In this document: in pieces, positions 1-34,006 of the stretch | Numbering within the stretch: the stretch's first letter is position 1 | How the letters are laid out: the number at the start of each line of letters is the position of its first letter | Source: a virus | Taxonomy: Duplodnaviria; Heunggongvirae; Uroviricota; Caudoviricetes | IMG/VR virus record: IMGVR_UViG_2734482588_000013 | DNA: 34,006 nucleotides | Strand: one strand, 5' to 3' | Program-made: the position numbers and the translations under genes | The notes under the pieces: generated by a model | Told to the model about the DNA's origin: nothing | The model's input: only the letters and a program-made list of their open reading frames with translations | Databases searched by the model: none

Positions 1-642
1 TCAGCGACCAATCACCACAACCTGACCACCATCACCTTCATCTGCTGTGCTGATCTCCTGAGATACCACACGTGATCCCACGCGCATTTCACCGTACAGA
101 ACGGGCAGAACATTGCCCTGGGCAACCATATTATCCAGTGAAGAAAAATAGGTGTTCTGTTTGCCGTTATCCGTTGTCTGTGTGCTGGGGGTTTTGGGTT
201 TAGGGGCCAGCATCTGTGCAACACCGCCAAGCGTCATACTGGCACCGAGAGAAAACAGCAGATTACTCGCCATAATTCCTACCCCCGGCATCCATATAGC
301 AACCGCCATAACAGCCGCCCCCAGCACAGCCTGAAACACACCGCCACTTTTGGCTCCTGCCAGACGCGGCACGATATGGATCACAGCACCATTTGCCAGC
401 GGTTCATTAAGACGGGCTGATAATTCCGTTTCACCTGTATCACGCCCGGCAATCCGTACCTGATACCAGCCGTCGCTCAGTTTCTGACGAAACGCCGGGA
501 GCTGTGTGGCCAGCGCCCGGATGGCTTCAGCCCCCGTTTTCACACGAAGGTCGATGCGGCGACCAAATCGTTGTAAATCCCCGTAAAGGCAGATGCGCGC
601 CATGCCCGGTGACGCCAGAGGGAGTGTGTGCGTCGCTGCCAT
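1..642 (-). CDS. I: tail assembly protein I (lambda gpI-like)
   Basis: 213-aa ORF whose N- and C-termini match remembered lambda gpI (MAATHTLPLASPGMARICLYGDLQRF... ...VVSQEISTADEGDGGQVVVIGR). Overlaps K by about 100 nt as in lambda. Confidence 0.9.
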   Translation of the reverse strand: MAATHTLPLASPGMARICLYGDLQRFGRRIDLRVKTGAEAIRALATQLPAFRQKLSDGWYQVRIAGRDTGETELSARLNEPLANGAVIHIVPRLAGAKSGGVFQAVLGAAVMAVAIWMPGVGIMASNLLFSLGASMTLGGVAQMLAPKPKTPSTQTTDNGKQNTYFSSLDNMVAQGNVLPVLYGEMRVGSRVVSQEISTADEGDGGQVVVIGR

Positions 643-1283
643 TTGTCGGTATACCTCTCTCGTTTGCTCAGTTGTTCAGGAATATGGTGCAGCAGCTCGC
701 CATCACCACAGTAAATGGCGGCATGATTCGGCACCGATGAACCAAAACAGCACAGCAGCACATCGCCCGGTTGTGCTGATGACAACGGCACCTGATACAA
801 CCCTGTGGCCTCCAGATTATCCAGATAGAGATTCTGACCGTGACGCCACCAGTCATCCTCGCGATGAAAATCCGGCATCTCAATCCCCGCCAGATGATAA
901 GCATCCCGGAACAGCGTGTAACAGTCCGTCACCCCGTGCTCAAAGCGCCGCCCGGTGAGATGCGGCACACAGCGGAACTTATGAATCGTCCCCCGGCAGA
1001 CCAGCCACCACGGCAAATCACTCTGCACCTGCAGCCGCCGGTCGGCCTCACTCAGCCAGGGCAGACCACCGGGGTGGCTGTGAACCAGCGCCACAATCTC
1101 ACCCTGCATCTCTGCCTGCAGCCAGTCCTCCGGAGCCATCCGGAAATACTCCTCCGGCTCACCGGAAATATTCACGCAGGGAAAATATCTTTCCCCCTCC
1201 GGCGTTCTCACCACGAAGCCGCACGACTCCGCTGGCGCACATCGCCGGGCGTGCGCCAGAATCGCTGATTCTGTCTCTGTCAT
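540..1283 (-). CDS. K: tail assembly protein K (MPN/JAMM + NlpC/P60 domains)
   Basis: 247-aa ORF with an HSHPGG JAMM-like motif and a C-terminal Cys/His peptidase region, sitting between L and I as in lambda. Confidence 0.8.
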   Translation of the reverse strand: MTETESAILAHARRCAPAESCGFVVRTPEGERYFPCVNISGEPEEYFRMAPEDWLQAEMQGEIVALVHSHPGGLPWLSEADRRLQVQSDLPWWLVCRGTIHKFRCVPHLTGRRFEHGVTDCYTLFRDAYHLAGIEMPDFHREDDWWRHGQNLYLDNLEATGLYQVPLSSAQPGDVLLCCFGSSVPNHAAIYCGDGELLHHIPEQLSKRERYTDKWQRRTHSLWRHRAWRASAFTGIYNDLVAASTFV

Positions 1284-1288
1284 GGGAT

Positions 1289-1987
1289 TTACTGCGAAAG
1301 TTTGTTAATGGAAAGGAAGCCGCCAAAGTTGCCGACGTTATTGCGGAACTTGCAACCACTCAGGCATTTGCTGCACTTATCCTTCGTGATATCGGACGTT
1401 GGCTGGTCATATTCATCCGCGACCGCCGGGCCATCATAACCGCACTCATCACCGCGATAGGTCCAGGTGCAGGTGTTGGCCAGCATGATACGTCCCGGAA
1501 AAACAGCGCCATCCGTTTCCGTCGGTGTGGACAACACAAAGGAGGCACTGACCGCACTCAGTTCGCTGCACTGCTCTATGCGCCAGCGGCTGATCACCTC
1601 CTGCTCCGGATCGGCGTCGCTGTTTCCGTTGACGAAGTTCACCGCATCCAGAAAACGGGCGTAAACCTTACGCCTGACCACCGTTCCGCCGACCAGACTC
1701 TGCAGGTCTTCCGCCATCCCCGTGACCATGCCGTGCAGGTTAGAAACCGTCAGTGTCGGACGGGCAGCACTGCCCTTGCCGTTCAGTTCAAATCCCGTCC
1801 CCTGAATGGGGTATGCCTGATACTGCCGCCCCTGCCAGGTAACCGGCTCACCTTTTTCGTTCTGCTCATTACAGAAAAAATAACGTTCACCACCGACCTC
1901 TGTCAGATCGATTTCCCAGAGCACCACCTGGGCTGACTGAGTGAGGAGTGTCGTCTCATGATGTGTTTCCTGTGGAATATCCTGCAC
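1289..1987 (-). CDS. L: minor tail protein L
   Basis: 232-aa ORF, same length as lambda gpL, positioned between M and K; the C-terminal Cys cluster is typical of gpL. Confidence 0.8.
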   Translation of the reverse strand: MQDIPQETHHETTLLTQSAQVVLWEIDLTEVGGERYFFCNEQNEKGEPVTWQGRQYQAYPIQGTGFELNGKGSAARPTLTVSNLHGMVTGMAEDLQSLVGGTVVRRKVYARFLDAVNFVNGNSDADPEQEVISRWRIEQCSELSAVSASFVLSTPTETDGAVFPGRIMLANTCTWTYRGDECGYDGPAVADEYDQPTSDITKDKCSKCLSGCKFRNNVGNFGGFLSINKLSQ

Positions 1988-1996
1988 CAGAGCCTC

Positions 1997-2326
1997 CTAT
2001 GCCACGACCTGTTCAAAATCTGCCGTTATGGTTACCCACAGCGCCCCCACGCTTGCCGACCATTTACGACAAACCACCCTGATCGGTTTCCAGTCATAAG
2101 GTGGCGTCCACTGAAATGCGCGGACGCCACCGTGCCGTTCCAGAAAGGCTTTTAAAGATGGGTGTTCACATTTACGAACACGTATCGTCACGCTGTAAGT
2201 CGACAACTGGTTATTCAGTCCCGCCGCACGACGCTGTTCATAACCATCGCCCAGCTTCACTGTCACCACTTTCGGCTCTGATACCACATTCATATCCGGG
2301 CGCACTTTCCAGTGAAACGTCTCCAT
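1997..2326 (-). CDS. M: minor tail protein M
   Basis: 109-aa ORF, same length as lambda gpM, immediately downstream of the tape measure gene with a 1-nt stop/start overlap. Confidence 0.8.
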   Translation of the reverse strand: METFHWKVRPDMNVVSEPKVVTVKLGDGYEQRRAAGLNNQLSTYSVTIRVRKCEHPSLKAFLERHGGVRAFQWTPPYDWKPIRVVCRKWSASVGALWVTITADFEQVVA

Positions 2327-5300
2327 TACCGATATGCTCCACTTAACCGACCACCATCACGGGCCTGCTGTTGCATAAAGTCCGCTGCCGCTTTTTTCCC
2401 AAGGTCATAAACCACCTTCAGGGCAGCCGGACCTATCTGCCCGTTCGTGCCATCGTTATTGATCTCGATGTTGTACTGCGGGGCAAACATCGCCATACCT
2501 GAACCACCAATATCCGCTACAACCCCCAGCTTACCGTCAGCACCACGACGCAGTGGCAGAATGGCTTCAGGTCCAGCTTCCCCCATCACACCCGCGCCTT
2601 TTGCAAAAGCAAAAAACGTCGGACGGTTAACCACCGTGCCACTGTAGCGGCTCAAATCAGCCGACTGATAAACACCGCCATCAGCATTGGCTACAAAATC
2701 AAAAGGCAGCGCGGAAGCAATGCCTTTTACCGCTTTCATTAAAGCTATCTGAGCCATGATTCTGGACATATCTGACAGCACAGAAGAGGTGAAGGATTTG
2801 AAATTGAGTTTGCCTGTAGTACAGAATGTCGCCAGCCAGTCACTCATGCTACTGAACGCAGACGTGAACAACTGTTCCACTGTCCCGGCTGTGTTATCTG
2901 CTTTCTCAGTGACATTCTGGAGTGCACGCAGGACTCCGTTTTTCCAGTCACCCTGAGCAATTTCAAGCTGTTGCCAATAACGGCGATTCTCATTCAGTTG
3001 TCGGTTCAGGCTCTCCGTCAGCGCCTGCTCGGCCTTTCTGTAGTCATCCGTGTTATATGTCCCTTTCTGCTCACTATCCCGCCTCAACTGCTCCAGCTGT
3101 TGCTGATATTTCTGGCGAAGACTCAGTTGTACCTGATATCGCTGCCTCTGCTGATCACCCATACCCACCGTGGCGATATCCAGGTCATGTTGCTGACGCT
3201 GAGCGCGCTCTTCTTCAGCCAGTTGACTGGTCAGCTGAATTGTTTTTTTCTTCAGCTCGTTGAGTGCCGTCTGTTTCTGAAGCTCCTGCTGTTTTACATC
3301 CAGCAGCGTCAGTGCCTGAATCAGTTCATCTTTACGGGCCAGCACACTCTTTTCATCTGCCGTCAGTTTTTTCCCGTCCAGGTCGCTGATGCGCTGCTGC
3401 AGAGCCAGAAGCTGTTTATGCGCTTCTGTCATCCTTTCCGTGGCAATGCCTGCTGACTGTCTGGCAGCAGCAATCTGTCCTTCCACCTGTGCCTGTTGCT
3501 GACTGTACTGCAGCAATAACCGGGTGGCCTCATCATTACGGGGTTCGCGTGTTTTTTTCTTACCGGATGCCAGGGCTTTCTCGTAACGTTCATTTTCACG
3601 TTGTATCGCCGCATCCCTGACAGCCTGATCGGCGTACTGCATGGCATTAATACGCGCAATTTCACGCTGATGTCGTGCTGCTTCCGTTTCATTCATCCGG
3701 TTCAGTGCAGCATTTTCAGCATTACGGCGTTTCTGTTGCTCCTGATAATTCCGCTCTGCCTGCTCTTTTGCATCCTGCAAATCCTTCTGGCGTTTTTTCT
3801 CCTGAAGCTCGTTAAGACGCTGCTGATCGTACTCAACCTGAGAAGATGATGCCGTCCAGGGGAGTCTTTTCGCCCGCGACACTTTCTCCTGTAAAGCGGA
3901 AATCTGTTCATCCAGCGAGTCTTCACGACCAATATTCATGGCCGCATCCCAGAAACGACTCCATAAATCAGACAGATACTTCAGCGTACTGCCCAGCGCA
4001 TTGAGGTTATTATCAATATCCGCAGTACGCCGACCGGTTTCCTCTGCCAGTGCAGACATGGCTATCCGTGCAGCATCACTGGACCGTCCCTGATCCCCAA
4101 GGACACGTATCTGCTCAAGCTGAGTGGCAGTAAGAAAATGCAGCTCATTGTCCAGAGCCTTCGCGGCATTTACAGGATCATCCTTCAGCCGCTTAAACTG
4201 ATTTATGGTATCGCTGACCGACTGGCCAACCGATCGCTCCATCTGTGCGGCAGCTCTCGCCACCATACCGATATCGTTTCCACGAAATGCACCACTCCCC
4301 ACCACCTGAGCCAGCGCACCGGCTGCAGCATGTTGCGTGATACCATTCCCGGAAATAGCACGACTAAGCGTCCACAGCTGCCCGGCAGTGACTCCGGCAT
4401 AATGCCCCGTCAGCGACAACTGGCGGTTAAATTCTTCCCCCTCCTTCTGACCGTCATACCAGGCTTTACCCAGACCATAGACGGACGCGGCAATACCGCC
4501 AATAACCCCGCCAAGCATCATGCCTTTCGGTGACATCAGAGTGTCTATCCATCCGGCACGGTTAGCCAGCGTTATCCCGGATCCCCTCAGCGCCCCTAAA
4601 TTGCCGCGGGCCAGTTCACCTATCAGAACGCCTATCTCCTGGCGGGCCGCTGCACTTTTCAGACCCAGCGAATGCGTGGCTTTTCCTGCCTGCTCCATTT
4701 TGCGGATATACACTTCTGCAGCACTGCTTACCCCCAGCTGGGCAGCCTTAGCACGAAGCAACTCAGAAGAAGAAAGATTCTGGCGGGTTGCCTGCTCTTT
4801 AAGCTGACGGATAAACGCCACTTTCTGTCGGGTAGCCTCTTCCTCAGCCTGCGTAAGAACACGGGTTTTCGCCGTAACCTCAGAAATCAGCGCCAGATAA
4901 TCCTGCTGACCAATCCCGCCACTGTTTCTGGCCTGTCGGATCTGCTGCTGAATACGCTGTAATTCCTGCAGCCCCGCACTGGCCTGTTTCACACTGTCAA
5001 TCTGACGATAAAACGCGGCAGCCGCTTTATCCTGAGCCTCCGCCAGAGCCATGGCCTGCGCCTGTTCCTCGCGCATTTTCTGGCTCAGCGCCTCCATGCG
5101 CTGGCGGGTTTGCTCCACCTCGCGGGCCATGCGTTCATGAGCCTGTGCGCTCTTCTCCACCGTCTGCGCATGGACGGATGCGGCTGTTGCAGCCGAAGAA
5201 GCCGCCTGCATTGTCTGCCGGGCGGCCTGAGTCTGACGCTCCATAAAACGCTGCATACGGGCAGAAGACCGTTCTGCATCGCTGGCTGCACCATTCAGAA

Positions 5301-5382
5301 GGTTTTTGATACGGGGAATTTCATTTTTAAACTCTGCCGCATCAATCCCCAAATCAATGACCAGGTTGGCTATCTGGTCCAT
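2326..5382 (-). CDS. H: tail tape measure protein (gpH-like)
   Basis: Long Ala/Gln/Glu-rich coiled-coil ORF whose C-terminus (NDGTNGQIGPAALKVVYD...DGGRLSGAYR) matches lambda gpH. Start placed at the internal Met MDQIANLVIDLG (lambda H begins MAEPVGDLVVDLS), preceded by GGAGG 8 nt upstream. Confidence 0.9.
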   Translation of the reverse strand: MDQIANLVIDLGIDAAEFKNEIPRIKNLLNGAASDAERSSARMQRFMERQTQAARQTMQAASSAATAASVHAQTVEKSAQAHERMAREVEQTRQRMEALSQKMREEQAQAMALAEAQDKAAAAFYRQIDSVKQASAGLQELQRIQQQIRQARNSGGIGQQDYLALISEVTAKTRVLTQAEEEATRQKVAFIRQLKEQATRQNLSSSELLRAKAAQLGVSSAAEVYIRKMEQAGKATHSLGLKSAAARQEIGVLIGELARGNLGALRGSGITLANRAGWIDTLMSPKGMMLGGVIGGIAASVYGLGKAWYDGQKEGEEFNRQLSLTGHYAGVTAGQLWTLSRAISGNGITQHAAAGALAQVVGSGAFRGNDIGMVARAAAQMERSVGQSVSDTINQFKRLKDDPVNAAKALDNELHFLTATQLEQIRVLGDQGRSSDAARIAMSALAEETGRRTADIDNNLNALGSTLKYLSDLWSRFWDAAMNIGREDSLDEQISALQEKVSRAKRLPWTASSSQVEYDQQRLNELQEKKRQKDLQDAKEQAERNYQEQQKRRNAENAALNRMNETEAARHQREIARINAMQYADQAVRDAAIQRENERYEKALASGKKKTREPRNDEATRLLLQYSQQQAQVEGQIAAARQSAGIATERMTEAHKQLLALQQRISDLDGKKLTADEKSVLARKDELIQALTLLDVKQQELQKQTALNELKKKTIQLTSQLAEEERAQRQQHDLDIATVGMGDQQRQRYQVQLSLRQKYQQQLEQLRRDSEQKGTYNTDDYRKAEQALTESLNRQLNENRRYWQQLEIAQGDWKNGVLRALQNVTEKADNTAGTVEQLFTSAFSSMSDWLATFCTTGKLNFKSFTSSVLSDMSRIMAQIALMKAVKGIASALPFDFVANADGGVYQSADLSRYSGTVVNRPTFFAFAKGAGVMGEAGPEAILPLRRGADGKLGVVADIGGSGMAMFAPQYNIEINNDGTNGQIGPAALKVVYDLGKKAAADFMQQQARDGGRLSGAYR

Positions 5383-5683
5383 AACGCACACCTCCGGAAA
5401 TACCTTCCCCAAGATGCATCAGTTCTTCGTCCGTTCGCTCCGGTATCCCGTTCTCTTCCGGTAAAAGGCTGAAATCAGCCACCGCAGCATCATTGCTGCC
5501 GGACACCATTCTCACGATCAATGCCTTCAGCGAGGCAAACTGCGCATCCATCCACACATCACTGAAGCTCTGCATCCGGAAATAATCGCCCCACTCACCA
5601 AGCTCAGTGGCCGACATTTCCGACAGCATCCGCCGCCAGTCTGCCCGCCGGAACTCCCGGGCAAGCCGCATGACAAACTGCAT
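5354..5683 (-). CDS. T: tail assembly protein T (T frame of a G-T frameshift fusion)
   Basis: ORF in the -1 frame relative to G; the frame stays open upstream into the 3' end of G. Position between G and H as in lambda. Probably made only as a G-T fusion. Confidence 0.65.
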   Translation of the reverse strand: MQFVMRLAREFRRADWRRMLSEMSATELGEWGDYFRMQSFSDVWMDAQFASLKALIVRMVSGSNDAAVADFSLLPEENGIPERTDEELMHLGEGISGGVRYGPDSQPGH

Positions 5684-5691
5684 TTCCCGCG

Positions 5692-6078
5692 TCAGGACTT
5701 TTCCGGCGTCAGCACCTCATGCTCCAAATCCCCGGCATTCTCAATGACTCCCATACCGCTCAGCGACAGAACCATCTCCGCCCCCGCTCCCAGGGCATCA
5801 TACGACCATGTTGTAATAACGGATGCGCAAAGCGTCTCAACATCCTGAGACTGTTCCGCATTCCACAGTGAGCGGGAAACCAGCCAGGCATTGATATCCA
5901 TCCCCATCCGCAAAAAAGCAATCTGTCGTTCAGCCTCCGGCAGTTCTCCCTCTTCGGCATCAAACTTTGCCGTTCGCTGCTGAACAAACGCCAGATATTC
6001 AATTCTCTGCAGCCCGGACAGCTCACTGAGCACCACGGACTGCTTTTCATAATTAAACGTGCCCTGTTTCAGAAACAT
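5692..6078 (-). CDS. G: tail assembly chaperone G
   Basis: Start chosen at MFLKQGTF (lambda gpG begins MFLKTESF) with GGTGGAG upstream. A-rich slippery-like sequence at the 3' end. Confidence 0.75.
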   Translation of the reverse strand: MFLKQGTFNYEKQSVVLSELSGLQRIEYLAFVQQRTAKFDAEEGELPEAERQIAFLRMGMDINAWLVSRSLWNAEQSQDVETLCASVITTWSYDALGAGAEMVLSLSGMGVIENAGDLEHEVLTPEKS

Positions 6079-6094
6079 CATGTTCTCCACCTGC

Positions 6095-6118
6095 AAAAAA
6101 GCCCCGGATAACCGGGGC
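6095..6118 (-). terminator. intrinsic terminator/attenuator between V and G
   Basis: On the minus strand: CCCCGG-ttat-CCGGGGC stem-loop followed by TTTTTT, located between the V stop (6139) and the G start (6078). Confidence 0.55.
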
Positions 6119-6138
6119 AAATGATGAGTATCGTCCTG

Positions 6139-6888
6139 TTAACCTGCTGCGCTGACAGCCACCGCAGCCACTGCCACAAAATCGCCGTCAGAAGTCATGC
6201 CCACAATGCTGACACTGCCCTGCTTCACGCCTTTCACCGTGGCCACAAGCCCGTTCAGGGTCACCGTGGCAGTCTGTGGATCTGTCGAATGCACACTGAT
6301 CGCTTTGTCACTGGCTCCGTCAGGTTTTACTGTAAAGGTCAGCGTGGTGGTTGCTCCCACTTTTACACTGGCAGATGCCGGTGCCACCGTCAGCCCGGTA
6401 ACGCTCACTGTTTCAGTGCCTTCCTCTGCCAGATACGGACGCCCCACACCGCTGATTTTCACTGTGCGGGTCATCACGTCTTTTGAGGCAATGGTTTTAC
6501 CCAGTGAGCTCAGCCAGCCACGGAAAACATCAACAGTGCCGTTGGGATATTTGATACGAAACGCGCAGACTTCACCGGAGTCGAACAACTGAACCAGTTT
6601 TTTCTGCCCGCTGTCACCCGGACGCCAGGCCAGCGTCGCCGAAGTATCACCGACGGATTTCTGCCCCTGGGTTGTCGTTTTCCAGTCTGCATCTTCATCA
6701 TCGAGATAAGTGTCATCTTCTGCATCAGCGGTCATTTCGCCAGGTTGCAGATCCTTCACCATCGCAAGACGCAGCCAGTCAGTGTCCGATAAAGGGTTCG
6801 CAAACGCATCGCCCTTGCCGGTGTACATCCAGAACGTCGTTCCCGCACCTTTCGTTTTTGCCAGTGGATTTGGTGTGGTCATTGCCAC
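6139..6888 (-). CDS. V: major tail tube protein V with C-terminal Ig-like domain
   Basis: 249-aa ORF (lambda gpV is 246 aa). C-terminal Thr/Val-rich beta region consistent with a Big_2-type Ig-like domain; position between U and G. Confidence 0.85.
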   Translation of the reverse strand: MAMTTPNPLAKTKGAGTTFWMYTGKGDAFANPLSDTDWLRLAMVKDLQPGEMTADAEDDTYLDDEDADWKTTTQGQKSVGDTSATLAWRPGDSGQKKLVQLFDSGEVCAFRIKYPNGTVDVFRGWLSSLGKTIASKDVMTRTVKISGVGRPYLAEEGTETVSVTGLTVAPASASVKVGATTTLTFTVKPDGASDKAISVHSTDPQTATVTLNGLVATVKGVKQGSVSIVGMTSDGDFVAVAAVAVSAAG

Positions 6889-6893
6889 CTCCT

Positions 6894-7307
6894 TTAATTC
6901 GTGTACGTGATCTGGTACGTGATTTCCGCCATCGCCCAGGTGGCCATCTCATTATCACGTTGATAGTTAAAACCGAGAGGGATCAGGGTGTCGATGAGTC
7001 CGGAAAGTGCCGGTATATCATTCAGGGCCGGGAAAATGGTGCTCTCCATCCACATATCCAGCTCTGAATCCGGTGCCTGTGCCCGGATGAAGACAGCAAT
7101 ATGCAGAACAGCCTGCCAGTCATCTTCATCCGTCATTTTTCCGGTGTACTGAGCATCACTCAGCCACACCGCCACGGCAGGCAGTTCCTGCGCATCAATA
7201 AATGCCGGAAGCCCGTCAAAAAACGTGGCGCTGTCTCCACACTGTTCCCGAAGGCGTGCCAGTACGGCCTGGCGGATTTGTGTATGTCGGTTCATCGGGT
7301 CAGCCAT
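6894..7307 (-). CDS. U: tail terminator protein U
   Basis: 137-aa ORF with motifs matching lambda gpU (ATFFDG...PAVAV...EYTG...PDSELD.WMES...DIPALS.LI). Confidence 0.9.
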   Translation of the reverse strand: MADPMNRHTQIRQAVLARLREQCGDSATFFDGLPAFIDAQELPAVAVWLSDAQYTGKMTDEDDWQAVLHIAVFIRAQAPDSELDMWMESTIFPALNDIPALSGLIDTLIPLGFNYQRDNEMATWAMAEITYQITYTN

Positions 7308-7882
7308 AACCTCAGTTGTTGTTTCAGTGCATACCCCAGCTGTTTCGGCATTTCCGCAGCAATAATGCGGTCGCGGGCATCTTCAAATGCCTGTGTCAGC
7401 GGTCCGGACAGCGGGACTTTCACTACCTCCACAGGAAGACGATTTTTTCTTGGCCTGCCCTGATGGTCATGCCCTGTTGCAAAACGCGCTTCAGGAAGAC
7501 GCCTCAGAACATGCCAGCGGCCATTCGCCAGTTGCTGAATAAATGCCCCCCGGAAAAAGTATTTTCCCACTCTCAATCCTTCACCAGCACGCCGCCGTGT
7601 TGTGTTCAGTTTGATGGCGGGCAGATTGCCCCGGTTAACGCGGATCCTGGCCGTCATTTTTCCTGACGGACTGGCTTTAAACACCCGGACACGCTGACGT
7701 ACCAGTTTCAGGGGGATCCCTTTCACCTGGTTATCTCCCGCAACGGTATTCCCGGCAACCTGCCGGGTGGCAACCGAGACCGCTTTCTGTGCCACACGGT
7801 TTATCGCCCATGCGCTGGCCTGTGGCACCATACGGGTATCAAGGCTGTTCAGATTGCGGATAGCATTCTCAAGCCCCTTCAT
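7292..7882 (-). CDS. Z: tail completion protein Z
   Basis: 196-aa basic ORF (lambda gpZ is 192 aa) immediately upstream of U. Confidence 0.75.
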   Translation of the reverse strand: MKGLENAIRNLNSLDTRMVPQASAWAINRVAQKAVSVATRQVAGNTVAGDNQVKGIPLKLVRQRVRVFKASPSGKMTARIRVNRGNLPAIKLNTTRRRAGEGLRVGKYFFRGAFIQQLANGRWHVLRRLPEARFATGHDHQGRPRKNRLPVEVVKVPLSGPLTQAFEDARDRIIAAEMPKQLGYALKQQLRLWLTR

Positions 7883-7893
7883 CCCACACCTCT

Positions 7894-8169
7894 TTACTCA
7901 ATAAAGATCATTGGCTTACCGTTAAAGCGTTCATGCCGTGTGACCGTCCATTGTTGTCCGTCATAAACAACGCGATCCCCGCGCCGTGGGCGGTATCCCG
8001 AAGAAAACACCACCAGAGAGACCGCAGGTCCGGACAGAGCATTCAGCTCTGCCAGTGTTTCTCCCGGGATCACAGTCATATCGACATCATTAATCGAGGC
8101 TGTCTTTCCCATCTTTCTGACCGTGGTCGCATCCATACGCGCTGCCAGCCGGGAAAAGGGATCAGACAT
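7894..8169 (-). CDS. head-tail joining protein (FII-like position)
   Basis: 91-aa ORF between the capsid module and Z; the C-terminal RRGD...WTV motif resembles lambda FII-type head-tail joining proteins. Confidence 0.5.
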   Translation of the reverse strand: MSDPFSRLAARMDATTVRKMGKTASINDVDMTVIPGETLAELNALSGPAVSLVVFSSGYRPRRGDRVVYDGQQWTVTRHERFNGKPMIFIE

Positions 8170-8485
8170 TGAGTTTTACCGGCACTTCTTCTGCACTGGT
8201 TCCGGCATCTGCCCAGACAACCCCGACCAGCGGATCAGAGCCGCTGTTAGTCAACTGAACTTTTCCGGACTTCAGATAAACCTTCTTACCCGTTTTCATG
8301 TCATCCGTTTTCAGCTTAGGCAGCATAAACACACCTTCGGTCAGGCCGTCGCCTGTTTCACCCTGTGGAATATCGGTCAGCGCTACCGCAAAAACATCAC
8401 CCACCTGCACCAGATCTCCGCTGCTGATGGCTGCACTGGCAACAATCGCCACCGTTTTTCCTTCTTCTACAAAATTCTTTGCCAT
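8162..8485 (-). CDS. small head protein (decoration/head-completion-like, FI position)
   Basis: Start at the internal Met MAKNFVEEGK with GGAG 6 nt upstream. Gly/Val-rich beta-type sequence directly downstream of the major capsid gene. Confidence 0.45.
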   Translation of the reverse strand: MAKNFVEEGKTVAIVASAAISSGDLVQVGDVFAVALTDIPQGETGDGLTEGVFMLPKLKTDDMKTGKKVYLKSGKVQLTNSGSDPLVGVVWADAGTSAEEVPVKLNV

Positions 8486-8571
8486 AACTGTCTCCGCACA
8501 GCCCCGTTCAGGGGCTGATTTCAGGTACAAAAAAAGCCCTTACGGGCCATCAGAGTTGTTGTCTGCGACGT

Positions 8572-10530
8572 TTACGCCGTACATTTCACCAGACCGCGGT
8601 GATCAACTGGCGCGACACCGGCGTCAATACGCACTTTCGTTGTCACGCCATCCACACTGAAGCCCTCCATCTGATCAATATATGGCGTATCCACACCGTT
8701 GAGATAAGCCACTTCAATCGTATCGGAGCCTTTGGACGCAGCCAGGTAGAAGGTGGTCTGGCTGTTATCATCAAGACGAGGCTCTGCAATAACGGTCGCA
8801 AAATCTTTCACCGGGTTAATAATACCGGCGTTAATGTCAGCCCCCTTGACACTTGAGGAGCGAATGACCTGGTTAGCAACAGACTCCATCGCCGTCGGTA
8901 CCAGTACGAACGCAGGACGAATATTCAGATGACGCTCACCCTCTTTCTGAACGCGCATCAACTGGCGGGCTTTATCCAGCGATGCCACGTCCATTGCAGC
9001 GCTCTCCAGTACGTTTGCATGTTTCGCTTTATCGAACAGACTTACATTATCTGTGGAGATTTTCGGGTTAGACGTCAGAATGGCATAAACCAGATCGGCA
9101 ATGGTGGATTTCGCCGCACGGCCCAGTTTCATCGGGACATCGGTCAGCATATTCAGATCATCATTGATAATGGCCTGACGGGTGATACTGAACAGCTCGC
9201 CATAGGTCGCCAGTGCAATAGTGGCCTGTTTATCTCCGGTGGTGACGTATTTATATTCCGCCCCTTCACGCACCTGACGCAGAGCACTGAAGCCCCCCAT
9301 ACCCACACGATGGGCAATTTTAAAATCAGACAACTGACCTTTCCGCGTCCACTGTTCATAGGTTTCAGGGGCATCTTCCCAGCCCTGCAGAATGGCTTTG
9401 TTCGCAACATCCAGCAGAATATTACCGAAGTCAGACGTACTGTGTGTGAACGCCGCACCGACCATCTGCATCGGGTTATAACTGGAAACCCCAATACCCC
9501 GTTCAGTCAGTGACATACGGGCATATTCACGCAGGGTCATCCCGTTGTAGACATTATCACGTTCGGTTTTTTCAAATCCGGCACGCGCCATCAGCGCCTG
9601 GCGGATCCCGTCCCCCACAAAATTACCGTTACCGGCATAAATATGAGCCGGGGTATTTTTATTGGATGGCGTGGACTCGCGCCCCATCTCGTTCAACAGC
9701 TTTTCGCGGGCCTGCTCCAGCGAACATTCAGGATCGGCAAGACACTGAGCCTGCAGCGTCTGATAACGCCCGCCAAACATGGCAAACAGATCATTAATAC
9801 CGTTTACACGCGCTTTTTGCTCTGCCAGTACCTGCGCACGGATACTGTTTTCATCCACCACGGGTGCTGCTGCCTGCACTGGCGTCCGGGAAGCTGCAGG
9901 TTCATTATCCTGTACGCGTGGAGCACTGTTGCGTGGCGGAGTAATCATGTTTCGAATGGATTCCGGCATCTTTTTAAATTCCTCTGTACGTTTTGACTGA
10001 ATACATGCCATTGCCTTAACGGCTGGCGTCACCTGATCAGCAAATCCCTGTGCCAGACATTCGGCACCGGACATCCAGGTCTCATCCGCCAGCATGGCAG
10101 CAATTTCATCGGTGGTTTTCCCGGTTTTCTGTGCATAAGCGGGTAACAGAACCGCCTCAACTTTATCGAGCAGGTCGGCATAGGTGCGCATGTCCTCCGC
10201 ATCACCGCCCGTAAAGCCAAATGGTTTATGAATCATCATGAAGGTGTTTTCCGGCATAATGACCGGGTTTCCCACCATCGCAATGACCGACGCCATTGAT
10301 GCCGCCACACCGTCGACATAAACGGTAATGGACGCACCATGTGTTTTCAGCGCATTAAAAATGGCGATGCCTTCAAAGACATCGCCACCCGGTGAATTGA
10401 TATGGAGATTAATGTGGGTGATATCGCCCAGTGCATTCAGATCACTGATAAACTGCTTCGCTGTAACACCCCAGAAACCAATCTCGTCATAAATATAAAT
10501 ATCCGCGTCACTCTGGTGACCAGCCTGCAT
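8572..10530 (-). CDS. prohead protease (ClpP/S14-like) fused to major capsid protein
   Basis: N-terminal about 200 aa carry ClpP-like motifs (NSPGGDV, VDGVAASMASVIAM, MIHKP). The C-terminal about 400 aa look like a major capsid protein. Start placed at the internal Met MQAGHQSD so as not to overlap the portal gene. Confidence 0.75.
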   Translation of the reverse strand: MQAGHQSDADIYIYDEIGFWGVTAKQFISDLNALGDITHINLHINSPGGDVFEGIAIFNALKTHGASITVYVDGVAASMASVIAMVGNPVIMPENTFMMIHKPFGFTGGDAEDMRTYADLLDKVEAVLLPAYAQKTGKTTDEIAAMLADETWMSGAECLAQGFADQVTPAVKAMACIQSKRTEEFKKMPESIRNMITPPRNSAPRVQDNEPAASRTPVQAAAPVVDENSIRAQVLAEQKARVNGINDLFAMFGGRYQTLQAQCLADPECSLEQAREKLLNEMGRESTPSNKNTPAHIYAGNGNFVGDGIRQALMARAGFEKTERDNVYNGMTLREYARMSLTERGIGVSSYNPMQMVGAAFTHSTSDFGNILLDVANKAILQGWEDAPETYEQWTRKGQLSDFKIAHRVGMGGFSALRQVREGAEYKYVTTGDKQATIALATYGELFSITRQAIINDDLNMLTDVPMKLGRAAKSTIADLVYAILTSNPKISTDNVSLFDKAKHANVLESAAMDVASLDKARQLMRVQKEGERHLNIRPAFVLVPTAMESVANQVIRSSSVKGADINAGIINPVKDFATVIAEPRLDDNSQTTFYLAASKGSDTIEVAYLNGVDTPYIDQMEGFSVDGVTTKVRIDAGVAPVDHRGLVKCTA

Positions 10531-10576
10531 CCTGAACCAGGAATTATTCTTCGGACTGGTCGTCGGTGTACTGCGG

Positions 10577-12052
10577 CTACTGTCGTTTCGTTGCGGCACT
10601 GCTGCCTCCTTTATCACTGGCCGGATCGGTATCAAATACCAGGTCCAGCTTGCGGTTTTCATCAATTTCGGCCTTGCGCCGACGTTTGACATCATCCGGA
10701 TTACGACCACCTGCACGTACCCAGTCTGATTCTGTCGCCGCTCCACCACGAATCTGGATTTTCCAGGCCTCAGCCTCCTTAACAGGATCAATCCACGGCA
10801 TCACCGGTCCGGAATACACCGCGGTATACAGTGAAGAACGGTCAAGATCGCGGGGTAGCCTGATAACACCGGATGCCACAGCCTGTTTCAGCCAGGCACG
10901 ATACATCGGGCGGGTGACGGCACCAATAAACCAGTCCTGCAGGATCAGGTAGCCATCAGTGGATTCAACCAGCTCCTGACGCTGGGCGCTGTAAGTGCCG
11001 TTATAGTTGCGCGCTGTACTGGAAAAACTCAGACGACTGCCCGCCGCCACGGCACGCAACTGAGCATTACGAAAAGTTTCAAGGTTAGGATTTGGGCGAT
11101 CCGACTTCACCATTCCGATTTCTTCGCCGGGTTTCAGATCGTCGTAAATAATGCCTGGCTGAATGGTAAGCTCGCGTTCATTCTCCTTGCTGTAATTACC
11201 ATCCGTTTCATAGCTCTGTCCGTCGCCTTTGCGGATGTACATCCCCAGAGCAGCGGCGACCCTTGCTGCAGTCAGCTCAGAATCTTCATACTCTTTCAGG
11301 GCGCTGAGGCGGATCAGCACACCGGACAATAAAGACGTCCCGCGCATCTGGTGCAGACGGCGAACAAATTTAAGATGCAGCATTCGCTCTGCATCCACTT
11401 CTTTGGTTTCCATCTGCCGTCCGGATACAGGACGACTTTTATACACCAGATATTTTTCGGGACGCCCCCAGTCATCAACAAACACGCCCTGATTCAGCCT
11501 GTTACTCTCATCACTGGTCATGGGAATAAAGTCCGGCTCGAGCGCCTCCAGCCAGAAATGAACACCGGCAGAAGGCGTCAGGCTGTTTATGCGCCCGGAA
11601 ACCATCTGGGCAAACACCTCACCATCGCGCAGCCAGGTACGCAGCATCAGACGTTCCAGCATCGGACGGGTAAACTGCCCGGTGACCTCCGGACTGACAG
11701 ACCATTCACTCCATCGGGTACGTATCTCCGCTGCCAGATCACGGGCAATGGCCCCATTGCGTAATACCGGATGTGGCTCGACAATAATCCCGTTTTTCCC
11801 CACCACCCGTTCTTCCAGCTTGTCAAATACACCAATGACCAGATCGTGGTTGTTATCAAGGTAACGGGCCTGCTCACGTAACGACACGGCCCCGTACTGG
11901 CTTAACTGGTCGGCAGTTCGGTTCTCCCGTCGGGCTTTGTGTGTCCGCGTCGTTTTTACGGCCTCATAAGCCTGGATCACCGCACGGGAACGCAGCCTTG
12001 CCGCTTTCCATCCTGGTGAAAAAACGCCAATCACATCATCAAGAATTGCCAT
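10577..12052 (-). CDS. B: portal protein (lambda gpB family)
   Basis: About 490-aa ORF between W and the protease-capsid gene. Start at the internal Met MAILDDVIG, overlapping the W stop by 1 nt. Confidence 0.8.
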   Translation of the reverse strand: MAILDDVIGVFSPGWKAARLRSRAVIQAYEAVKTTRTHKARRENRTADQLSQYGAVSLREQARYLDNNHDLVIGVFDKLEERVVGKNGIIVEPHPVLRNGAIARDLAAEIRTRWSEWSVSPEVTGQFTRPMLERLMLRTWLRDGEVFAQMVSGRINSLTPSAGVHFWLEALEPDFIPMTSDESNRLNQGVFVDDWGRPEKYLVYKSRPVSGRQMETKEVDAERMLHLKFVRRLHQMRGTSLLSGVLIRLSALKEYEDSELTAARVAAALGMYIRKGDGQSYETDGNYSKENERELTIQPGIIYDDLKPGEEIGMVKSDRPNPNLETFRNAQLRAVAAGSRLSFSSTARNYNGTYSAQRQELVESTDGYLILQDWFIGAVTRPMYRAWLKQAVASGVIRLPRDLDRSSLYTAVYSGPVMPWIDPVKEAEAWKIQIRGGAATESDWVRAGGRNPDDVKRRRKAEIDENRKLDLVFDTDPASDKGGSSAATKRQ

Positions 12053-12264
12053 CAGAACCTCGCCAGCCGGTACCCGGGATGCCCACGTCGTCGTGTAATC
12101 AGAGCCGCAAGGCGGCGCTCCCACTCCTGCCGCCCCTGCCGGATCTCAGATAAGTTTTCCATGGTCATCTGCTGACCATTAAAAGTGACGGATTTTCCGT
12201 CCAGCACCGCCATTTCAGCTTCCGTATAACGCTGAATCATGGCTTCAATATCATTCTGATTCAT
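12052..12264 (-). CDS. W: head-tail joining protein W
   Basis: About 70-aa ORF with a C-terminal ...ITRRRGHPGY resembling lambda gpW (...TQRRRGPAGF). ATGA overlap with the terminase stop and GGAGG 6 nt upstream. Confidence 0.65.
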   Translation of the reverse strand: MNQNDIEAMIQRYTEAEMAVLDGKSVTFNGQQMTMENLSEIRQGRQEWERRLAALITRRRGHPGYRLARF

Positions 12265-14360
12265 AACCATCCTCCGGAAGTCAGCCAGGGGTTAACATCG
12301 TCAGTTACTGTTTTCTTCCGTTTTTGTTTTTTAACAGGCGTGGATACCGGTTCCGGTGAGGGTGACGGTTCGGTACTGTCCGGGACACACTCCAGCCAGG
12401 TTTCCCGGCTCGCCCACTCCGGTGCATCCGGCCAGCGGATCTTTTCGTATCCATGCAGAATGACCAGAGCCTCGGCATACACCATCAGGTCAAAAGCTTC
12501 GTTGGCACCGCGACCCGGCTTACTCCATTTCCCGTCACTGCTCCGCTCTTCATACGTCAGTTCGTCGTAAAACCAGCTCCCCAGCCAGTCAGGGAAATGC
12601 ACATAGCCAGGACCTGGCGAGTTACGCCATAACGCGTTATTCACCCGGTCTTTCAGGGCATCCGTCTGAAGAAGCCAGAGCGGCACATCACCTGCGGCCT
12701 GCGCCCGTCGGCCCGTTCGTCCGGTGTTATCAGGGAATGTACGGCTGATCAGTTTTGCGCGCCGGATGCTGTCGCCCTTAAACAGGTAAATACGTTTACC
12801 AAGGCCATCACGACGGCAACGACGCCAGAATTTATAGGCATTATCAGTGACCCCGTCTTCACCGCCGGAGTCCACCGCCATTGCCATAAGTCGCATTTGT
12901 TGAGAAGGATCGGAGGCCAGCGGCCAGCTTTTATGAAAAACATCTGTCAGCAGGACATCCCAGTCTTCCGGATAGCTGGCCGGATCAATTCGCTGGCTCT
13001 CCCCGTCGCAGTCACTGCGCAATGACTGCGTGATGTTGTAACGATCAATAATCCAGCGTTCGCCACGACTGCCATAGCCTGTTACCTGAACCACAAAACG
13101 GCGATGACGTCCCGCCTGCACATCCACTGTCGCCACAAGGAAATTAACGCCATCCGGCACACTGCGGGAAGGAACTGGCTCTGCCCGCTGCTCAAGCAGT
13201 TCACTTTTTCGTTGCTCCATGCTGGCACGAGGAAGATAAGGCAATCCCCAGTCGGTGTTGATAACCGCCCTGAGTGTTTCTTCGCTTCCTGTCGCTTCAT
13301 ACTCCTGTTCTGCAGTCAGTAATTTGTAAACCAGTTGCGCCCAGGTCTGATACGCAGCAGCTGGCCCTTCCATCCAGAAACTGGCGATACGGGAGCGGCG
13401 CGGTTCACCGGAAACGTTGCCGTTACGATCAATGACCTGACCTTCACGCAACCAGACTCCTGCACTATTGAGCTCACGCTTTTTCTCCGCAGTGATAATG
13501 CCGCTGCAGTGCGGGCAAAGTAGATACGCCGCCTCACTGGCTTTAAAGGGATCCGGTTCATTACGGTAGCCGGTCATGGCATCCATGGCTGGCTGAAAAT
13601 ATTCACCGCAGTGCGGACATGGCCAGTACCAGCGGCGGCGGTCACCACGATTGTAAAGGGAAAGAATACCAGTCGTCGGTGGCGCTTCATGAGGCGACTT
13701 ACGTCGCCATTTGCTGTCGCAGATGTCACGTCCCGGCGAGCTCTCCACCAGAGTCATCCCGGCGGACATAAATGTGGTGGTACGTTTTGAGGCCAGGGAG
13801 AAACCATCACCCTCGCTGTCGATATTCTCCGGAAAACGGTCGTAATCGGTTAAGGCGACAAACCGGTAATCCGACGACGACATAATGTTGACCGAGGGCC
13901 AACCAATTTTAAGGAACGAGCCATCCCTGAACGTCTTATCATGAACATTATTGTCGTTACGACGTGGACTCATTCTTTTCTTTACCGCCGCACTGCTTCT
14001 GAACGTTCTGTCGAGGCGCTTTTTAGAATGCTCGCGGGCCTTATCTTCGGTCATCTGCACAACGAGCATGTCCGAAGGATCGCAAACGATGGTATAGACA
14101 ATCCATCCATCGATCAGACCAATGGTCTTCCCTGTTCGCGCAGGACCAACAAAAATCACCGCATCGTATTCACGCGATGCCAGGCAGTTCATGGGCTCAA
14201 TGATGTAGGGTGTCAGTTCAGGATCCCATGGCACCGAGTTACCAGCCCCCTTGGGAACACGCATGAATTTTTTAACAGCCTCCGAAATCGGCATGCGACG
14301 TGGTGGGGAAAATCCTGCCGATATGTCCCTTCCCAAATTTCGGGCTGATGAAAAACCCAT
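12261..14360 (-). CDS. A: terminase large subunit (GpA family)
   Basis: 699-aa ORF with a Walker A motif (VGPARTGKT) and conserved Cys/His motifs (CPHCGEYF, CPHCSG), positioned between Nu1 and W. Confidence 0.9.
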   Translation of the reverse strand: MGFSSARNLGRDISAGFSPPRRMPISEAVKKFMRVPKGAGNSVPWDPELTPYIIEPMNCLASREYDAVIFVGPARTGKTIGLIDGWIVYTIVCDPSDMLVVQMTEDKAREHSKKRLDRTFRSSAAVKKRMSPRRNDNNVHDKTFRDGSFLKIGWPSVNIMSSSDYRFVALTDYDRFPENIDSEGDGFSLASKRTTTFMSAGMTLVESSPGRDICDSKWRRKSPHEAPPTTGILSLYNRGDRRRWYWPCPHCGEYFQPAMDAMTGYRNEPDPFKASEAAYLLCPHCSGIITAEKKRELNSAGVWLREGQVIDRNGNVSGEPRRSRIASFWMEGPAAAYQTWAQLVYKLLTAEQEYEATGSEETLRAVINTDWGLPYLPRASMEQRKSELLEQRAEPVPSRSVPDGVNFLVATVDVQAGRHRRFVVQVTGYGSRGERWIIDRYNITQSLRSDCDGESQRIDPASYPEDWDVLLTDVFHKSWPLASDPSQQMRLMAMAVDSGGEDGVTDNAYKFWRRCRRDGLGKRIYLFKGDSIRRAKLISRTFPDNTGRTGRRAQAAGDVPLWLLQTDALKDRVNNALWRNSPGPGYVHFPDWLGSWFYDELTYEERSSDGKWSKPGRGANEAFDLMVYAEALVILHGYEKIRWPDAPEWASRETWLECVPDSTEPSPSPEPVSTPVKKQKRKKTVTDDVNPWLTSGGWL

Positions 14361-14896
14361 TATTCCTCCTGGAGACTCTCTCCTTCCTCATCAGGAATTA
14401 ATTCAGCAGCACAAGCCTCGTAGGATTTTTCCTGAAGAGTGTATCGCAGGTCATCAATGGCCTGCTGTACAACGCCGACGGCCTGAGGAGTCAGGGCGCA
14501 ATCGCGTTCAAGAACATCCGGAATTGTCTCCAGAACCTGGACGACAGCCTTTCTCATGGACGAATAGACGATGACTACTTCATCAACGGGGATGAGTTTT
14601 CGCTGCTCCTTTTCCAGCTTGATCCTTTCATTTTCAGACTGGTACCAATCCTTTCTCTCTTTCGGCTCCATACGGGATGGATCATGAACAGAGTCTGCTG
14701 CCTCATGCTTCACACTAAACAGGGCAGGCCCGACATGCTGCAGGGCGTAAACGGGGTTCCCCCTGACAGTCGCTGCCACAGGAGTGTTGGCCGCGAGGAG
14801 CCGTTTTTTTACTGTGTCCCGGTGAAGCCCAAAGGCCTCGGCGATTTTAAAAACACTCCAGTAATAAGCATCACCGATCCCGCTCACATTTGACAT
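14360..14896 (-). CDS. terminase small subunit (Nu1-like)
   Basis: About 178-aa ORF directly downstream of cos. N-terminal HTH-like region and acidic C-terminus ending ELIP..., as in lambda Nu1. Start at the internal Met with GGAG 6 nt upstream. Confidence 0.65.
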   Translation of the reverse strand: MSNVSGIGDAYYWSVFKIAEAFGLHRDTVKKRLLAANTPVAATVRGNPVYALQHVGPALFSVKHEAADSVHDPSRMEPKERKDWYQSENERIKLEKEQRKLIPVDEVVIVYSSMRKAVVQVLETIPDVLERDCALTPQAVGVVQQAIDDLRYTLQEKSYEACAAELIPDEEGESLQEE

Positions 14897-15075
14897 AAGC
14901 AACTCCATCTGGCAGGTGAAAATCAGGTTTATTTATATATTTCAATTAATTGAAAACTGGTCTAATGACAGGGAGAAAAAAATATTGTACAGGTGAAAAG
15001 AGAAATAACTTTTAATTATCAATAAATTACCTAACATGCTGCCGCCGCCATGGAAATGCAAAAACTAGCCTTTTT

Positions 15076-15122
15076 CCGCGACGCTCCCGCCCCGTGGCAG
15101 GCCACCCCACCGGAAGGACCCG
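15076..15122 (-). other. cos site (cosQ-cosN, lambda-like)
   Basis: Minus-strand sequence GGGTCCTTCCGGTG-(15 nt)-ACG GGGCGGGAGCGT CGCGG parallels remembered lambda ...GGGTCCTTTCCGGTG-(15 nt)-ACG|GGGCGGCGACCT|CGCGG. Lies between the lysis genes and the small terminase gene. Confidence 0.55.
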
Positions 15123-15359
15123 CCAAAATGAGAGTGATTATCACCATTGCTGATGAATAAATTGATGAAAATCATTGAAACGCCTTTCAGCAAGATAACG
15201 GCGACGGTCGTTGTTGAACTCCGTAACTCTGCTACTAAGGTTAAAAGCATGGCCATCTTTTGCCACCGGCAAATCTTCAATGGATTTCCCCTGCCGGTTT
15301 TTTATTCCTCACATTATCGCAGCCCCTCAGTGAAGGGCTGCTGTAATGCCTGCTGTTAC

Positions 15360-15722
15360 TCAGTAACGACCGCGCCTTCCGGTAATTTCATACCGGCAAA
15401 TACCGGACAGCCCGGGGATCGTTATCTGCAGCTGGTTAGCCAGGGAGTTAATCTCAGCGACCAACACTGGCTTCGTATAGCGCCATGCCGCCAGCCCTTG
15501 TCCACAGAAGCTCGCCATATCTTTTTTCTGATCAAACTCATGACACTTCATATTGAGCTGCGCACTTAAGCTGTTGCGATGCTGAAGTTCTCCGGTGAAG
15601 TAGTCATCCAGGACTTTATAGGCTGCATATTTAAATCCGGGGTTTAGCCATGCTGCATAATCATAAGCAACAAACTTCCCGCCATATGTTCCACCGTGTA
15701 CACCGCGCTCAGTAAAAACCAC
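15360..15722 (-). CDS. KilA-N-like domain protein, possibly N-terminally truncated (GTG start)
   Basis: GGTYGGKFVAYDYAAWLNPGF resembles the second half of the KilA-N region in the 270-aa protein at 20575-21384 ([25 protein letters not shown]). No good RBS. Confidence 0.3.
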   Translation of the reverse strand: MVFTERGVHGGTYGGKFVAYDYAAWLNPGFKYAAYKVLDDYFTGELQHRNSLSAQLNMKCHEFDQKKDMASFCGQGLAAWRYTKPVLVAEINSLANQLQITIPGLSGICRYEITGRRGRY

Positions 15723-15743
15723 AGATTCGTGTTTTTTCTCCAG

Positions 15744-16211
15744 CTACTTAATGCGCTGGGTGCGGATATATTCCTGCGCCCCTTCCAGTTGCTTCTGCAT
15801 CGTCATCAACCGTTCTCTGAGGGTGAAATAATCCCGTTCAGCGGTGTCTGCCAGTCGGGGGCTGGTTGCATTATCCATGCTGGTGGGTCCGGTGGCTTCA
15901 CGCACGGCTGCGGAGCAACTGGCATTGACCCGCAGGCGCTTACGACCAGCGGCAACATCAGCGTGCAGAGTTTCATTTTCAGTTTTCGCATCGGCTAACT
16001 CCTTCGTGTATTTTGCATCGATCGCAGCAACATCACGCTGACGCTGCTGCATGTCAGCGATGGTGGCGGTCGCCTGCTTCAGCTCACTGACTTTTTTATC
16101 ACGCTGTTCTTTGTAGGCGATGGCGTTATCACGGTAATGATTGACCGCCCACGACAGGCAGACGATGATGCAGATAACCAGAGCGGAGATAATCGCGGTT
16201 ACTCTGCTCAT
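15744..16211 (-). CDS. Rz: i-spanin Rz
   Basis: Protein begins [30 protein letters not shown], matching remembered lambda Rz. ATGA overlap with the endolysin stop. Confidence 0.9.
15806..15991 (-). CDS. Rz1: o-spanin Rz1 (lipoprotein embedded in the +1 frame of Rz)
   Basis: 61-aa ORF with lipobox (LVVSAC), Pro-rich region and C-terminus [14 protein letters not shown], matching remembered lambda Rz1; fully nested in Rz. Confidence 0.85.
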
Positions 16212-16705
16212 TGTTGCCCCCACAAACAGACTTCACGCTCAATCTCACGACGAGTCATCAGGCCTTTCCATTGCTTACCGCCAGCGTATGTCCAGCGACG
16301 TAGCTGGTCACATGCGCCTTTGATATCGCCCTGGTTTATTTTGCGAAGAAGCGTCGATGTTCTGAAATTGCCAGCACCCACGTTGTAGACGAACGAGTAA
16401 AGAGCGCCGCGCGTTGTTTCCGGTATATCGACTTTGATGTACGGGTTAATTTGTCTGGCGACCGTGGCAAGGTCTTTATTCTGGAGGGCTTTGCATTCTG
16501 CTTCGGTATACGTTTTACCTAGCATGATGTCTTTTCCGGTGTGTCCGTGACATACAGTCCATACGCCAACGATATCTTTGTATGGTATGTAGCTGACACC
16601 TTCCAGGCCATCGTCACCACTCGGACCAGTGATGAGCACAGACGCTATGGCAACAGCCCCACCACCAATAGCAGCAGCAACAGCCTTGCGTAATGATGGC
16701 GACAT
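16208..16705 (-). CDS. R: SAR endolysin (phage P21 R-like lysozyme)
   Basis: N-terminal signal-arrest-release segment ([18 protein letters not shown]) followed by a lysozyme core; matches remembered P21 endolysin. Confidence 0.9.
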
Positions 16706-16920
16706 TATTCACCTCTCGCAGCCTTACGCTTATCTTCTTTAATCTTGAAATAAAGGTTTGTCAGATACGTCAGCAAGCCAAATACCAGACTACCCAGCAC
16801 ACCTATTGCCGCCCACTGTGAGGGCGTGACTTTATCGAGCAACTGTAAAAACCAGTACCCGGCACTACCTGCTGAGGTGCCATAGGCGACACCCGTTGTT
16901 AACTTATCCATGGATTTCAT
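16705..16920 (-). CDS. S: pinholin (S21-like holin, dual-start MKSM)
   Basis: 71-aa ORF with two transmembrane segments and a charged C-terminus ([13 protein letters not shown]), matching remembered P21 S21; 1-nt overlap with the endolysin start. Confidence 0.9.
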
Positions 16921-16986
16921 AACCCCACCTCGCAGATGCGGGTGCTGTGTAATGGAAATAAAAAGGCCACCTACGTGGCCACCAGA

Positions 16987-18039
16987 TTATTTCCCCACCA
17001 GCTCGTTTATCTCTTTCACTGTCTGGTTAAACCGCTCTGACTCAAGCTCAACACCTAAGGCCCGACGCCCCAGCGCCATTGCTGCTTTTATTGTGGAACC
17101 GGATCCCATAAAAAAATCAGCAACCAGATCACCAGGTCGACTACTGGCATTGATTATTTGCCGGAGCATATCCGCAGGTTTCTCACACGGATGTTTACCC
17201 GGGTAGAACTGAACGGGTTTATGCATCCAGACATCGGTATAAGGCACGGAGACTGATACGGAGAAATAGCGCCGGAGAGATTTAAACTCATCCAGCAATT
17301 CAGAATATTTGCGATTCAGTGAATCATAAGATGCCACCAGCTGGTGGTGTGGTTGTTCCAGTTGTTGTTCCTGAAACTTCTCTGCCGCTATACGGGAAAA
17401 CAGTGCCTGTAACTTCCGATAGTCAGCCTCATTCGGCAACTGCCACTGACTGGCACCAAACCAGTGGGAAACCATATTTTTCTTACCTGTGGCTTCGGCA
17501 ATTTGTTTTGCCGTTATACCCAGTTCGGCACGAGCATCCCTGAAATACGATATCAGCGGTGCCATTATGTGCTGTTTGAGTTCCCTTTCTTTTGCCGCAT
17601 AGCCGTCACTTTTGCCGCGATATGGCCCCTGGTAATGTTCAGCAAACAGAACGCGCTCTGTGGCAGGAAAATATGCGCGCAGACTTTCTTTATTACACCC
17701 ATTCCAACGTCCGGACGGCTTCGCCCAGATGATATGGTTAAGCACGTTGAAACGTTCACGCATCATGATCTCAATATCAGATGCCAGACGATGCCCACAG
17801 AACAGGTAAAGGCTTCCGGCAGGTTTTAACACCCGCCAGAACTGGGCCAGACAGTGGTCCAGCCACTTAAGGTAATCTTCGTCCCCTTTCCACTGATTGT
17901 CCCAACCGTTGGGTTTCACCTTGAAGTAAGGCGGATCGGTAACAATCAGGTCAATGGAATCATCAGGCAGGGACTGAATAAAATGCAGGCAATCAGCGTT
18001 GATTAAATCAACACTGTTTATTTTTACAGTATTTTTCAT
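16987..18039 (-). CDS. DNA methyltransferase, beta-class amino-MTase (N6-adenine or N4-cytosine)
   Basis: Motif IV DPPY near the N-terminus (LIVTDPPYF) and motif I FxGSGST near the C-terminus (FFMGSGSTI); an internal insertion of about 150 aa includes an HTH-like stretch. Confidence 0.85.
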   Translation of the reverse strand: MKNTVKINSVDLINADCLHFIQSLPDDSIDLIVTDPPYFKVKPNGWDNQWKGDEDYLKWLDHCLAQFWRVLKPAGSLYLFCGHRLASDIEIMMRERFNVLNHIIWAKPSGRWNGCNKESLRAYFPATERVLFAEHYQGPYRGKSDGYAAKERELKQHIMAPLISYFRDARAELGITAKQIAEATGKKNMVSHWFGASQWQLPNEADYRKLQALFSRIAAEKFQEQQLEQPHHQLVASYDSLNRKYSELLDEFKSLRRYFSVSVSVPYTDVWMHKPVQFYPGKHPCEKPADMLRQIINASSRPGDLVADFFMGSGSTIKAAMALGRRALGVELESERFNQTVKEINELVGK

Positions 18040-18189
18040 GGATCAGTAAGCGTAACTCTGGTAGGCTCACTCTGCTTTTGCGCTAAAGCAGTGGGCCGTG
18101 GTTCGCTTGTGACCAGTAAGCATGAGCGAATGGCTGGCAGGTGCTACCAACACCCACCAGCCGCCCATTTTCACAGCAGGAAACCGCCA

Positions 18190-18417
18190 TTACTGGCAGC
18201 GTCTGAATTTATTCCCGTACCCACCGTTATCCTTCGCCAGACCCGCCAGAACTAACTGAGTCAGTATTAACTGGCACCGGGCTTCGCTTACTCCGGTAGT
18301 TCTCGTCATCATGCGTGGCGTTACCCACTTGTCAGCAGGTAAGAAATGAAGGACTGCGGCGGCGGTTTCTGTCATATCTTGCTGTTTTAGCATGTCTTTT
18401 TCCCTTCTGGTTAACAT
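18190..18417 (-). CDS. hypothetical small protein (possible winged-helix DNA-binding)
   Basis: 75-aa ORF with GAAGGGA 7 nt upstream of the ATG; co-directional with and upstream of the methyltransferase gene. Confidence 0.4.
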   Translation of the reverse strand: MLTRREKDMLKQQDMTETAAAVLHFLPADKWVTPRMMTRTTGVSEARCQLILTQLVLAGLAKDNGGYGNKFRRCQ

Positions 18418-18515
18418 GACATACCAATAACTCTTGTCTAAAAAGCCAGCAAGATAAAAAGTCAGTATTCACGACCACCAGCGTGTTTACTGTACTGCAC
18501 CAAGTTTACAGGTAC

Positions 18516-18541
18516 AAAAAAACCGCTCAGCGGCGGGTTTA
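18516..18541. terminator. bidirectional terminator-like hairpin
   Basis: AAAAAAA-CCGCTCAGCGGCGGG-TTT: short GC stem flanked by an A-tract and a T-tract, between the divergent 75-aa ORF and the lipoprotein gene. Confidence 0.35.
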
Positions 18542-18663
18542 AGTTGTGTGGCGAAGTAACCACTCTTAACAGCATATTTGATTTTTTACGATTGTAAACG
18601 GTTGATTATTCATCTCCAATAAAAATAATTGTGTAGGTATGCCCTTAACAATGGATAAGAAAC

Positions 18664-19110
18664 ATGAATAAAATGACTGTACTATTACTTAGCGCAACTA
18701 TCATTTCAGGTTGTACTTCTTCCGTACCATTGATAAAGAAAACTCAATCAGGAAAACCTGAGGGGGTTTATCAAAATACGACAAAAGATAAAGTCAAAGA
18801 TGCCCTTGTGAATTACTGCAATAGTAGAGGGTTGATAATTTACAACGCGGATAACAGCAGTGTTATATGTGGTAAAGAACTGGAAGGCGGGTCTGCTGTT
18901 TTTGGACAAATGTTAATCGGCAATGCCTATTCAACAACCCCGGTATCAAAAGTCAGATTTACTATCGCTCAAGTTAATAACGATACAAAAGTGTGGGCCG
19001 ATATGTGGATGGAAACTCAAATGGCAATGGGGCAAGTACAACAAATGGCTATAACAGACAACGCAAGCAAAAACACTATCCAACAACGTCTTGATGAATT
19101 AAAACCTTAA
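18664..19110 (+). CDS. lipoprotein of unknown function (moron)
   Basis: 148-aa ORF with a signal peptide and lipobox (LSATIISGC). AT-rich, opposite in orientation to the late operon, with its own AT-rich upstream region. Confidence 0.7.
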   Translation: MNKMTVLLLSATIISGCTSSVPLIKKTQSGKPEGVYQNTTKDKVKDALVNYCNSRGLIIYNADNSSVICGKELEGGSAVFGQMLIGNAYSTTPVSKVRFTIAQVNNDTKVWADMWMETQMAMGQVQQMAITDNASKNTIQQRLDELKP

Positions 19111-19152
19111 GTAAATTAATTAAATAAAATGGGGAGAATAAATCGACTCCCC
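19111..19152 (-). terminator. hairpin with U-tract on the minus strand (terminator between convergent Q and lipoprotein genes)
   Basis: GGGGAG-(10 nt)-CTCCCC stem-loop; on the minus strand it is followed by ATTTTATTTAATT. Confidence 0.45.
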
Positions 19153-19154
19153 AC

Positions 19155-19183
19155 ACATTAAACTGATTCAATTACCCTCTCAA
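19155..19183 (-). promoter_or_regulatory. candidate late promoter pR' (sigma70-like)
   Basis: Minus strand TTGAGA-17 nt-TAATGT immediately downstream of the Q stop, the position expected for pR'. Confidence 0.3.
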
Positions 19184-19194
19184 TAAGAGGTCTT

Positions 19195-19560
19195 CTAACG
19201 ATCCATCTCTAGCTCAATTTCTAACATCATTAACATGCCATCAACTACACCTTCAGCCTTTTGCAATAAACGCCCAACCCAGCAATCAGAACGCCCATGT
19301 TTACGGGCAAGCGCCATAAACGTCATACCACCTACATAATAATCCACTAATAAATCGTGCAAATCGCTGTTGTTCTTTTTCAGGCGAGCCATGCATCCAC
19401 AAATGATCATCGCGTCATCGTCACAACATTGCGGGCGGGATTTTACTTTTGAAGGGATTAGTCCTTTAAATCCTGCAGCAATAGACGACCAAGTGACATC
19501 CTCGTGATTATTTGCCACCCATGCCCCCCAACGTTCAAGAACCATTTGAATATCACGCAT
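19195..19560 (-). CDS. Q: late antiterminator Q (QuuD-like family)
   Basis: Protein [14 protein letters not shown]...[31 protein letters not shown] matches remembered E. coli prophage Q homologues. Start at the internal Met with GGAG 7 nt upstream. Confidence 0.85.
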
Positions 19561-19577
19561 CAACTTTCTCCACAAAA

Positions 19578-20573
19578 TCAGGCCAGCACGCCAATTGCCA
19601 GCGCACGATCGATAAAACGAAATATCAGCTCCAGCTGGGAGCCATACTTCTCTTCAAATGCCACGGTATCCGCATGCAGCTCGTCGTGATGCTTTCTGCA
19701 CAAAGGCAACACAAAAAGGTCATGCGCTTTTGTTCCCATTCCACCCTGACCGTGACCTATCAGGTGGTGGGGATCATCAGCGGGCTTTCCACAACATGCA
19801 CACGGCTGTGTCTTAACCCAGCGCGTGTACTTTTCATTAACCCAGCGGCGACGTTTTGGGCGTAACATAAAAGACTCCGGCGACTCCGGATCCACTTTCA
19901 GCGCCAGCACCTTTTTCGCCTTATCCTGGATGATGCTGGTGGCAGGAACCGAAGGCACAAGGTCACTTTCCCGGGTGACAGACGGCACAACAGGCTTCGG
20001 TAATCTCAGTGCCTTACGGGCTGCACTTTCCGGTAAGGCATCCGCCAGGTCATTCCGAATCAGCCACCAGCACAGTTCCGGCATTGTCACAACGTGACTA
20101 TCATCAAAACCGAGATCCCGACGCACAACAGACAACACCCAGCGGGCACAGTTATCCGTTGCCATTGATTCCAGCCGTTCCGTGAACTGATCGCGCAGCT
20201 GGTTATCGCAGTGCCAGCACAGACGGATTGCGCCCGGCGCGTGTCGCATTGTTGTCATGTTCTCGCTGTGCCAGTCGGAATGAGGCCACTGGCAGCCTTT
20301 TTCACGAAGTAACCAGCTTTCAAGACATTCCACGCCACCAGCACGACGGATCACTGCCTCATTGCGGAACACGGCCCGAACGGCAGGATCATCCGCCAGC
20401 GGTTGTGATGCCGCCGGAACGGCACCACTGGCGAAAGATGAATAACGTTCCGGCTCAGGCTCCAGCAGGACACGCCCCTGCATAAACAGGGGCATCAGCT
20501 CTGAACCTGGCCTGAACAATACGATCCCCATACGCGGGGCAATTTCAGGGGTCAGTAGTGCTCTCACGGTCAC
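19578..20573 (-). CDS. DUF968-type protein with C-terminal HNH-like Cys/His motif (YdfU-like)
   Basis: C-terminal [18 protein letters not shown]...[12 protein letters not shown] motif in the nin-region position immediately upstream of Q. Confidence 0.6.
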
Positions 20574-20574
20574 C

Positions 20575-21384
20575 TCAATGAACGGTATCGAGCAACTTTA
20601 ACAGCTCAGGGAATCGGGATTCGAAGAAATGCGGCTGCGTCTCGCGCGGATTTGCGGGACTGGTGATGTTCTTGCCGAACATGCAGCCTTTCGCCGTCAG
20701 CGACCAGAATTTTTTGATGTTGTTAATCGCGGTACGGCTGTATCGTTCGCGTTGTTCAACGATCCCTAGCTTCACCATCTGGTGATATGCCTGATTAGCC
20801 GTCAGGCGGATACCATACTGTTTCAGCAGTGCACTCAGCGACAGCGTGGGGCGACTTGAGCCATCAGGCGCGTCAGCAGGAGCATCAATGGCATAGCGCG
20901 GTGCCAGATTCGGTAAGCCAACAGCCTCCTGGAGTTTCTGACAGGCACCAAGCACTGAAGAGTTAGACAGGTTTAATTCCCGGCGCATAAAGTCCAGCAG
21001 AATCACACCAGCCTGCATCTTGTCAGCAGCCTGTCCGGATAATTTTTCCGGTGCGCTGGTTACCATGTCGAAAGTACGGATCACCTTCAGATGGAATGAC
21101 GGGCTGATCCACATTGCATAGGCATACACCAGTTCCTTGCAGACATACGTTCCCCGTTCATTTCCCCCATGAATCACACTCACCGGGTCAACACCCAAAT
21201 TCTGGGTGTTGGTCAATTCATGAACAAGCTCAACAGTTTGTTGGCTGGAAAGAAACTTTCCTGGCTCCTTGGTTCTGGCATTTGCACCAGATGCTACTGC
21301 TGCGCGATGCAGATCGTTCAGACTGTAACGCCCATAAGCATCACGACGAACTTCAATACCATCAATGACCATCAGATTATTCAT
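20575..21384 (-). CDS. KilA-N domain protein
   Basis: N-terminal MNNLMVIDGIEVRRDAYGRYSLNDL...GGNERGTYVCKELVYAYAMWISPSF is typical of KilA-N. Start at the internal Met with AGGAG upstream, avoiding overlap with rusA. Confidence 0.65.
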   Translation of the reverse strand: MNNLMVIDGIEVRRDAYGRYSLNDLHRAAVASGANARTKEPGKFLSSQQTVELVHELTNTQNLGVDPVSVIHGGNERGTYVCKELVYAYAMWISPSFHLKVIRTFDMVTSAPEKLSGQAADKMQAGVILLDFMRRELNLSNSSVLGACQKLQEAVGLPNLAPRYAIDAPADAPDGSSRPTLSLSALLKQYGIRLTANQAYHQMVKLGIVEQRERYSRTAINNIKKFWSLTAKGCMFGKNITSPANPRETQPHFFESRFPELLKLLDTVH

Positions 21385-21793
21385 ACTTCGTTTCTCCTCT
21401 TGATCTGGCGGCTGCACCCGCCGTTTTCTCGTACTTACTGATAGTGATCTCGACCTTCCCTTCCGGCATAACCGGTCCCCACTCCACCAGCATTCTTTTC
21501 ACCTGACTGTCGTCTTCCCACACACCCGCGTGGGTCAGGGCGTCAAACAGCGCCTTGTTATAGTTGTCCAGATCGCGGATCCGGTTATCCGGAGGAAACA
21601 ACACGATCTCCACTGAAGCAGGTGCCGACGTTGGTTTTGGCAGACGACGTAACTGCTCAACTATTGCTGCACACGCCGCGCTCTGGAATTTGCGCCCCGC
21701 CGCGCTTATCAGGCTCTTACCTGCAAACGCCCCTTTGTTGGGGTGTCGCCAGTACGTGTTCACGCTGGGCGGGAAAGGCAAGATCAGCTTCAT
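21377..21793 (-). CDS. rusA: Holliday junction resolvase RusA
   Basis: 138-aa ORF with RusA-family motifs (LPFPPSVNTYWRH; DLDNYNKALFDALT...WEDDSQV). Confidence 0.85.
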   Translation of the reverse strand: MKLILPFPPSVNTYWRHPNKGAFAGKSLISAAGRKFQSAACAAIVEQLRRLPKPTSAPASVEIVLFPPDNRIRDLDNYNKALFDALTHAGVWEDDSQVKRMLVEWGPVMPEGKVEITISKYEKTAGAAARSRGETKYE

Positions 21794-22116
21794 ACTTTCA
21801 GGCCCCTCTCATGTAACCAGTGGGTTGCACGCAGCCTGGCGTTTTCCTCACCGGCAAGCAGTGAGCGGATAATCCCGACCGCCTCGCTGTCGTCGTCCTT
21901 CATCGCAGTATGAAGCGTTATCCCCCGGGCCACGCCACGCTTTATCGTGATGACGCCTTTTTTCTCCAGTGCGCGAAGATGCTCCACCGCTGCATTCACT
22001 GAACGGTATCCCAGCATGGTTGCCACCTCCTGATTGGTTGGCGGGAAGCCACGTTCTTTCTGGTAAGAAATCAGCATATCCAGCACCTGCTGCTGGCATT
22101 GAGTTAACGTCGTCAT
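21790..22116 (-). CDS. LexA-N-terminal-like winged-helix DNA-binding protein
   Basis: 108-aa ORF resembling the LexA DNA-binding domain (QQVLDMLISYQKERGFPPTNQEVATMLGYRS) with no peptidase domain; ATGA coupling to neighbours. Confidence 0.55.
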   Translation of the reverse strand: MTTLTQCQQQVLDMLISYQKERGFPPTNQEVATMLGYRSVNAAVEHLRALEKKGVITIKRGVARGITLHTAMKDDDSEAVGIIRSLLAGEENARLRATHWLHERGLKV

Positions 22117-22766
22117 GCCGCCATCTCCCTGACCAGTTTTTCCGCCTGCTGGCGAACCTGCGCCAGAAACGCCTCACCACATGCCTCAAGTTCATCGCGC
22201 CCGATGTAGCTGATTGCCGGTCCCTTCCAGGTCTTGTCGAAAACAGCAATAGCACCAGCGAAGAAAGCGCCTGTCGGCACCTGCTTCTCGTCTTTCGGGA
22301 TAAACCAGGCAGGCAGTTCAAAACCAATACGCCCGCGAATAAAAGCAATATGATCTGCATCTTCCGGCCACCACACTTCGCTGGTGGCAGCTTTGATCAG
22401 GAAAACATAGCGCCCGCCTTTATCACGCATGGCACTGGCATGTTTCATGATGTAACGCATGCCGGTGATGTATTGCCCCTCATGCTGACTGGCGCGGCTG
22501 TATGGGGGATTACCAAAGGCAGCACCTTTAAGCTCCGCAAGACGTTCTGACCAGTCATGCGCCAGCGCGTTGTCTTCCGCCGTGTAATACGCGGTACATT
22601 TGGCGTTATCACCGTCGGTGAACAGATCCAGAACAAACGGGCCAAACAGGGTGTTAATTCCCCAGAAAATGTTGTCCGGCGTGCGCCACTGATCGCCCAC
22701 TTCCTTCAGTTCATGGGCTGGTTTGTTCCGCAGTTCCACCAGCGCCCGGCAATATTTATTACTCAT
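22113..22766 (-). CDS. phage Dam-like N6-adenine DNA methyltransferase
   Basis: NPPY catalytic motif (FGNPPYS) and a W/F-rich N-terminal region typical of the phage N6-adenine methyltransferase family. Start at MSNKYCRAL, overlapping the upstream stop (TAATG). Confidence 0.75.
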   Translation of the reverse strand: MSNKYCRALVELRNKPAHELKEVGDQWRTPDNIFWGINTLFGPFVLDLFTDGDNAKCTAYYTAEDNALAHDWSERLAELKGAAFGNPPYSRASQHEGQYITGMRYIMKHASAMRDKGGRYVFLIKAATSEVWWPEDADHIAFIRGRIGFELPAWFIPKDEKQVPTGAFFAGAIAVFDKTWKGPAISYIGRDELEACGEAFLAQVRQQAEKLVREMAA

Positions 22767-23260
22767 TAAGCCCCCACGTAATTCCCTGACAGATACCACT
22801 CTTCACCCGATGCAGCGCGCTTGCTGCTTTTCCGTAAGCACCGCTCACGACGTGCCAGAAAATTGTTTCGTTCTGGCTGGGAGTGGCTTTCTCGGAATGC
22901 CGCCATCCACACCGTTGCAGCACGACGGTATAACCCCCTGGACTCCAGCTCTTCAGCCTGGCGGGTCAGGCACAAAATCACCCGGGGATCGTTAGTGCCG
23001 ACATAGAAATTGCGCACAGGTTTGGTTTCACGAACTGGTTGTGGTTCCGGCTCCTGCGCTCTCTCAGTCAGGCGTGGGAAATGTCTGCGTGTATCTCCTT
23101 CACAACGGTGAGCCACACGCCCACTCTGACGTAACTTGCTTGCTGACTGCAGAACGCGCTGCCGTGAGTAACCTGCAAAAGCATCCGCAATGTCTCCGGA
23201 AGTACACCCCGGATGGGCTTCAATGAATTTCTGAACTTCATTCAAAAGACTCATGATCAC
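22766..23260 (-). CDS. PerC-like (ANR family) transcriptional regulator
   Basis: 164-aa ORF with a C-terminal AEELESRGLYRRAATVWMAAFRES motif like PerC/Pch regulators, plus an N-terminal winged-helix-like segment. Confidence 0.55.
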   Translation of the reverse strand: MIMSLLNEVQKFIEAHPGCTSGDIADAFAGYSRQRVLQSASKLRQSGRVAHRCEGDTRRHFPRLTERAQEPEPQPVRETKPVRNFYVGTNDPRVILCLTRQAEELESRGLYRRAATVWMAAFRESHSQPERNNFLARRERCLRKSSKRAASGEEWYLSGNYVGA

Positions 23261-24075
23261 CCCCTGAATCCTGCCGGGATCTGGCTGTAGTCCACGTTGT
23301 CGTAACTGGCTTTGAAGTACGGGTCCTCACGTCTGGCTGCAGATACCGCAGGAACTTCCCAGGATTCTTCGAAATGACGATCCGGACCAAAGAACGTGAC
23401 AGCCTGTTTCACAAATTGTGTGCCGCTGTTACCCATCGCAGATACCCAGCCCGCGTAGCGTTTCACACCTTCCAGCATGGTTTCGGGGTTTACTCCCTCA
23501 TTCAAACGGGCTTTCCAGGCTTTGAAGGCTGCAGATTTTGAATTGCCACCAGCACGTTTGGGATATGCCAGCCATGCCTGCTCAAACTCCGGAGAGTATT
23601 CCGGTCGGTTTGAACGAACTCGCACGGACTCATCAACTGATGCACCAACAGCTATTGGTTCATTGACTGGTTCTTTGACTGGTTCAAAAGAGTGACTGGT
23701 TCTGGGTGAATCTCCTGCACTACCCCCTGGTGCAACTCCTGCACTACCTGGTGAATTTGCTGCACCAGATAGTGAATTATTTGCACTACCCCCTAGTGAA
23801 TCTCCTGCACCATCAAGATGAAGAAGATAGATATTACTTGAGTTACCTTTTTCACCTTTCCGGGTGACTTTTTTTACCAGCCCGGACTCACAGAGGGCCG
23901 CAATATGATTCATCACAGAACGTTTGCTAATCTCGCACTGGTCAGCAATATGCTGGTAGCTGGGCCAGCACTCACCCTGATCGCTGGCATTATCAGCCAG
24001 CTTGATCAGAACCAGTTTTCGCAATGGATTACCCACTCGAATTTTCATCGCTTTAACCATCAGCTCCATACTCAT
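23257..24075 (-). CDS. replication initiator (lambda O-like, HTH N-terminus)
   Basis: N-terminal HTH (LRKLVLIKLADNASDQGECWPSYQHIADQCEISKRSVMNHI), a Gly/Ser/Ala linker encoded by iteron-like repeats, and a conserved C-terminal domain. Confidence 0.7.
   Translation of the reverse strand: MSMELMVKAMKIRVGNPLRKLVLIKLADNASDQGECWPSYQHIADQCEISKRSVMNHIAALCESGLVKKVTRKGEKGNSSNIYLLHLDGAGDSLGGSANNSLSGAANSPGSAGVAPGGSAGDSPRTSHSFEPVKEPVNEPIAVGASVDESVRVRSNRPEYSPEFEQAWLAYPKRAGGNSKSAAFKAWKARLNEGVNPETMLEGVKRYAGWVSAMGNSGTQFVKQAVTFFGPDRHFEESWEVPAVSAARREDPYFKASYDNVDYSQIPAGFRG
23705..23815. repeat. iteron array (candidate replication origin) inside the O-like gene
   Basis: Five direct repeats of about 18 bp (TGAATCTCCTGCACTACC-like) starting at 23707, 23731, 23752, 23773 and 23797, with 21-24 bp periodicity, next to a more AT-rich stretch. 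Confidence 0.6.
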
Positions 24076-24296
24076 GCTGCACCTCCGAGATGCTTCATGT
24101 TTTTTCCGGAGCGAAAGGCTATAAGCGGCATACTGACGCGGTAATTACGGCCCAGCGGTTCACAAATCACCTTCTGACATTCACGGTCAACCAGGCTAAC
24201 ACGTAGAACATGCCCTGCAGGCGTGGTGTACCACTGACCCGGACGAGGACAACGGAAAGTCTGATTGGTAAAACGTTTGAAAATATTCCGGATCAT
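24072..24296 (-). CDS. hypothetical small protein
   Basis: 74-aa ORF tightly packed between the Rha-like and O-like genes, with ATGA-type coupling on both sides. Confidence 0.4.
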   Translation of the reverse strand: MIRNIFKRFTNQTFRCPRPGQWYTTPAGHVLRVSLVDRECQKVICEPLGRNYRVSMPLIAFRSGKNMKHLGGAA

Positions 24297-25441
24297 TTGC
24301 GCCCCCTTACCTCTGAAGGGTTCAGCGACAAATTTATGAGGCAGGCCAGCGCCGAAGCATCATTAATATAGTCATATAAGCTAACAGCCAGCGGAGATTC
24401 GGCTTTTGCCAACATAGGATAAAGCTGCTGCAGCCAGACCTGATGAATTGATGAAATGTAGGAACAGAGAACGCTGGCGTTATGTGCAACGTCGCTCGGT
24501 ACAGCGGGCTTTGAAAGCTGTTTCTCCATCTGGTTAAAGGCATTGATGTATGCCTCTTTGAACTGGGCAGCACGTTTACCCGTGAAACCCATAGCAAGAA
24601 ACGCAAAGCCGTCGCGGGTTATTTGATAGCAAGGTAGTTTGCGGCCTGATGCGTCGATGTACTCACTGAGCTGGAAATTCAGCTCAGTAAATTCGGCAGA
24701 GCATTCAAGAGACGCAATTTTTTGAATGACGTTTTTGTGTTGTTTGCCGAAATAACTAGCAACAGCCAGAGAAGAAGTAACAACTTTGTCTGCAATAATG
24801 CAAAGTTCAGGTTGAACTAAGGCAGGGATCGTAGCCATGATGGCAGCCTCCGTATGCAATGGATAACTTCCACCACCGGAAACGCCAATTTCGCTGGTGG
24901 TGAACTGAGCAGGGTTGGCGTAACCGGCGCATACGGAAACCGGCGCACCTTTCGGTGCCCCCACCCAGCCCACCATAATTTGGGTATAGCTGAGTTGTAG
25001 CAACAAAAAAGACGCTAACGCGCCAATTGTCGCCGTATGCAATTCCAGGACGCCAATCCCGGCACCCGCTTTATAAGGTGCCTGAACAGTGTAACGTCCC
25101 GGAATGGCAGAATCAATGTGCTGGTGGTCCTTCACACTCAACAAAATCACGCCTGAATTTCCACAAAGGACTAAAGCACTCATGCGGGTAGTCTTTGCGA
25201 AGATAGATAACGCGCTGTGTTTCTGGCTCCCAACGAATAACATGAACATAAAGTCCTCTTCCGTCACGAAACCAGCGGTTAAGTTCCTGCACAACTCGCC
25301 CCCCACAGTCAGGTAAAGTTCTCTGTGGTTACTTACAGCCAGGTGATTTGGTAATCTGCATTCATGCCGTAACAACAGGTGTGCAGCGACACTGACCACC
25401 AGCTGTTGCGACAAACGGTTATTTGCCGTTAAACTGTTCAT
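24293..25441 (-). CDS. Rha-family phage regulatory protein (382-aa ORF; Rha domain begins at internal start 24838)
   Basis: The C-terminal 181 aa (MATIPALVQPE...) carry a Rha-like domain and are preceded by GGAGG 8 nt upstream of the ATG at 24838. The upstream 200 aa are in frame, unrecognised, and begin with an ATGA overlap to the preceding gene. Confidence 0.55.
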   Translation of the reverse strand: MNSLTANNRLSQQLVVSVAAHLLLRHECRLPNHLAVSNHRELYLTVGGELCRNLTAGFVTEEDFMFMLFVGSQKHSALSIFAKTTRMSALVLCGNSGVILLSVKDHQHIDSAIPGRYTVQAPYKAGAGIGVLELHTATIGALASFLLLQLSYTQIMVGWVGAPKGAPVSVCAGYANPAQFTTSEIGVSGGGSYPLHTEAAIMATIPALVQPELCIIADKVVTSSLAVASYFGKQHKNVIQKIASLECSAEFTELNFQLSEYIDASGRKLPCYQITRDGFAFLAMGFTGKRAAQFKEAYINAFNQMEKQLSKPAVPSDVAHNASVLCSYISSIHQVWLQQLYPMLAKAESPLAVSLYDYINDASALACLINLSLNPSEVRGRK

Positions 25442-25989
25442 GCGTTAGTTTCTCCACAGACACAAAACGCCACGACGCCCGGAGCTGCACACTCGCGGGC
25501 GTCACTCTTTTCTGGAGCGCAGAAAATTTTGTAGACCAGTGCCGCATGCTCCTGGAGCTTCGAAATTGACAGATACAATTCATCATTAATTGCTGTCTTC
25601 TCATGCGGTTCCACTACACCGTCTTCAATTGCTGAACGAATCTGTTTTGAATAACTGCCGATCTGTTCAATGACTTCCAGCAGGCGTTGGTTGATATCGG
25701 CGTTGTCCACATCCTCGACGTCAGGAAGAGACACAAAGACGCCATTTGCAGACTGCGCCACAGCGTCAGCAATGAAGTGAGTGCCACCAGCACGCTGTAA
25801 AACCATTGCCCATCCCAGCGGGAAAATCTGATCGCCATCTGCACGAAGGCGGTTGAATAAAGCGTTCTCTGTTACATCCAGCCAGTCAGCAGCTTCAGCG
25901 TAACCCCCAGGCAATGCCGCGATAGTTTTTCTGACAGCTTTCACGTACCACTCGGGTTGTTTTTCCACTTTCCAATGATGCTTACCCAC
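25438..25989 (-). CDS. early regulatory protein in the cII position (CII/CP76-like, identity uncertain)
   Basis: 183-aa ORF immediately downstream of cro in the pR operon; assignment rests on position and a general resemblance to prophage CII-type regulators. Confidence 0.45.
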   Translation of the reverse strand: MGKHHWKVEKQPEWYVKAVRKTIAALPGGYAEAADWLDVTENALFNRLRADGDQIFPLGWAMVLQRAGGTHFIADAVAQSANGVFVSLPDVEDVDNADINQRLLEVIEQIGSYSKQIRSAIEDGVVEPHEKTAINDELYLSISKLQEHAALVYKIFCAPEKSDARECAAPGVVAFCVCGETNA

Positions 25990-26242
25990 GGCTTACCTCC
26001 TGTTCCTGTGGTTTAAACCCATTCTGGTTTTGGCTAGATTGAAAACGTGCCGGATAAAGAATCTGCATTTCGCTGATTTCACCCTTAAAAAAATTGGCCA
26101 GACGTTCTGCAAGATCGATAGATGGAATTTGTTCCAGTCTTTCAATACGACTCAGCGTCGCTGGATTGACCTGAACGCCCGCAGCAACATGCTGCAAAGT
26201 AAATCCGTGCGCCTTACGCACATTCCGTAATGGTGATTGCAT
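25982..26242 (-). CDS. cro: Cro-like HTH (XRE family) repressor
   Basis: 86-aa ORF with HTH motif (GFTLQHVAAGVQVNPATLSRIER), divergent from cI across the operator region. Confidence 0.75.
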   Translation of the reverse strand: MQSPLRNVRKAHGFTLQHVAAGVQVNPATLSRIERLEQIPSIDLAERLANFFKGEISEMQILYPARFQSSQNQNGFKPQEQEVSRG

Positions 26243-26339
26243 ATAACCTCCACATATTGCGTGATGAGCATATTATTTCACGCAAATATTTTGCGCAAGT
26301 TGATTTGCTTAACGCGCAATAAAGAAATGTAATAAACGC
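26243..26339. promoter_or_regulatory. OR operator / pR-pRM divergent promoter region
   Basis: cI-cro intergenic region with the inverted repeat TTGCGTGA-(13 nt)-TCACGCAA, a palindromic TTGCGCAA, and TTGCTTAACGCGCAA (TTGC-N7-GCAA). Confidence 0.6.
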
Positions 26340-27032
26340 ATGAACATAGGAAATCGAGTCAGACAACTTCGCCAGGCGAAGAACATGAAAATCGCCGATC
26401 TCGCTGAAGCAATAGGAGTGGATGCGGCGAATATCTCGCGCCTCGAAACAGGTAAGCAGAAACAATTCACTGAACAAGCCCTGAGTAATATTGCCAGGAG
26501 CTTAGGTGTTGATATTGCTGATCTCTTTACCTCAGACCTCAAAAGTAATACTGTATGTAAAAACAGTATTAGTGAGGATGTTGCGCAGGTGAAGGATGTA
26601 TTCCGTATTGAAATGCTGGATGTCAGTGCCAGTGCGGGAAATGGCCTTATCCAGGGCGGTGATGTCATTGATGTGATTCATGCCATTGAATACAGAACTG
26701 ATAATGCTGTATCGATGTTTGGTGGACGACCAGCAAATCACATTAAAGTTATCAACGTTCGTGGGGACAGTATGTGTCCAACCATTGAGCCAGGAGATCT
26801 CATCTTCGTTGATATCAGTATCAATCAGTTTGATGGGGATGGTATATATGTATTTGGTTTTGATGATAAAATTTACGTCAAACGACTGCAAATGATACCT
26901 GATAAACTGCTGGTAATTTCTGATAATCAGATTTACCGCGAATGGGGAATTACCAGCGAAAACGAACACCGGTTTATGGTCTTTGGAAAGGTCTTAATCA
27001 GTCAGTCACAAACCCTTAAGCGACACAATTAA
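26340..27032 (+). CDS. cI: CI-type prophage repressor (HTH + S24 LexA-like autopeptidase)
   Basis: N-terminal XRE HTH (RVRQLRQAKNMKIADLAEAIGVDAANISRLETG), Ala-Gly cleavage site (SASAGNG), and catalytic Ser/Lys motifs (GDSM...VKRL). Confidence 0.9.
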   Translation: MNIGNRVRQLRQAKNMKIADLAEAIGVDAANISRLETGKQKQFTEQALSNIARSLGVDIADLFTSDLKSNTVCKNSISEDVAQVKDVFRIEMLDVSASAGNGLIQGGDVIDVIHAIEYRTDNAVSMFGGRPANHIKVINVRGDSMCPTIEPGDLIFVDISINQFDGDGIYVFGFDDKIYVKRLQMIPDKLLVISDNQIYREWGITSENEHRFMVFGKVLISQSQTLKRHN

Positions 27033-27053
27033 CCCCCTACCTCAACATCAATT

Positions 27054-27078
27054 AGCCACCAGAAGGTGGCTTTTCATT
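27054..27078 (+). terminator. intrinsic terminator after cI
   Basis: AGCCACC-agaa-GGTGGCT stem-loop followed by TTTTCATT, 22 nt after the cI stop. Confidence 0.6.
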
Positions 27079-27084
27079 ACTCAC

Positions 27085-27140
27085 GCTATTGCATGTCTCG
27101 CAATAAAATACTTGCACGTTACGCAATTTCATTTTATCTT
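27085..27140 (+). promoter_or_regulatory. OL operators / candidate pL promoter
   Basis: Two TTGC-N7-GCAA sites (TTGCATGTCTCGCAA, TTGCACGTTACGCAA) matching the OR half-sites; possible -35 TTGCAC and -10 TATCTT with 17-nt spacing. Confidence 0.45.
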
Positions 27141-27550
27141 TCTTTCCAGACCAACAAACAAGGTCCTGACAAAATTTGGTTGTAACACGGCGTATGGCAC
27201 ATGCGTCGTTAGCGGTCTGGGGACGTTAAAGGGGACAATCCACTCCTTGCTCGGGCAAACAAACCAGGTAGCCGGAATGTGCAAGTCAATGAGGATGCTG
27301 ATAAGACGCCTAACCAGCGTGGCGATTCGGTTTGACGCCTGGGAAGAGACCAGGGTGCAACGATGATGGCATTTATGGAACCGCGACAAAGTGTGGTGCC
27401 GTAACTGGCTAAGTGCTCTCAGCGTTGTGGTAATCCGCGAAATGGCGCGGCGGTAAGTATGGCGGGGTTACTCTTTCCCCGTTGAGGACACCGGATTGTC
27501 AGGTTGACCATACGCCTGAGTGACAACCCCACCACAACAGCCACTGCTTT

Positions 27551-27690
27551 GGCGGTACCAGTTTGTACACTTGCTTCCGGCTGGTACCGCTCTTTTTACA
27601 AAACAGAGAAGAGCATCACCGGACGACGGGCTCATAACCCAATCCATCCGGGCGGCTGCACCGCAGGTGTTCTTCTCTGTTTTGTGGAGA
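27551..27690 (+). promoter_or_regulatory. structured leader RNA element (nut/put-like antitermination site candidate)
   Basis: 10-bp perfect hairpin GCGGTACCAG...CTGGTACCGC followed by CTCTTTTTACAA (boxA-like), then a 15-bp perfect inverted repeat ACAAAACAGAGAAGA (27598-27612) / TCTTCTCTGTTTTGT (27671-27685) enclosing a GC-rich loop. Confidence 0.35.
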
Positions 27691-27732
27691 AACCAACCGA
27701 CCTTGCAGGGTCGATATGATGAGGAGCAGCAA

Positions 27733-28095
27733 ATGGCTAGCGAACGCAGTACTGATGTGCAGGCATTTATCGGGGAGCTGGACGGCGGCGTATTTGAAAC
27801 CAAAATCGGCGCAGTTCTCAGTGAAGTCGCTTCCGGTGTGATGAACACGAAAACCAAAGGTAAGGTCTCGCTCAACCTGGAAATCGAACCGTTTGATGAG
27901 AACCGTGTGAAAATCAAACACAAACTCTCATATGTTCGCCCGACTAACCGCGGGAAAATTTCCGAAGAAGACACCACCGAAACGCCGATGTATGTCAATC
28001 GCGGTGGTCGCCTGACTATTCTGCAGGAAGACCAGGGACAATTACTGACTCTTGCCGGTGAGCCTGACGGAAAACTCCGCGCAGCAGGTCATTAA
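27733..28095 (+). CDS. YfdP-like hypothetical protein
   Basis: 120-aa ORF starting at the internal Met MASERSTDV with GAGGAG 6-7 nt upstream. The longer 191-aa ORF upstream is taken to be leader sequence. Confidence 0.55.
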   Translation: MASERSTDVQAFIGELDGGVFETKIGAVLSEVASGVMNTKTKGKVSLNLEIEPFDENRVKIKHKLSYVRPTNRGKISEEDTTETPMYVNRGGRLTILQEDQGQLLTLAGEPDGKLRAAGH

Positions 28096-28160
28096 TATCG
28101 TTCTTAATTAACTGATTATTTATCTCATCACTGAATATCTTAATATAGTGAGGACTTATT

Positions 28161-28985
28161 ATGTCTCAGAACTTAGACGCAACCGCAATTAATCAAATCC
28201 ATGCCCTTATTTCTGCTCAGGGTGTTAATGAAATTATCAGTAAGATTGGTGCCGATGCTGTGGCATTGCCTGAGAACTTCCGCATTCATGATCTGGAAAA
28301 ATTTAATTTAAATCGCTTCCGTTTCCGTGGTGCGCTTTCCACTGCCAGCATCGATGACTTTACCCGTTATTCTAAAGATCTTGCAGATGAAGGCACCCGC
28401 TGCTTTATCGATGCTGATAATATGCGTGCCGTCAGTGTGCTTAACCTGGGTACTATTGATGAACCAGGTCACGCAGATAACACCGCCACTCTCAAACTGA
28501 AAAAGACAGCACCGTTCTCTGCTCTGTTGTCTGTTAACGGCGAGCGTAACTCCCAGAAGTCACTGGCAGAATGGATTGAAGACTGGGCCGACTACCTTGT
28601 AGGCTTTGATGCTAATGGTGACGCTATTCAGGCAACAAAAGCGGCTGCGGCTGTCCGTAAAATCACGATTGAAGCAAACCAGACCGCTGATTTTGAAGAT
28701 AATGACTTCAGCGGCAAACGCTCCCTGATGGAGTCTGTCGAAGCGAAGACCAAAGATATTATGCCAGTGGCATTTGAATTTAAATGCGTTCCGTTTGAAG
28801 GTCTGGAAGAACGTCCATTTAAATTACGCCTCAGCATTATCACTGGCGATCGTCCTGTACTGGTTCTGCGCATTATTCAGCTGGAAGCGGTGCAGGAAGA
28901 AATGGCTAACGAATTTCGTGATCTGCTTGTTGAGAAATTCAAAGACAGCAAAGTAGAAACCTTTATTGGTACTTTCACCGCCTGA
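28161..28985 (+). CDS. DUF2303-type protein (YfdQ-like)
   Basis: 274-aa ORF with AGGA RBS, same length and position as CPS-53 prophage YfdQ. Confidence 0.7.
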
Positions 28986-29112
28986 TTTCATTACTGCAAA
29001 TGCCCCTGCGGGGGCATTTATGGAAACGTAATTAACTCAATAATCACCGGATGGTGAGGGCTTCCTTTTACCAGAATTCAGCGCGGTGCAGCGCATATAC
29101 GTGGAGAACAAA

Positions 29113-29649
29113 ATGTCATTTATTAAAACTTTTTCCGGGAAGCATTTTTATTATGACAAGATAAATAAAGATGACATCGTTATTAACGATATCGCGGTTT
29201 CCCTTTCAAATATCTGTCGCTTTGCAGGACATCTTTCACACTTCTACAGTGTCGCCCAGCATGCGGTGCTTTGCAGCCAGCTGGTACCGCAGGAATTTGC
29301 TTTTGAAGCGTTAATGCATGATGCAACAGAAGCATATTGCCAGGACATCCCCGCTCCACTGAAACGCCTTCTTCCTGACTATAAACGGATGGAAGAAAAA
29401 ATAGATGCCGTAATCCGTGAGAAATACGGGTTACCCCCGGTTATGAGCACACCTGTGAAATATGCCGATCTCATCATGCTGGCAACCGAACGCCGCGATC
29501 TCGGGCTTGATGATGGCTCTTTCTGGCCTGTACTGGAAGGCATCCCGGCAACAGAGATGTTCAACGTGATTCCACTGGCACCGGGCCATGCCTACGGGAT
29601 GTTTATGGAACGTTTTAACGAGTTATCGGAGTTACGCAAATGCGCATGA
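29113..29649 (+). CDS. HD-domain phosphohydrolase (YfdR-like 5'-deoxynucleotidase)
   Basis: HD-domain metal-binding residues (H...HD...D: SVAQHAV, LMHDATEAY); start at MSFIKTFSGKHF with GGAG upstream. Confidence 0.75.
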   Translation: MSFIKTFSGKHFYYDKINKDDIVINDIAVSLSNICRFAGHLSHFYSVAQHAVLCSQLVPQEFAFEALMHDATEAYCQDIPAPLKRLLPDYKRMEEKIDAVIREKYGLPPVMSTPVKYADLIMLATERRDLGLDDGSFWPVLEGIPATEMFNVIPLAPGHAYGMFMERFNELSELRKCA

Positions 29650-30002
29650 ATGTTTTCGAAATGGAAGGGTTTCTTCGCGGAAAATGTGTACCGCGAGATC
29701 TGAAAGTGAACGAAACAAATGCCGAGTACCTGGTACGTAAATTCGACGCGCTTGAAGCTAAATGTGCGGCACTGGAAAACAAAATAATACCAGTGTCAGC
29801 TGAACTGCCGCCAGCAAATGAAAGTGTTCTGTTATTTGATGCTAACGGAGAAGGCTGGCTGATTGGCTGGCGTTCCCTCTGGTACACCTGGGGACAAAAA
29901 GAAACCGGAGAATGGCAGTGGACATTTCAGGTCGGGGACCTTGAAAACGTCAATATCACTCACTGGGCAGTAATGCCAAAAGCACCGGAGAATAAGAAAT
30001 GA
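29640..30002 (+). CDS. DUF551 domain protein (YfdS-like)
   Basis: 120-aa ORF with a C-terminal W-rich DUF551-like motif (EGWLIGWRSLWYTWGQ...WAVMP). Confidence 0.6.
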   Translation: MRMNVFEMEGFLRGKCVPRDLKVNETNAEYLVRKFDALEAKCAALENKIIPVSAELPPANESVLLFDANGEGWLIGWRSLWYTWGQKETGEWQWTFQVGDLENVNITHWAVMPKAPENKK

Positions 30003-30202
30003 GCGTGATAAAAACTCATACAGGAATTGTTATCACCCGAGACGGTCCGCAGGTAAAAAAACTGCACCAGACAAAGCGGATGTGGGTCGTCGGAAAAAAC
30101 GAGTTTTACCACAAAGAAACCGGACGCCGCCACTTTGCAGAAAATACTCGCCGCCGACTGCTGATCGATACCATCAAGCCGATCGAGGTGAAGCATGTTT
30201 AA
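29999..30202 (+). CDS. hypothetical small basic protein
   Basis: 67-aa ORF, ATGA-coupled to the upstream gene. Confidence 0.45.
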   Translation: MSVIKTHTGIVITRDGPQVKKLHQTKRMWVVGKNEFYHKETGRRHFAENTRRRLLIDTIKPIEVKHV

Positions 30203-30434
30203 ACAGAACGAAAAATCTATCGCTCAAATTGCTGAGTATATCCCACGTGCGTGCCGGGGTATGCAGTTGCAGGAAGCCAAAGCACGCCTGGAGAAAAAAA
30301 TTGCGCTCTATATCGATGACGGCTGTGATGCTGCCGTTCTTAACGCAGCGTTCGCGCCAGCTCTTAACAGTCATACGCGGGAGTCTTTTTTTTCGTGCAT
30401 CGCAGCGCAGATCCGCAAAGGAGGCAACCAGTGA
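30195..30434 (+). CDS. hypothetical small protein
   Basis: 79-aa ORF overlapping its neighbours by a few nucleotides within the early-left operon. Confidence 0.45.
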   Translation: MFKQNEKSIAQIAEYIPRACRGMQLQEAKARLEKKIALYIDDGCDAAVLNAAFAPALNSHTRESFFSCIAAQIRKGGNQ

Positions 30435-31153
30435 GCAAGATTGACTATCAGGCACTGCGTAAAGCGGCGCAACTGGCAACACAGGGTGAATGGGTCGCAT
30501 TTATTTCGTCTGGTACTGGTACATATGCGGTGCATACACCTGGTGATAAACGATGTGAAGACGTTATCAAATGGACCGGCTTTGATGGACAGAACAACGC
30601 AGAGAACAACGCTCGTTATATCGCAGCTTTCAACCCTGAAGTAGTGCAGGCGCTGCTGGATGAACGGGAAAGAAACCAGCAATACATCAAACGCCGTGAC
30701 CAGGAGAACGAGGATATTGCGCTAACGGTAGGGAAGCTGCGCGTTGAGCTTGAAGGCAAAGACAGCAAAATAGCCAATCTTACCGCCGAACGCGATGCTC
30801 TTCGTGAAGGTGAGATGGGCGACGCTAGGCATAGCAACACACGGGCCGCAGCTGATATCTACTTCCAACTGGTCGAGGAGTGCGAAATTCCTGCTGGCGG
30901 ATCTCTGGTCGAGTACGTTGACGATATGCGCGAGAAGCTGGAAGCCGCAGAGAAGCGCATTGCAGAGTTAGAAAGTGGTTCTCAGGCACAAAAGTTAGTT
31001 GAAGCAATCATTGTTGCGATAGAAAACGAACAGGAAAGGCTTTTTGATGAAGATTACCTAATGGATTCGAAAGAATGCATTGACGTAATTCGTGAAGAAG
31101 TAAAGCGATGGAATGATTCCCGTGCCGCTGGCATTCGCATCAAAGGAAAGTGA
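30431..31153 (+). CDS. Ea22-like family protein (GTG start)
   Basis: N-terminus VSKIDYQALRKAAQLATQGEWVAF...GTYAVHT followed by a coiled-coil region; GGAGG 6 nt upstream of the GTG; GTGA overlap with the upstream stop. Confidence 0.6.
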   Translation: MSKIDYQALRKAAQLATQGEWVAFISSGTGTYAVHTPGDKRCEDVIKWTGFDGQNNAENNARYIAAFNPEVVQALLDERERNQQYIKRRDQENEDIALTVGKLRVELEGKDSKIANLTAERDALREGEMGDARHSNTRAAADIYFQLVEECEIPAGGSLVEYVDDMREKLEAAEKRIAELESGSQAQKLVEAIIVAIENEQERLFDEDYLMDSKECIDVIREEVKRWNDSRAAGIRIKGK

Positions 31154-31154
31154 G

Positions 31155-31346
31155 ATGAACGGACAGATATCAATTGTTCGACCAGGAGCATGTGACGATC
31201 GCGAAATACGAATAATTATTCGTCTGGCAATGGGGAAAGCAATAACTGCTCTCATTACCCCAGAAAATCTCGCATTAGCATTAACAGGAAAGTCAGACCT
31301 GCCAGTAGAGCTAAAGCTGCGAAATGTTGAGATTAAGGTGAAATAG
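31155..31346 (+). CDS. hypothetical small protein
   Basis: 63-aa ORF (MNGQISIVRPGA...) starting 2 nt after the upstream stop. Confidence 0.4.
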   Translation: MNGQISIVRPGACDDREIRIIIRLAMGKAITALITPENLALALTGKSDLPVELKLRNVEIKVK

Positions 31347-31348
31347 CT

Positions 31349-31867
31349 ATGACCACTATTACCAAAGAACGTATCGAATTATTCATTAAAAATCCGCTTG
31401 ATAACGGGCTTACCCGTGGCGAACAAATGGAACTGGCACGGATTGCACTGGCATCGCTGGGAGCAGAACCTGTAAGCCAAACTTACAACTTGCCAGAATT
31501 AATCGAAGGCATGGAGGTTTCCATTGATGTAAGCACTTGTGATGCTGATTTAGGTAATCGCTATTTCGGCACCGTCACCGAGGCGTTAGAACTTGATACT
31601 GCCAAGAATGGTTACATCCTCCTGGTTCAGGACGCAGAGCCAAACTTCGATGTAAATGGCAACTATCCGGGAACTCCGGATAGTTGGATAAGCTGTAGTG
31701 ATCGAATGCCGAACGACGCGCAGTGGTGCGTAGTGAACACAGAATACGGGTATTACGTGCAATGCTGGTCTGAAGGTCAAGGGTGGCTTGGTGATGATAT
31801 CAGCATCCCTAAATGCGATGTAATCAATTGGATGCCTCTACCAGAACCGCCGCAGGAGGTGAAGTGA
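31349..31867 (+). CDS. DUF551 domain protein
   Basis: 172-aa ORF with a C-terminal DUF551-like motif (WISCSDRMP...VINWMPLPEPP). Confidence 0.6.
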   Translation: MTTITKERIELFIKNPLDNGLTRGEQMELARIALASLGAEPVSQTYNLPELIEGMEVSIDVSTCDADLGNRYFGTVTEALELDTAKNGYILLVQDAEPNFDVNGNYPGTPDSWISCSDRMPNDAQWCVVNTEYGYYVQCWSEGQGWLGDDISIPKCDVINWMPLPEPPQEVK

Positions 31868-32439
31868 TGAACAACTTAATGATCGACCTTGAGACGATGG
31901 GGAAAAATAAGGATGCACCGATCGTTTCCATTGGCGCGGTGTTCTTCACTCCAGAAACCGGAGACATCGGACAAGAATTCTATGCGGTTGTCAGCCTAGA
32001 CAGTGCTATGAAGCAAGGAGCTACACCTGACGGCGATACCATCCTGTGGTGGTTGAAACAAAGCCCTGAAGCGCGAGCTGCAATCTGTATTGATGATACT
32101 TTGTCGATCAGCGATGCTCTCTCAGAACTAAACCATTTCATTAACCGGCACGCAGACAATACGAAATATTTAAAAGTCTGGGGTAACGGAGCCACCTTCG
32201 ACAACGTAATTTTACGTGGAGCTTATGAGCGAGCAGGACAAATCTGCCCGTGGGCGTACTGGAATGACCACGATGTACGCACGATCGTTACACTTGGGCG
32301 TTCCATCGGATTCGACCCCAAAATGGACATGCCTTTCGATGGCGAACGGCACAACGCCATAGCTGATGCCCGTCATCAGGCAAAATATGTTTCCGCTATC
32401 TGGCAGAAATTAATTCCTGCCACCAGCACAGAATTATGA
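31867..32439 (+). CDS. DEDDh-type 3'-5' exonuclease
   Basis: Exo motifs DLET (I), WGNGATFD (II) and HNAIADARH (III); start at MNNLMIDLETMG with GGAGG upstream and a TGATG overlap. Confidence 0.7.
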   Translation: MNNLMIDLETMGKNKDAPIVSIGAVFFTPETGDIGQEFYAVVSLDSAMKQGATPDGDTILWWLKQSPEARAAICIDDTLSISDALSELNHFINRHADNTKYLKVWGNGATFDNVILRGAYERAGQICPWAYWNDHDVRTIVTLGRSIGFDPKMDMPFDGERHNAIADARHQAKYVSAIWQKLIPATSTEL

Positions 32440-32475
32440 TTTTCCCGGGTGCAGCCGGTTTTGATGGAGAAAATT

Positions 32476-32757
32476 ATGAACACCTTGTTTTTACTGATGG
32501 CTGAATTCAATACCCCAAACATTGAACTCTCAGCAATTAGCCAAAAGTACTTTGGTATGAGTCCAGCCACGGCAGAAGCAAAAGCAAACGCTTGTAAGTT
32601 GCCCGTTCCAACATATCGCATCGGCACATCACAAAAAGCAAAACGTTGCATCAATATTCAGGATCTTGCGGAATACATAGACAAAAGGCGAGAAGAAGGA
32701 CGTATCGAGTGGGAACAGGTCAGAACAGTCAAACAGAAGGGCAAAGAACATCACTAA
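32476..32757 (+). CDS. PrtN/excisionase-like small DNA-binding protein
   Basis: About 93-aa ORF at the distal end of the early-left operon (where xis usually sits), with a KLPVPTYRIGTSQKAKRCINIQDLAEYID motif. Confidence 0.5.
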   Translation: MNTLFLLMAEFNTPNIELSAISQKYFGMSPATAEAKANACKLPVPTYRIGTSQKAKRCINIQDLAEYIDKRREEGRIEWEQVRTVKQKGKEHH

Positions 32758-32759
32758 AG

Positions 32760-32786
32760 AAAAAACCCGCCTGAAGGCGGGTTTTC
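32760..32786. terminator. bidirectional intrinsic terminator
   Basis: AAAAAA-CCCGCC-tgaa-GGCGGG-TTTTCAAAAA, between the convergent early-left operon and the minus-strand accessory cassette. Confidence 0.7.
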
Positions 32787-32804
32787 AAAAAGCACCAGCT
32801 ATGA

Positions 32805-32978
32805 TCATGCTGCTTTGCGACGACGAAGCTTACCCTGCTGCTCTTTACCAGAGACAGTAGCGTGAGTGAACGCATTAGGAACAGCCTTCATCAGAACTTC
32901 AACAGCAGCCCCCATACCTGCGAATGCTTTCATTGTGTCGAACTTAACCTGTGGCTTGGTTGCTTTTTGATCTTTCAT
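32805..32978 (-). CDS. hypothetical small protein (57 aa, below the ORF-track cut-off)
   Basis: Hand-translated: MKDQKATKPQVKFDTMKAFAGMGAAVEVLMKAVPNAFTHATVSGKEQQGKLRRRKAA. GGAG 6 nt upstream of the ATG; terminator directly downstream. Confidence 0.4.
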   Translation of the reverse strand: MKDQKATKPQVKFDTMKAFAGMGAAVEVLMKAVPNAFTHATVSGKEQQGKLRRRKAA

Positions 32979-33017
32979 AGAAAACTCCAGAAGCTATACC
33001 GAAAAAATTCCTGTTGT

Positions 33018-33437
33018 TTACTCATCATCAATAGATGATACGCAATATTTATTTTTAAATTTAAGGTTCTTTGGCGTAACTTCATCAGATATATCAAAAC
33101 CGTCCAGAATTCTATTGAATGTAGCTTCTGGCATATCATCATGAACAGAAATCTCACCCGATCGCTGCTTTCTAACCATGTTATCCACTCGCCAAATTAT
33201 AGCTTCAGCGTAAACAACATAACTTGGATGCTTGATAAAGCGATGATCACCAGAATTCAAGACGCAAGACGGATCGTGGGGGACACCATCCTTGATACTA
33301 GAAATATTAACAACTAAAACACAATAACAATCGTTAACGGGGTAATAAACAGGATCATTACAAATCACATGAAGATGATTGCATGGCCCAGTTGGGGCAA
33401 GCACAGTTCCTTTCCTGTATGGCTGATAATCCGTCAT
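33018..33437 (-). CDS. uncharacterised protein, candidate toxin partner of the Panacea-domain protein
   Basis: 139-aa ORF whose start overlaps the Panacea ORF stop (ATGA). AT-rich, no recognisable family; Cys/His-rich N-terminal half. Confidence 0.5.
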   Translation of the reverse strand: MTDYQPYRKGTVLAPTGPCNHLHVICNDPVYYPVNDCYCVLVVNISSIKDGVPHDPSCVLNSGDHRFIKHPSYVVYAEAIIWRVDNMVRKQRSGEISVHDDMPEATFNRILDGFDISDEVTPKNLKFKNKYCVSSIDDE

Positions 33438-34006
33438 GATAATTGCAAAGAAAATTCCTTAAGTTTCTGAGATTCTTCCATTTTGCCAATTATACGATTA
33501 GCCTCATCCTCGCTTTTACCCTCACTGATCAGCATTTCTTTCAGGTCTATAGGCTTACGAGAATTGCCAGGATTGTGCCACTCTGGACAAACGCTTTCTA
33601 AATGCGTCATGTTTGCGAGATCAAATCGGTTCATATGCCCATACAGAGAATAGATTTCATCTAAAATCCGGATATCTGCACGGCTCAACTCATCAAAGAC
33701 CTCGTCTGCATCCATTTCCCTCGGATCTGAACGCAACAACACATCATGCCCGTTCGTCTCTATCAAGTTGTACCAGTAGTCACCAATGCCTTCAGCCTTA
33801 CCACGAATCAAGTTCAGCGTATTCGACATGACTGGACCAAATTTCATAGAGTAAAGGCTATCTTCGCCGATCATCCTGCCATGCTTCAAAATCGACTTGC
33901 GGTTAGACAGATAGAGCAGCTTCATCAATTTCAGATATGCCATGCGCCCACCTCGCTTAAGAAGTAGGTATGCAGCCATTTGAGCTACTTTTTCTTCGCA
34001 AAACAT
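33434..34006 (-). CDS. Panacea-domain (DUF4065) protein, PanA/SocA-like antitoxin candidate
   Basis: Motifs YLKLMKLLYLSNRKS...GEDSLYSMKFGPVMSNT fit the Panacea domain pattern. The ORF starts at the window edge, so the true start may lie beyond it. AT-rich and opposite in strand to the adjacent phage operon. Confidence 0.6.
   Translation of the reverse strand: MFCEEKVAQMAAYLLLKRGGRMAYLKLMKLLYLSNRKSILKHGRMIGEDSLYSMKFGPVMSNTLNLIRGKAEGIGDYWYNLIETNGHDVLLRSDPREMDADEVFDELSRADIRILDEIYSLYGHMNRFDLANMTHLESVCPEWHNPGNSRKPIDLKEMLISEGKSEDEANRIIGKMEESQKLKEFSLQLS

Follow-up and report, generated by a model that had tools for sequence, protein, structure and literature searches.

What does a solitary DNA methyltransferase do when it sits directly before the lysis genes of a prophage, and how is such a gene kept in check? 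The locus lies in a 34,006-nucleotide stretch of a caudoviricete genome (IMG/VR virus record IMGVR_UViG_2734482588_000013; hereafter, the window), in which an intact and genuine open reading frame (ORF) at 16987..18039 on the minus strand, stop codon included, encodes a protein of 350 amino acids. In a profile search, this protein reached 145.9 bits on PF01555 (N6_N4_Mtase), for which the cut-off is 26.7 (E = 2.2e-42); the match spans residues 29-341 and covers positions 1-220 of the 221 in the profile. It also matched phrog_67 (E = 2e-102). A regular-expression search of the translation, together with reading of the sequence, placed the catalytic motif IV, DPPY, at residues 35-38 (17926..17937, minus strand), and the same kind of search placed the AdoMet-binding motif I, FMGSGST, at residues 310-316 (17092..17112, minus strand). 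Residues D35, P36, P37 and Y38 of the former and F310, G312, S313, G314, S315 and T316 of the latter are unchanged across 26 homologues. The motifs follow the order that defines the beta class, DPPY, then the recognition region, then FMGSG, and the Rossmann-type core of the protein can be superimposed on solved beta-class members. The initial annotation had called the gene a beta-class DNA methyltransferase with motif IV ahead of motif I, and both the well-scoring profile match and the motif order bear this out.

To which beta-class family does the enzyme belong? It aligns over its full length, and colinearly, with the adenine methyltransferase M.EcoGII (and M.EcoGI) of E. coli O104:H4 C227-11 (GenBank EGT69837.1), which is 349 residues long compared with 350 here. 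The two are identical at 281 of 351 positions with only two 1-residue gaps, a value to be read as about 80% with a margin of one or two points, as the reference was machine-read from a supplementary PDF and contains evident read errors. Three apparent read errors in M.EcoGII were corrected, and an exact look-up of the corrected sequence returned no match; the two gaps lie C-terminal to the central segment, at probable misreads of the M.EcoGII reference. Compared with sequences that were likewise machine-read, the protein is identical at 310 of 351 positions (88%) to Anc291 and at 246 of 351 to SUPREM. Anc291 is a reconstructed ancestor with demonstrated activity (PMC11551740), and the window's allele stands nearer Anc291 than M.EcoGII itself. 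All six of the six reconstructed ancestors between M.EcoGII and M.PflMI methylate both DNA and RNA; M.PflMI, the nearest site-specific relative, is 27% identical to M.EcoGII and has no charged linker (PMC11551740). The identity of the window's protein to M.EcoGII is far higher than that 27%, and on the strength of these alignments the ORF is an M.EcoGII orthologue. With M.EcoGII it has in common the DPPY ... FxGSGST order, a probable central target-recognition domain (TRD) of the helix-turn-helix (HTH) type followed by a linker, a prophage location and the lack of a restriction partner; it differs by about 70 substitutions, 18 of them inside the 78-residue TRD.

The segment between the two motifs had been singled out as a 150-residue insertion with an HTH-like stretch. 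An extra segment does exist: residues 135-260 (17260..17637, minus strand) lie outside the core, the segment is some 70-95 residues longer than in small solved beta-class enzymes (for example, residues 115 to 282 of the query match 110 to 184 in 9c3u), and HTH_3 gave a weak match at residues 167-193 (E = 0.043, below the Pfam cut-off). What did not hold up is the idea that this segment is anomalous, an unusual target-recognition or regulatory insert. It is colinear with residues 135-260 of M.EcoGII, to which it aligns without real gaps, and it most probably is the family's normal TRD plus helical linker, in the usual beta-class position. The M.EcoGII TRD, a four-helix bundle with an HTH, and its interdomain linker have already been modelled (PMC11551740, section 24), and the published M.EcoGII domain boundaries put the TRD of the window's protein at residues ~160-237 (17329-17562, minus strand). 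We took the boundaries from that published model and not from our own AF2 model, which is modest (mean pLDDT 68, from an input alignment that spanned 76-93% identity only). The AF2 helices, at residues 146-173, 177-184, 190-194, 204-223 and 231-254, fit the published four-helix HTH domain and charged helical linker, a fit to be read with the local pLDDT of 57-80 and the sub-cut-off HTH_3 match in mind. In the solved, site-specific beta-class enzymes M.BceJIV, M.MboIIA, M.RsrI and CcrM, and in M.PflMI, the recognition regions are by contrast shorter or unrelated; these enzymes recognise defined sites, and several of them partner restriction enzymes.

M.EcoGII methylates adenines in DNA without sequence specificity (PMC5778455). 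Since the window's allele is, judged by its sequence, positioned deep within the non-specific clade, we infer that it would be non-specific as well. Its TRD is identical to that of M.EcoGII at 60 of 78 positions (77%), and because the other 18 of 78 differ, some sequence preference may be present. The label 'site-specific DNA-methyltransferase', under which most public copies of the protein are filed, is almost certainly wrong. The same consideration changes how the call should be checked. The initial annotation would have counted the absence of a methylation motif attributable to the gene as a refutation; because M.EcoGII has no sequence specificity, such a test would wrongly refute a correct call, and methylome experiments should seek motif-less m6A in virion DNA, not a motif.

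The enzyme is thus of an already known kind and the gene essentially a known one. The same DNA was found in 1,251 of 5,426 complete E. coli genomes (589 records reach at least 99% identity), in phages SfV, cdtI, mEp460 and Ayreon, and also in Stx2c phages. An identical protein occurs on at least 1,000 contigs, and both the coding sequence and the leader that precedes it, described below, are conserved from Escherichia through Providencia and Yersinia.

Where the gene sits says more about when it would be used. Reading along the minus strand, the order is a DUF968 protein, the antiterminator Q, a lipoprotein-like ORF on the opposite strand, a hairpin, a 67-aa ORF, the methylase, a second hairpin, and then pinholin, lysozyme and Rz. 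Q (19195..19560, minus strand), the upstream regulator of the late operon, was assigned from PF06530 (E = 2e-51) and from the PGAP annotation of a near-identical prophage, that of E. coli APEC 102026, which is 99.6% identical across the whole window. A terminator scan identified a hairpin with a T-run at 18511..18534 (minus strand), which marks the 5' boundary of the methylase cassette and is a candidate terminator of the tR' type, and a second one, GGCCACGTAGGTGGCC with its T-run, at 16955..16980 (minus strand), in the interval that separates the methylase stop codon from the start of the holin gene. Two terminator-like hairpins therefore flank the cassette, and the equivalent positions are annotated as terminators in Ayreon and SfV. 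Directly downstream lies the lysis cassette (15744..16920, minus strand, from Pfam matches), with a phage-21-type pinholin (16705-16920; PF04971, E = 2e-35), a lysozyme (16208-16705; PF00959, E = 2e-44) and Rz (15744-16223; PF03245, E = 4e-49). The methylase stop codon precedes the holin ATG at 16920 by 66 nt and Q lies upstream, in agreement with the late-region placement just before the holin that had been proposed from the sequence.

Related phages carry the same arrangement. The methylases of SfV (Orf48), cdtI, mEp460 and Ayreon are 97-99.7% identical to the window's at the DNA level, and all four phages share with the window a cassette, placed between Q and the lysis genes, in which a first terminator, the small ORF, the leader, the methylase and a second terminator follow one another. 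In SfV, cdtI and Ayreon the Q and holin modules differ from those of the window, as expected of mosaic phages; the records of SfV, cdtI, mEp460 and Ayreon state no specificity. Homology to Ayreon, which has a different Q, covers 15967-18539, ends exactly at the upstream hairpin and resumes past Q at 19582, a pattern which indicates that the Q module is exchanged as a unit and that the methylase belongs to the downstream late module. Expression of stx depends on Q-mediated read-through from pR', and in a Stx phage the methylase gene is found between Q and stxA. Across 80 loci from different Enterobacterales species, the first ORF of 100 residues or more on the upstream side matches a named Q family in 31 and DUF1133, whose likeness to Q is unconfirmed, in a further 14; the first downstream ORF matches a holin family in 43 of the 80. 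Late-operon placement of the methylase is well supported by these observations. The sole candidate for a late promoter, at 18571-18598, matches 9 of 12 consensus positions, and in the pR' consensus scan promoter-like sites were no commoner in the region than in shuffles (7 versus 5.4). A search for tRNA genes in the interval from Q to the lysis genes, where Stx phages have them, found none.

The neighbours of the methylase are Q, the small ORF, holin, lysozyme and Rz, as for a solitary methyltransferase. No restriction endonuclease is annotated in the 34-kb window, going by the annotation of the 99.6% identical APEC 102026 prophage, and the window accordingly holds no linked endonuclease of matching specificity of the kind that defines a Type II restriction-modification system. 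The earlier description of the gene as an orphan stands on this annotation. The DUF968/HNHc_6 protein at 19578-20573 was considered as a restriction partner and rejected, because this HNH-like protein recurs next to Q in related phages (a Stx-phage locus, SfV and cdtI). The Q module separates it from the methylase. A second, Dam-like methyltransferase with an NPPY motif had also been noted in the nin-equivalent, early-right region, and was recovered there at 22113..22766 (minus strand), as a member of the phage Dam family (PF05869, E = 1e-45; TIGR01712, 253.9 bits against a cut-off of 97). It lies between replication-region genes and RusA, KilA-N, DUF968 and Q. Like the first, it is a solitary phage adenine methyltransferase of the same prophage; it differs in its unrelated fold class, its NPPY motif, its early-region position and a presumably site-specific action. 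A strategy in which two methylases act at different times is plausible.

The part of the locus that seems to have no described counterpart is the stretch just before the methylase start codon. The small ORF and the methylase are 150 nt apart, the sequence that separates them is unusually conserved, and alignment, covariation and folding delimit within it a conserved structured leader of 138 nt at 18037..18174 (minus strand), with the methylase ATG included at its end. When 54 distinct leaders, ranging from Escherichia to Providencia, Yersinia and Ewingella, were aligned with MAFFT, mean column identity was 81% and the length was nearly constant at 136-142 nt. In 45 of 53 comparisons the leader was more similar to that of the window than the coding sequence was; median identity was 82% for the leader and 73% for the coding sequence. 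In leader numbering, the comparative structure consists of helices P1 (7-12:48-53), P2 (13-24:32-43) and P3 (78-90:97-111) and a long-range helix P4 (61-71:123-134), in which the bases at -2 to -13 from the methylase ATG are paired. The minimum-energy fold of the window's leader equals this structure (z = -4.3). Across the alignment, 86.7% of cells pair, compared with at most 45% when the partners are slid. Changes on both sides that keep the pairing were found in 16 of 40 pairs and 54 cells, against 8.5 and 15.7 in shuffles, and 0 of 500 shuffles reached the observed level of double changes.

The leader may adopt a second conformation. Its alternative helix, 45-50:68-73, cannot coexist with P1 or with the lower part of P4. 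This helix is 90% paired, contains three covarying pairs and costs only 1.5 kcal/mol relative to the minimum; support for it comes mainly from Enterobacteriaceae, and it is not retained in the group of Providencia and Morganella. The leader therefore combines what is looked for in a cis-regulatory RNA, namely a conserved structure, compensatory changes, placement at the start codon and mutually exclusive helices. Its occurrence follows the methylase closely. A covariance model detected the leader at 58 of 80 diverse Enterobacterales loci and at all 85 of 85 loci with E. coli-type methylase copies (at least 83% identical); each of these loci has a single copy, and in every case that copy ends at the methylase ATG. 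Xenorhabdus and Photorhabdus have a shorter variant that retains P1 and P2. In a pattern scan of IMG/VR, the methylase starts 40-90 nt downstream of the match in 79 of 80 loci, and in the remaining one the methylase is truncated.

A search of the leader with Rfam 15, over 191 nt, gave no minus-strand match at E ≤ 10 and chance-level matches alone on the plus strand; over 15000-20000, the Rfam matches were a sub-threshold STnc130 on the opposite strand (E = 0.9) and chance matches. In the literature searched, we found neither an occurrence nor a description of the leader sequence. The leader thus appears to be new, in a locus that is otherwise known. No Shine-Dalgarno sequence is visible before the methylase ATG. 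Because positions -2 to -13 are paired in the predicted structure and no such sequence is visible, the leader is predicted to occlude the methylase start, and probably throttles or switches translation of the methylase at the RNA level.

The small ORF upstream (18190..18393, minus strand; 67 aa) belongs to phrog_331 (E = 5e-26). It had no match in Pfam or NCBIfam, its PDB profile search returned weak matches only (E of 0.06 or worse), and a single-sequence AF2 model gave three helices with a pLDDT of 57; an HTH or winged helix is a guess from this model. A Com-like zinc finger was considered and rejected, the protein having a single invariant Cys. The small ORF lies upstream of the methylase on the same strand in 54 of 77 diverse loci and is missing from the other 23. 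The leader is independent of it in cis, because 20 of these 23 loci retain the leader. In the com-mom system of phage Mu, a toxic, broadly acting DNA-modification enzyme is made late only, and its gene follows a small ORF and an mRNA structure; the latter hides the start of the gene. The window's cassette would, by analogy, resemble it in pairing a toxic broad modifier made late with a preceding small ORF and a start-hiding mRNA structure. Mom, unlike the enzyme here, is not a methyltransferase, and the zinc-finger protein Com differs from the product of the small ORF with its one invariant Cys; the likeness is one of regulatory logic alone, with the small ORF absent from 23 of 77 loci.

Taken jointly, an M.EcoGII orthologue with context-free N6-adenine methylation, late Q-dependent expression, masking of progeny DNA and control by the leader form what we regard as the best and a highly probable explanation of the locus. 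M.EcoGII is prophage-encoded, silent in the lysogen and deleterious under constitutive expression (PMC5778455), and its toxicity when expressed and silence in lysogens are also stated elsewhere (PMC12707154). The window's methylase would likewise be silent in the lysogen, with late transcripts halted at the upstream terminator-like hairpin (18511-18534). Once the prophage is induced, RNA polymerase modified by Q would pass this terminator, transcribe the small ORF, leader and methylase, and continue beyond the second hairpin to the lysis genes. Phage DNA that is replicating and soon to be packaged would then be methylated by the enzyme at many of its adenines. This would shield the progeny genomes, in the next host, from Type I, II and III restriction that is sensitive to adenine methylation, at the presumable cost of sensitivity to m6A-dependent nucleases. 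The folded leader would limit or switch translation of the toxic enzyme. Protection of progeny DNA has been proposed for the M.EcoGII family (PMC5778455, PMC12707154); our search of the literature on the in-vivo role of EcoGII returned nothing relevant.

Other readings of the enzyme have to be weighed against this one. Its main substrate or purpose could be RNA, or the host chromosome as a takeover or timing device, and not the protection of progeny. In vitro, RNA and DNA:RNA hybrids do serve as substrates for M.EcoGII and its relatives (PMC5778455; PMC11551740), cells are harmed by expression, and the anti-restriction role in vivo is a proposal in the literature read. Yet the rate of M.EcoGII on RNA is about 100-fold lower than on DNA (V0 of 0.12 versus 11.12; PMC11551740, Supplementary Table S3), expression just before lysis would leave little time for reprogramming the host, and a late position by the lysis genes fits the modification of DNA about to be packaged; we regard such a role as improbable. 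That the enzyme is instead a sequence-specific solitary methyltransferase, its HTH-containing domain reading a defined motif, is more doubtful still. It would agree with the database label, with a TRD that forms an HTH four-helix bundle, a type of domain that as a rule recognises sequence, and is just 77% identical to that of M.EcoGII, and with the site specificity of M.PflMI, which has a similar predicted TRD (PMC11551740). The label, however, is a generic, rule-based PGAP name, the whole protein is ~80% identical to M.EcoGII and 88% to Anc291, and the 27% identical M.PflMI lacks the charged linker, which the window's protein has in a colinear arrangement. A decaying, never-expressed remnant in a cryptic prophage is what the description of M.EcoGII as unexpressed and on a cryptic prophage (PMC5778455) might suggest, and no integrase is visible in the window. 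An intact ORF with invariant catalytic motifs, the exact protein on at least 1,000 contigs, the presence of the gene in the deposited genomes of SfV, cdtI, mEp460 and Ayreon, and conservation of coding sequence and leader from Escherichia to Providencia and Yersinia make decay a most remote prospect.

For the leader, the competing reading is that it acts as DNA, as a promoter or operator, a protein-binding site, for instance of the small-ORF product, or a GATC element under control of the Dam/OxyR type, and not as a folded RNA. Control of mom in phage Mu through Dam sites offers a precedent. Many leader positions are invariant irrespective of pairing, a GATC at -6 to -3 is near-invariant, and the small ORF, putatively DNA-binding, lies upstream in 54 of 77 loci. 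Against it stand compensatory double changes in 16 of 40 pairs (54 cells compared with 15.7 in shuffles, none of 500 reaching that level), 86.7% pairing as opposed to at most 45% after sliding, and a single-sequence minimum that coincides with the comparative structure at z = -4.3. The element is also internal to the transcription unit, its end coincides with the start codon, and it persists where the small ORF is absent. A DNA-level function is unlikely on this evidence. A folded leader that acts on translation remains our preferred reading, and a more specific version of it, that the leader is an undescribed bistable cis-regulatory RNA dedicated to M.EcoGII-family genes and opened by some trigger, is one we put forward tentatively, as a possibility that falls somewhat short of likely. 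Candidate triggers are the 67-aa protein, in the manner of Com and mom, SAM or SAH, and feedback by the methylase through its own RNA-methylating activity.

The enzyme itself adds nothing new, being the product of a very common prophage gene with known biochemistry and a marketed reagent. The leader is where the locus may inform the biology of the family. It could explain how cells tolerate a gene that is harmful when constitutively expressed, and it would supply a defined RNA element, found upstream of the methylase at every one of the E. coli-type loci (85/85) and at 58/80 other Enterobacterales loci.

The 138-nt leader (18037–18174, minus strand) lies directly 5′ of the methylase ATG, a placement found in all complete loci examined, and is usually more conserved than the methylase coding sequence itself. 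The methylase start region is paired by covarying helices of the leader, with an alternative helix that is near-isoenergetic, and the leader corresponds to no Rfam family. On one IMG/VR contig (L181, 2145–2443), the leader is kept and the methylase is reduced to its last 66 residues, a natural internal deletion.

A GATC just 5′ of the methylase start codon (listed at window positions 18131–18134; −6 to −3 relative to the ATG) is near-invariant among leaders and forms part of P4, the long-range leader helix that pairs the region before the ATG (UGAUC:GGUCA). The 5′ strand of P4 reads GAUCA in 16 of 54 leaders, which thereby contain a second GATC. Given that Dam is present in the host and that a Dam-family methylase is also encoded by the prophage, these GATC sites may matter.

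Upstream of the leader, a 67-aa ORF of unknown function (phrog_331; 18190–18393, minus strand) has the conserved core RCQLILTQLxxAGL; a phrog_331 ORF was located 90–190 nt 5′ of the methylase, on the same strand, in 54 of 77 diverse loci. The cassette comprising this ORF, the leader and the methylase is flanked on the minus strand by hairpins followed by T-runs, at 18511–18534 on its 5′ side and 16955–16980 on its 3′ side, the former being the site of a mosaic boundary with phage Ayreon. The region 16600–19700 as a whole is enriched in terminator-like sites (10 observed versus 2.8 expected).

Between the antiterminator gene Q and the cassette lies an opposite-strand ORF of 148 aa (18664–19110, plus strand) that matched phrog_3152 and had no Pfam or NCBIfam match. 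The N-terminal sequence MNKMTVLLLSATIISGC resembles the signal peptide of a lipoprotein. Phage cdtI carries two different opposite-strand ORFs at the equivalent position. The gene immediately 5′ of Q (19578–20573, minus strand) encodes a DUF968 protein that weakly matches HNHc_6 and is annotated as an HNH endonuclease in phages SfV and cdtI; it is retained across the Q-module swap with Ayreon.

The lysis genes, also on the minus strand, encode a phage-21-type pinholin ('holin'; PF04971; 16705–16920) with a dual start (MKSMDK) and a lysozyme (16208–16705) whose hydrophobic N terminus is typical of signal-anchor-release endolysins. Near the prophage end, a Panacea (SocA-like antitoxin) domain protein (33434–34006, minus strand) and the adjoining 139-aa ORF (33018–33437, minus strand) may constitute a toxin–antitoxin pair.

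Among ORFs flanking the methylase in other species, pooled over 80 loci from diverse Enterobacterales (L086–L165), six matched the Tad2-like domain of Thoeris anti-defence (PF11195), and one matched a BsuBI/PstI restriction endonuclease. These domain matches suggest that cargo genes for defence and counter-defence have a hotspot in the interval from Q to the holin gene.

Follow-up and report, generated by a model that had tools for sequence, protein, structure and literature searches.

We conclude with high confidence that the window, by which we mean the whole 34,006-nucleotide stretch of viral DNA that was analysed (IMG/VR record IMGVR_UViG_2734482588_000013), contains a 596-bp AT-rich mobile cassette, which carries a lipoprotein gene, is inserted so that it exactly fills the space from the stop codon of the antiterminator gene Q to the -35 hexamer of the late promoter pR', has a promoter-like site of its own and lies outside the late transcription unit (Table 1). 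Lipoprotein morons are a classical route by which prophages alter the host surface and exclude rival phages and, to our knowledge, only a few small families of them have been worked out (Llp, Cor/Rtp45 and Bor). A lipoprotein moron in the interval between Q and the lysis genes is a familiar kind of prophage cargo. What is new here is the position of the cassette upstream of pR', the membership of its gene in a large, prophage-wide, mobile and undescribed family, and the recurrent residence of this family in the tail-tip block.

Table 1 Coordinates of the cargo cassette and of the features around it. Positions are those of the window.
Feature	Position	Strand	Details
Cargo cassette (moron): promoter region, lipoprotein gene and 3' hairpin	18599-19194	+	596 bp, from the Q stop codon to the pR' -35
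Candidate sigma-70 promoter of the lipoprotein gene	18602-18629	+	TTGATT-16-AATAAT, 9/12 consensus match only
Lipoprotein gene	18664-19110	+	148-aa ORF, ATG to TAA; mature protein of 132 aa, 14.5 kDa, pI 8.5
Signal peptide with lipobox	18664-18714	+	IISG before C17, then Thr-Ser at +2/+3; PS51257 pattern match
Hairpin between the convergent 3' ends of the lipoprotein gene and Q	19133-19152	both	Minus strand, dG -13 kcal/mol, z -3.3; plus strand, dG -11.2 kcal/mol, z -3.9
Antiterminator Q (QuuD/933W type)	19195-19575	-	PF06530, 2e-51; convergent with the lipoprotein gene
Late promoter module pR'-qut-tR'	18515-18598	-	-35 TTTACA, 18598-18593; -10 TATGCT, 18576-18571; hairpin, 18536-18522; T-run to 18515
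68/75-aa ORF	18190-18417	-	PHROG 331
N6/N4 DNA methylase	16987-18039	-	Domain search
S21-type holin	16705-16920	-	Domain search
Lysozyme	16208-16705	-	Spanin, terminase, head and tail genes follow leftward

The window is a lambdoid E. coli prophage with its late genes on the minus strand. An earlier note, made from the sequence alone, had described a 148-aa ORF with a signal peptide and a lipobox, located in the interval from Q to the lysis cassette, encoded on the other strand from the late operon and preceded by an AT-rich region of its own. This description held: the ORF is exactly as described and matches PS51257, all the surrounding late genes are encoded on the minus strand, and the interval between Q and the lysis cassette also houses a small ORF and a methylase gene. 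The G+C content was 0.36-0.41 across 18450-19350, compared with 0.47-0.58 on both sides, and that of the gene itself was 0.38, compared with 0.507 for its 3-kb flanks. The further claim that the gene is flanked by hairpins stood in part. Both hairpins exist (18522-18536 and 19133-19152), but the former is tR' and is not part of the moron. The latter has a U-rich tail on the minus strand and no U-tail on the plus strand; in the minus-strand orientation (19152-19133) it resembles a terminator that would act on transcripts coming out of Q.

Comparison with phages encoding a related Q indicated where the cassette begins and ends. On the Q side, homology with these phages stopped at the last Q codons, and on the late side it restarted exactly at the -35 hexamer of pR'. 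The cassette is absent from phage 933W, in which pR' overlaps the 3' end of Q, and other outer-membrane cargo takes its place in further phages with a related Q, in agreement with the earlier description of an AT-rich moron in the classic cargo region between Q and the lysis genes. Direct and inverted repeats were searched for around the cassette and only short, chance-like ones were detected; a tRNA search of the window gave none. The features that speak to the autonomy of the cassette are a promoter-like site (9 of 12 consensus positions), a 3' hairpin without a U-tail on the plus strand, and a copy in Citrobacter with a clear terminator. The -35 element of the candidate lipoprotein promoter is 3 bp from that of the divergent pR', so that the two are arranged back to back.

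The late promoter block aligned over 89 nt, at 79-80% identity, with the sequences annotated as pR', qut and terminator in 933W and VT1-Sakai, and a 96-nt query across it retrieved 362 phage records. Homology over this block begins exactly at the -35 hexamer and stops after the T-run. Positions 18517-18590 were 88% identical to the block found between the nmpC porin and holin genes of Kati and mEp332. The pR' leader extends over approximately 45-50 nt before the tR' hairpin. Because the Q protein of the window is 80% identical in amino-acid sequence to 933W Q, the block at 18598-18515 is, judged by sequence, the cognate late promoter of this Q. Searching the tR' region against Rfam gave only a sub-threshold match to STnc130 (26 bits, with a gathering score of 55), and the 84 bp separating Q from the 3' end of the lipoprotein gene contained no promoter-like site on the minus strand.

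The lipoprotein gene does not have the Stx-like placement downstream of pR' and tR'; the pR'-qut-tR' module lies beyond the gene and is directed away from it. The proposal in the earlier note that late transcription would run antisense through the gene was not borne out, as the promoter block (18598-18515, minus strand) and Q are on opposite sides of the gene, and transcription from pR' heads away from the gene. Being upstream of pR' and pointing away from it, the lipoprotein gene is outside the late transcript and could therefore be expressed alone in the lysogen. Antisense transcription could arise only by read-through of early transcripts past Q, and the hairpin at 19152-19133 is placed where it could stop them. 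We speculate that the loading of Q at pR' might affect the divergent lipoprotein promoter. In late regions of the QuuD/933W type, a cargo slot upstream of pR' means that the cargo escapes control by Q, unlike Stx, and the position of this slot bears on predicting the timing of prophage cargo expression.

The N-terminus of the lipoprotein reads MNKMTVLLLSATIISG followed by CTS, with Lys3 in the n-region and predicted cleavage before C17, which fits PROSITE PS51257; the segment LLLSATIISGC satisfies the lipobox pattern [LVI][ASTVI][GAS]C. The lipobox cysteine was invariant among the aligned relatives (75/75), and Asp was never found at position +2 (0/75). In E. coli, the Lol +2 rule states that lipoproteins with no Asp at this position are sorted to the outer membrane. 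Following these established rules, the protein would be exported by Sec, lipidated and sorted by Lol to the outer membrane. Two further cysteines, Cys52 and Cys69, were retained in 54 of 55 relatives, which suggests that the pair probably forms a periplasmic disulfide. The family alignment also revealed the conserved motifs SGKPEG, GNAYST and KVWADMWxETQM.

Comparison of the gene with seven homologues (pS/pN) gave synonymous differences of 0.72-0.85, which are saturated, and non-synonymous differences of 0.18-0.30. Saturation at synonymous sites alongside a conserved protein shows that the ORF is a real gene under purifying selection. An 851-bp region was recovered at a coverage of at least 80% in 185 of 5426 complete E. 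coli genomes (approximately 3%), mostly with 99-100% identity, and the gene is present in two cultivable phages, PhiR40_1 and PhiR55_1. Homologues sharing 49-72% identity were found in Salmonella, Jejubacter, Citrobacter, Enterobacter, Phytobacter, Morganella, Xenorhabdus and Photorhabdus, and remoter relatives in Proteus, Haemophilus and Halomonas. An exhaustive profile search returned 823 cluster representatives (50% identity) at E <=1e-3 and 408 at E <=1e-10. The protein is annotated as WP_001038608.1, hypothetical protein, and all annotated copies carry the same label.

The only family that the lipoprotein matched was PHROG 3152, which has no annotated function; the match was full length (E 1.3e-104), with residues 1-148 aligned to profile positions 1-148 of 148. 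The lipoprotein had no match in Pfam, NCBIfam or PADLOC, and the Pfam search of 55 relatives returned nothing except one lipobox motif match. The Lambda_Bor family was matched neither by the lipoprotein nor by these relatives in Pfam, nor by the lipoprotein in PHROGs, and searches of the same two databases revealed no homology of the lipoprotein to Bor, Iss, TraT or Blc. PDB searches gave no sequence or fold match to the known exclusion lipoproteins Llp, Cor and Rtp45; the sequence searches used two profiles, and everything they retrieved was a match by chance or to a signal peptide (nanobodies, OutS and the TrwH/VirB7 lipobox). These TrwH/VirB7 lipobox matches account for the name 'VirB7' given in UniRef to a Xenorhabdus relative, which we rejected because the similarity is limited to the lipobox and signal peptide. 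Assignment as a Rz1-type spanin was also rejected: the weak PHROG matches concerned (E 0.02-0.04) are confined to residues 1-45, which comprise the signal peptide and lipobox. Searching the literature by accession, by phage name and for the DLP12 slot turned up no report.

The AlphaFold2 model, built with a 20-sequence alignment, had a mean pLDDT of 85.8 and a pTM of 0.76. Its predicted elements follow a flexible tether in the order beta-alpha-beta-beta-alpha-beta-beta-beta-alpha. The periplasmic domain is predicted to adopt a helix-grip alpha+beta fold, as seen in BamC, DUF3568 and KA1-like domains. The nearest Foldseek matches (DUF4468, TBP-like and BamC; best E 2e-3, TM 0.3-0.45) were generic, and Foldseek against viral structures gave no significant match. 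As a predicted fold that is common in lipoproteins, the helix grip does not identify a function. Longer members of the family have C-terminal PDZ, TPR/BamD-like or SHOCT modules fused to the domain; these are envelope interaction modules, and such fusions are consistent with a domain that would mediate interactions in the periplasm.

In E. coli, the gene is tied to Q. The Q allele of the window (at least 95% identity) was found only together with the lipoprotein gene, both searches returning the identical 185 genomes, and Q was adjacent and convergent in 47 of the 49 IMG/VR loci of the gene. The late side was variable, the methylase being missing from 8 of the IMG/VR loci, and the module made of Q and the lipoprotein gene was found with differing head and tail modules and integration sites. 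Phages 434, mEp332 and Kati, with a Q that is 82-83% identical, have an NmpC-type porin in the equivalent convergent slot (Porin_1 in Kati, 4e-156), and IdasGreatGrand, with a Q that is 85% identical at the DNA level, encodes a Blc-type lipocalin lipoprotein downstream of Q (Lipocalin_2, PF08212, 1e-43). As a porin or a lipocalin lipoprotein is found at this place in phages with a related Q, the slot between Q and pR' collects outer-membrane cargo.

A different distribution was found in other genera, where the variants were dereplicated at 90% identity to 25 and their contexts determined with Pfam and with tblastn comparisons to tail and early reference proteins. The tail-tip block, from the tape-measure gene (TMP) to J, accommodated 18 of these 25 variants at 4 junctions or more, always on the same strand: one between the tube/chaperone genes and TMP, nine after TMP and before M, three between M and L, and five between K and I. 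The others were found in the nin region (one), near gp27/terminase in Mu-like Halomonas prophages (two), directly after a gene encoding an S24 CI-like repressor and on the same strand (one), on a primase-bearing contig (one), at a chromosome edge beside phd-doc (one), and as a chromosomal PDZ fusion in Sphingosinicella (one). Placement after a CI-like S24 repressor on the same strand is typical of genes expressed in lysogens. Counted as independent insertion events, approximately 4 tail-tip junctions stand against approximately 6 contexts elsewhere, and the enrichment is thus weaker than the raw count; the junction between the tape-measure gene and M also holds toxin-antitoxin and antirepressor genes and is a general cargo hotspot.

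Standalone homologues were nearly all prophage-borne; chromosomal, non-phage relatives in Alphaproteobacteria were fused to PDZ. One allele cluster (>90% identity) was present both in the nin region and after the tape-measure gene, indicating that the gene moves as a cassette. It was AT-rich compared with its flanks in 6 of 7 host backgrounds, the exception being low-GC Photorhabdus; in five other hosts, its G+C content was 0.39-0.44 against 0.50-0.57 for the flanks. The difference amounted to 8-15 points in every enterobacterial host but Photorhabdus. The Citrobacter copy, located inside the tail operon, has the promoter-like sequence TTGATT-17-TATTAT upstream, similar to the candidate promoter of the window, and is followed by a strong intrinsic terminator.

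The earlier note had suggested a factor for lysogenic conversion, exclusion or surface modification; none of the homology or fold matches assigns a function. The most likely single role of the lipoprotein, proposed tentatively and at somewhat less than an even chance, is to act on the envelope of the lysogen and block the entry of incoming phages. As its context suggests, the gene would be expressed in the lysogen from its own promoter, and its product would act at an outer-membrane or periplasmic step to bring about superinfection exclusion. The lipoprotein could bind the periplasmic face of an outer-membrane receptor, as do Llp and Rtp45, or it could disturb the machinery of the tail tip or tape measure during its passage through the periplasm. 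HK97 gp15 and cor are exclusion genes placed beside the entry machinery that they counter. We favour exclusion because the family is nearly confined to prophages, because its genes recurrently adjoin genes of the entry machinery and because Llp and Rtp45, the only phage lipoproteins of this topology that are well understood, act in this way (PMC12685063). Against it, the E. coli allele is nearly invariant and travels with Q among various head and tail modules; this linkage to Q and not to the tail module argues against specificity for the tail of its own phage. Further points against exclusion are the size of the mature protein, which is more than twice that of Llp or Rtp45, the lack of a match to the PADLOC defence models, and the weaker tail-tip enrichment obtained when insertion events are counted.

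The main rival to phage-entry exclusion is a factor for host fitness or virulence conversion unrelated to phages, with a part in envelope stress, resistance to serum or antimicrobial peptides, adhesion, or the binding or trafficking of hydrophobic ligands, in a role like that of Bor/Iss or Blc. We regard it as possible, though doubtful. The Blc-type lipocalin and the NmpC/Lc porin that occupy the slot next to Q elsewhere are general envelope proteins, and the invariance of the E. coli allele, its independence of the tail module, the PDZ-fused relatives on alphaproteobacterial chromosomes and the ligand-binding flavour of the predicted fold all point the same way. The protein nevertheless has no homology to the lipoproteins named as models for this role or to TraT, its fold matches are generic, and a general fitness role leaves the tail-tip placement of most variants unexplained. 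That same placement is the starting point for a reading in which the protein serves the lytic cycle and not lysogenic conversion, either by masking receptors late in infection so that progeny are not lost on debris, which is the second role of Llp, or by modulating those steps of lysis that involve the envelope. A location inside the tail operon and on its strand, as seen for the gene in most other genera, implies late co-transcription, and weak PHROG matches link it to Rz1-type spanin lipoproteins. We nonetheless consider a lytic-cycle role unlikely: the spanin matches do not go beyond the signal peptide and lipobox, the gene of the window runs against the late transcription unit and is not part of it, a separate lysis cassette is already present in the window, and even the copy in Citrobacter comes with a promoter-like site and a terminator.

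Recurrent adjacency to the tape-measure gene and to the gene for protein K (JAB and NlpC/P60) would also be expected of an immunity protein or inhibitor directed against the cell-wall hydrolases of the tail tip, such as the C40/NlpC-P60 domain of K or lytic domains within the tape-measure protein. Such a function would be a special case of entry blocking, and many immunity proteins against peptidoglycan hydrolases are periplasmic lipoproteins, as predicted for the protein studied here. Cargo hotspots explain the adjacency equally well, however, the gene has no linkage to K in E. coli, and PDB and Foldseek searches gave no similarity to known hydrolase inhibitors; we therefore hold this explanation to be very improbable. 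The notion that the ORF is not a functional gene, but a chance ORF, a decaying remnant or a structural tail protein, draws on the annotation 'hypothetical protein' found everywhere and on the homologues that sit among tail genes. It is already refuted by the conservation data, and we give it next to no credence: the protein has stayed conserved despite saturated synonymous sites, the family comprises 823 clusters, and the structure model is confident. A structural role is excluded, as the tail block of the window is complete and contiguous without the lipoprotein gene, and the invariant lipobox implies export and lipidation, which are incompatible with virion assembly in the cytoplasm.

Returning to phage-entry exclusion, a broader proposal, which we advance with more reserve than the role itself, is that PHROG 3152 represents a widespread new class of prophage outer-membrane lipoproteins. 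These would block the delivery of siphovirus genomes at the periplasmic or tail-tip step, would have no structural relationship to Llp, Cor and Rtp45, and would be spread by a single-gene cassette over six or more kinds of site in phage genomes, including the slot between Q and pR', where the promoter may be switched off when Q engages pR'. The family extends from Escherichia to Haemophilus and Halomonas prophages without a match in Pfam, NCBIfam or PADLOC. With a confident structure model and the cultivable phages PhiR40_1 and PhiR55_1 at hand, the proposed role is directly testable.

Among known systems, the closest in position is the NmpC/Lc porin cassette of DLP12, PA-2, 434, mEp332 and Kati. 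It is likewise directly after, and convergent with, a QuuD-type Q (82-83% DNA identity), has the conserved block of pR', leader and tR' beyond the cargo, and encodes an outer-membrane product. It differs in encoding a 365-aa beta-barrel porin with no sequence relation to the lipoprotein, and in its length of approximately 1.7 kb in Kati and mEp332, compared with 0.6 kb here. The lipocalin gene of IdasGreatGrand also encodes a small outer-membrane lipoprotein and is convergent with, and directly downstream of, its Q; its product, however, has a lipocalin fold and not a helix grip, and two more genes precede the pR'-like sequence. With regard to the predicted structure, the likeness to helix-grip lipoprotein domains, namely the N- and C-domains of BamC, DUF3568 (Flpp3) and DUF4468/TBP-like domains, would be one of fold.

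Bor/Iss of lambda is likewise a lipoprotein moron of the late region of a lambdoid phage that is expressed in the lysogen, but Bor is located after Rz and not after Q, has another size and fold, and shows no family match. HK97 gp15 is a moron in the tail block that targets the DNA-entry step, and many homologues of the lipoprotein gene are directly after the tape-measure gene; gp15 is not a homologue, however, and is an inner-membrane protein rather than a lipoprotein. Llp and Rtp45, at approximately 6 kDa compared with 14.5 kDa for the mature lipoprotein described here, have no sequence or fold similarity to it. The gene of the window also differs from those of Llp, Rtp45 and Cor in that it adjoins Q and not a receptor-binding protein gene, and binding to a receptor is only proposed here, whereas Llp acts on FhuA and Rtp45 on LptDE (PMC12685063). 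The likeness is one of placement: the genes for Llp of T5 and for Rtp45/Cor are located near those of the entry machinery, as are most homologues of the lipoprotein family described here (PMC12685063).

The late-promoter module of the window, pR'-qut-tR', is compact, with a leader of only ~45-50 nt. In the record of PhiR40_1, a cultivable phage carrying the lipoprotein gene, a 37-aa CDS is annotated over this module and is probably spurious. A search of Rfam returned an STnc130 sRNA match that lies antisense to tR' and overlaps its region; this match is sub-threshold (26 bits vs a gathering score of 55) and most likely arose by chance.

The first genes past tR' in the window are a small PHROG-331 ORF and then a type II-like N6/N4 DNA methyltransferase gene, the holin not being first. 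In the E. coli TB4328 prophage, genes for tRNAs, TerB, DUF3927 and DUF6645 replace the methylase; in the GB089 prophage, the methylase is present and is followed by tRNAs, TerB and DUF3927. The region after tR' is a second variable cargo zone, located within the late transcript. The TB4328 prophage, which has the same Q-lipoprotein module as the window, also bears a sodC (Cu/Zn superoxide dismutase) moron beside gpJ, on the opposite strand.

Features of the window and of related loci (L-numbers)
Feature	Location	Strand	Basis or context
Late-promoter module pR'-qut-tR'	window 18515-18598	-	homology to annotated 933W module
37-aa CDS of PhiR40_1, probably spurious	window 18462-18575	-	
STnc130 match, most likely chance	window 18412-18548	+	Rfam
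Small PHROG-331 ORF	window 18190-18417	-	
Type II-like N6/N4 DNA methyltransferase	window 16987-18039	-	PADLOC MTase_II, 3e-152
sodC moron	L108 1956-2483		E. coli TB4328
Homologue after S24 repressor	L107 3027-4428		
100-aa signal-peptide ORF	L098 6561-6863		
Cargo island at tape-measure|M junction	L016 3877-12056		Photorhabdus
PDZ fusion, Sphingosinicella	L032 5740-6699		non-phage chromosomal context
PDZ fusion, Erythrobacter	NZ_CP031358.1 47298-47588		408-kb plasmid
Porin or lipocalin cargo after Q	L013 1690-2787; L011 1690-2787; L012 2284-2808		
pR'-like sequence after Q stop	L013 ~2940-2975; L003 ~2440-2475	-	Kati; 434
Insert between lipoprotein gene and Q	L049 6445-8340		one IMG/VR locus

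Homologues of the lipoprotein were also found in other contexts. At L107, an S24 (CI/LexA-like) repressor gene is followed directly, in the same orientation, by a 40%-identical homologue, whose position would give expression in the lysogen. At L098, the homologue is followed by a second small ORF encoding a signal peptide, for which a Pfam search gave no match; the two genes interrupt the stretch from the tail tube/chaperone genes to the tape-measure gene. The tape-measure|M junction of Photorhabdus is an 8-kb cargo island containing a lipoprotein homologue, DUF2545, ORF6N/P22 antirepressor-like genes and the toxins HicA and HigB; this content marks the junction as a general cargo hotspot. In the Alphaproteobacteria Sphingosinicella and Erythrobacter, a C-terminal PDZ domain is fused to the lipoprotein domain, and TPR/BamD-like or SHOCT extensions occur in further relatives from metagenomes.

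At one IMG/VR locus, ~1.8 kb, possibly an insertion sequence, separates the lipoprotein gene from Q. Among phages with an 82-85% identical Q, Kati, mEp332 and 434 carry a porin directly after Q in convergent position, and IdasGreatGrand carries a Blc-type lipocalin lipoprotein in the same position; this slot after Q appears to be a gathering place for outer-membrane cargo. Kati and 434 have, just past the Q stop codon, a sequence (AATTGTTTACTAAAAAT) similar to the -35 element and spacer of pR' (GTTTACGTACGTAAAAAAT). An ancestral Q-pR' junction may have been split when a cassette inserted, leaving this sequence as a relic.

What the first reader, a model, noticed from the sequence alone, without database searches (positions are those of the whole stretch)
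23705..23815. Five iteron-like direct repeats inside the O-like gene (candidate origin)
Seen in sequence: about 18-bp repeats with 21-24 bp spacing that encode the Gly/Ser/Ala-rich linker of the initiator protein, next to a more AT-rich stretch. This mirrors lambda ori inside gene O. No P-like helicase-loader gene follows, so the helicase-loading route is unclear.
Basis: partly seen in the sequence, partly recalled or inferred. Interest (0 to 1): 0.45.

Follow-up and report, generated by a model that had tools for sequence, protein, structure and literature searches.

The report
Phage replication origin inside initiator gene
The five repeats are real DNA-level binding sites (iterons) for the phage's own replication initiator, forming a lambda-style origin inside that gene in a very common but unstudied E. 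coli prophage type; this type has no helicase-loader gene, and its initiator ends in a copy of the tail of the host restart protein DnaT.

Summary
Observation confirmed. Five 15-bp dyad-symmetric repeats (GTGCAnnnnnTTCAC on the gene strand) lie at 23706-23810, spaced 24/21/21/24 bp. They sit inside a 272-aa initiator gene (23257-24075, minus strand) and encode a Gly/Ser/Ala-rich segment predicted to be disordered.

Comparative evidence shows they are DNA elements, not protein repeats:
- Every relative examined has an array at the same place.
- Repeat sequence tracks the initiator's recognition helix, with no conflicts in about 100 loci.
- Some arrays are spaced 22, 23 or 25 bp, so the repeat is read in different frames.
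- Copy number ranges from 1 to about 10 among near-identical genes.

Directly after the array lies a 29-nt block that stays invariant, synonymous sites included, while the iterons change. An AT-rich, low-stability stretch lies on the other side.

The protein is not a sequence homologue of lambda O. It is an HTH_36 winged-helix protein.

No helicase or loader gene follows. The initiator instead ends in ...SQIPAGFRG, matching the invariant C-terminus of host DnaT (IPxGFRG). Relatives with other tails almost always carry P, DnaB or DnaC genes.

Origin function and the helicase route are inferred, not shown. Verdict: a new member of a known kind, with one interesting lead.

The parts
23257..24075 (-). 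Replication initiator gene, 272 aa. Layout: winged-helix N-domain, disordered linker, three-helix C-domain, C-terminal tail.
   Evidence: ORF. Pfam HTH_36 1.8e-11, with DnaD_N weak and below its cutoff. PHROG 270 'replication initiation protein' 1.7e-88. 98-100% identical to SfV orf39 and to genes of mEp460, Stx2c phages and Stx2a_WGPS2. AF2 domain map.
23812..24075 (-). Coding region for the N-terminal winged-helix DNA-binding domain (aa 1-88). The predicted recognition helix is ISKRSVMNH.
   Evidence: AF2 pLDDT 80-94, helices 3-11, 17-28, 40-47 and 51-64, beta-hairpin wing 67-85. Foldseek returns only wHTH proteins, including the DnaD N-domain 2v79.
23706..23810 (.). Iteron array of five copies at 23706-23720, 23730-23744, 23751-23765, 23772-23786 and 23796-23810. 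Gene-strand consensus GTGCAGnAnATTCAC. Proposed binding sites for dimers of the initiator N-domain.
   Evidence: Family-wide evidence.
23812..23860 (.). AT-rich, low-stability stretch next to the array. Candidate unwinding region 1.
   Evidence: GC 0.35. Nearest-neighbour stability in the least-stable 1.1% of the window. The same dip appears in class-A relatives but not in the Klebsiella and Pectobacterium relatives.
23664..23703 (.). Invariant cis block next to the last iteron. The gene strand reads AGAACCAGTCACTCTTTTGAACCAGTCAA (23675-23703), followed by a third GAACCAGTCA copy (23664-23673). Candidate unwinding or helicase-entry region 2, or a site for a conserved factor.
   Evidence: Three exact 10-mers. 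Copy 1 is read in a different frame from copies 2 and 3. Synonymous-codon identity is 0.95 in the block against 0.40 in the N-domain across 8 divergent phages. At least 120 viral contigs carry the block, always directly after an array.
23350..23604 (-). C-terminal helical domain (about aa 158-242, motif YPKRAGGNSK...FFGPDRHFEESW). A separately exchangeable module.
23260..23331 (-). C-terminal tail module REDPYFKASYDNVDYSQIPAGFRG. The last 9 aa match the C-terminus of E. coli DnaT. Proposed docking peptide for the host primosome or helicase system.
   Evidence: BLASTP gives 8/9 identity, with both stretches at the extreme C-terminus. IPxGFRG is invariant in the 74 DnaT sequences of standard length among 80 Enterobacteriaceae species loci. 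Association with absence of phage helicase or loader genes.

Best explanation
The five repeats are iterons. They are double-stranded DNA sites, each bound by a dimer of the winged-helix N-terminal domain of the protein whose gene contains them. Together with their flanks they form the phage's replication origin.

Proposed sequence of events:
1. After derepression the operon is transcribed and the initiator is made.
2. Its N-domains fill the five in-phase sites (21-24 bp apart) and build a wrapped nucleoprotein complex like the lambda O-some.
3. The strain opens an adjacent stretch. This is either the AT-rich 23812-23860 or the invariant block 23664-23703 with its three GAACCAGTCA 10-mers.
4. 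The C-terminal part of the bound initiators brings in a replicative helicase.

This phage encodes no P, DnaC or DnaB analogue, so the helicase must be host DnaB. The most likely handle is the C-terminal tail, which copies the invariant IPxGFRG end of host DnaT. It would plug the initiator into whatever DnaT's tail contacts in the PriA/PriB/DnaT to DnaB-DnaC pathway.

Shown here by computation:
- The repeats are selected at the DNA level.
- They are tied to the initiator's DNA-binding specificity.
- The flanking block is under nucleotide-level constraint.
- The tail motif matches DnaT, and phages carrying it lack their own helicase or loader.

Inferred: binding, origin firing, the site of opening and the tail's partner.
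For: (1) The array is non-random. Six hits against 0.70 expected, and 0 of 100 shuffles reach that.

(2) Position is conserved. In 12 annotated phages and 114 viral contigs an array of 2-8 repeats starts about 250-300 nt into the gene, right after the wHTH domain.

(3) The repeats exist at the DNA level. Arrays are spaced 23/22/24 (Klebsiella ST15-VIM1phi2.1), 23/22/23 (mEp013), 25/23/45/24 (L023), and 23/22/24 even among GTGCA-type arrays. The same repeat is therefore translated in different frames.

(4) Specificity co-varies.
- Helix ISKRSVM* pairs with GTGMAn5TKCAC in 60/60 loci.
- CS[KR][ST]AVRxH pairs with TGCC..GCA in 32/32.
- IDRSTVR[RK]H pairs with the GGCCC type in 6/6.
- IGRSTVKVH pairs with GGGCAGn3CTGCCC in 2/2.
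- Natural recombinants P0062 and P0072 keep the N-domain together with its own iterons while carrying this window's C-domain.

(5) Copy number is polymorphic. It runs from 1 to about 10 units among proteins at least 87% identical. One example is a clean 66-bp, three-unit duplication in phage cdtI.

(6) The repeats encode a segment predicted to be disordered, pLDDT 25-34. That is a place where DNA constraints cost the protein little.

(7) The architecture matches annotated ori-lambda. There, 4 iterons start 348 nt into O, spaced 20/24/23, followed by an AT-rich region.

(8) The flanking block shows synonymous-codon identity of 246/258 = 0.95, against 618/1535 = 0.40 in the N-domain. This includes the rare AGA codon in all 8 lineages.

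(9) Helicase route.
- The tail matches DnaT at 8 of 9 residues.
- The DnaT motif is invariant in the 74 standard-length sequences from 80 species loci.
- Of 83 viral contigs, 33 with the GFRG tail have no P, DnaB, DnaC or primase-helicase homologue within 3.5 kb.
- 44 of the 50 with other tails do have one.
- Phage 569R4 has a C-domain that by my reading of the two sequences resembles lambda O's, the same tail, and no P gene.
Against: - There are no experimental data for binding or origin activity in any member. I found none in the searchable literature.
- Within this window alone all five copies are in one reading frame, so the DNA-level argument rests on relatives.
- The strongest AT-rich stretch lies on the opposite side of the iterons from its position in lambda, relative to gene direction. 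It also codes for a Lys/Asn-rich wing, so it may be a by-product of coding. It is absent in the Klebsiella and Pectobacterium relatives.
- The iteron classes were defined after I had seen the data.
- The tail is physically adjacent to the downstream PerC-like/Dam block. Its association with having no loader could therefore be plain linkage.
- No partner is known for DnaT's last residues. The 2026 preprimosome paper does not mention them.
- Prophages with only 1-2 iterons are common; P0028 occurs on 64 contigs. Some copies may be defective, or fewer sites may be enough.
Confidence: 0.75

Rival explanations
1. The repeats are only a by-product of a repetitive, slippage-prone low-complexity protein linker. 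They have no DNA-binding role.
For: In this window all copies share one frame and encode a G/S/A-rich disordered segment. Copy number varies by whole units, as slippage or unequal crossing-over would produce.
Against: In relatives the same DNA repeat is read in two frames, with spacings of 22, 23 and 25 bp. The repeats have dyad symmetry and helical-turn spacing. Their sequence changes in step with the recognition helix of the adjacent wHTH domain. The half-sites are conserved, including third-codon positions (GCA five times, TCA four times), while the 5-bp centres drift.
Confidence: 0.04
2. The initiator does bind the repeats, but for control rather than initiation: autoregulation, a transcription roadblock, or plasmid-like handcuffing. 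The place where DNA opens and forks start would be elsewhere in the phage.
For: Iterons in plasmids serve both initiation and copy-number control; this rests on established knowledge of iteron plasmids. The least stable 40-mers of the window lie elsewhere, for example at 19090, 28107 and 14918-15034. Copy number varies widely, which a purely regulatory array would tolerate.
Against: No other iteron-like array exists in the 34-kb window. The only outlier site stays in place even where the N-domain type differs, so it is probably a coding coincidence. An invariant cis block and an AT-rich stretch directly flank the array. The layout equals ori-lambda, where the iterons are the origin.
Confidence: 0.12
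3. The invariant 29-nt block is not a replication element. It would be a conserved junction that serves as a homologous-recombination crossover point for swapping N and C modules, or it is conserved for an RNA- or translation-level reason.
For: N and C modules are exchanged exactly at this block. Conserved boundary sequences between lambdoid modules are a long-standing idea.
Against: The block persists with full synonymous identity across phages of Escherichia, Salmonella, Klebsiella, Pectobacterium, Aeromonas and Vibrio whose flanks have diverged to about 40% synonymous identity. That calls for ongoing nucleotide-level selection. It contains direct 10-mer repeats read in two frames. No Rfam family matches it. 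This rival concerns only the block, not the iterons.
Confidence: 0.15
4. Helicase loading does not use the DnaT-like tail. The three-helix C-domain would contact host DnaB or DnaC directly, as plasmid Rep proteins do, or an unrecognised phage protein would act as loader (the PerC-like protein or the 74-aa upstream ORF). The tail would have another role, or resemble DnaT by chance.
For: The shared stretch is only 9 residues, E = 0.01 for a single comparison. The tail always sits next to the PerC-like/Dam block, so linkage could explain the association. The same C-domain works with phage DnaC and DnaB in relatives.
Against: The match falls on exactly the invariant DnaT positions and is C-terminal in both proteins. 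The tail is grafted onto two unrelated C-domains, always in loader-less phages. Phage cdtI and locus L023 lack the PerC-like gene yet keep the tail.
Confidence: 0.3

Closest known systems
Bacteriophage lambda ori and O protein (with the origins of other lambdoid phages inside their O-type genes)
   Same: - The origin is embedded in the initiator gene.
- It has 4-5 dyad-symmetric iterons about 20-24 bp apart (lambda 20/24/23; here 24/21/21/24).
[quoted passage not shown]
- An AT-rich flank is present.
- Iteron type is matched to the N-domain type, and a C-terminal module is exchanged separately.
   Different: - There is no sequence similarity to O. Pfam Phage_rep_O is not hit, and BLASTP and hhalign find nothing.
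- No P gene is present.
- The most AT-rich stretch is on the other side of the array.
- There is an additional invariant block of 10-mer direct repeats.
Eru6-type replication region of Shiga-toxin phages (BMC Genomics 2022, PMC8951638; representative Stx2a_WGPS2)
   Same: It is the same module. The gene is 98.7% identical in Stx2a_WGPS2, with the same Rha/Ash gene upstream.
   Different: That paper classifies the region by gene content only and states that nothing is known about replication of Eru phages. It mentions no iterons or origin.
Iteron plasmids (Rep proteins with winged-helix domains, for example pPS10 RepA, F RepE, RK2 TrfA)
   Same: Winged-helix initiator, direct repeats about 22 bp apart, reliance on the host DnaB helicase without an element-encoded loader, and repeated short motifs in the opening region. 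This comparison rests on established knowledge.
   Different: The iterons here lie inside the coding sequence. No Rep_3-type Pfam hit was found. There are no DnaA boxes nearby; the only consensus box in the window is at 10130.
DnaD-like replisome organisers of Firmicutes phages (for example SPP1 G38P, with its origin inside gene 38)
   Same: An N-terminal DnaD_N-like winged helix (Pfam 24.3 bits; Foldseek hit 2v79), a small helical C-domain with weak DnaD-like structural hits, and the origin inside the organiser gene.
E. coli DnaT (primosomal protein i)
   Same: The extreme C-terminus ...SQIP(A/P)GFRG, covering the positions that are invariant in DnaT.
   Different: Nothing else matches (hhalign probability 0.3%). 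The 'primosomal protein I' label on some phage records is therefore not supported for the body of the protein.

Membership tests
Lambda O / ori-lambda type origin | The initiator belongs to the Phage_rep_O (lambda O N-terminal) sequence family | tested here: not met
   Pfam finds HTH_36 only, with no Phage_rep_O hit at E<=0.01. BLASTP and hhalign against lambda O find nothing significant.
Lambda O / ori-lambda type origin | Three or more dyad-symmetric direct repeats inside the initiator gene, spaced about two helical turns | tested here: met
   Five copies spaced 24/21/21/24, with 8-10 of 15 symmetric positions. Lambda for comparison: 20/24/23.
Lambda O / ori-lambda type origin | The repeats encode the linker between the DNA-binding N-domain and the C-domain | tested here: met
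   AF2: aa 1-88 is a wHTH domain (pLDDT 80-94), aa 91-157 has pLDDT below 50, aa 160-215 is helical.
Lambda O / ori-lambda type origin | Iteron sequence is specific to the initiator N-domain type | tested here: met
   Recognition-helix class against iteron class shows no conflicts in about 100 loci. Recombinants keep the N-domain together with its iterons.
Lambda O / ori-lambda type origin | AT-rich unwinding region next to the iterons | tested here: inconclusive
   An AT-rich 23812-23860 stretch exists (least-stable 1.1%) but lies on the N-terminal side and is not universal in relatives. The C-side block has GC 0.35-0.45 in all relatives.
Lambda O / ori-lambda type origin | A P-type helicase-loader gene directly downstream | tested here: not met
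   The downstream genes are PerC-like, Dam, LexA-DBD and RusA. No helicase or loader domain was found in the 20 ORFs scanned.
Lambda O / ori-lambda type origin | The initiator binds the repeats and the fragment supports replication | not testable with these tools
   This needs EMSA or footprinting and an ori-cloning assay.
Iteron-plasmid replicon (Rep_3-type) | A Rep_3-family initiator and DnaA boxes beside the iterons | tested here: not met
   No Rep_3 hit. The only TTWTNCACA in the window is at 10130.
DnaD-like replisome organiser | A DnaD_N winged helix plus a DnaD-type C-terminal domain | tested here: inconclusive
DnaT (primosomal protein i) | DnaT N-terminal and three-helix C-terminal domains | tested here: not met
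   hhalign probability 0.3%. Pfam and PDB sequence searches of the C-part are empty.
DnaT (primosomal protein i) | The invariant C-terminal motif IPxGFRG-COOH | tested here: met
   The window protein ends in SQIPAGFRG. The motif is 100% conserved in the 74 DnaT sequences of standard length (179 aa) among 80 species loci.

The most novel reading that the evidence does not exclude
Loader-less phages of this family start replication by molecular mimicry of the host restart protein DnaT. The initiator, bound at its iterons, displays the invariant DnaT C-terminal peptide (IPxGFRG). Through it the initiator captures the host partner of that peptide, in the PriA/PriB/DnaT preprimosome or DnaB-DnaC itself, and so gets DnaB loaded at a sequence-defined origin without any phage P, DnaC or DnaB.

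If so, the tail is a portable helicase-recruitment module. It would also point to the still unknown handle by which DnaT recruits DnaB/DnaC.

The invariant GAACCAGTCA block beside the variable iterons would be the fixed entry site of that conserved machinery.
Probability: 0.3. Interest if true: 0.7.

Novelty: new member of a known kind. Interest (0 to 1): 0.5.

Why it matters
This replication module is present in 922 of 5,426 complete E. coli genomes. There it is annotated only as 'helix-turn-helix domain-containing protein'. It also occurs in SfV, ST64B, mEp460, cdtI phage and Shiga-toxin phages of the Eru6 type. For the Eru types the literature states that nothing is known about replication.

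Locating the origin gives a concrete target for studying induction and toxin-gene amplification in these phages. It also gives a set of natural specificity pairs between recognition helix and iteron.

The DnaT-like tail offers a testable entry into an open question: how the restart primosome hands over to DnaB-DnaC. Both the 2017 review and the 2026 cryo-EM paper describe this as unknown.

Tried and rejected
- PDB sequence search and Pfam at E<=10 for the C-terminal 135 aa gave only chance hits.
- hhalign of the family alignment against E. coli DnaT and against lambda O found no domain similarity.
- Foldseek with the full model returned only generic winged-helix hits.
- Rfam on 23000-24400 gave only a chance miRNA hit far below threshold.
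- There are no DnaA boxes near the array. No sigma-70-like promoter was found in 23000-24500, and one terminator-like hairpin at 23852-23867 (+) is at chance level.
- The sixth iteron-like site, at 23089-23103, was rejected as a functional outlier. It persists in locus L022, whose initiator has a different specificity, and its centre differs in SfV.
- The 74-aa ORF upstream (24072-24296) was compared with ZF40 gp13, which occupies the same position and has the same length. There is no similarity.
- A 10-nt inverted match between 23695-23704 and 24007-24016 was judged to be at chance level.
- Literature searches for a prior description of these iterons, or for a function of DnaT's last residues, found nothing.
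- The first attempts failed on a frame error and were repeated.

Full report
WHAT IS THERE

The window is a lambdoid prophage. On the minus strand runs an early-right operon:
- Cro-like gene, 25982-26242
- CII/YmfL-like gene, 25438-25989
- Rha/Ash regulator, 24293-25441
- a 74-aa ORF, 24072-24296
- a 272-aa gene, 23257-24075
- PerC-like gene, 22766-23260
- Dam methylase, 22113-22799
- LexA-DBD protein, 21790-22116
- RusA, 21377-21793

A CI-type repressor is transcribed divergently at 26340-27032.

The 272-aa protein hits Pfam HTH_36 (1.8e-11) and, below cutoff, DnaD_N. It matches PHROG 270 'replication initiation protein' at 1.7e-88. The gene is 98-100% identical to SfV orf39 and to genes of mEp460, cdtI phage, Stx2c phages and Stx2a_WGPS2. 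Stx2a_WGPS2 is the type phage of the 'Eru6' replication region. The paper that defined that region says nothing is known about how Eru phages replicate, and it mentions no iterons.

THE OBSERVATION

Five copies of GTGNANNNNNTNCAC lie at 23706, 23730, 23751, 23772 and 23796, spaced 24/21/21/24 bp. The window holds 6 matches against 0.70 expected, and no shuffle out of 100 reaches 6. It is the best tandem repeat in the window.

On the gene strand the consensus is GTGCAGnAnATTCAC, with symmetric ends. The copies occupy nt 266-370 of the gene and encode aa 89-123, which is G/S/A-rich. An AT-rich stretch directly adjoins the array. The 40-mer 23821-23860 is in the least-stable 1.1% of all 40-mers in the window.

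DNA ELEMENT OR PROTEIN REPEAT

In this window all copies share one reading frame, so the window alone cannot decide this. Relatives can.

tblastn shows the protein is modular. The N-part (aa 1 to about 140), the C-part (about 142-272) and even the last 30 residues occur separately in other phage initiators. I fetched 12 annotated phage loci, several metagenomic loci, and 120 viral contigs found by a flanking DNA motif. The results:

1. Every relative has an array of 2-8 repeats at the same place, 250-300 nt into the gene.
2. Spacing is almost always 21 or 24 bp, but 22, 23 and 25 bp also occur. Examples are Klebsiella ST15-VIM1phi2.1 (23/22/24), mEp013 (23/22/23), L023 (25/23/45/24) and GTGCA-type arrays with 23/22/24. 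In these the same DNA repeat is translated in different frames.
3. The repeat sequence differs between lineages and tracks the predicted recognition helix:
   - ISKRSVM* with GTGMAn5TKCAC, 60/60 loci
   - CS[KR][ST]AVRxH with TGCC..GCA, 32/32
   - IDRSTVR[RK]H with a GGCCC type, 6/6
   - IGRSTVKVH with GGGCAGn3CTGCCC, 2/2
   I defined these classes after seeing the data, but the partition has no exceptions.
4. Natural recombinants P0062 and P0072 carry this window's C-part behind a foreign N-domain, and they carry the foreign iterons with it.
5. Among proteins at least 87% identical, copy number runs from 1 to about 10. Phage cdtI has a clean 66-bp duplication of three units.
6. AlphaFold2 places the array in a disordered segment (pLDDT 25-34). 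It sits between a confident winged-helix domain (aa 1-88, pLDDT 80-94) and a three-helix C-domain.

Together these results rule out a purely protein-level repeat. They identify the repeats as cognate sites of the neighbouring DNA-binding domain.

COMPARISON WITH LAMBDA

In the annotated lambda record the four ori iterons begin 348 nt into O. They are spaced 20/24/23 bp and are followed by an AT-rich region. The layout here is the same. The protein, however, has no detectable similarity to lambda O. It works like O but is not a member of that sequence family.

A SECOND CIS ELEMENT

Right after the last iteron comes AGAACCAGTCACTCTTTTGAACCAGTCAA (23675-23703), followed by a third GAACCAGTCA copy (23664-23673). 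The first 10-mer is read as R-T-S-H and the others as E-P-V-x, so they are in two different frames.

The block is nearly nucleotide-identical in phages of Escherichia, Salmonella, Klebsiella, Pectobacterium, Aeromonas and Vibrio, even though the iterons beside it differ. Among identical amino acids, codon identity is 246/258 (0.95) in the block against 618/1535 (0.40) in the N-domain. The rare AGA codon is kept in all eight lineages.

At least 120 viral contigs carry the block. In all 114 of these with enough upstream sequence, an array lies directly before it. More distant family members (Vibrio D96a, mEp013) lack the block.

This mirrors the lambdoid pattern of variable iterons beside a conserved flank. 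That pattern is my recollection of the older lambdoid ori literature and was not checked here. The block's GC is 0.35-0.45 in all relatives, lower than the iterons.

I take the block to be either the opening or helicase-entry site, or the site of an invariant factor. A role as a module-junction recombination sequence cannot be excluded.

HELICASE LOADING

No helicase, loader or primase domain was found in the 20 ORFs I scanned. These were the replication-operon genes, seven early-left ORFs and three others. The remaining ORFs of the window were not scanned.

The protein ends in ...NVDYSQIPAGFRG, and E. coli DnaT ends in ...EPDSQIPPGFRG. Eight of nine residues match, and both stretches are at the extreme C-terminus. 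Among DnaT genes from 80 Enterobacteriaceae species, the 74 of standard length have I173, P174, G176, F177, R178 and G179 100% conserved. Nothing else in the protein resembles DnaT.

The same C-domain occurs with two other tails...SGFSEQDYGxxxxNW and ...LSGLGxMSDxFG.... All seven such loci have IstB/DnaC-like and DnaB-like genes directly downstream. Every locus with the DnaT-like tail has PerC-like/Dam genes or Dam alone, and no helicase or loader.

Across 83 viral contigs:
- 33 have a GFRG tail, and none of them has a homologue of P, DnaB, DnaC or primase-helicase within 3.5 kb.
- 50 have other tails, and 44 of those do have such a homologue.

Phage 569R4 carries a different wHTH domain and its own repeats. 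By my reading of the two sequences, its C-domain resembles that of lambda O. It has the identical 24-aa tail and no P gene. cdtI phage and L023 lack the PerC-like gene, so that protein is not an obligatory partner.

Caveats:
- The tail is physically adjacent to the downstream gene block, so linkage contributes to the association.
- The literature assigns no partner to DnaT's last residues. How DnaT recruits DnaB/DnaC is described as unknown.

I therefore propose, at moderate confidence, that the tail is a docking peptide that mimics DnaT.

C-DOMAIN

VERDICT

The element is a lambda-style, iteron-based origin inside the gene of a non-O winged-helix initiator. I found no description of it in the searchable literature. 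It is present in 17% of complete E. coli genomes, where it is unannotated.

Binding, origin firing, the site of opening and the helicase route remain to be shown experimentally.

Noticed in passing
window 23089-23103 (+), inside the PerC-like gene 22766-23260: A sixth match to the iteron pattern (GTGTATCTCCTTCAC, 13/15 to the consensus) lies about 600 bp from the array. It persists in locus L022, whose initiator has a different iteron type, and its centre differs in SfV. It is probably a coding coincidence.
   Followed up: partly
window 23260-23286 (-), and L015 2479-3018 (E. coli dnaT): The initiator's last 9 residues, SQIPAGFRG, match the invariant C-terminus of host DnaT. I found no function assigned to that DnaT motif in the papers read.
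   Followed up: yes
L001 4001-4885 (phage cdtI); proteins P0001-P0042: Near-identical initiator genes differ by whole iteron units, from 1 to about 10 copies. A two-copy form (P0028) is seen on 64 contigs. Whether forms with few copies still replicate is unknown.
   Followed up: partly
L005, L008, L009 (Vibrio phages D67, D68, D96a): These phages also lack helicase or loader genes after the initiator. Their initiators end in a different long acidic tail (...GQVHQEERGGSFIDLDNGDWSSK / ...IIDMDGSDS), shared between two unrelated C-domains. This may be a Vibrio counterpart of the docking-tail idea.
   Followed up: no
L024 2161-3102 (phage vB_EcoS-569R4): A different wHTH initiator has its own repeats (GTCARAWTCTGAC) spaced only 15 bp apart, which encode SDPSKSDASK units. 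By eye its C-domain resembles that of lambda O. It carries the DnaT-like tail and has no P gene.
   Followed up: partly
window 24293-25441 (-): The 382-aa Rha/Ash ORF matches its PHROG family only from residue 61, and the SfV homologue is annotated as 278 aa. The true start may lie downstream of the listed ATG.
   Followed up: no
window 24072-24296 (-): A 74-aa ORF of unknown function (PHROG 1153) overlaps the initiator's start codon. It recurs directly upstream of the initiator in several relatives (L019-L021). It is unrelated to the same-sized ZF40 gp13 at that position.
   Followed up: partly
window 26660-26689 and 32713-32736: Two short tandem repeats: TGATGTCAT x3.3 inside the CI repressor gene, and GAACAGGTCA x2.6 in the early-left region. 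Neither was examined.
   Followed up: no
window 23852-23867 (+): A terminator-like hairpin followed by a T-run lies on the strand opposite to the initiator gene, within the AT-rich flank. Its count is at chance level.
   Followed up: no

Follow-up and report, generated by a model that had tools for sequence, protein, structure and literature searches.

Two conserved RNA modules and a DicF-type terminator lie in the non-coding stretch between pL and yfdP of an Escherichia coli lambdoid prophage

Results

Gene order between the repressor gene and yfdP

The DNA analysed, referred to here as the window, is a stretch of 34,006 nucleotides (IMG/VR record IMGVR_UViG_2734482588_000013) from an E. coli lambdoid prophage of the mEp460/cdtI/PhiR40_1 type, and in a BLAST comparison positions 27040–27740 are 100% identical to the chromosome of APEC 102026. 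The genes and features of the region are collected in Table 1. The hairpin that terminates the repressor gene is identical in mEp460, WGPS2 and PhiR40_1 and is followed by the OL operators, which overlap pL. Transcription from pL probably starts near 27147, and the same TTGC..-17-TATCTT layout is also seen directly 5′ of module A, described below, in two IMG/VR loci (L260 and L284). Between pL and the start of yfdP at 27733 there are ~590 nt without a gene; yfdQ, yfdR and yfdS follow yfdP. The long hairpin just before the ribosome-binding site of yfdP, the "structured leader" that adjoins the interval considered here, is common to the yfdP loci of the SfV, SfII and CPS-53 types at 92–99% identity and, by analogy with the 3′ processing of DicF (PMC5069750), may be an RNase III site.

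The first-pass annotation had singled out positions 27140–27550, the interval of this study, as the place where lambda carries N. The gene order bears this out, with the repressor, its terminator and the operators and pL followed by the ~590 nt in which no N-like gene is found. Because of the order of repressor, pL and yfdP and the absence of an N gene, the interval can be regarded as the head of the early-left transcript of an N-less phage. Comparison by BLAST shows the interval to be a mosaic. This modular, mosaic build had been overlooked in the earlier reading, as had the kinship with the dicF locus and the terminator of the same unit, which begins one base past the right edge of the interval at 27550.

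Table 1. Features of the repressor–yfdP region of the window
Feature	Position	Strand	Remarks
Rha-type antirepressor gene	24293–25441	−	C4 antisense RNA and isrK within or just upstream of its 5′ part
YmfL-like gene, then cro-like gene	between antirepressor and repressor	−	
S24 (cI-like) repressor gene	26340–27032	+	
Intrinsic terminator hairpin of repressor gene	27054–27071	+	from terminator scan; upstream boundary of the unit
OL operators	27088–27140	+	palindromes ATTGCAtgtctCGCAAT and CTTGCAcgttaCGCAAT, overlapping pL; read from sequence
pL	−35 27112–27117; −10 27135–27140	+	TTGCAC, 17-nt spacer, TATCTT; read from sequence
ORF, 84 aa	27112–27366	+	TTG start on the pL −35 hexamer
ORF, 86 aa	27129–27389	−	antisense
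Module A	27188–27375	+	structured RNA, ~190 nt; 33-sequence alignment, covariation
A, helix H1	27188–27208	+	loop UGGCACA
A, helix H2	27216–27219 with 27265–27268	+	encloses a variable hairpin with CU-rich loop
A, invariant strand	27267–27285	+	GGUAGCCGGAAUGUGCAAG
A, helix H4	27306–27309 with 27317–27320	+	loop CUAACCA
A, helix H5	27338–27342 with 27350–27354	+	loop GAAGAGA
BoxA-like pyrimidine-rich motif	27413–27423	+	GUGCUCUCAGC; directly before the cassette slot
Module B	27424–27538	+	115-nt cloverleaf with four-way junction; two alignments, pair counts
B, closing stem P0	27424–27431 with 27531–27538	+	GUUGUGGU/ACCACAAC; tRNA-acceptor-like
B, helix P1	27435–27439 with 27446–27450	+	short hairpin
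B, helix P2a	27452–27454 with 27490–27492	+	
B, helix P2	27463–27467 with 27477–27481	+	CU-rich loop
B, helix P3	27493–27501 with 27521–27529	+	9 bp; 19-nt invariant loop
B, candidate pseudoknot	27457–27462 with 27508–27513	+	GUAUGG with CCAUAC, 6 nt, loop to junction
DicF-position intrinsic terminator	27551–27597	+	11-bp stem GGCGGUACCAG/CUGGUACCGC(U)C, 19-nt loop, U5 tract
Long hairpin	27598–27700	+	outer stem of 16–17 bp, ACAAAACAGAGAAGAG.../...UUCUUCUCUGUUUUGU; between terminator and yfdP ribosome-binding site
yfdP	27733–28095	+	PHROG phrog_204, E = 1.2e-49; RefSeq "protein YfdP"; first early-left protein gene

The interval does not code for protein

The earlier view that the interval has no convincing coding frame is upheld by the lack of codon periodicity, by indels that break the frame and by the absence of PHROG matches. 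Only two ORFs of at least 60 aa lie inside it (Table 1); three more, at 27504–27719 and 27520–28095 on the plus strand and 27468–27998 on the minus strand, reach only its last 50–80 nt, the one at 27520–28095 being the in-frame upstream extension of yfdP. The ORF list and a check for Shine–Dalgarno sequences agree with what had been said of these frames, namely that they start in the operators or run antisense and have no ribosome-binding site, and no Shine–Dalgarno-like sequence is present 5′ of any plus-strand ATG or GTG ORF of 20 aa or more in the interval. For the first 200 nt, 33 distinct homologues were compared: substitutions are spread evenly over the three codon positions (644/661/657), 154 of 171 indels (90%) are not multiples of three, and there is no frame that is open in every homologue. 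None of three local ORFs gave a match in PHROG, where yfdP, used as a control, matched its family. What the comparison with homologous prophages brought out was two conserved RNA modules instead of a conserved frame.

The interval had also been described as GC-balanced and as containing many local inverted repeats. The first holds, the GC content being 53.3%, compared with 50.8% over the window as a whole, 42% in cI and 46% in yfdP–yfdQ. The second does not, since single-sequence thermodynamics gave no more structure than expected by chance (MFE z-scores of −0.61 and −1.15). With these z-scores being unremarkable, the case for structure rests on comparison, and covariation is the real evidence.

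Module A is a conserved leader structure

Homologues of module A were gathered with an invariant 19-mer as anchor, giving 103 unique sequences that form 45 clusters below 93% identity. In an alignment of 33 sequences four helices are upheld by compensatory changes. At the H1 pair 18:30, 18 sequences have A-U and 15 have G-C, and none has a broken pair; at the H2 pair 44:102, 24 have C-G and 9 have U-A. H4 and H5 have three covarying pairs apiece, and 150:162, 152:160, 184:196 and 185:195 are among the pairs that covary. Taken over the helices, 89.9% of cells are paired, compared with 25–41% in controls in which the partners were slid, and the covariation score was matched in none of 500 shuffles. 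The loops and junctions are invariant in both A and B while the flanks diverge.

The loop of H1, UGGCACA, and the invariant strand AAUGUGCAAG are complementary, and a pseudoknot between GCACA (27197–27201) and UGUGC (27278–27282), both strands of which are invariant, is possible. A long-range GCACAU/AUGUGC pairing that RNAalifold placed instead of H1 was dropped as a main helix and kept as this possible pseudoknot because the local pair 18:30 covaries perfectly. A closing stem GUUGUA/UGCAAC, in which 54% of cells pair, was also dropped.

Module A is found directly after the repressor gene and pL in lambdoid phages (mEp390, WGPS2 and many IMG/VR contigs), in the epsilon15-like podophages phiV10, SPN1S and TL-2011b, and between tRNA-Ile and ban in P1/P7/D6-like phages. 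Its covariance model (R3) finds a single copy in the window, at 162 bits, and no match in Qin-type or put-bearing loci; Rfam 15 contains no match for it.

Module B folds as a four-way junction behind a boxA-like motif

The pyrimidine-rich motif before module B is one that we take to resemble boxA (UGCUCUUUA / CGCUCUUA). A motif of this kind, GUGC(U/G)CU..CG in the RNA, always lies 5′ of the closing stem; 18 sequence variants of GTGC[T/G]C....GTTGTG were counted before the slot, in 209 instances.

The pairing of module B is retained where its sequence changes. The eighth pair of P0 is U-A in the window and C-G in most relatives, the UUGUCA/UGACAA of P3 becomes UUGCCA/UGGCAA in P1/P7, and in the two-tier arm the sequence of the outer hairpin varies freely with its pairing and CU-rich loop kept. 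In the candidate pseudoknot the pair 42:101 is U-A in 18 sequences, C-G in two and U-G in one, and in phage P1 the two strands read GCAUGG and CCAUGC. Over 21 sequences, 93.8% of cells are paired, nine pairs have changed on both sides and none of 500 shuffles matched this, with diversity and covariation being modest because the sequence collection was anchored on an exact 18-mer.

Sequences like B are present in 4738 of 5426 complete E. coli genomes (87%). In K-12 it corresponds, at ~93% identity, to an unannotated 107-nt stretch of Qin (locus L003, 3001–3107) that ends 26 nt upstream of DicF, and in P1/P7 it is located ~45 nt after the C1-controlled promoter Pban, where a GenBank note reads "dicF-like region". 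The covariance model of B (R2) detects a single copy in the window, at 142.9 bits, and has no match to cassette C (see below), to other cassettes, to tRNA loci, to HK022 or to HK639.

Module B, like A, has no match in Rfam 15, and a search of 26900–27900 at E ≤ 10 left the interval empty, as it was at the gathering threshold. Outside the interval the same search gave matches to a plant miRNA and a hairpin ribozyme at chance level (E = 4–8). ARAGORN found no tRNA or tmRNA genes in the window and the Rfam tRNA and tmRNA models were silent; these tools do detect the true tRNAs in phiV10, SPN1S, P1 and P7. There is no canonical NCCA 3′ of the closing stem of B.

B sits in an exchangeable slot before a terminator

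An intrinsic terminator is found 10–40 nt after B in 84 of 89 unique contexts. In Qin-type loci this is DicF itself, elsewhere it is a DicF-like hairpin starting (U)UUGGCGGUA, with varied and often CU-rich loops, and in P1/P7 it is a different hairpin. The terminator of the window aligns with that of DicF.

At the same offset after A, 128 module-A loci have tRNA-Arg(UCU) in 27 cases and B in 23, and other contigs have further cassettes in this slot. mEp460 and the Stx2a phage WGPS2 have near-identical flanks, with a cassette of ~137 nt, here called cassette C, between GUUGUGGU and ACCACAAC. In phiV10 the unit consists of a promoter, A, tRNA-Arg and a DicF-like terminator, contains no protein gene and sits between late genes; its linker up to GUUGUGG is that of the window. 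The organisation of the region is modular. Fragments resembling the 3′ half of a tRNA were observed in the equivalent linker of WGPS2 and SPN1S.

Comparison with DicF, put, N and phage tRNAs

One close parallel is the dicBF locus of Qin in K-12 (RF00039). There, as in the window, a B element lies just upstream of a Rho-independent hairpin beginning UUUGGCGGUA, with early-left genes beyond it and a repressor-controlled promoter in front, so that the window has the setting of DicF, with a terminator that lies in the long untranslated stretch of an early-left operon under repressor control and is preceded by the 107-nt element. The loci differ in that B follows ydfABC in Qin, not module A. The Rfam model of DicF gave no match in 26900–27900 at E ≤ 10, compared with 76.7 bits for the K-12 control locus, because the hairpin at 27551–27597 is without the 5′ arm of DicF and its loop is different. 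For the same reason the DicF targets ftsZ, xylR and pykA cannot be assumed here. DicF itself is excised from an operon transcript, its 5′ end by processing and its 3′ end by termination or RNase III (PMC5069750).

The layout of the window is also that annotated for putL of HK639, with the −10 hexamer of pL at 27135–27140, module A from 27188 and the terminator at 27551–27597. As with put in HK022 and HK639, a folded RNA with invariant unpaired bases directly follows pL in lambdoids that are without N. H1 briefly resembles put stem I, with ACGGCG...CAUGCGUCG in common, and A and put are mutually exclusive, co-occurring in 0 of 100 + 100 loci, both being next to pL. The elements differ in size (190 + 115 nt against ~70 nt), in the plan of their helices and in that the window has no copy on the pR side. 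A covariance model (R1) was built from 21 put sequences, including putL and putR of HK022 and HK639-like putL, with a consensus of two stems, GUCGAACGGCGCGAC..AAACCAUGCGUCGG and GGCGGG..CGGCAAU. With filters off it had no match in 27140–27600 at E ≤ 10 and none in 100 module-A loci. Its best matches in the window are weak and lie elsewhere, on the minus strand at 2152–2237 (E = 0.075) and 25341–25439 (E = 0.94). BLAST of HK022 putL and putR and of the modules against the window returned chance 8–11-mers only and no second copy. Rfam 15 has no put family and gave no matches in HK022.

With N/nutL of lambda the region shares its map position, between pL and the recombination or early-left genes. 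It has a boxA-like sequence but neither an N-like ORF nor a coding signal, and no boxB-type hairpin was identified.

RNase P processes several phage RNAs, among them the C4 RNA of P1/P7, the M3 RNA of phi80 and the species 1 RNA of T4. Like phage tRNA cassettes, the modules are found in RNA-only stretches beside tRNA genes (trnA/trnT/trnI of P1 and the tRNA-Arg of epsilon15-like phages), and B fills a tRNA slot with a four-way junction, a closing stem of 7–8 bp and a candidate loop–loop pairing. The lengths of its arms are unlike those of tRNA, however, and it has no T-loop motif and no NCCA. The Pas sRNAs (bioRxiv 2026) were considered and set aside, their loci being other ones, near Q and the lysis genes.

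sRNA-17 is a sister allele of the slot

sRNA-17 of E. coli K1 RS218, encoded in an mEp460-like prophage, is 193 nt long as determined by 5′/3′ RACE and Northern blotting (PMC7719688, Front Microbiol 2020). It was located here through the mEp460 locus (L002) and the primers in Table S2 of that paper. The full-length primers, CGTTGTGGTGAATGCGCAGG... and AAAAGAGCGGTACCAGCCGGAAGCAAGTGTAC, span 2885/6–3078 of L002, beginning with the first nucleotide of the closing stem and finishing at the U-tract of the terminator, and match the homologous 27423–27431 and 27566–27597 of the window, AAAAGAGCGGTACCAGCCGGAAGCAAGTGTAC being the exact reverse complement of the 27551–27597 terminator. Since the primers place it there, sRNA-17 consists of cassette C and the terminator of the window. 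It comes from the same prophage type, with the same repressor, pL and module A upstream and the same yfdP downstream. Its first bases, (C)GUUGUGG, form the 5′ arm of the closing stem, and its terminator, GGCGGUACCAG...CUGGUACCGCUCUUUU, is identical to that of the window. Its body, in contrast, is cassette C, which is without similarity to B, and the R2 model has no match on mEp460 or WGPS2; the paper describes neither structure conservation nor a link to dicF.

Further details of that study (PMC7719688) bear on the modules. The qRT–PCR amplicon covers A and the cassette in full, so the two are co-transcribed. The "promoter" fragment used in EMSA is module A, and the genomes described as having a "degenerative sRNA-17" are those of the B type. 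The authors explained the 5′ end by a promoter under ArcA control and not by processing; a good sigma-70 match was not apparent upstream of 27424. We infer that the 5′ end is processed rather than primary. Reads of sRNA-17 in lysogens were very few (4 in 11 million). Deletion of sRNA-17 raised yfdP 95-fold, a rise that the inserted Cm cassette may itself have caused.

Discussion

The earlier suggestion of a long 5′ untranslated region or a noncoding RNA is supported in both its halves, by the tests for coding, by the two covarying modules and by the transcript of the sister allele. The interval is non-coding, both modules are conserved and covary, and a terminator is present. On balance we think that the interval is probably an array of RNA genes transcribed from pL, whose terminator also gates the early-left operon. 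The order would be pL, ~40 nt, module A, the boxA-like motif, module B, the DicF-type terminator, the long hairpin and yfdP. Module A would be a conserved leader ribo-element that probably acts in cis on its own transcript, through processing, stability or elongation. By analogy with sRNA-17 and with the DicF precursor, the B allele of the window would be expected to behave like its sister cassette C, for which a 193-nt RNA with these exact ends is seen; B and the terminator would then be released as a discrete small RNA of ~174 nt (27423/4–27597). Intrinsic termination would give this RNA its 3′ end, and processing of the pL RNA would set its 5′ end at the first nucleotide of P0. Our favoured guess for the latter step is a cleavage of the RNase P type, suggested by the acceptor-like stem at whose base this end would fall and by the sharing of the slot with tRNAs. 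The terminator would limit entry into yfdPQRS, with polymerases that read through it making the early mRNA, and on these read-through transcripts the hairpin at 27598–27700 may provide an alternative 3′ end through RNase III.

The most serious rival to this reading is cis-acting processive antitermination, in which A, B or both, on the nascent pL RNA, would modify the polymerase, with Nus factors through the boxA-like motif or without them, so that it reads through 27551–27597 and later terminators, in the place of N/nut or put. Much about the position would suit such a role. The modules are promoter-proximal, placed like putL before the first terminator of a phage without an N gene; A starts within ~10 nt of the predicted start site in several loci; B directly precedes a terminator in nearly all its contexts, with dicB beyond it in Qin and tRNAs, tciABC and ban in P1; and the boxA-like motif precedes the slot. 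The invariance of the unpaired segments is what would be expected of a surface that binds protein or polymerase, and the mutual exclusion of A and put and the short likeness of H1 to put stem I point the same way. Against this, the put model is blank across the interval and BLAST shows no more than chance likeness to put, the pR side carries no second copy, and the phiV10 cassette is a self-contained RNA unit between late genes. The exchange of B for a tRNA or for unrelated cassettes fits stand-alone RNA products better, and the sister allele accumulates a terminated RNA of 193 nt. We therefore regard antitermination as unlikely.

It would seem improbable that B, or A, is a conditional attenuator, which would sense a ligand in the manner of a riboswitch, or a phage or host protein, and so determine how efficiently the neighbouring terminator works. 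A folded domain with a candidate pseudoknot and invariant junctions that is followed within 10–40 nt by a terminator, at the head of repressor-controlled operons, has the form of such a device. However, there is no conserved antiterminator pairing, the downstream genes are unrelated between phages, Rfam provides no riboswitch match and a tRNA can fill the slot. The sole candidate for an antiterminator, a pairing of GGCGGUA in B with the 3′ arm of the terminator, is absent in P1/P7 and was rejected.

More doubtful still is the view that the region is a functionless remnant of a decaying phage tRNA array, or a recombination scar, conserved only through recent mosaic spread. The region is indeed highly mosaic, tRNA genes do occur in the same slot or next to the modules, and the linker of WGPS2 and SPN1S retains pieces like tRNA 3′ halves, but compensatory changes keep the helices in lambdoid, P1-like and epsilon15-like phages, over 33 distinct sequences of A and 21 of B, loops and junctions stay invariant as the flanks diverge, and matches are found in 87% of E. 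coli genomes. Finally, that the interval encodes one or more small proteins, such as the 84-aa plus-strand or 86-aa minus-strand ORF or the "hypothetical proteins" of mEp460 and PhiR40_1, is highly improbable and largely refuted by the substitution and indel pattern: automated CDSs are annotated in the homologous stretch of mEp460 (gp36, gp37), PhiR40_1 and others, but there is no codon-position bias, no universally open frame, no ribosome-binding site and no PHROG family, 90% of indels break the frame, and RefSeq PGAP leaves the stretch unannotated.

Returning to the array of RNA genes, a wider reading is possible, though we would not call it probable. A, B, cassette C and the others would be parts of an unrecognised modular system of RNA cassettes in enterobacterial temperate phages, made up of the leader ribo-element A, the boxA-like motif, a slot bracketed by an acceptor stem that takes a tRNA or a tRNA-sized folded RNA, and a DicF-type terminator sRNA. 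B may in that case be a tRNA mimic released by RNase P with a function in trans, for example as a decoy for tRNA-targeting defences or as a regulator of translation, and/or A may be a new class of antiterminator RNA, directed at the polymerase or Nus factors, that replaces N or put.

The untranslated region of the DicF operon, sRNA-17 and the "dicF-like region" of P1 were already known; as far as we have found, there is no earlier description of the two RNA folds or of their covariation, of the slot as exchangeable, or of B as the element that lies upstream of DicF. Prophage small RNAs such as DicF reach into the division and metabolism of the host cell, and little is known of their packaging and production. 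The long untranslated region at dicF-type loci is not filler but contains at least two conserved, covarying folds that are absent from databases, one of them present in most E. coli genomes including K-12, and these occupy an exchangeable slot in which a tRNA can equally stand. One allele of the slot has already been published as sRNA-17, whose supposed promoter is a structured RNA. If the modules control elongation, lambdoid phages would have a third means of early antitermination, after N/nut and put; if they act in trans, they would be new families of phage RNA effectors.

Variable inserts and the linker

Constant GUUGUGG...CCACAAC flanks enclose folded inserts that are unrelated to one another and vary from phage to phage, as seen on comparing mEp460 (L002, 2886-3030), WGPS2 (L476) and the loci L260, L281, L282 and L292. 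In the first hairpin of one such insert, cassette C, the sRNA-17 body, GCGCA/UGCGC stands against GCACA/UGUGC in L260, which is a compensatory change; the cassette also contains a 24-codon open reading frame, MRRLMRERHCSYCGKELFGGAIKRP, that lacks a good ribosome-binding site. The linker 3' of module A, the first structured RNA of the array, holds pieces resembling the 3' half of a tRNA in WGPS2 and SPN1S, namely CTGGTTCAATTCCAG, and CCGTTCGATTCGG followed by ..CACCGGCA. Because of these pieces, there is a hint in the sequences that the array arose from, or recombined with, tRNA gene clusters.

The variable hairpin of module A, hairpin P2 of the cloverleaf module B and many of the DicF-like terminator loops share recurring CU-rich loop motifs (UCCUU, CUCC, UCCCUU), which resemble anti-Shine-Dalgarno or sRNA seed sequences.

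Coordinates of RNA features in the window and in related loci
Feature	Location	Strand	Remarks
tRNA 3'-half-like pieces	L476 (WGPS2) ~3330-3440; L009 (SPN1S) ~2600-2700
CU-rich loop motifs	window 27220-27264 (module A), 27468-27476 (module B P2)		also in terminator loops of related loci
Long hairpin	window 27598-27700	+	perfect 16-17 bp outer stem; directly 3' of the terminator U-tract
C4 antisense RNA and isrK	window 24893-24980 and 25005-25081	-	tandem; 80.7 and 61.2 bits

A hairpin beyond the terminator

The long hairpin is common to yfdP loci of the SfV/SfII/CPS-53 type and may be an RNase III site at which read-through transcripts acquire an alternative 3' end. The model for this proposal is the 72-nt form of DicF, for which an RNase III-generated alternative 3' end has already been described (PMC5069750).

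Other phage RNAs

In two put-bearing IMG/VR contigs (L412, 1200-1285; L429, 2774-2859) stem I of the put antiterminator RNA is followed by a perfect boxA, CGCTCTTTAACAA, in place of stem II, a replacement that suggests hybrids of RNA-only and Nus-dependent antitermination. The best match to the put covariance model in the window itself (2152-2237, minus strand; 12 bits, E = 0.075), which includes GUCG.GCGGCGGGACUGAAUAACCAG.UGUCG, is probably due to chance. Besides a putL-like RNA, the GenBank record of HK639 annotates an 'M3-like RNA' 3' of a cII-like gene (L355, 37910-37969), a further small phage RNA of the phi80 kind, known there as an RNase P substrate.

On the pR side, C4 and isrK overlap the 5' portion of the Rha/antirepressor reading frame (24293-25441, minus strand) or lie a short way upstream of it, and the pair is also found in mEp460 and PhiR40_1. 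In its tandem arrangement at an antirepressor gene it looks like an antirepressor control module of the P1/P7 immI or Gifsy-1 IsrK type, here in a lambdoid prophage.

Follow-up and report, generated by a model that had tools for sequence, protein, structure and literature searches.

The put RNAs of lambdoid phages that lack N (putL and putR of HK022 and those of HK639 and HK75) are about 70 nt long and structured; they belong to early leaders, where two open stem-loops are located at the start of the transcript, 5' of the terminators, in both early operons. Their suppression of terminators is exerted in cis and requires the beta-prime zinc-binding domain of RNA polymerase. A different arrangement is the classic RNase III layout, in which the flanks of a structured RNA form a duplex, as in the lambda N leader, the T7 early sites and the 16S and 23S regions of rrn operons. 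Furthermore, stable RNAs other than tRNAs, such as the T4 species 1 and 2 RNAs and the C4 RNA of P1/P7, are processed together with phage tRNAs or by RNase P. Small RNAs processed by RNase III are documented as well (PMC8687705, PMC11745405). Many lambdoid phages, including SfV, ST64B, mEp460, cdtI, Stx2c-converting phages and LLS, possess neither N nor put, and a paper from 2025 could only guess at put for the early-left control of such phages (PMC12315714). One RNA from a prophage of this kind has been published, namely sRNA-17 of E. coli K1 RS218, a 193-nt RNA that was mapped by RACE, detected by Northern analysis and is encoded in an mEp460-like prophage (Song et al. 2020, PMC7719688).

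The DNA analyzed here, the window, is a stretch of 34,006 nt that represents a lambdoid prophage of the SfV/mEp460/cdtI type. The gene for a cI-like repressor (26340-27032, + strand) is followed by a terminator-like hairpin at 27054-27071 (+ strand), for which a terminator scan gives a 7-bp stem with 5 GC pairs and then a TTTTCATT tail, and by a putative oL at 27089-27127, a direct repeat of two operator-like 16-mers, TTGCATGTCTCGCAAT and TTGCACGTTACGCAAT, that start at 27089 and 27112. The motif TTGCA-N6-GCAA is found here in its exact form, and a copy with one mismatch is present between cI and cro (26305-26319). The putative oL overlaps the putative pL promoter, for which the sequence suggests a -35 element TTGCAC (27112-27117), a 17-nt spacer and a -10 element TATCTT (27135-27140). 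The first early-left gene is yfdP (PF27127/phrog_204; + strand, from the ATG at 27733 to 28095), with the Shine-Dalgarno sequence GAGGAG at 27721-27726; given its start at 27733, the pL leader is therefore about 580 nt long. The start codon is 42 nt past 27690, consistent with the preliminary description of this DNA, made from its letters alone, in which a structured element was said to end shortly 5' of the first early-left gene. The same description noted that cro overlaps the next gene of the right operon and that no N-like ORF is evident, and both statements hold: on the minus strand, cro (25982-26242) shares 8 nt with a CII-like gene (25438-25989), and gene and domain searches identify no N-like protein in the window, with the small ORFs of the leader receiving no Pfam or PHROG support. 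The gene for the Q protein is located at 19195-19575 (minus strand).

Several other features of this region deserve mention. About 245 nt of the pL leader (27187-27430) constitute a mosaic non-coding module that recurs in other phages, at unrelated sites, with 83% identity; it adjoins the terminase gene in TL-2011b (L243, 1801-2045) and is present in PH444 too. The fragment published as the sRNA-17 promoter (27174-27423) spans this module. The early-left operon ends at a strong bidirectional terminator (AAAAACCCGCCTGAAGGCGGGTTTTC, 32761-32786), which is located 3' of the genes for a PrtN-like protein (32449-32757) and an Rv2179c-like 3'-5' exoribonuclease (31813-32439). An Rfam search detects a C4 antisense RNA (80.7 bits) and an adjacent isrK (61.2 bits) at 24893-25081 on the minus strand, inside a mechanically called 382-aa ORF (24293-25441) in which the Ash and Rha domains start only at residue 117. 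The true start of this ORF is probably downstream of both RNAs, and the region looks like an antirepressor control module of the P1/P7 immI type in the right operon.

The stretch of the leader to which the preliminary description drew attention comprises two adjacent elements, the terminator of the published sRNA-17 followed by a conserved folded RNA. Hairpin 1 had been reported as a perfect GC-rich hairpin of 10 bp; its perfect arms are indeed found at 27552-27561 and 27581-27590, and the predicted fold lengthens the stem to 13 pairs (27551-27563 with 27579-27591, + strand; repeat search and fold) around a 15-nt loop region. Next comes a U-tract, CUUUUU (27592-27597, + strand), within the CTCTTTTTAC run at 27590-27599, with U5 (27593-27597) separated from the stem by one nucleotide, so that the GC-rich stem, the single nucleotide and U5 show the layout of an intrinsic terminator. 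Relatives from about 15 enterobacterial genera keep the hairpin while the stem varies (GGCGGUACCAG, GGCGGCGUC, GGCGGCAUC, GCCCAUC, GUCGGCGUC, GGGCGGUAACA and others). Nearly all of the approximately 78 upstream contexts of the long-stem form contain a GC stem with 4-7 consecutive U beginning 0-3 nt past it, with at least 10 distinct stem sequences. In vivo, an RNA 3' end within the U-run has been seen for the sRNA-17 of a relative, encoded in another prophage than that of the window. The identification of hairpin 1 and the U-run as a Rho-independent terminator that ends a leader RNA, sRNA-17, is well supported. The letters that had been taken for a boxA-like run are present but represent the U-tract of this terminator.

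The primers in Table S2 of the sRNA-17 study (PMC7719688) place this RNA at 4385-4577 of mEp460 (L001) on the + strand, i.e., in the pL sense; strand and position are set by the full-length PCR primers and the 3'-RACE sense primer. The RNA ends with ...CCGCTCTTTT, within the U-run of hairpin 1, and occupies the same locus in mEp460-like prophages, but stops short of hairpin 2. Its counterpart in the window is 27421-27596 (+ strand). The two RNAs have the start and the 3' terminator in common, whereas the body is wholly different (27431-27530 in the window versus 4395-4515 in L001), and the "degenerative sRNA-17" class of the paper probably reflects a cassette-like swap of the body. The paper neither names the 3' hairpin a terminator nor assigns the RNA to the pL leader; the published virulence-linked sRNA-17 is re-interpreted here as a terminated pL-leader RNA. 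In the sRNA-17 deletion strain, the reads of yfdP rise from 0.49 to 47, i.e., about 95-fold (PMC7719688). This increase is compatible with transcription that enters from the inserted cassette and passes the terminator, which the deletion leaves in place. The cassette is presumably oriented as in pKD3.

The second element, hairpin 2, has arms at 27598-27622 and 27661-27685 that are 84% complementary. Watson-Crick pairing is perfect over the outer 15 bp, as expected from the 15-bp perfect inverted repeat reported previously. The enclosed segment, described at the time as a GC-rich, self-complementary loop, has these properties in its letters but is itself folded into two more helices, P2 and P3, instead of forming a loop, and the element, which spans 27598-27685 on the + strand, is therefore a three-way junction. 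The closing helix P1 consists of 20 bp between the 5' arm (27598-27617, + strand) and the 3' arm (27666-27685), and of five additional U:G or U:A pairs that form in the read-through RNA between the terminator U-run (27593-27597) and the conserved GGAGA at 27686-27690, which directly follows the 3' arm (27666-27690 together, + strand). P2 (27619-27651, + strand) contains a lower stem, CCGGA/UCCGG, and a tip, GACGGGCUCAUAACCCAAUCCA, that is the most conserved part of the junction RNA. P3 (27652-27664, + strand) is a variable hairpin, GCGG-CUGCA-CCGC, whose counterparts in relatives measure from 13 to about 40 nt. The junction is followed, before the ribosome-binding site, by a 6-bp GC hairpin, hairpin 3 (27698-27713, + strand), whose position is kept in relatives with other letters (GGCGGUGGCAGCCGCC, GCCCCUACGGGGGC, GCGGCGAUCGCCGC). 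The 156-nt segment 27545-27700 folds at -72.1 kcal/mol, compared with -44.1 +/- 4.2 kcal/mol for 200 dinucleotide shuffles (z = -6.65), and 0 of the 200 are as stable. In a fold of the whole leader, CUGCUUU (27543-27549) is predicted to pair with the Shine-Dalgarno region of yfdP, GAGGAGCAG (27720-27729), a pairing that encloses the terminator, the junction and hairpin 3 in one predicted domain.

Folding and covariance across relatives had been proposed as a check, and for hairpin 2 covariation is present. In an alignment of 40 sequences, 91.8% of the cells are paired under the specified structure compared with 38-47% with slid partners, 17 of the 27 pairs have changed on both sides, and the observed pairing is reached by 0 of 500 shuffles. 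Full-length P1 (26 positions) has 90.1% of cells paired and 12 pairs changed on both sides, a result matched by 0 of 500 shuffles. The lower stem of P2 covaries (A:U to G:C, G:C to A:U, G:C to U:A), and three of the four pairs of P3 have changed on both sides. The alignment contains many G:U pairs. A covariance model of the junction family (R1) has a sole significant match in the window, at 27605-27678 on the + strand (85.8 bits, E = 2e-19), versus 20 bits on the minus strand; because the score is far higher on the + strand, the RNA is read in the pL direction.

The sampling behind these comparisons has to be kept in mind. Since most family members were found by a pattern that required the P2 tip, part of the invariance of this tip follows from the search itself; the BLAST matches and the copy from Mangrovibacter, which was found via YfdP, are free of this bias. 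These members keep GACGGGCUCAU and AAUCC, and the end of the loop varies (CUCAUAA, CUCAUUA, CUCAUUC). The yfdP loci from viral contigs are all 100% identical to the query, and diversity was taken from distant YfdP homologues.

The junction RNA does not correspond to any described family among those searched. Rfam 15 yields nothing better than E = 3 in 27030-27760 at gathering and permissive thresholds, and leaves the element unmatched in L003 and in the L125, L127, L238, L239 and L242 loci. A literature search did not find the core sequence in any paper, and the Pas small RNAs are unrelated to it. A hammerhead, suggested by CUGAUGA in the Klebsiella form, can be rejected, there being neither a GAAA box nor an Rfam match. 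The same applies to a tRNA gene, given that ARAGORN, whether run with default settings, at a low threshold or in mitochondrial mode, makes no CAU call and that the Rfam tRNA model matches the neighboring tRNAs but misses the element. An upstream ORF starting from the conserved RUGGAGAA was rejected as well: the start is ACG in some relatives, and the frame can be as short as 3 codons or exceed 20. Finally, a candidate for a cis target of the CUCAUAA loop, a 10-nt match in yfdR (29439-29448), occurs in the window and mEp460 only and is attributed to chance.

The 191-nt block 27545-27735 is present in 2493 of 5426 complete E. coli genomes (46%), in up to 5 copies per genome, and carries no annotation in most RefSeq genomes or is labelled "hypothetical protein". 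Pattern scans retrieve more than 120 viral contigs as well as 25 genome hits at the species level, 23 of which are labelled Enterobacterales and represent about 15 genera (Escherichia, Shigella, Citrobacter, Enterobacter, Kosakonia, Leclercia, Klebsiella, Raoultella, Phytobacter, Buttiauxella, Pseudescherichia, Pseudocitrobacter, Mixta, Erwinia and Pantoea). A hit labelled Chryseobacterium (L136) displays the complete enterobacterial architecture and probably represents contamination, and one in a Promineifilaceae genome bin (L140) looks like a chance match. The usual order is terminator, U-run, P1, junction, P1', GGAGA, GC hairpin, ribosome-binding site and first gene, which is yfdP in many members and another gene in others.

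A second context is revealed by BLAST, which detects matches of the interior 27604-27654 (82% identity) in Klebsiella phages, just 3' of tRNA genes and downstream of Q. In these phages and in those of Raoultella, the P2-P3 core is closed by a stem of only 6-7 bp, GGCCUG/CAGGCC, which is followed by RCCA in 15 of 16 variants. About 5-6 nt separate this form from the 3' end of the preceding tRNA, which is tRNA-Asn, tRNA-Arg or another one, probably tRNA-Thr. The form is located in the late leader between a tR'-like terminator and a second terminator, upstream of the lysis genes. The core of Pantoea phage PA-1, like that of a Pantoea genome, directly follows a terminator, which in PA-1 is located in the late leader. 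One contig (L101) contains both forms on the same strand, 8.5 kb apart: the long-stem form (6054-6130) in the leader upstream of yfdP, and a form of the tRNA-array type (14608-14688) after Q and a tR'-like terminator. The prophage in this contig is possibly rearranged because its early-left genes run straight into NinG and Q.

The converse situation is found in the yfdP leaders of Serratia and Gibbsiella, which have the same terminator, long stem, GGAGA and hairpin 3 around an unrelated stem interior; a Budviciaceae genome likewise has the long stem with an unrelated interior upstream of yfdP. Long stems of this kind and of similar size upstream of yfdP were located at 1382-1453 in L238, 1379-1450 in L239 and 385-458 in L240, with interiors of 46-48 nt. 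The interiors from Serratia, Gibbsiella and Budviciaceae may be alternative RNA cargoes in one frame. In contig L241 the terminator is directly followed by a ribosome-binding site, without the stem, and in Mixta tenebrionis (L134) a promoter-like TTGATT-N18-TATAGT is located directly 5' of the junction, without a leader RNA or terminator. A palindromic operator-like sequence, CTACTTAAAGTAG, is present at this promoter-like site (L134, ~1540-1600). Given these differing contexts, the long stem and the core are separable modules, with one stem holding several cargoes and one cargo found in several stems.

Our leading interpretation, to which we assign a probability of about 40%, is that the junction is a processing module, of the RNase III type in the window, that releases or presents a conserved small RNA. 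RNA polymerase that passes the terminator would transcribe the junction RNA, and an RNase III-type enzyme would use the P1 duplex, which is long and perfect, as its substrate. Cleavage of P1 would sever the yfdP mRNA from the structured leader, open the predicted link between 27543-27549 and the Shine-Dalgarno region, and yield the P2-P3 core in the form of a stable small RNA. In the Klebsiella-type form, tRNA-processing enzymes such as RNase P could free the core from behind the tRNA genes. Because both routes would yield the same core, this scheme would account for the independence of the core from its context and for the conservation of its loops. The near-perfect duplex of about 20 bp is what is expected of an RNase III stem and is kept by compensatory changes, and the modularity, with the same stem around another interior and the same core in another closing stem, also speaks for processing. 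Of the functions suggested in the preliminary description for this element, either cis-acting antitermination of the put or nut type or processing, it is the latter that stands as the leading idea. A weak point of the processing interpretation is that RNase III leaves the conservation of the P2 tip unexplained. In addition, the P1 of the tRNA-array form is only 6-7 bp long, so that two different enzymes are needed, and the absence of the terminator from the Mixta locus and of the stem from L241 indicates that the parts are separable, which also counts against this interpretation.

A less probable alternative, although the best of those considered, is that the element is purely structural and acts in cis without any released product. 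The terminator would insulate the early-left genes from leader or lysogenic transcription, and the junction together with hairpin 3 would shield the leader from Rho and RNases or tune the translation of yfdP. The whole leader (591 nt) is unusually structured (z = -4.07), the positions of hairpin 3 and of the ribosome-binding site are conserved, and both the predicted pairing of 27543-27549 with the Shine-Dalgarno region and the approximately 95-fold increase of yfdP in the sRNA-17 deletion strain (PMC7719688), itself compatible with cassette read-through, can be seen in this light. A structural role, however, does not explain why 22 nt of the tip are conserved across about 15 genera despite covarying stems, or why the same core recurs behind tRNA genes, far from ribosome-binding sites.

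It appears unlikely that the junction is a cis-acting processive antiterminator RNA, put-like in function, that replaces N, i.e., that the nascent RNA binds its own polymerase and makes it resistant to terminators or Rho. The operons whose leaders contain the junction, pL as well as late ones, are long; the phages that carry it have neither N (PMC12315714) nor put; P2 and P3 are adjacent stem-loops with conserved single-stranded bases; in the Mixta locus the junction is about 30 nt past the promoter, comparable to putL at the transcription start; and L101 has two copies in different transcription units. Homology to put is nevertheless not detectable. A covariance model built from six put RNAs (R2; HK022 putL and putR, and putL-type RNAs of HK639, CobraSix, phiEt88 and S9-5) scores 95.9, 90.1 and 52.2 bits on its controls from HK022 and HK639, compared with a best score of 8.3 bits (E = 1.3) in the window, outside the leader, and finds no put in mEp460, ST64B, LLS, Kp4866-6, GZ7 or PA-1. 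The put hallmarks, CGAACGGC, GUCGG and GGCGGG-UCAGGA-GA-CGGCAAU with two stem-loops, have no counterpart in the sequence or structure of the element. The junction is located 3', rather than 5', of the only clear intrinsic terminator of the operon, and the next strong + strand terminator is that of the operon end (32761-32786). There is one copy in the window and none in the right operon, unlike put, which is present in both early operons, and the structure is a closed three-way junction behind a terminator instead of two open stem-loops at the transcript start. Moreover, Q already antiterminates in late leaders, and neither a closing helix of 20-25 bp nor the swapped interior in Serratia is expected of a polymerase-binding RNA. 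These findings do not support the put-like element that had been proposed.

Rather doubtful, too, is the idea that the P2-P3 core is a trans-acting phage small RNA that exposes a copy of an anticodon arm, namely that of the initiator tRNA. The P2 tip at 27627-27640, CGGGCUCAUAACCC, shares all of its 14 nt with the anticodon stem-loop of the initiator tRNA of E. coli, the reference sequence of which was confirmed as tRNA-Met in 5426 of 5426 genomes; the likeness consists of three G:C pairs and the loop CUCAUAA. A mimic of an anticodon arm is known from the thrS operator. The core would be cut either from the first early transcript by RNase III or from tRNA arrays by tRNA-processing enzymes, and might then bind a factor of the host or of a defence system that recognizes this arm, for instance a VapC-type toxin that cleaves tRNA-fMet, an initiation factor, the 30S P site or MetRS. 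If this is correct, the core would be a decoy or modulator of translation initiation during infection. An anticodon-arm mimic would be expected to have, on a G:C stem, a 7-nt loop with U33, the anticodon and a purine at position 37. In ST64B and Klebsiella the loop reads CUCAUUA, and the Mangrovibacter copy has CUCAUUC, so that U occupies position 37 and the purine-37 rule is broken.

Very improbable is a nut-like site in which the boxA, CGCUCUUUUUAC, and a boxB hairpin recruit Nus factors and an unrecognized N-like protein. The boxA consensus is CGCUCUUA or UGCUCUUUAACAA, which the CGCUCUUUUUACAA of the window resembles, and a boxA beside a long-range processing stem recalls rrn leaders. GCUCUUU is, however, found in only one of about 20 species-level relatives, the others having GUCCUUUUU, GCACUUUUUU, GCCCUUUUU or GCAUUUUUUU, while nearly all of these relatives have a GC stem and then U5-7. 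Instead of a conserved single-stranded boxA (GCUCUUUA-like), the first bases of the run are paired in the terminator stem, and the 3' end of the published RNA is located there. P3, the candidate boxB, is conserved in neither sequence nor length, the window yields no N-like protein, and the right operon lacks a second site, so that the suggestion of a non-canonical nut likewise loses its support.

That the region encodes a protein is practically excluded, notwithstanding the ORFs annotated across it in mEp460, cdtI and some RefSeq genomes ("hypothetical protein") and the match of phrog_3651 to a minus-strand ORF, since these ORFs differ among records and most RefSeq genomes annotate nothing, the junction length (74, 75, 76, 77, 79, 83, 94-100 nt) differs by non-multiples of three even between close relatives, a 1-nt deletion in P3 of the window being one such case, and the compensatory changes and strand-specific G:U pairs mark an RNA. 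The ORFs matched by phrog_3651 are antisense to yfdP and the leader (27468-27998 in the window, 4501-4644 in L001), and a 1-nt indel in P3 truncates the annotated antisense ORF between close relatives. This family is probably built from spurious antisense ORFs, and the junction region is, by all these comparisons, non-coding.

The pL leader of these N-less phages thus contains a real terminator and then an RNA family that is supported by covariation and carried by 46% of complete E. coli genomes, although both Rfam and genome annotation lack it. Among the known systems, the RNase III processing stems are similar in that a long duplex formed by the flanks surrounds a structured RNA just 5' of the first gene of an operon; they differ in that the tRNA-array form is closed by 6-7 bp only, and cleavage in the present case is putative. 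With respect to the T4 species 1 and 2 RNAs and C4 RNA, we know of no relation to the junction core in sequence; the likeness is in the arrangement, with the Klebsiella-type form starting about 5-6 nt past a tRNA and ending with RCCA after the 6-7-bp stem.

Follow-up and report, generated by a model that had tools for sequence, protein, structure and literature searches.

Whether a Panacea-domain gene, the overlapping gene behind it and a third small ORF at the end of a prophage form a toxin-antitoxin module, and how much of the locus belongs to it, is the question addressed here. The window (the whole stretch of DNA analysed, 34,006 nucleotides) is a lambdoid prophage with tail genes, a gpA-type terminase, Q, a cI-like S24 repressor and an early-left operon, the terminal genes of which encode a 3'-5' exonuclease and then a PrtN-type excisionase. 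A sequence-only reading had described three co-directional minus-strand ORFs in an AT-rich block at this end and proposed a novel toxin-antitoxin or defence cassette. The three ORFs were confirmed (Table 1), as was the composition of the block, panAT having 41.2% GC versus 50.8% for the window and falling within the lowest 2% of same-sized windows. With a probability of roughly 0.75, positions 33018-34006 are considered to be a two-gene type II PanAT module, horizontally acquired as 1.2-kb cargo in the xis-attP slot of a dusA/zur-integrated prophage. In such a module panT would be translationally coupled, free PanT would block translation, probably as an endoribonuclease, and PanA would bind and neutralise it; the 57-aa ORF would be an independent gene left by a cassette swap.

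Table 1. Features identified at the right-hand end of the window.
Feature	Position	Strand	Basis or remark
panA, 190 aa	33434-34006	minus	ORF confirmed; PF13274
panT, 139 aa, putative toxin	33018-33437	minus	MazF/Kid/CcdB-like predicted fold with an extra C-terminal helix; Kurata cluster T6
panA/panT stop/start overlap ATGA (-4), coupling translation	33434-33437	minus	read from sequence
57-aa ORF, phrog_2741	32805-32978	minus	backbone or remnant gene, outside the module
Left edge of the ~1.2-kb PanAT cassette	32988-32991		homology with pair-less prophages stops
Intrinsic terminator	32761-32786	minus	11-pair stem (6 GC pairs) and T-run
PrtN-family excisionase (xis), last gene of the convergent early-left operon	32449-32757	plus	PF11112, E 7.6e-23; phrog_1300 excisionase

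The Panacea gene and its overlapping partner

The 190-aa product, previously read as Panacea/DUF4065-like, matched PF13274 (SocA_Panacea) with an E-value of 1.8e-18 and 67.9 bits, against a Pfam gathering cut-off of 25.7. The Panacea domain spans residues 27-137 of PanA, leaving a C-terminal extension of about 50 aa; in RefSeq the protein is named 'Panacea domain-containing protein' (WP_000458583.1). The window ends with the ATG of panA, and the ORF is complete, as shown by alignment of its N-terminus with the N-termini of 24 homologues. Beyond the window, about 127 nt 5' of this ATG, lies a candidate sigma-70 promoter, TTGACC-17-TAAACT, which is a consensus match only; a search of the panA leader for an inverted-repeat operator was negative. 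The ATGA shared by the panA stop and the panT start stood as described.

The hairpin that closes the minus-strand unit, between the stop of the 57-aa ORF and the convergent xis stop, had been called a bidirectional terminator. Its minus-strand part held, with an 11-pair stem and a T-run; on the plus strand, however, the hairpin was not flagged by the terminator scan and just four T follow the stem, so that bidirectional termination is plausible from the sequence but a weaker case. No Rfam match rose above the gathering score, and the sub-threshold matches were caused solely by this terminator, lending no support to an RNA antitoxin.

The 139-aa product had been described as unrecognisable, and this proved true of sequence models: no significant match was found in Pfam, NCBIfam or PADLOC, and phmmer and hmmsearch against the PDB returned nothing. 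A word-indexed search retrieved 62 relatives, none of them named, while an exhaustive profile search retrieved 2,693 family representatives at E <=1e-3 (917 at E <=1e-10), counted at 50% identity; PanT therefore belongs to a large unmodelled family and is not an orphan. The N-terminus is conserved in this family (M..Y.PYRKGT), which identifies the ATG at 33437 as the true panT start. The toxin as annotated by RefSeq/PGAP (WP_014640052.1) has 128 aa and begins at GTG 33404 (L001:7319-7705), losing 11 conserved N-terminal residues, the invariant G10 among them. Between the window and phage Lys8385Vzw, panT shows two synonymous and no non-synonymous codon differences. Among 127 aligned sequences (the window protein and 126 family members), H21, D55, C58, H65 and Y76 are conserved at 98-99% (H21 at 99%) and G63, F67, S72, G113 and S117 at 90-94%; an invariant Arg is absent from the family. 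At 90% identity, clustering grouped the 190-aa PanA and the 139-aa PanT together with 232-aa and 128-aa variants, seemingly an artefact of clustering or annotation that stems from the overlapping genes.

The association of the two genes was surveyed by a pattern scan that took a single genome from each species and was based on alignment A1, the diverse alignment A2 being too variable. The scan gave 26 loci in gamma-, beta- and alphaproteobacteria, 24 of which had readable upstream sequence, and in all 24 an ORF stops at, or shortly ahead of, the start of the toxin gene. These partners are 117-227 aa long (mostly 184-227, the shortest running into masked sequence) and PanA aligns with each of them over its full length. 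A PF13274 gene lies directly 5' of the toxin homologue in 24 of the 24 genomic loci and likewise in three of three phages, namely the P2-like Pseudomonas phage Sirocco, Yersinia phage YeP1 and Klebsiella phage ST13-OXA48phi12.5. The two genes overlap or are separated by less than 50 nt, with a -4 or -1 overlap in most homologous loci, and the genes 3' of panAT are not conserved across these genomic and phage loci. The cargo position also differs: YeP1 carries the pair beside int, Sirocco has it near its portal gene, and the window prophage has it in the xis-attP slot. Since unrelated temperate phages carry the pair at different positions, panAT can be regarded as a mobile two-gene module.

Predicted fold and relation to known systems

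In its predicted structure, PanT was recognisable after all. An alignment-based AlphaFold model was confident (pLDDT 89.7, pTM 0.83) and its fold matched MazF, Kid and CcdB, the SH3-like barrel being that of MazF and CcdB. In an independent search with Foldseek, the 42 best matches were all MazF chains, with probabilities up to 1.0 and marginal E-values (7e-3). PemK-like proteins were among the top matches in a viral structure library, and MazF and Kid ranked above CcdB in both fold searches. PanT is confidently predicted by the model to be a divergent protein of the MazF/Kid fold.

The catalytic Arg/Thr pair of EcMazF is R29/T52. In the PanT model, H21 is placed in the β1-β2 hairpin, S46/S47 at the end of a long strand (37-47), D55, C58 and H65 in an ordered loop (48-71), and S72 and Y76 at the start of the strand 72-83. 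In a loose, co-linear and non-significant alignment, H21 falls at or next to R29 of MazF and S46/S47 fall on T52/T53, so these residues may re-equip a MazF-type site. RNase chemistry is not assured, because the family has no invariant Arg and H21, D55, C58 and H65 differ from the MazF residues. No match to PF02452 was found for the window PanT, and of 71 family members a single one came even as close as E 0.11. A comparison by hhalign of the PanT-family profile with a profile of four MazF sequences, which had been checked against the PDB, gave a probability of 0.4%, which is not significant. As these sequence-profile comparisons were not significant, the MazF link rests on the predicted structure and on the HHpred result of Kurata et al. 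(2022).

PanA antitoxins and PanT toxins were defined by Kurata et al. (2022, PNAS 119:e2102212119, PMC8832971), whose Dataset S1 arranges the toxins in clusters. In the accessible part of this dataset, cluster T6 has the antitoxin gene first, mostly with overlaps of -4 or -1, and bears the HHpred label 'EndoA/PemK/MazF-family RNases'. The entries listed there include the toxin of Yersiniaceae 2016Iso4 (WP_101821906.1), a pair from Pantoea septica LMG 5345 and the tested PanT of Pseudomonas moraviensis (WP_083201923.1). The first of these toxins was also a match in our search (P0213), with 57% identity to the window PanT, and the P. septica toxin (locus L009/P0035) showed 56% identity. The P. 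moraviensis PanT inhibits translation specifically, and not replication; PanA neutralises it, and the two proteins co-purify (PMC8832971).

The termini of the P. moraviensis toxin derived from cloning primers (MPGNIL…IRQNNF) had no exact match among the fetched proteins, and judging from sequence its link with the window PanT rests on shared T6 membership and on the pair of phage Sirocco. The Sirocco toxin is 48% identical to the window PanT and starts with MPGIIF, compared with MPGNIL in the P. moraviensis primer, and both pairs have a -1 overlap. Moreover, the Sirocco PanA begins with (V)IFSEQKVAQ, the ten N-terminal residues that were restored to the P. moraviensis PanA by Kurata et al. (PMC8832971). 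Because close relatives are listed in T6 and because of the Sirocco resemblance, the window pair is assigned to the already catalogued PanAT class; it is a new example and not a new kind of system. The cassette can no longer be called novel, as its toxin family is already present in PanT cluster T6, with one member tested, according to Dataset S1 (PMC8832971).

The likeness to the P. moraviensis system extends to a stand-alone Panacea antitoxin of about 185-190 aa with the N-terminus MF/IFSE.KVAQ, to the same gene order and overlaps, and to a toxin of about 130-140 aa with a MazF-like predicted structure and no CDD or Pfam model. The setting differs: the window pair occupies the xis-attP slot of a lambdoid prophage, whereas the P. 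moraviensis locus carries the flag 'NotPhage' in the available rows of Dataset S1, among which the window pair itself was not found. Several Pasteurellales T6 'toxins' in the same rows carry the NCBI name 'terminase' (PMC8832971). These names may be mis-annotations, or T6 may be heterogeneous, which affects the weight of shared cluster membership.

Compared with MazEF and Kid-Kis (PemIK), the window antitoxin is a Panacea protein and not an AbrB-/RHH-type MazE or Kis, while PanT lacks a sequence match to the PF02452 family of those toxins, conserves H21, D55, C58 and H65 instead, and has an extra helix (122-131) and the long ordered loop. The type VI system SocAB of Caulobacter crescentus is similar in that SocA carries the SocA_Panacea Pfam domain, but PanA scored only 13.5 bits against the cut-off of 190 of the NCBIfam SocA equivalog NF047745 and the window toxin is MazF-like in its predicted fold. 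The PanAs of Kurata et al. also bind their toxins directly, with no ClpXP-adaptor neutralisation (PMC8832971).

An exchangeable cargo slot between xis and attP

Prophage ends near xis/int had been named as hotspots for defence and toxin-antitoxin morons, and judging from genome comparison the site adjoining xis and attP is indeed a variable cargo slot. Of 5,426 complete E. coli genomes, 205 (~4%) contain the 1.3-kb region with 98-99.9% identity, as do phages Lys8385Vzw and SKA5. In strain APEC 102026, no further prophage gene separates the Panacea gene from chromosomal zur, and in phage Lys8385Vzw a divergent integrase begins about 455 bp beyond it. Prophage and phage sequences are alike for about 262 bp 5' of the panA ATG and then diverge, and the end of this likeness marks the att junction. 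The suspicion that the locus was truncated, with partners further upstream, was not upheld: in complete genomes, a mere 270 bp or so of phage DNA precedes host DNA or the divergent integrase, and hence there is no upstream partner gene.

Both edges of the cassette could be placed. The right edge lies about 193 bp past the window end, 5' of panA, at the start of a 77-bp attP arm (L001 8501-8577) that is common to mEp460 and O157 prophages with different cargo. On the left, about 360 E. coli genomes without the pair match only positions 1-289/292 of the query, which correspond to window 32700 to 32988/32991, so that homology ends about 10 nt 5' of the ATG of the 57-aa ORF. In these genomes, in phage mEp460, in O157 and in Salmonella, a 177-aa gene (phrog_4350) is found where panAT would be; its product had no match in Pfam, PADLOC, NCBIfam or the PDB. 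The low GC content and the sharp homology breakpoints identify panAT as a cassette, and since homology breaks on both sides, the ~1.2-kb cassette is taken to have been exchanged for the 177-aa gene while the 57-aa ORF remained. The xis-attP junction of dusA-integrating lambdoid prophages thus represents an exchange slot for alternative cargo cassettes.

The 57-aa ORF and the 177-179-aa phrog_4350 gene travel together, the latter about 180-195 nt upstream (L033:3106-4009; L039:2283-3174; L043:2280-3174), and in Enterobacter and Franconibacter the 177/179-aa and 57-aa pair is located between Q/RusA and the lysis genes. This looks like a mobile two-gene moron across two phage slots, of which the window keeps the 57-aa half only. 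Prophages of this family are inserted at the 5' end of dusA, beside zur (L001:8308-8711; L033:4096-4260). In O157 a displaced 35-codon fragment from the 5' part of dusA is directed towards the cargo slot, so that transcription from host dusA might continue into cargo genes.

Proposed function and alternative readings

The 139-aa ORF is best read as a cognate toxin, because of the pairing in 27 of 27 other loci and because a relative is found in a cluster with a tested toxin; the earlier proposal that it is neutralised by the Panacea protein is well supported on these comparative grounds. Besides the domain, predicted fold, conserved pairing, cluster membership and cassette boundaries found for the window pair itself, a course of action can be suggested by analogy. 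PanA and PanT would be made from one coupled transcript, with PanA neutralising PanT by direct binding. Either the Panacea core or the C-terminal tail might serve, as both modes exist among PanAs according to the NetFlax study (PMC10440598). Free PanT, like the P. moraviensis T6 member, would block protein synthesis, probably by cutting RNA at its MazF-like face. The role of the module may be prophage stabilisation, abortive-infection defence or both. A function would thereby be proposed for a gene pair that about 4% of complete E. coli genomes contain and of which the toxin gene bears just the annotation 'hypothetical', with an N-terminally truncated start.

The 57-aa ORF had also been put forward as a possible third component, which as a regulator, chaperone or second antitoxin of the Panacea pair would make this a three-component system. 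It lies on the same strand with its own SD, as previously noted (GGAG, 7 nt 5' of the ATG), and probably shares the panAT transcript in the window, since there is no terminator between panT and the ORF and all three genes end at the common one. Such a system is nevertheless highly improbable. The ORF occurs without the pair in the approximately 360 E. coli genomes, with homology breaking just in front of its own ATG, and wherever panAT is absent (in E. coli, Salmonella, Enterobacter and Franconibacter) it always follows the 177-179-aa phrog_4350 gene; conversely, it was found downstream of panAT in none of the 24 genomic and none of the three phage loci. Its product is conserved in length and core across genera; its AF2 model was poor (pLDDT 60) and the synonymous and non-synonymous differences were too few for an informative count. 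From these gene neighbourhoods, the 57-aa ORF is regarded as an independent backbone or remnant gene that shares the terminator and is not part of the module.

As to the toxin, its MazF-like scaffold could carry another activity, such as CcdB-like gyrase poisoning or a metal- or Cys/His-dependent chemistry of H21, D55, C58 and H65. This is doubtful, given that the tested T6 member inhibited translation and not replication (PMC8832971) and that CcdB ranked below MazF and Kid; the position of H21 beside the catalytic Arg and of S46/S47 on T52/T53, in an alignment that is loose and non-significant, suggests that the same site may simply have been re-equipped. It is possible, if somewhat unlikely, that the pair is a prophage accessory that is either non-toxic or active only under certain conditions, such as an abortive infection system that senses phage through Panacea. 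A sensory role for Panacea was hypothesised by the NetFlax authors (PMC10440598), panAT occupies cargo slots in several temperate phages (YeP1, Sirocco and the window prophage), and some phage-borne PanA-linked candidates, one from E. coli included, were non-toxic in E. coli (PMC8832971), which also counts against the preferred reading of the window pair. However, the PADLOC-DB 2.0 defence models gave no match at E <=1 for PanA, PanT or the 57-aa protein, no defence phenotype is reported for T6, and a sensory accessory would be compatible with the toxin-antitoxin reading and not exclusive of it. Both ideas can be combined: with its catalytic residues replaced by the near-invariant His21, Asp55, Cys58 and His65, the T6 PanT would be a mechanistically new toxin (using metal-dependent or Cys/His chemistry, or hitting a new target), and its prophage Panacea partner would sense infection and release it in abortive-infection defence. 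This combination is considered rather unlikely. As the T6 PanT family is large and has no Pfam model, a tractable member in an E. coli prophage would offer a convenient entry point to its target and to the possible sensing of phage infection by Panacea.

Elsewhere in the same prophage, a 148-aa ORF without a Pfam match (18664-19110, plus strand) lies in an island of 37-40% GC, oriented opposite to its neighbours and flanked by a DNA methylase gene (16987-18039) and the Q antiterminator gene (19195-19575). This position is likely a second moron slot.
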